From assembly GCA_003345555.1 (NCBI GenBank), contig PRDJ01000066.1, positions 1 to 19,218 on the forward strand: a DNA stretch of 19,218 nucleotides, read 5' to 3'. The position numbers and the translations under genes were made by a program. The notes beneath the pieces are model-generated. The model saw nothing but the letters and a program-made list of their open reading frames with translations, did not search any database and was not told where the DNA came from. Below are positions 1 to 19,218 of this stretch, piece after piece. The stretch's first letter is position 1. Every line of letters begins with the position of its first letter. This DNA is from Candidatus Thorarchaeota archaeon. Its GTDB lineage: Archaea; Asgardarchaeota; Thorarchaeia; Thorarchaeales; Thorarchaeaceae.

Positions 1-741
1 GTACCGACAAAGACCCAAGGCAAGAAGATCCTCTACTTCACAGGCTGTACGGCGGCTTATCATGAAAACGGCATCGCTCGTAGTACCGTTTCCATACTTT
101 CTCACCTCGGGTACAAGGTGTCCGTGACCCCTGACGAATGGTGCTGCGGTTCCCCGCTCTTCAGGACAGGCTTTCGAGACCTAGGAATTGAGCAAGCCCG
201 TCACAATGCGGGCACCCTGAACAAATCTGAAGGCGACCAGATAGTTGTGACGTGTCCGGGATGCTTCAGAGCGTTCACCAAGGATTACCCCCAGCTCGGG
301 ATTGAACTAAAGAAGCCGGTGCTTCACATTAGCCAGCTGCTTGAAAAGCACTTGGATGCTTTGAGGGCAGTTGATTTCGGCGGCCCTATCACGTACCACG
401 ACCCGTGCCACCTTGGCCGCCACAGTGGCATATACGAACCCCCCAGAAAAGTCATCGAAAGAGTCTCCGGCACGAAGGTGGTCGAGATGGCCCGCAGCAG
501 GGAAAACGCCATGTGCTGCGGCAATGGTGCTGGTCTGAGAACACTATTCACTGATCAAGCCAGTATTATCGGTGATGCTCGCATCTCGCAGGCGAGGGAG
601 GTTGGAGCCAAGTTCTTGGTAACCTCATGCCCCTTCTGCAAGAACATGCTGGCTTCTCGGGCAGAAAAGGGGATTACCGTTCTTGACCTCCCAGAAATGG
701 TCTTGGCCGCTTTCGACTCAACCTCAAAGGTCAAGATGTGA
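1..741 (+). CDS. CCG-domain Fe-S oxidoreductase (HdrD/GlpC-like), 5' truncated by the window edge
   Basis: Frame 1 is open from base 1 (VPTKTQGKKILYFTGCTAAY...). It has two cysteine-rich CCG repeats: YFTGC...WCCGSP...VVTCPGC and TYHDPCHLGR...CCGNGAG...TSCPFC. Confidence 0.9.
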   Translation, partial: VPTKTQGKKILYFTGCTAAYHENGIARSTVSILSHLGYKVSVTPDEWCCGSPLFRTGFRDLGIEQARHNAGTLNKSEGDQIVVTCPGCFRAFTKDYPQLGIELKKPVLHISQLLEKHLDALRAVDFGGPITYHDPCHLGRHSGIYEPPRKVIERVSGTKVVEMARSRENAMCCGNGAGLRTLFTDQASIIGDARISQAREVGAKFLVTSCPFCKNMLASRAEKGITVLDLPEMVLAAFDSTSKVKM

Positions 742-780
742 AGACAGATTAGGGCAAATGATTGTGAGTGCAGGAACGCT

Positions 781-1896
781 ATGAATGCGGAAGACATGCT
801 CACACTCAAGATCCGTCTATTAACGGAGGGCGTAACTCTGCCTGAAGGAGAGTGGGCGGGCAGGCGTGGCGGCGCTGGACCGGTGGGCAGCCGGTATTTC
901 GTATTGCCGAACGGCCGGGCATGTGGAGTCCCCGTACGAACGGGCAAGATGATCCGAAGATACGGTCCCGTCGCTCTGGTGCCTACGGGCAAGAAGGGCC
1001 TCTGGCTATACGATGGGAAAGTACGACTAAAGGAAGTGCCCAAGCCCGGATTCTACAGCCTGACCACGGCCGAAGGCACGCCATATCAGAAGATAGCACT
1101 CCTTCATGGTGCAGATGTCCTGGCCACGACTGTGTATCAATCCTGCAGGTACTGGGCTAGTGGCGAGCAATGCAAGTTCTGCACGATACCAGTATCACAG
1201 TCTGTTGGTGACACGATTCTTGAGAAGACTCCAAGTCAGGTGGCCGAGGTTGTCCGCGCGGCAGAGAAGGAGGGCGTGATAAGAAGCGTCCTGCTAACGA
1301 CGGGAACACCTGATACGCCTGATATGGGCTGTAGAAGGCTGACTCAAACCGCGAGAGAAATTCGCAGATTCAGCCGCATTCCGATTGGTGTTCAGTTTGA
1401 ACCCCCGGCCGACCAAGCACGAATCTACGAGCTGGTGGAGGCAGGAGTCAACGCTGTCGGGATGCACATCGAGTGCGCTGATGATGAAGTTAGACGTGTC
1501 ATGTGCCCAGGCAAGTACCGTCAGGCGACATTAGATCAGTATCGAGACAGCTGGAACCGTACTCTCAATCTTCTTGGTAGGGGAAACGCGAGCACCTTCT
1601 TCCTCGAAGGTCTAGGAGAGGACAATGATACTACTCTTCGCATGGTTGATGACGTATCTGCTATGGGTGTGATGCCCGTGGTTCTTCCGGTACGACCGGC
1701 GCTTGGAAGTCAGCTTGCAGATTTCACACCAACGTATGTCGGAGATCTGGCTGGCTCAGTTGAATTCTACAAGGAGGTCGGGAAGATTCTCCATAAGTAC
1801 CAACTCAATCCCGCGGAGACTGCTGCGGGCTGTCATAGATGTGGGGCATGCACTCCAATCCAAGAGGCTTATGACTGGGCTAGGACGAATTCTTGA
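781..1896 (+). CDS. Radical SAM protein, MSMEG_0568-like family
   Basis: Atypical cluster motif LATTVYQSCRYWASGEQCKFC (Cx8Cx2C), N-terminal GRRGGAGP and C-terminal AGCHRCGAC. These match my recollection of the MSMEG_0568 family. Confidence 0.8.
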   Translation: MNAEDMLTLKIRLLTEGVTLPEGEWAGRRGGAGPVGSRYFVLPNGRACGVPVRTGKMIRRYGPVALVPTGKKGLWLYDGKVRLKEVPKPGFYSLTTAEGTPYQKIALLHGADVLATTVYQSCRYWASGEQCKFCTIPVSQSVGDTILEKTPSQVAEVVRAAEKEGVIRSVLLTTGTPDTPDMGCRRLTQTAREIRRFSRIPIGVQFEPPADQARIYELVEAGVNAVGMHIECADDEVRRVMCPGKYRQATLDQYRDSWNRTLNLLGRGNASTFFLEGLGEDNDTTLRMVDDVSAMGVMPVVLPVRPALGSQLADFTPTYVGDLAGSVEFYKEVGKILHKYQLNPAETAAGCHRCGACTPIQEAYDWARTNS

Positions 1897-1926
1897 CCTG
1901 CGATTTATCCGATAGAGGGGTTTCCT

Positions 1927-2424
1927 ACGTCACAACTCCCTGCCGACCAAATTCGAGTTGTTGAGTTCGGAGAGGATGATGCAGGAGAGATAGCCTCACT
2001 CTTCAGTGAGGTCTGGCCTTTGGCGATGGAATATCCTGAAGCTTGGCGAAGAATCAGAATGTATGGTCCTGACCAGATAGTTGACGAAATGCGCTCGGGA
2101 TACCACTACTTCGGAAGCCGGCTCGAAGGACGAATAGTGGGTGTCTACAAGGCAAAGATTACTGAGAAGGGCCTATTTGGCGAGCATCAGACCGTCCGTT
2201 CGGCTTGCAGGTCCAGCGGATTGGCATCTGCAATGTACATCCACTTCACAGAGTACGCGCGGGCTCACGGATGCCAGCGCAATTACTGCAATATCCTTGT
2301 AGGGCAGGAAGTTGGAGAGAGGCTAATGGCAAAATTCGGTTTCCGTCGGTGGGGAAAGCCCTACGAGCAGCATCCCGGAATGCTTGTTCAGATGTATCAA
2401 CGTCCAGTGAACAAGCGACCATAG
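1927..2424 (+). CDS. GNAT-family N-acetyltransferase; start uncertain (ACG 1927 proposed, ORF track uses TTG 2020)
   Basis: Motif-A-like HQTVRSACRSSGLASAMY and C-terminal NILVGQEVGERLMAKFGF. The GNAT beta1/alpha1 segment IRVVEFGEDDAGEIASLFSEVW lies in frame upstream of 2020. Confidence 0.8.
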   Translation, partial: TSQLPADQIRVVEFGEDDAGEIASLFSEVWPLAMEYPEAWRRIRMYGPDQIVDEMRSGYHYFGSRLEGRIVGVYKAKITEKGLFGEHQTVRSACRSSGLASAMYIHFTEYARAHGCQRNYCNILVGQEVGERLMAKFGFRRWGKPYEQHPGMLVQMYQRPVNKRP

Positions 2425-2564
2425 AAGACGGGTTCTGCAGCGCCCTGACAGGTCATCTTCTGCCCATTGGCTGGGTGCTTTGTTCAATCCATTGCGGCTC
2501 TTCAGAAAGACTATAAGACGCTCTAAATCGCCTGCTTTCATACAATCCCACTGAGGCCCCTGCA

Positions 2565-4232
2565 ATGCAAGTCTGTCCAATTATCGTTGACGGGCGCGAA
2601 GTCGATACGGGTAAGTATGTAGTCTTCCCGGATATGGATCAAGTCGTTGTTGATCCCGGCTTGGCAATAGCACTTCAGCTCCGTGGGGCGTCCGTCTCGC
2701 AGCGATTCGTTTTCTCAAGGGCGCCTCGCTTCATACCCGTCAACAGTCCAGAGATGAGATATCTGAAGGACTACCGCAAGGCTCACGGGGTTCCACACTA
2801 CACAAAGGATGAGCTCGATAACGCAGCATATGCAAAGGTTGCCATCTCACGTGAGTCAGATATCAAAGACGCCATCGCGGCAGGAGTGAGAGACCACCAT
2901 GCGTTGTTCAATCCATTCAAGCTGGAAGGCATGGGTTGTACTCTTGATGACCGTATCGAAGCTCTCTACCAAGCAGGACTTGCGGTAAAGAAGCGCTTCG
3001 AGGAAGTGCGAGATATATCGGTAAAAGAAGGTGTCCCAATCAAGACTTTCGAGTGGACGTGGGACATGTTCACCGAGTACCTCGAGCGCGAGACGTTCGA
3101 AATCTGGGGACGAGACGTCGATGTAGTAGAAGCACCAGGCAGAGATGGCGGAAAGAACTACAGATTTCGAGAGCCCTATGGAGTCGCTTGTCTATTCACG
3201 CCATACAACTCGCCGCTTGCCCTCGGGATTCTGAGCATTACCTCCTCTATCCTAGCTGGCAATGCCACCGTCCTAAAACCTCCGAGCAAAGTTCCATTGA
3301 GCACGATTCTCTTGGGTCAGATATTCTTGCAGACCTTCACTGAGATGGGACTACCTCCGGCAATGATACAAGTCCTCACTGGCGGCGGCAAAGAGTTGAT
3401 GGATAGGTTCACGTCCGACCCCGGAGTTGGTGCGCTGGTGTGGTATGGTGACAGCGACACTGGCATTACGTTATGGTCAGACGCCACAAGTAAGAGGATA
3501 CTCATGGCACCAGAGCTCGCAGGAAGCGACGCGTGCCTAGTATGGGGCAAAGACGTCGACCTAGAGTTTGCAGCCAAGATGATTGTCAAGGGCAGGTTCC
3601 TAGGTAGTGGGCAGGCTTGCATGGCGATCAAGCGCCTGCTGGTCCAAGACACACTTCATGATGAGTTACTCCGCCTAGTAACGGAAGAAGTCGAAACACT
3701 TCATGTCGGAAGGCCGTCGGATCCCAAGGTCAGTCTGCCACCGGTTGGCCTCACCGCGCTATACCTCCTTCTTGATCAGATGGAAGACGCCAAAGCAAAA
3801 GGGGCCAAGGTGATCGCTGGTGGATTTCGATGTGATTACTTATCGGAGCCTGACCCCGCTGGTTTGTTCTACAAACCTACGGTGCTTACAAATGTGGACG
3901 AGAGCATGAGAGTGATGCGGGAGGAGGTATTTGCGCCTTCCCTTCCGGTCACGAGTGTCAAGAGTGTCGACCAAGCAATTCGCATCGCGAATTCGTCCCG
4001 ATTTGGCCTGAGGTCCTCGGTCTTTTCTGATGATAGATCGGTGAGAACAAGATGGGCCAAGGAAGTGGAAGCCGCCGGAGTGACAATCGGGCAAGATCAC
4101 TTGTACTTCGACCCACACATGCCTCACCTAGGTGGATACAAGGACTCGGGTATCATCGGAGCGAAGTACTTCCCTGTTATATTGACACGCATGAAATACG
4201 TGCATGTTGGACCGGGAATCGAGTTCATATGA
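2565..4232 (+). CDS. Aldehyde dehydrogenase family protein
   Basis: FTPYNSP (PWN-like), VLKPPS, PELAGSD (catalytic Glu region), GSGQACMA (catalytic Cys), EEVFAP, and PHLGGYKDSG. Confidence 0.92.
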   Translation: MQVCPIIVDGREVDTGKYVVFPDMDQVVVDPGLAIALQLRGASVSQRFVFSRAPRFIPVNSPEMRYLKDYRKAHGVPHYTKDELDNAAYAKVAISRESDIKDAIAAGVRDHHALFNPFKLEGMGCTLDDRIEALYQAGLAVKKRFEEVRDISVKEGVPIKTFEWTWDMFTEYLERETFEIWGRDVDVVEAPGRDGGKNYRFREPYGVACLFTPYNSPLALGILSITSSILAGNATVLKPPSKVPLSTILLGQIFLQTFTEMGLPPAMIQVLTGGGKELMDRFTSDPGVGALVWYGDSDTGITLWSDATSKRILMAPELAGSDACLVWGKDVDLEFAAKMIVKGRFLGSGQACMAIKRLLVQDTLHDELLRLVTEEVETLHVGRPSDPKVSLPPVGLTALYLLLDQMEDAKAKGAKVIAGGFRCDYLSEPDPAGLFYKPTVLTNVDESMRVMREEVFAPSLPVTSVKSVDQAIRIANSSRFGLRSSVFSDDRSVRTRWAKEVEAAGVTIGQDHLYFDPHMPHLGGYKDSGIIGAKYFPVILTRMKYVHVGPGIEFI

Positions 4233-4262
4233 GAGTCAGCGGGTGTTGTATCAAGGGATGAG

Positions 4263-5585
4263 ATGCCTAGGGAGCCTGAACGTATAGCCCATTTGGAGAC
4301 CTTGGAAGCACTAGAGGCATATGACAAGTCGGCCTCAGTGCGTTCTGTTCTCCGGGTGCAGGATCGGGACTCCAAGATTTCGACCGGTGCCCGGCCAATA
4401 ATGCATTCTCTTACTCTGGGCGTCGTTAGATTTCTCAACACGATAGACTTCATTCTCCTGAAGATTATGGGCTCGAAACCTCTCTCTAAGCTATCCCCCC
4501 ACGAACGAAGTGCGATGCGGTTGGCGGTCTATGAGAGCCGCTGGCTCCGAACACCGCTCGAAGTCATCAGCGCTAACTATCTCGGGTCGATGCCTCATCT
4601 GTTACCATTGATCTCTTCTGCTCTATCTCTGGACTTGCAGAAATCAATCAGGAATCTGAAACCAATTGAGCGACTTAGCATAAGTCTTGCACATCCGTCA
4701 TTCATTGTGAAAACACTGCTAGATAATCTGCCGCGAGCAGAGGCAATATCGTTGATGGAACACAACAACGCCGGTCATGATTACTATGTTAGAGCAAATG
4801 CTCTCAAGAGCGGGACTACGGACATGTTTTCAAGCCTTGCGAATTCAGGCGCGCAGCTTAGGCCAGACCCGGACGTGCAAGGGTTGTATCGGGTTAATCG
4901 GGGAATCGAATCAATTGTAGGATCCAACGAGTTTAGGGATGGAACAGTCCTGATTCAAGACAAAGCCAGCGTGCTAACGGTAATGGTATTGAACCCGCGT
5001 CCCGGTGAGACTGTCTGGGATGCGTGCGCATCTCCGGGGATGAAGACTCAGCTAATATACGAGTTCATGAAGGGAAGTGGTCGAGTCACTGCCACCGACA
5101 TCTATTCCAATCGTGTGAGGATGGGTCGAGATAGGAGCAGGCTTCTCGGGTGCGATGCCGTGGAATGGCTTCAAGCAGATGCTTCTCGGTCTCCGGTTGT
5201 AGGTGCGGACAAAATCCTGATAGATGCCCCCTGCACTTCAACAGGCGTTCTTCGTAGTCACCCCTCATTCAAGTGGCGGCTTAACAAGGCAAGACTACTG
5301 GCAATTATGTCGATTCAGAACAAGATTCTCGATGGTGTTCTTACGGCCTACGCCGACAAGCCCGGTACTGAAATTGTGTATGCGACTTGCTCCCTTCTCC
5401 CGCATGAAGGGGAGTCCCAGATAGACTCTGCGATGACGAGACACAGGTTCGAACTACTTCAGGTGCCTGTTCCGAATTCCCCGGGATATCCTAGCTTCAA
5501 GTGTTCTCAGAAGGTATGCCGGCTTTTTCCTCATAAGCATGCGACCAGCGGCTTCTTTATTGCGCACCTGCAAATCACTCGGTGA
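4263..5585 (+). CDS. RsmB/NOP2-family RNA cytosine-C5 methyltransferase with NusB-like N-terminal region
   Basis: IQDKAS, WDACASPGMKT (SAM binding), ILIDAPCTSTG and VYATCSL (both catalytic Cys motifs), and SGFFIAHL. Confidence 0.93.
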   Translation: MPREPERIAHLETLEALEAYDKSASVRSVLRVQDRDSKISTGARPIMHSLTLGVVRFLNTIDFILLKIMGSKPLSKLSPHERSAMRLAVYESRWLRTPLEVISANYLGSMPHLLPLISSALSLDLQKSIRNLKPIERLSISLAHPSFIVKTLLDNLPRAEAISLMEHNNAGHDYYVRANALKSGTTDMFSSLANSGAQLRPDPDVQGLYRVNRGIESIVGSNEFRDGTVLIQDKASVLTVMVLNPRPGETVWDACASPGMKTQLIYEFMKGSGRVTATDIYSNRVRMGRDRSRLLGCDAVEWLQADASRSPVVGADKILIDAPCTSTGVLRSHPSFKWRLNKARLLAIMSIQNKILDGVLTAYADKPGTEIVYATCSLLPHEGESQIDSAMTRHRFELLQVPVPNSPGYPSFKCSQKVCRLFPHKHATSGFFIAHLQITR

Positions 5586-6522
5586 CTCGTCTCGCAGTTG
5601 CTTCCATTATTCGTCGCGCAAACTCACGGTCGTCCTTGAAACCCCATGGTATCTGCAGGAATCGGGTTTTTGCTAGCTCGATAGCGTCGACATCTTTGCT
5701 GACATGTGCTTTGAACAGAAGCTTCGTCCACTGGAAACAGGGATTCTCATTGAACTTGGCGCGCTGTCCTGAATCGGCCGCAATCTTGGTGAGATATGCC
5801 ATTCCATCTGCTGCGTTGCCAAGCATCAGGTCTGCAAGGGCCGCCATGCAGGCAAAGACGACCGCACTCTTCACCATCCCCGACTTGACGTACAGTTCAG
5901 CACTGTCTCTGTATTCTTGGGCCTTCTGGGCGTAGAGCTGTTGTCCTCCAATCCCTACTATGTCCTTGCCTTCTTGTTTCTGGACCTTCCTAAGGCCAGC
6001 CCCTCCAAGTATGGTTGCTTTGAGCTCAGATTGCACGTCGATCGCAGACGCCTGTTCTCTCTTCTTGCGGGCAGATTCGATAAGACCTTGGCCTGCTTTG
6101 ACTAGCATCTGTTTCACTCCCGGGCTCTTCAGTGATGTGTCGGAATGTGACAAGCCACGCTCAAAGAGCGCTCTAGCGAGCCGGAACATCTCGTACCCCT
6201 TGTCTGTGAGTCCAAGTCCAGCCGCAAAAGTGATGCCCTTCACATAAGCCATCACCGCATTGTCCAACTCTTGGAGGCTCTCGAAGTGCGTAGCGGAGTC
6301 GATGAGATACGGGAAGGCGTCAGTACTGCCAGAATCAATGCCTTCCTGACCCTTCGCGAGAGAGGTATAGGCATCTACACAAATGGCTGCGATGTCTGAA
6401 TTGGAGCACTTTGCAGACACCTCGGCTTTGGCAAGCACCTGATTTCTCAGTCTGCACGAAAAGCCAGACAAAGAACTCTGCAGCCAGTCACATGGTCCAC
6501 TAATAGACATGGTCGGTCTCAC
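5575..6522 (-). CDS. Alpha-helical repeat protein, SNAP (Sec17)/TPR-like; start may be ATG 6510
   Basis: 315-aa ORF of Ala-rich helical repeats. The C-terminus (AVVFACMAALADLMLGN...KFNENPCFQWTKLLFKAHVSKDVD) resembles the alpha-SNAP C-terminal bundle. Confidence 0.6.
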   Translation of the reverse strand: MRPTMSISGPCDWLQSSLSGFSCRLRNQVLAKAEVSAKCSNSDIAAICVDAYTSLAKGQEGIDSGSTDAFPYLIDSATHFESLQELDNAVMAYVKGITFAAGLGLTDKGYEMFRLARALFERGLSHSDTSLKSPGVKQMLVKAGQGLIESARKKREQASAIDVQSELKATILGGAGLRKVQKQEGKDIVGIGGQQLYAQKAQEYRDSAELYVKSGMVKSAVVFACMAALADLMLGNAADGMAYLTKIAADSGQRAKFNENPCFQWTKLLFKAHVSKDVDAIELAKTRFLQIPWGFKDDREFARRIMEATARRVTE

Positions 6523-6572
6523 TCTCTTGGCAGTATCAGTTGCCTCTTACAATGATATGTGACTTACCGGTC

Positions 6573-6595
6573 CTAAAAAGCAATTCTAAAAAGCA
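6573..6595. repeat. Direct repeat CTAAAAAGCA x2 (13-bp period) in a divergent intergenic region
   Basis: CTAAAAAGCA occurs at 6573-6582 and 6586-6595. Confidence 0.6.
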
Positions 6596-6606
6596 CTCTA
6601 CCTTCC

Positions 6607-7032
6607 GTGAGACGACAGTGTATAGACTTGAGCGACGATGATTCTGAGCTGGCTCTCATACGACGCAGGAAACTGGCCGAACTCACGGCTAGAGACAAGA
6701 GGCTGCAAGAAAAACGGGAACACCAGCAAAAGGTTGACGCTGAAAGGACGAGACTTCTGAAGAGGTTCTTGGCGCCAGACGCAGATTCCTATCTGGCGGA
6801 TCTGAAAAGCCGAGAGCCGGCCGTGGGCGCCCAAATCGAAGATGTCTTGCTCTACCTCATAGTCTACAAAGAGCTCCGACAGGTCATAACCCAAATCGAT
6901 GTCATGTATATTGAACGACAAGTGAAGGGCGAGGAACCCACGATACGGGTTCAGCGCGATGGTGAGACTTCGGACTTCGGGTCCTATGTAAGGGATGCCA
7001 TTCGAAAGTCTGACGAGAAAGAGAATGGCTAG
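6607..7032 (+). CDS. PDCD5-like double-stranded DNA-binding domain protein; likely start TTG 6628
   Basis: DDSELALIRRRKLAEL followed by LLKRFLAPDA..YLADLKSREP..GAQIEDVLLYL, a match to the PDCD5/MTH1615 pattern. Confidence 0.8.
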   Translation: MRRQCIDLSDDDSELALIRRRKLAELTARDKRLQEKREHQQKVDAERTRLLKRFLAPDADSYLADLKSREPAVGAQIEDVLLYLIVYKELRQVITQIDVMYIERQVKGEEPTIRVQRDGETSDFGSYVRDAIRKSDEKENG

Positions 7033-7119
7033 ACGAGGAAGCCAGTTCCGCTTGTTCTAATCTTGGAACCAATAGTCAAAAAAAGCTCTTCGAACTGATA
7101 TCCACTAGGGTTCGCCTCC

Positions 7120-7923
7120 ATGTATGTCCGGAAGTTCGTTGACGTAGATTCCGCCTCTCTCAGGAAACCGCTGGCAATCATAGGTCTGCCAGGAATTGCC
7201 AACGTAGGTCGAATCGCAGTAGAGACTCTCGTCAGGCTGCTCGATGCTGAACATATCATGGATTTCTACAGCAGTGATTTTCCACCTCGCGTCTTTGTTA
7301 AGGATGGCATCGCACATTTTCCAAAATCGTCAGTTCATATGTATCATGCCGCGCCTGATGAGCCTCATGACATCCTCATCTTGACCGCAGACTTCCAGCC
7401 GACTTCCAGCGGCGGTGTGTTTGAGTATGCGGACTTCTTCGTGAAGGAGATGGTGAATCTGAACGTCAGAGAGATGTATGCGCTTGCGGCATATGAACAG
7501 GGATATGAGGAGTTCTTCAATTCGTATCCTGCTCCATCACGAGTCTACATTTCTGCGAGTTCAGAGGAGCTTCTAGAACGGGTCTCGGGTCACGAAGGAG
7601 CTGTCACAACGAAAGAAGGGCTCATCAACGGGGCAAACGGATTCATACCCGTGTGGGCCGCGACGATGTATGACATGGAGGGTGCATGTCTGCTTGGCGA
7701 GACTCTTGGAATAATCAAATTCGACTATAGGGCGGCAAAACGTGTCCTAGAGATCATGGCTGACCTCGCAGGGCTGACGTTGGATTTCTCTGTCTTCGAT
7801 GATAATGTGTCTCAGGTTGTACAGTTCATCGAATGGGCTCGAAGCGAGATTGCACAGAAGGGAGCATACTTCCAAGGTAGCGAAAGCACGGATTTCAAGG
7901 GCAGTGATAGATACATCGGTTAA
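7120..7923 (+). CDS. PAC2-family proteasome assembly chaperone
   Basis: IIGLPGIANVGRIA, FYSSDFPPRVFV, ILTADFQP, GANGFIP, ACLLGET, and DYRAAKRVL. Confidence 0.88.
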   Translation: MYVRKFVDVDSASLRKPLAIIGLPGIANVGRIAVETLVRLLDAEHIMDFYSSDFPPRVFVKDGIAHFPKSSVHMYHAAPDEPHDILILTADFQPTSSGGVFEYADFFVKEMVNLNVREMYALAAYEQGYEEFFNSYPAPSRVYISASSEELLERVSGHEGAVTTKEGLINGANGFIPVWAATMYDMEGACLLGETLGIIKFDYRAAKRVLEIMADLAGLTLDFSVFDDNVSQVVQFIEWARSEIAQKGAYFQGSESTDFKGSDRYIG

Positions 7924-8117
7924 GCCTGTTCAACCACATCGGGCCGAAGTATATCAGTAATTGAGCCTTGGCTATCTAGGTTGATATAGAAATAGTGGGT
8001 TTCATGTCTCACCTTGACAGTGACAGGGTAACGTTTTGCACCTTTCAGAACGTTTGGTGGTACCTTGAGCAGAGTCTTCTTCTTGCAGACTGGACACTTT
8101 GCGTACCTCTCTAACAT
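7920..8117 (-). CDS. Small Zn-ribbon-like protein (CxxC plus His pair)
   Basis: 65 aa, ATG start, with CPVC and RHETH. It converges on the PAC2 gene with a 4-nt overlap. Confidence 0.7.
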   Translation of the reverse strand: MLERYAKCPVCKKKTLLKVPPNVLKGAKRYPVTVKVRHETHYFYINLDSQGSITDILRPDVVEQA

Positions 8118-8170
8118 AAGGCGGCCACCGAACAGGAATTAGAGAGCTCGGGTCGGCGATTCTATTTAAC

Positions 8171-8614
8171 CTATCCCGGACGAACTCTTGAGTCGACGCT
8201 AAGGAACAGCATAGCGTCGTGCGAAGCAGGATTCTCTAATGCATCAGTGAACATCGCCAAGAGCGCATCGGGCTGAATCTGATGCAATTCCTCCTTGTCC
8301 GTTCCTACGATTCGCAGGTTCTCGTAAACCCCTGCTTCAACGAGCATGTGGAAGTCTCCCTGCTCACCATGCGCTCCTAGAACCAGAAAGTCGGCAAAAT
8401 CCTTGAATTCGTCCTTAGGCCCTTTGAGAGTGGCCCTGATTCGCTGAACCCTGCCCTCCTCAATCATTGTCTTGAGCAGGTATGCTCTAATGATCTTGTT
8501 TCCGACTTTTCTTCGGATATCAAAGAACGTCCTAACATTCCCGTCCTCTGACTTCAGCCTCCACGTGCCCGCACTACTCATCATGACATCAACAGGACTG
8601 TCTTCGCAACTCAT
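8171..8614 (-). CDS. Hypothetical protein
   Basis: 147-aa ATG ORF with globular composition that fills the gap between neighbours. No family recognised. Confidence 0.6.
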   Translation of the reverse strand: MSCEDSPVDVMMSSAGTWRLKSEDGNVRTFFDIRRKVGNKIIRAYLLKTMIEEGRVQRIRATLKGPKDEFKDFADFLVLGAHGEQGDFHMLVEAGVYENLRIVGTDKEELHQIQPDALLAMFTDALENPASHDAMLFLSVDSRVRPG

Positions 8615-8718
8615 ATAGAGCTTGTCGAGACCTATCGCGAATCCAACAGCTCAAAATACATTTATCTGCTGGTAGACAATCAGCAGCCACTAACTGAACC
8701 GTCTCCGGAGATAAGCAC

Positions 8719-9438
8719 TTGCTGCAGACAATAGACATGGTTGTCCGTGAAATTCACGTGGGCCTTTGGTTCTTGGTAGTTGGCCTGTATTTCTTCCTGT
8801 TTCTATTCATCCTCTTCTTCCGCTGGCGTAGGACGCGAAATCCATTCCAGTTGGCCATGTCATTGTTCTTTCTTCTTCTAGCTGTGGGACGGGTCTTCTA
8901 CTTCATAGCTGATTTCTATGCGGACTCCACTTCGCTCTACGGCGATCTGCCTGGCTTCGGCATTTCGCCCTTGCTTACGAATGGGAGCTGGTTACTGAGC
9001 GCAGGGGCGTTCTTCCAATGGTCCGGGCTTGCGGTATTGTCCGCAACAGCTGCATTCATGATATTCGGGAACAAGCTAGCAGAGCTTCTTTTCGCCATAC
9101 CTGCCTTCTTGATCGCTGTGGTGCTGGCCTTTGTACCAATGGACTCAACCACCAGGATGATAGTTTCAGGCGGGGCGGGAATCATCTACGCGCTCTTCAT
9201 TCCCCTGTTGTTCTGGTACTTGGCATACCAATCAGGCGGTGTGCTCCGACGTTCCAATGCGCTGCTTGGCCTTGGTTTCTTGATAATGTTTGCCGGCCAA
9301 GTCATTTCTGCTGGAAGGCATTTCTTGGCCACTGTAGTATTCGGGTCGTACACGATTCCGGGTATTCTGGCTCCCGGCCTTATCGTGATTAGCCTGATAC
9401 TGATCGCAGTTGCGAACGAATGGGGTCAGACGCAGTAG
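8719..9438 (+). CDS. Integral membrane protein with about 7 predicted TM helices
   Basis: Seven hydrophobic stretches counted by eye. GGAG lies 8 nt before the TTG start. Confidence 0.8.
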   Translation: MLQTIDMVVREIHVGLWFLVVGLYFFLFLFILFFRWRRTRNPFQLAMSLFFLLLAVGRVFYFIADFYADSTSLYGDLPGFGISPLLTNGSWLLSAGAFFQWSGLAVLSATAAFMIFGNKLAELLFAIPAFLIAVVLAFVPMDSTTRMIVSGGAGIIYALFIPLLFWYLAYQSGGVLRRSNALLGLGFLIMFAGQVISAGRHFLATVVFGSYTIPGILAPGLIVISLILIAVANEWGQTQ

Positions 9439-9529
9439 ACTGTTGGTGCGCACTCGGAGGTTGGCATCAGCGTGAGCGACACAGGGATGCTCCTCGAACA
9501 GGAGGATAATGTCACACTGGGATAGACGA

Positions 9530-10186
9530 CTACTCCCCTATCTCCTTCCAGACGAGCATCTTCATGTCCTCAAGTGTCTGCAACGCTTTCTGAACCTGTT
9601 TCAGTGGCATACCCAGCTGGTCAGCAATAGCCTTTGTCGTGAGTCTTCCCTTGCACATTTGGCCTACCTGAAATGCCTCTTGGCTCAGTTGTCCAAGTCT
9701 CACGAGCATTGGCGATACCTTTCCCTTGAGAACGGGCACAATTATCCTCTTCTCCGAAGCATGACCATCCTTTGTGATCTCATCAAGCTTCTTAGTGAAC
9801 TTCTCGAAAGGTTCCAGATTGCCATCCCATTTGGCCAAGACATCACGATAAGTCTCCACAAACTCGTGATTGACATCAGACAATACAGCCATTGCTGCGT
9901 TGCTGTCATCAGTCTTGTCTACCGAGGCGGCGACTATGACATTTTCCCTCAAAGAGAGGCATATGTCAAATGCTCCGAAGTCTATAACATGGACTCTGTT
10001 TCCGTCACTCAGTTCTCGCCCGAACTGGATGAGGGCTGTCAAGAACCCGCTGATTAGATTCGGGTCCATGTCAGCGGTGCCATACTTCCTATCGAGCACA
10101 CACAGACCGCTGTCGGCGATGAGAATGTATACAGCTTGGAGCACACCAGTATTCTCCGTGTTTGAGTCTGGAAAGCGAGTACTCAA
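9530..10186 (-). CDS. Longin-domain protein with C-terminal winged HTH; likely true start GTG 10144
   Basis: AVYILIADSGLCV...DPNLISGFLTALIQFGREL...FVETY..VLAKWDGNLEPFEKF is the Asgard longin pattern. The C-terminus CKGRLTTKAIADQLGMPLKQVQKALQTLEDMKML is an HTH. Confidence 0.8.
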   Translation of the reverse strand: MSTRFPDSNTENTGVLQAVYILIADSGLCVLDRKYGTADMDPNLISGFLTALIQFGRELSDGNRVHVIDFGAFDICLSLRENVIVAASVDKTDDSNAAMAVLSDVNHEFVETYRDVLAKWDGNLEPFEKFTKKLDEITKDGHASEKRIIVPVLKGKVSPMLVRLGQLSQEAFQVGQMCKGRLTTKAIADQLGMPLKQVQKALQTLEDMKMLVWKEIGE

Positions 10187-10267
10187 TGTTGCTTTATATG
10201 ACTTCTCGTGTTCGACTCATGTACCTCTCATACCTTTCCTATGCCATGACTCAATGAGTTGGTTAGC

Positions 10268-10274
10268 TTTTAAA
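10268..10274 (+). promoter_or_regulatory. Putative archaeal TATA box for the tRNA-binding/MazG gene pair
   Basis: TTTTAAA about 38 nt before TTG 10312, with an SD-like GGTGA at 10301-10305. Confidence 0.4.
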
Positions 10275-10311
10275 TGGGAACAGAGAAGATGACACCTCAC
10301 GGTGAAGATGT

Positions 10312-11010
10312 TTGGACACGGCAAAGAATGCCCGGGTTCTGGTTCTTGAGGATGCGCTCAAGCGCCTGAATGAAATCATCACGAGCCGAAGGGTCAGGGT
10401 ACATCTTGACTATAGCGAGCTCACAGATTCCGTCAAGACTGCGGGTGCTCTTCTCTACGAAGTGAAATACTCGTATGTGGAACCGTTGGTGCTCGCAGAC
10501 CTTGATGCCACGAAAAAGCTGGTTGCTGCGATTGATGAGGTCGCTCATATCTATGACAATGCGATAAAATCGAGTTCGTACAAGCCGAAGACAGTGAAGG
10601 AGGTCGAATCTCTGGCCGAGTTGGGCTATTCGTTGCGGATTGTGCAGGGATTCCCGAGGCGGCTCCGGGATTATGGAGATGATGCGGCGTTTGCGATAGA
10701 TATCTTGGCTGTTCAGATCACCGAGACACATCCCTTAGAATCGTCCAAGAATCTGACCGAATGCAGATGCTCTGACGGGTCACGAGTGTGGCACGTCGTC
10801 ACAAACATCAAGGGTCTGAAGCCGGGCATGAAGCTTCCGTGCGCAGTTCTCCCGCCCGTGGAAATGATGGGCGCAGTCAGCGAGGCGATGTTCCTTGGTG
10901 AGGAAGCGCTCCCTGAGTCAACCGAGCTGGGGCCGATACTTGCACCTACGTCGTCTGCCCTCGACCAGGCAAGGGCTCATGTCATGAACATAATGAAGAG
11001 GATGGTCTAA
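10312..11010 (+). CDS. tRNA-binding protein with C-terminal EMAP/Trbp111 OB fold (COG2517-like)
   Basis: N-terminal DTAKNARVLV and YSYVEP. C-terminal HVVTNIKGLKPGMKLPCAVLPPVEMMGAVSEAMFLG. Confidence 0.85.
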   Translation: MDTAKNARVLVLEDALKRLNEIITSRRVRVHLDYSELTDSVKTAGALLYEVKYSYVEPLVLADLDATKKLVAAIDEVAHIYDNAIKSSSYKPKTVKEVESLAELGYSLRIVQGFPRRLRDYGDDAAFAIDILAVQITETHPLESSKNLTECRCSDGSRVWHVVTNIKGLKPGMKLPCAVLPPVEMMGAVSEAMFLGEEALPESTELGPILAPTSSALDQARAHVMNIMKRMV

Positions 11011-11358
11011 GTGGATCTATCGAAGATTCAGGAAATGCTCGCCAAGTTCGAGCAGGAACGCGGTTGGGACAAGTTTCCAGCGTCACAGGTTTTTGCGCAC
11101 TTGATAGAAGAACTTGGGGAGGTGGCGCGACACATAACGGTAGAAGAGGGATACAAGGTTGTAGGAATAGGCCATGAAGCCCCAAAGAAAGAGGATCTGT
11201 CTCGAGAGTTTGCCCAAGTCATCTCGCTGCTGTTTCAGCTCGCAAACCATTATGCGATTGACCTGGAGAAAAGTATCTTCTCAGAGATCAAGATTATGAA
11301 CGAGAGATTCCCAGCTAAGGCGTGGTCTGAGTACATGGAAGGACGCCAGAAGAAGTAG
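11011..11358 (+). CDS. MazG-like nucleotide pyrophosphohydrolase
   Basis: AHLIEELGEVA...REFAQVISLLFQLANHYAIDLE. The GTG start directly follows the upstream TAA. Confidence 0.85.
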   Translation: MDLSKIQEMLAKFEQERGWDKFPASQVFAHLIEELGEVARHITVEEGYKVVGIGHEAPKKEDLSREFAQVISLLFQLANHYAIDLEKSIFSEIKIMNERFPAKAWSEYMEGRQKK

Positions 11359-11384
11359 AGTCCTCGGGTGCCGCAAGTTAGGAT

Positions 11385-11813
11385 CTACTTCGCCTTACTT
11401 GCTTCGAGGGCTTTTTTCGCCATATCTTCAAGATCCTTGGTCGCTTCTAGAAGACCAAGCGCTTTGTTCTGAACTATCTTGATGTTCTTCTCCTTAGCCC
11501 ATTGAGCCAAGCCTGTCACTAAGGGTCCGAGTGCACTCCTTGCCGCTTCTACAGTTCCGACGGCTTTTCCGAGGAGTTCGGTTCCCATTTCCTTCCTCAT
11601 CCCAGCTTCGGCAACCCTCAGCCATACGAGCGCGTGAATCATATACAATGCATCCAGCATCAGTGTGGGCGACTTCGGGTTCTCCTGCACCTTCTTGATT
11701 AGCCTGTCCTGCCGCCCTTCGAACACCTCTTTGAAGTATTCGAACGCTTTCTTGTCATTTCCATGGTCCAGTTCTATGATACCTTTCTGCAACTTCTCGT
11801 CGGTCTCGGACAA
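11385..11813 (-). CDS. Hypothetical all-alpha protein (TPR-like first helix pair)
   Basis: 142 aa, amphipathic helices, with KGIIELDHGNDKKAFEYFKEV. Confidence 0.65.
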   Translation of the reverse strand: MSETDEKLQKGIIELDHGNDKKAFEYFKEVFEGRQDRLIKKVQENPKSPTLMLDALYMIHALVWLRVAEAGMRKEMGTELLGKAVGTVEAARSALGPLVTGLAQWAKEKNIKIVQNKALGLLEATKDLEDMAKKALEASKAK

Positions 11814-12034
11814 ACTGACGCACTCCTATCGTCTGATTCCCGCTGGCTGAGAACCTCTGATGCTATTATGGGTTACTATTATGGGCTTCTTGACCAGAGA
11901 GGCAATCATGTAGGCTATTTCAGGGCTCGGAATGTTTATGACCCCGAGAACGCGGACTTGTAGACTACTGCCATAATCGCCCAAGATGGCTTTGTTAAGA
12001 GCCGATTAGCGAGAACAGATTCGGAGGCTGTCGA

Positions 12035-13627
12035 ATGACCCGCACAAGCTATACTTTCGAGGAACTAAAGAGAACCAATCACCGCGAAATAAAGGAGCTC
12101 CAAGACCGCAAGTTCAAGGCATTCATTAGATACCAGGTCTGGCCCAATCATCCCTACTACCGTCAGATGTTCAAGCGCTTGAATGTGGATCCCTTCAACA
12201 TTACATGTGTTGAGGACTGGGGCAAGTACCAGCTTCCTCTTATCAAGAAGATAGACTACAAAGACAACCTGAGGTCTTTCGTCCTGAACCCATCAGAAGT
12301 TGACGGCGCCCCTCGCCCCCCCGCAGAGATTGTTAGAACCCTGATGTCCTACACAAAGAACGCTGGATATGATGAGGACTACAAGTTCATCCGGGGCAAG
12401 GGTGTTCGGGTCAAGCTTCACGCTGGTGCAAAGAAGGCCATGGAGGATCTGAAGGAACGTATGACTTACCAATACGCTCCGTTGCAGTTCTGGTTGAGTT
12501 CCGGCAGGGCGTCCGGTCTTCCATCACCAGTCTTTCTGACACGTTACGACTACGACTTGCTGAACAGGAACTGCGTCAAGGTCGGACAGATGGCTGTTGA
12601 TCCTTGGGTGAAAGGTGGCTGGGAACTAATCAGTATGAACCTCTTCCCCTACGCTCCTCACCTTGGGTGGTGGGCTGTAAACCTTGGACTGAGGCAGATG
12701 TCCAAGTTCTATGTGGCCACTAGTGCAGGTGGTGCAATTCCAAGCGAGAAGCTTGTCGAGCTTGCAAAGGTCTTCAAGGCCAACGGATTCGCAGGCATGC
12801 CAAGCTACCTGAGAAACCGATTCTTCAGAGCGATGTCAGAAGCAGACTTCCAAGCACCTGAGAAGGTTGTGTTGTTGCTAGCCGGTGAGAAGATCTATCC
12901 TCCAGTTGTTGACGACATGGTCCAGATTCTTAGCAACAAGGGAGCAAAGGAGGTTAGAGTCATTGGAGGCTACGCATCTTCGGAAAGCAAGATTTCATTC
13001 GCAGTACAGTGTGACTACAAAGGCCCGTATCATAATGTGTCACCTCTTGAGATGTCCTTCGAGTTTCTGAGGGTAAACAACGACGGGTCGTATGAATTCG
13101 TGGATGAGACCGAACCTGGACATGTCACTCTCTTCCACATGGACGGCACAGGGACAGTGTTTGAGGGATTCCTGCTGGGTGACACTGCCTCCAAGCACGA
13201 GAATGCTAAATGCCCAATATGTGGTATGGACGGACCATTCTTCTGGGACATAGGCCGCACAAATGATGCACAGGCTCAGATAGCCATCATGGGTTTGGCC
13301 GAGAAGAAAATCAAGGGTGCGACTGTTAACCTGACTGCACTTCGGACCGACATTCTGAATCTCCCGGAGGTCGAGGAGGCCCAAGTCGAGGTTGCGAAGG
13401 AAGATATGAATGATCCGTACAGCATGGATACGCTCAATCTCTACGTGGCTCCAAGCGGTCCCGTGGATGAAGATTACAGACTCCTAATACGCGAGATCCA
13501 ACGCATCACGAAGAGCAGCACGGAAATCACCCCACATGTCTTCATCATAGCCTTTGAAGAGCTAATGGAGAAGGCAGGCGGACTGAAGTTCATGGAAATC
13601 GCAGACGTTCGGCCGAAGCCTGCTTGA
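12035..13627 (+). CDS. Phenylacetate-CoA ligase (PaaK/LuxE)-like adenylate-forming enzyme
   Basis: N-terminal HPYYRQMF...LPLIKK, LSSGRASG (P-loop-like), LLAGE, GGYASSE, LLGD, and C-terminal KIKGATV. SD GGAGG at 12023-12027. Confidence 0.8.
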   Translation: MTRTSYTFEELKRTNHREIKELQDRKFKAFIRYQVWPNHPYYRQMFKRLNVDPFNITCVEDWGKYQLPLIKKIDYKDNLRSFVLNPSEVDGAPRPPAEIVRTLMSYTKNAGYDEDYKFIRGKGVRVKLHAGAKKAMEDLKERMTYQYAPLQFWLSSGRASGLPSPVFLTRYDYDLLNRNCVKVGQMAVDPWVKGGWELISMNLFPYAPHLGWWAVNLGLRQMSKFYVATSAGGAIPSEKLVELAKVFKANGFAGMPSYLRNRFFRAMSEADFQAPEKVVLLLAGEKIYPPVVDDMVQILSNKGAKEVRVIGGYASSESKISFAVQCDYKGPYHNVSPLEMSFEFLRVNNDGSYEFVDETEPGHVTLFHMDGTGTVFEGFLLGDTASKHENAKCPICGMDGPFFWDIGRTNDAQAQIAIMGLAEKKIKGATVNLTALRTDILNLPEVEEAQVEVAKEDMNDPYSMDTLNLYVAPSGPVDEDYRLLIREIQRITKSSTEITPHVFIIAFEELMEKAGGLKFMEIADVRPKPA

Positions 13628-13703
13628 GCTGAATGTCGAGCCGGTTCTGTTATCGGAGCGGTTATAAGAACAAAGTCTGCAAATGACTTTCAGCTGAACC
13701 AAG

Positions 13704-14642
13704 ATGGAGGAGAACACAGGCCCGGGTCCAGCACCCATAGAACCCGGGCGTCCTGAATTCAGAGTGGATGCCGTGGGCTTGGTCTCAAGGACCTTCGGCC
13801 TATGGTCAAGGAGAATCGTCGGTTACATTACCATATCGGCCATAGCGGCAATTGGGCTGACTGCACTCGAGGCTGGCGTTTTCTTGTCCCTGTTTGGTGC
13901 GGCTGGCCTGTCGAATGTCGGCGAGGTTTCGGCTGATCCTTTATCATTTCTGCTGAGTCTCGTGATGTCGACGACGATAACGTCCTTCTTCACTGTCATG
14001 GCCATCCTCATGATTGTGGAGATGGTAGTATACGCGGTCGTCGGTGGCGCCGTGACAAAACTGGCGATGGACAACTACAGTTCGCCGCAAGGTGGGACGG
14101 TAGGGGATAGCGTCTCTTTCGCATTCGGACGAGTACCGACACTCATAGGTTCTCAGCTGGTTGTTAGTCTGATCAGTACTGCGATACTCATTCCTCTTGT
14201 CCTCGTATTGCTCACATTCCTGACCATCGACATATATAGTCCTGAAGCCGTGACATTCGCCTTGTATGCAATTGTCATCATGTTCTTTAGCTTGGCTGCC
14301 GTCTTATACGTCACAATGAGGTTTGCTCCCCTCGTTGCAGTTGTGATCGGTGAAGGGCTGTCCGCCGTAGAATCGATCAAGAGGACCTTTTCATTGACGG
14401 GTCACCGATTCTGGCACATCTTTGGTGCAAGAGTCCTGTTGATGATCATTGTGATGTTGTTTAGCGTAGTCATCACCTTATTTGTCGGCATGATCACATC
14501 CAATGTCGATCCTCTCTATTCGATAGTATACGGCGTAATAGCTGCGTTGTTGCTGAATCCGCTAGACTATGTCTTCCAAGCAGTTCTTTGGAAGGACCTC
14601 TTGGCGAGAGAGGGCATGGAGTCTCAGCAGCAGTTGTGGTAG
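13704..14642 (+). CDS. Multi-pass membrane protein (GPDPase membrane-anchor/YciC-like)
   Basis: About 6-7 hydrophobic segments with the typical spacers DSVSFAFGRVPTLIG and SAVESIKRTFSLTGHRFWHIFG. Confidence 0.7.
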   Translation: MEENTGPGPAPIEPGRPEFRVDAVGLVSRTFGLWSRRIVGYITISAIAAIGLTALEAGVFLSLFGAAGLSNVGEVSADPLSFLLSLVMSTTITSFFTVMAILMIVEMVVYAVVGGAVTKLAMDNYSSPQGGTVGDSVSFAFGRVPTLIGSQLVVSLISTAILIPLVLVLLTFLTIDIYSPEAVTFALYAIVIMFFSLAAVLYVTMRFAPLVAVVIGEGLSAVESIKRTFSLTGHRFWHIFGARVLLMIIVMLFSVVITLFVGMITSNVDPLYSIVYGVIAALLLNPLDYVFQAVLWKDLLAREGMESQQQLW

Positions 14643-14820
14643 TAGCAGCAGTTCTTTCACTACTCCGGCTTAATGCACAATATCACGCAATCGCCCAAGA
14701 GATGCGTGAATACGTTGAACCTCGAACTAGCCAACCATGTATATGGGGCGAAATCCAGTCAAACGGAGATACGATGAGCACACGCGGGAATAGCTCAGAC
14801 CAACGTGTGCTCAACCGTGT

Positions 14821-16152
14821 CTACTTGAGATTGTGCTTCTTTACGAAGTCGGTGAGTACATCAGTGAGGTCTGGCTTGCCGATTTCCTGAAGATCGTACC
14901 TCACTCTTGTGCTTGGCTTGCTGATTCTCAGCAGATGTGTGAGGTCTATTGGAGTGCCGACCACAATGGAGTCAACGTCTGACTTGTTGATTGTTTCCTC
15001 GAGTTCCTGCATTTGCTTCTTACCGTAGCCCATAGCGGGCAACACTTCTCTGACATGTGTGTATTTCTGGAAAGTGTCTCGGATGCTTCCCACGGCAAAC
15101 GGTCTTGGGTCAACGATTGTTCCTCCGTGTTTGCGTGCGGCAATGTAAGCTGCGCCATAGGGCATACCACCATGTGTGACTGTAGGACCATCTTCGATAG
15201 CTATTACTCTCTTTCCTCGGATGACGGAGGCATCTCCGACAGTCAACGGTGAAGCAGCATCTATGATAATCGCACGCGGGTTAGTCTTGGTAATATTCTC
15301 TCTTACCTTCTCGACATTATCGTAGTTGGCCGTGTCTATCTTGTTTATGATCACAACATCGGCCATTCTGAGGTTTGTCTCACCCGGGTAGTAACCGACT
15401 TCATGGCCGGGCCTGTGTGGGTCTGTGATTACAATGTGCAGATCCGGTTTGTAGAATGGGAAGTCATTGTTGCCACCGTCCCAAGTAATAACGTCCGCTT
15501 CCTTTTGCGCCATCTCCAGAATCTTGCCATAGTCAACGCCAGCATAGAGAATAACACCGGCATTAATCATAGGTTCATACTCCTCGCGCTCTTCAATGGT
15601 GCAGTTGTAGCGGTCCATGTCTTCAAGACGAGCATATCGCTGGGCAATCTGAGTTCTCAAGTCAGGATCATATGGCATGGGGTGTCTCACGTTGACGGGC
15701 TTGAGTCCCATCTGTACAAGCAGCGAATTGACTCTTCTTGAAGTCTGACTCTTCCCGCAACCTGTCCTCACGGCACAGACTGCGATTACTGGCTTAGTAC
15801 TCTTCAGCATAGTCGTCGTCGGACCCATAAGACGCATATCTGGACCCGATGAGTTGACCAAGGCTATCTTGTGACCAACTGTATCATATGGCAAGTCCGA
15901 GTATGCTAGAATGCATTGTTGCACGTCGAACTTCTTTATCAACTCAGGCAGTTTCTGTTCGGGGTATATCTTGATGCCCTTTGGATACAGCTTTCCCGCC
16001 AGCTCCGGGGGATAGATTCTGTCTTCAATTCCTGGTATCTGTTCTGCGGTGAAGGCCACAACCTCGTACTGTTCGTTGTCTCTGAAGTGGACATTGAAGT
16101 TGTGAAAGTCGCGGCCTGCTGCTCCCATGATTATGACTTTGATCCTGCTCAT
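14821..16152 (-). CDS. COG2403 P-loop NTPase (often annotated cyclic 2,3-diphosphoglycerate synthase-like); probable arginine synthetase (ArcE) family
   Basis: GAAGRDFHNFN, YPPELAG, Walker A AVRTGCGKSQT, RHPMPY, WDGGNND, and EDGPTVTHGGM. Confidence 0.8.
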   Translation of the reverse strand: MSRIKVIIMGAAGRDFHNFNVHFRDNEQYEVVAFTAEQIPGIEDRIYPPELAGKLYPKGIKIYPEQKLPELIKKFDVQQCILAYSDLPYDTVGHKIALVNSSGPDMRLMGPTTTMLKSTKPVIAVCAVRTGCGKSQTSRRVNSLLVQMGLKPVNVRHPMPYDPDLRTQIAQRYARLEDMDRYNCTIEEREEYEPMINAGVILYAGVDYGKILEMAQKEADVITWDGGNNDFPFYKPDLHIVITDPHRPGHEVGYYPGETNLRMADVVIINKIDTANYDNVEKVRENITKTNPRAIIIDAASPLTVGDASVIRGKRVIAIEDGPTVTHGGMPYGAAYIAARKHGGTIVDPRPFAVGSIRDTFQKYTHVREVLPAMGYGKKQMQELEETINKSDVDSIVVGTPIDLTHLLRISKPSTRVRYDLQEIGKPDLTDVLTDFVKKHNLK

Positions 16153-16200
16153 TCTGTATGCCGCCCTTCATACTTTGAAGTGGTCGCGGGTGGGGCGCTT

Positions 16201-16232
16201 TTGACGACGTAATAAACTATCGGTGTCGTCAA
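16201..16232. promoter_or_regulatory. Perfect 8-bp inverted repeat (putative operator) flanking an AT-rich TATA-like spacer
   Basis: TTGACGAC (16201-16208), a 16-nt spacer, then GTCGTCAA (16225-16232). The spacer reads TTTATTA on the minus strand. Confidence 0.45.
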
Positions 16233-16461
16233 CAGACCATTCGTCTGCGCCGCAGGGGTTGAGATAGAGACCCGACGGTTTGATTGCGCAAACGAGGTCC
16301 TTCCTTAGATGAAACCTTTCGAAAAAACGAGTGGTTGGTTTCTAGAAAACCCATTCGCAAAATCGCAACATACAACACAAACACCTAAATACAACCTGAG
16401 GTGTACAGCAAGAAGAGCTGGTCCGAGGAGATACTGCCGCCGCTGACCTAGGGGTGAAACG

Positions 16462-17013
16462 TTGAAGCTCGTTGAGTTGGCCCAGAAGTCCATTGAGCTC
16501 ATCGAGGAAGCAGGAACCCAAGGTATTCGAAGCGACGTGCTCGCCAGCATGCTTCAGAGCCCCAAGAGAAGAGTGTATGACATAGTTGCTATTCTCAAGG
16601 CCCTAGGTCTTGTTACGACCAAGCGCAAGTCCGATGGTACGACTCTTATGTGGGTTGATCGCTCTGTCGAGTTTGTCCAACGTTCCGAATATGAAGCGTT
16701 GAAGACCCGTCTCAGCGATGCCACACTGACAAAGAACCAGCTACAGGTCGAGGTTGCAGAGCTCAAGGAACAGCTTCGCCTGACGAGGCTCAAGATCCCC
16801 CGGGAATCCCAAACCGTCGGCACTGTTCGCAAGACAGAGTTCGAGACGACTCAATTGAGAGTGAGACCGACATCTAGACTAGGATTCAAGAAAGTCACTG
16901 ACTCCGGAATGGAAGTCATAATCGAAACGCACGATCCCGGAATGACAGTTGACCCGTCAGAGGAATTGGTTGACAAAGTCGAGACTCTGATAAGAAACCT
17001 TGAACGGACTTAG
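16462..17013 (+). CDS. E2F/DP-like winged-helix transcription factor with coiled coil
   Basis: KLVELAQKSIELI...LASMLQSPKRRVYDIVAILKALGLV...LMWV, then a heptad repeat at residues 77-105. SD-like GGGGTGA at 16451-16457 precedes the TTG. Confidence 0.8.
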   Translation: MKLVELAQKSIELIEEAGTQGIRSDVLASMLQSPKRRVYDIVAILKALGLVTTKRKSDGTTLMWVDRSVEFVQRSEYEALKTRLSDATLTKNQLQVEVAELKEQLRLTRLKIPRESQTVGTVRKTEFETTQLRVRPTSRLGFKKVTDSGMEVIIETHDPGMTVDPSEELVDKVETLIRNLERT

Positions 17014-17082
17014 AAGACTTGATGCACACTAAAGGACGATAGGCTTGTCGGTGCCAGTCTTCACTGGGTACGATTCGACCGT

Positions 17083-17484
17083 TTATCGCTTCGGCTGACT
17101 TGCAGAGCGGACAGTGACTCTAGCTCCTCGTCTCAGCCCGGCCAGTCTCTCAAGGGCGTCCTTGCCCGAAGTTATTCTACCGACGATATTGACTCGGCCA
17201 GCAGTATGCATATCCTTCAGATAGATGTCGAGAGAGTCTCCTAATGGGTTGTAAGCTAAGTCGCCCTGCTTGACTTCCGTGGATGCTTTCAGATTCCCGG
17301 CTTTCAAACCAAGAGTAATCTTCACTTGTCCAGCTATAACTGCAGCCTTCCCAGCGATTGGAAGGCGGTACTTGATCTCCTCTATGATTAGAGGACCAAG
17401 GATTCGATCAAGGACACCAGTCAGAACCAATCCCCCTTCGAACTCAAGTTCAATGGGCAGTTCGCTCTCACTCATCGGACTCAC
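17083..17484 (-). CDS. Cyclophilin-like fold protein (TM1367/AF2241 type); start may be ATG 17475
   Basis: EEIKYRLPIAG, EVKQGDLAYNPLGDSLDIY, and VNIVGRI. Confidence 0.8.
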   Translation of the reverse strand: MSPMSESELPIELEFEGGLVLTGVLDRILGPLIIEEIKYRLPIAGKAAVIAGQVKITLGLKAGNLKASTEVKQGDLAYNPLGDSLDIYLKDMHTAGRVNIVGRITSGKDALERLAGLRRGARVTVRSASQPKR

Positions 17485-17585
17485 GGCGGCAGTCCTTGAG
17501 CTTCGGGCTTAAAATGTGCTCCGGCGCTATTTGCTGCAAATCCTTAATTGTGGTTGGCCTTGAAACGTACCCGGAGTGAATCGGG

Positions 17586-18713
17586 CTGGTAGAAACGATT
17601 CTCGAAATCGCCTTTGTTGTTGACACCACCGGGTCGATGAAGGACGATATAGAAGCAGTTCGAGACAATCTTTTCCGAATAGTGGACCGTGTTGCCGAAA
17701 GGACAAAGGGACTTCACATCCGGTTCGGTATTGTTTCCTATCGTGATCACCCACCACAGGATCGTACGTATGTCACACGTGTCTTCGATTTCACTGACAA
17801 GATTAAGGCCGTTCACCGGGAAATTTCAGATTTGAGTCCGTCCGAAGGTGGAGACGTCCCGGAAGCAGTGGCTGATGGCCTTTATGATGCACGTACTAAG
17901 CTATCTTGGCAAAAGGATTCGTACAAGGCCCTCCTCTTGATTGGTGATGCGCCTCCTCATGGAAGAAACTACAACATGCTCGCAGATGATTACTTCCCCG
18001 AAGGGTGTCCCGATGGGCATGACCCTCGTTCAGAGGTTCAGACCCTGAAGAGACTTTATGGCAACACGATGTTCATTTTCGTATGTGGCTGCAACCCCTT
18101 GGTGGAGCAGTCCTTCAGAAGCATCGCTGACTCCGTTGAAGGCGGAAGGTACTATTCTCTCACGGAAGCCCACCAGCTTCCCGAAGCAATTCTCGGCATT
18201 CTTGAGGACATGGGTGAACTAATTGAAGCCGACCGTCGTGTCCTTGCTTACTATATCTCGCACGATGCCGTTTTCGACATAGGCGAAGCAGCCACCGAGC
18301 TCGGGTTGGAACTCAGGGCCATCAAGACATCTCTCTCGAGACTTATAGAGTTGGAACATATTCCGTCTTGGCCGAGCGGACGGCCGCTGACTCAGTCTCA
18401 GACGGGCCTGACCGTTGAACTCGGGAATGTTCCGAGTTCATTAGTGCCGGGCAAGTCTTTTCCATTCAAGATCAAAATACGAAACCCAAGTCTTGCTCAT
18501 GTGGGGATCCGGGTCGTCGCCACGTTAATCACGTCCCAGGGAGTATCAGAGATGATGAATGAGCCGCACGAGATTAGCCCAAGAGCCGATGAGACTATCA
18601 CCATTCCACTTACTCCCATGTCAGACGAAAGGGGCAAGGCCAGTTTGAGAGTGGAGGTCCTTTGTGGATCAAAGACGGCAGCCGTTCGAACTTACCAAAC
18701 CATGGTGATTTAG
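17586..18713 (+). CDS. vWA-domain protein with central HTH and C-terminal Ig-like beta-sandwich; proposed CTG start (ORF track uses ATG 17637)
   Basis: MIDAS motif LEIAFVVDTTGSM lies in frame upstream of ATG 17637. Further motifs are RFGIVSYRDHPPQD, EGGDVPEAVADGL, and LLIGDAPPHG. Confidence 0.85.
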   Translation: MVETILEIAFVVDTTGSMKDDIEAVRDNLFRIVDRVAERTKGLHIRFGIVSYRDHPPQDRTYVTRVFDFTDKIKAVHREISDLSPSEGGDVPEAVADGLYDARTKLSWQKDSYKALLLIGDAPPHGRNYNMLADDYFPEGCPDGHDPRSEVQTLKRLYGNTMFIFVCGCNPLVEQSFRSIADSVEGGRYYSLTEAHQLPEAILGILEDMGELIEADRRVLAYYISHDAVFDIGEAATELGLELRAIKTSLSRLIELEHIPSWPSGRPLTQSQTGLTVELGNVPSSLVPGKSFPFKIKIRNPSLAHVGIRVVATLITSQGVSEMMNEPHEISPRADETITIPLTPMSDERGKASLRVEVLCGSKTAAVRTYQTMVI

Positions 18714-18738
18714 ACACTGAGTGTCTTCAAGAGTCTAT

Positions 18739-19218
18739 TCATTCGCCAGGTCGCATGTGAGCCTTATCTGACAGCAATCGGCCGATGGCCGAAAGCAGGT
18801 AGTCATCGTATAGTTGTGCCGAGAAGGATTTGATTGGAACTATCCGCGCATTCAAGGACCTGACCAACTTACGAGCTTCTCTGACGTCAAAGTCCTCTCC
18901 CAATCCAAGAATATCCATCTGATAGCGGCCGAGTTCGGAGAACCCACTCAGGAATGGCGCAACCTCCCCCTCGTTCGCTCTGAGCTGGTTGCCGACAACC
19001 ACGACAAGGGTGGGTCTTTCAGTTCCGAAGTCTTGCAGCAATTCTGCCAAAGAATGGTAGACGGCCGCGATGTTTAGTTCCTTGTCGGCTTCGCCTACCG
19101 AGTCCAAGACGGAGTAAACCAGTGATGTCAAAACCTCGCGAGACGAAAGGTCATGAAGGAACTCAGCATATGGCTGAACCTGTCCTCCCTTCTGTATGCA
19201 GTACTTGTGAGCCTGATC
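18739..19218 (-). CDS. Probable C-terminal part of a divergent vWA-fold protein, 5' truncated by the window edge
   Basis: The frame is open to base 19218 (DQAHKYCIQKGGQVQPYAEFLHDLSSREVLTSLVY...). TLVVVVG...MDILGLGEDFDVREARKLVRSLNARIVPI resembles the last vWA strands and helices. Confidence 0.6.
   Translation of the reverse strand, partial: DQAHKYCIQKGGQVQPYAEFLHDLSSREVLTSLVYSVLDSVGEADKELNIAAVYHSLAELLQDFGTERPTLVVVVGNQLRANEGEVAPFLSGFSELGRYQMDILGLGEDFDVREARKLVRSLNARIVPIKSFSAQLYDDYLLSAIGRLLSDKAHMRPGE

Follow-up and report, generated by a model that had tools for sequence, protein, structure and literature searches.

In the window, by which we mean the whole 19,218-nt stretch of DNA that was analyzed, positions 16462 to 17013 of the forward strand hold a coding sequence for a 183-amino-acid (aa) E2F/DP-like protein. 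The open reading frame list and its translation give it a TTG start and a TAG stop, and a Shine-Dalgarno-like GGGGTG at 16451 to 16456 (+) precedes the TTG by 5 nt, in agreement with the frame proposed by an earlier reading of the letters alone (the sequence-only reading). On one side lies a gene for an ATP-grasp/ArcE-like protein of 443 aa, which has a Walker-A site and matches cobW weakly (14821 to 16152, −); on the other side follow genes for a cyclophilin-like protein (PF04126; 17083 to 17484, −) and a VWA-domain protein (17637 to 18713, +). The order of these four genes is kept in two other Thorarchaeota contigs. An operon or functional link to the neighbors was considered and rejected, as the synteny is within-family and the orientations are divergent or convergent, so that the neighbors are not read as an operon. 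Most of the 161 sequence homologs are 183 aa long, and nearly all are "hypothetical proteins" of Thorarchaeota. In an alignment of 37 Thorarchaeota orthologs, conservation runs from end to end with a mean column identity of 67%, and several C-terminal positions are also invariant.

The upstream region has an ordered set of elements. An element TTCGCAAAATCGC at 16354 to 16366 (+), with the family consensus TCGnAAAATCG, lies about 20 bp upstream of a TATA-like box, and a second, weaker copy, CTTTCGAAAAAACG, is found at 16317 to 16330 (+). The TATA-like box itself, CTAAATA (16385 to 16391, +), comes after a conserved AACACAAAC block, is conserved in the orthologous promoters, and would act as a promoter element. 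Across 30 Thorarchaeota promoters, the order of blocks is TCGnAAAATCG, about 20 bp, AACACAAAC with TAAATA, a leader of about 45 nt, and GGGGTG. About 26 of the 30 have TCGnAAAATCG, in the same position each time, and several orthologous promoters have two copies about 20 to 40 bp apart. No other intergenic copy of TCGnAAAATCG was found in the source genome, and no regulon can therefore be defined from it; TTCGCAAAATCGC is a candidate operator specific to the E2F-like gene, possibly for autoregulation. Nearly all of the roughly 30 Thorarchaeota orthologs start with GTG or TTG (ATG in one), and in nearly all 30 the GGGGTG is conserved 5 to 8 nt before the start. Such consistency in starting with a codon other than ATG could point to translation that is kept low or regulated. 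Three 151-nt contigs from a wetland metatranscriptome lie on the stretch from 16426 to 16940 (+), covering leader and reading frame, with none on the flanking 15800 to 16425 or 17016 to 17700. Contigs from RNA libraries are a weak hint of transcription here, because DNA carry-over is possible, and they fit a start shortly after the TATA-like box, near 16412 to 16426.

The family to which this protein belongs has been described. A 2024 review (PMC7617429) states that Asgard genomes encode E2F homologs, and Eme et al. (Nature 618:992, 2023; PMC10307638, Supplementary Information 4.1.5) reported E2F/DP homologs across most Asgard groups, with conserved base-contact residues and without regulator-binding domains. 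The identical protein is found in Supplementary file 5 of the same paper (Thorarchaeota OWC5, 16462 to 17013, TTG start, E2F/DP PF02319). Since this very protein is in the published table, the central finding is already known and not novel. The sequence-only reading had cautioned that E2F-like domains might already be listed among Asgard eukaryotic signature proteins, which is how these homologs have been published. The protein is of the same family as the Asgard E2F/DP homologs of arCOG02749, being an identical listed member, small, restricted to Asgard, and with E2F_TDP at its N terminus, and our results agree with the published account on the base-contact residues, the presence in many Asgard groups, and the lack of regulator-binding domains. 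We found PF02319 in 89 of 201 sampled Asgard genomes, with a patchy distribution over Asgard families: 38 of 43, 17 of 19, and 7 of 7 genomes in some, for example, and 0 of 40 and 0 of 21 in others. With the protein as query, 40 of 45 genomes from its own Thorarchaeota family yielded a match. Two other proteins had unusual layouts. P0124, a Thor-like homolog of 257 aa, is extended at its N terminus by some 95 residues in the gene as called, including two long hydrophobic stretches; this may be an E2F-like protein anchored in the membrane, or its start may have been miscalled. P0206, of 451 aa, from an ENA metagenome contig, has eukaryote-type E2F_TDP and E2F_CC-MB domains apparently fused to a PD-(D/E)XK domain (PDDEXK_9); because the contig is only 1.8 kb, this fusion may be a gene-call artifact.

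The N-terminal E2F/DP-type winged-helix DNA-binding domain occupies residues 3 to 64 (16468 to 16653, +) as delimited by PF02319, AF2, and hhalign. Pfam E2F_TDP (PF02319) matched residues 3 to 57 with an E value of 5.4e-10 and 39.3 bits, above the curated gathering cutoff of 25.7, and a six-frame genome search gave 41.2 bits for this gene. AF2 modeled the domain with pLDDT of 83 to 89, with helices at residues 3 to 17, 24 to 31, and 35 to 48 and a wing at 51 to 64. The recognition-helix motif RRVYD (R36 to D40; 16567 to 16581, +), the terminal W64, and an Ala in place of the Asn of the NVL of E2F can be read directly, all as first noted in the sequence-only reading, whose call of an E2F DNA-binding domain is upheld by the Pfam match. 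In all 37 Thorarchaeota orthologs, P34, K35, R36, R37, Y39, D40, and W64 are unchanged. NCBIfam gave nothing significant for the 183-aa protein. Among solved structures, the best sequence matches were E2F4 (1cf7_A) and E2F8 (4yo2_A); the family profile matched E2F8 at an E value of 4.4e-7 and E2F4 at 0.0034, with no DP or CC-MB chain among its PDB matches at E values up to 1.

A profile of the 37 orthologs searched against 1.84 billion representative proteins gave 89 matches at E values up to 1e-3. They include full-length relatives of 165 to 185 aa from Lokiarchaeota and Baldrarchaeia and, at E values of 1e-7 to 1e-3, eukaryotic-type proteins such as a fish E2F3 and a ciliate E2F. All 20 eukaryotic-type matches that were scanned have E2F_TDP. 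Ten have E2F_CC-MB (eight of them pass its cutoff), most of the remaining 10 have two tandem E2F_TDP domains, and no DP is among the 20. Many of the alignments to these E2Fs form one stretch over profile positions of about 3 to 108, that is, the winged helix and the next helix. A comparison by hhalign of the family against 19 eukaryotic E2Fs (probability of 98.4%, E value of 6e-15) aligned residues 1 to 109, running through the winged helix into the coiled coil in register with that of E2F. When the full AF2 model was searched with Foldseek against AlphaFold DB Swiss-Prot, the best 15 matches were all E2Fs, at E values of 6e-5 to 7e-4, aligned from query residue 1 to about 119 to 182, most of them over residues 1 to 160 or more.

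Directly after the winged helix, residues 74 to 111 (16681 to 16794, +) form a long helix that is predicted to be a parallel coiled coil, or leucine zipper, by AF2, the homodimer model, and the alignment with E2F coiled coils. AF2 pLDDT over this helix is above 90 and reaches 98; a monomer model from a Thor-only alignment gave a confident helix at 74 to 122 and a poor tail. The coiled coil alone matched that of E2F weakly (E value of 7e-4, probability of 26%), and its Pfam zipper matches are generic (HALZ, YabA, and ZapB). The homodimer model had an ipSAE of 0.53 against 0.00 for the best control, a score that expresses likeness, not binding, and that may partly be the model's memory because E2F-DP complexes are solved. 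Of proteins with known structure, 20 of 30 that were solved as pairs of one chain attain this mark, as against 1 of 23 that were solved as single chains. The three homodimer runs had at least 88% of their contacts in common, with a partner pLDDT of at least 78. In the model, the residues in tightest contact with their own counterparts are 77, 80, 84, 87, 91, 94, 98, 101, 105, and 108; because these contacts follow the heptad, the zipper would be parallel and in register. The heptad proposed from the letters alone is recovered in full, all nine of its positions (77 to 105) being self-contacting, and residue 108 is added. Between the two chains, the model also has contacts of residues 127 to 136 with 151 to 161 and of 163 with 163, and the winged helices touch through residues 2 to 11 and 40 to 50. 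The model gives an in-register parallel zipper with interchain strand contacts, and the probable homodimer expected in the sequence-only reading is favored by models and by the single-copy gene. The Asgard homologs are said to lack a dimerization domain (Eme et al. 2023, PMC10307638), whereas here a conserved zipper and beta domain follow the winged helix and the homodimer model passes its controls. What is new here is the prediction, made from models and against the literature, that the C-terminal half pairs with itself.

The coiled coil is followed by a conserved four-stranded beta domain at residues 127 to 166 (16840 to 16959, +), recognized from AF2 strands, interchain contacts, and the alignment, and by a C-terminal amphipathic helix at residues 172 to 182 (16975 to 17007, +), which is seen in the AF2 model and the alignment in Thorarchaeota and some other lineages. 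For residues 70 to 183, AF2 was run on a 58-sequence Asgard alignment and gave a mean pLDDT of 86, with 83 to 93 over the block; its strands are at 131 to 136, 142 to 147, 152 to 156, and 161 to 166, followed by the helix at 172 to 182. The beta domain is kept in homologs from Thor, Loki, Baldr, and Sif, including short forms without the coiled coil. With the distant Asgard homologs included, the family is seen to share a winged helix and a conserved beta domain, with a variable middle part between them that is the coiled coil in forms of about 160 to 185 aa and is missing in forms of 116 to 137 aa.

The sequence-only reading had seen a beta-rich tail reminiscent of the E2F marked box. The tail is confirmed by the four AF2 strands; the marked box found no support in sequence, and the fold matches to it were not significant. 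The 183-aa protein has no Pfam match to E2F_CC-MB or DP, the two profiles named for checking in that reading, and a Pfam scan of the C-terminal halves of 58 family members returned generic zipper families only, with neither CC-MB nor DP. The beta domain alone, aligned by hhalign with a 15-sequence E2F CC-MB alignment, gave a P of 0.31, and profile comparison of the beta core with the marked-box core, both global and local, was no better than 200 column permutations. The C-terminal AF2 model found nothing in a fold search of AlphaFold DB Swiss-Prot, single-helix matches only (Z of 5 or less) in a wide VIA search, and its own family only in an Atlas shape search.

Compared with typical E2Fs (E2F1 to E2F6; 1CF7, 2AZE, and 5TUU), the Thorarchaeota protein likewise has an RRxYD winged helix including the terminal Trp, next to it and at equal spacing a coiled coil, and then a small beta-rich region, and the description of the two as having the same architecture is supported. 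It differs in that no sequence similarity to the marked box can be detected in its beta domain, that the Asn of NVL is Ala, and that no DP partner was found for it, a homodimer being predicted and not a heterodimer. It also lacks, at 183 aa, an N-terminal region, a transactivation domain, and a pocket-protein-binding tail. The chain ends 17 residues past the beta domain, and the absence of a transactivation or Rb-binding tail had been stated correctly from the letters alone. With DP1 and DP2, which have E2F_TDP and DP domains, it shares the winged-helix family and a DP-like motif of the RRRVYD type with Val at x, but the Pfam DP domain was not found in it. The atypical E2F7, E2F8, and DEL proteins have tandem winged helices and no CC-MB, and E2F8 is the best PDB profile match. 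E2F7/8 bring two E2F-type winged helices to DNA with no need of DP, as is predicted here; in E2F7/8 this is by tandem duplication in one chain, whereas the Thorarchaeota chain has a single winged helix and would rely on a zipper homodimer.

The source assembly is 2.28 Mb and 93% complete, for which reason partners are described as "not found" and not as "absent." PF02319 is single copy in it; no second paralog was found. Neither the DP domain nor RB_A was found by profile search. Cyclin_N had only a subthreshold match (E value of 0.028), as it had in the control genomes, and no true cyclin was seen. The Rb- or cyclin-like partners that the sequence-only reading had proposed to look for did not turn up, and E2F_CC-MB elsewhere in the genome gave a subthreshold match at C12 (E value of 0.157), below its cutoff.

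GGCGCC is the textbook E2F core. It is not enriched in the intergenic DNA of the source genome (ratio of 1.02), nor are GCGCGC and TTGGCGCC. The ancestral cell-cycle regulon that the sequence-only reading thought possible found no support, with GGCGCC not enriched and no Rb, DP, or true cyclin found. Neither GGCGCC nor TTTSGCGC was found in the 250 nt upstream of the Thorarchaeota orthologs, the source gene included. In 5 of 19 loci from the other Asgard lineages (3 of 17 without close kin), a GGCGCC is found upstream of the homologous gene at a distance of no more than 250 nt, where about 0.15 to 0.18 loci would be expected and 0 of 2,000 resamplings reached the observed count. The positions are about −133 (L041, L042, and L055), −26 (L043), and −225 (L054), and locus L051 has, at −52, an exact TTTGGCGC, which is also a canonical E2F core site. 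The sites sit in AT-rich DNA of 24 to 34% GC. As the motif was picked after seeing the data, this upstream excess in non-Thor Asgard loci is suggestive but not decisive, and it does not extend to Thorarchaeota. As a separate observation, the palindrome AAACGTTT is about 6.6-fold overrepresented in intergenic DNA of the source genome over the rest of it (12 versus 11 occurrences).

Could the protein instead be a TrmB-, MarR-, or Lrs14-type regulator, of the generic archaeal winged-helix kind, with RRxYD there by chance? In the PDB, Foldseek with the whole model returned generic winged helices only (MarR, ArsR, and Z-alpha, at E values of 2e-3 to 1e-2), and faint subthreshold Pfam and NCBIfam matches to TrmB, HrcA, and Lrs14 point the same way, but in AlphaFold DB Swiss-Prot the E2Fs were placed ahead of the MarR-type proteins, and the family profile retrieved eukaryotic E2Fs. 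E2F_TDP clears its curated cutoff and beats TrmB by eight orders of magnitude. PF02319 was found in none of 14 control genomes, among them Haloferax, Methanosarcina, and Sulfolobus. As identities of the protein, TrmB (13.8 bits against a cutoff of 25.6, E value of 0.053), HrcA (E value of 0.068, below its cutoff), and MarR (no Pfam match, a likeness of the generic fold alone) were each rejected; in the profile comparison that the sequence-only reading had called for, E2F_TDP matched and no generic family scored better. This reading is already largely refuted, and we consider it very improbable; judged by its sequence, the N-terminal domain is a genuine member of the E2F/DP winged-helix family and not of the TrmB/MarR type. 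A protein with an E2F-type winged helix might still be something other than an autonomous homodimeric factor, for example, one whose zipper pairs with an unrecognized partner, or a structural or origin-associated DNA-binding protein. A genome-wide search for a target site found none, and some other Asgard genomes have two paralogs, which makes heteromeric use possible in the phylum. Against this stand the presence of one copy only in a 93%-complete genome, a homodimer model that passes its controls, and a domain layout typical of a dimeric DNA-binding regulator, and we regard it as unlikely.

A more far-reaching reading is that of a full proto-E2F/DP, in which the zipper and beta domain are a true homolog of the eukaryotic CC-MB dimerization module and the E2F-DP heterodimer descends from an Asgard homodimer. 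The order of parts is alike, with a winged helix, a zipper directly after it, and a small beta domain between two chains. In a Foldseek search of the C-terminal model alone against 350,542 PDB chains, the CC-MB of E2F1 (2aze_B) came first, with an E value of 0.41, and four more chains of this type (5tuv_B, 2aze_A, 5tuv_A, and 5tuu_B) were within the top 21; neither these nor the matches to CC-MB chains from VIA reach significance, and proteasome Rpt subunits (coiled coil and OB fold) rank beside them. The two best matches of an Atlas feature search with residues 68 to 183 were E2F_CC-MB clusters, which at a score of 0.75 are a lead only, and a forced low-stringency hhalign paired the four strands in the strand order of the marked box. 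Set beside the profile and fold searches of the beta domain described above, these likenesses leave true homology of the module possible and, in our judgment, rather doubtful. The same guarded estimate applies to the proposal that the winged helix, coiled coil, and interchain beta domain were present together as an Asgard homodimer before the E2F/DP duplication. If true, an ancestral CC-MB in Asgard would be at odds with the published view, in which the DNA-binding domain alone was inherited.

The explanation that we prefer, at a probability of roughly three in four, is that the protein is a Thorarchaeota member of the published Asgard E2F/DP family, a small transcription factor with an RRxYD winged helix whose zipper and beta domain would form a parallel homodimer. 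It belongs to the winged-helix family, and its whole architecture is conserved; we infer that it dimerizes and binds DNA, with a target site and a regulon. In the mechanism that we propose, the N-terminal winged helix would supply the E2F/DP recognition motif RRxYD, the leucine zipper of about 38 residues and the four-stranded beta domain most likely hold two copies together as a parallel homodimer, and the two recognition helices would then read a two-part DNA site. With no transactivation or pocket-protein-binding tail and no DP-like partner found in the genome, any regulation of it must differ from that of the eukaryotic Rb-E2F circuit.

In eukaryotes, E2F/DP controls the G1/S transition, and its Asgard relatives therefore bear on the origin of cell-cycle transcription. 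What our analysis adds to the published family is a testable correction: immediately behind the winged helix, these proteins appear to have a conserved module for self-pairing, although the literature denies it. Should a zipper-held homodimer prove to read a symmetric site with a CG core, the E2F-DP heterodimer could be understood as a duplicated Asgard homodimer, and the targets of Asgard E2F could be mapped in vitro without cultures.
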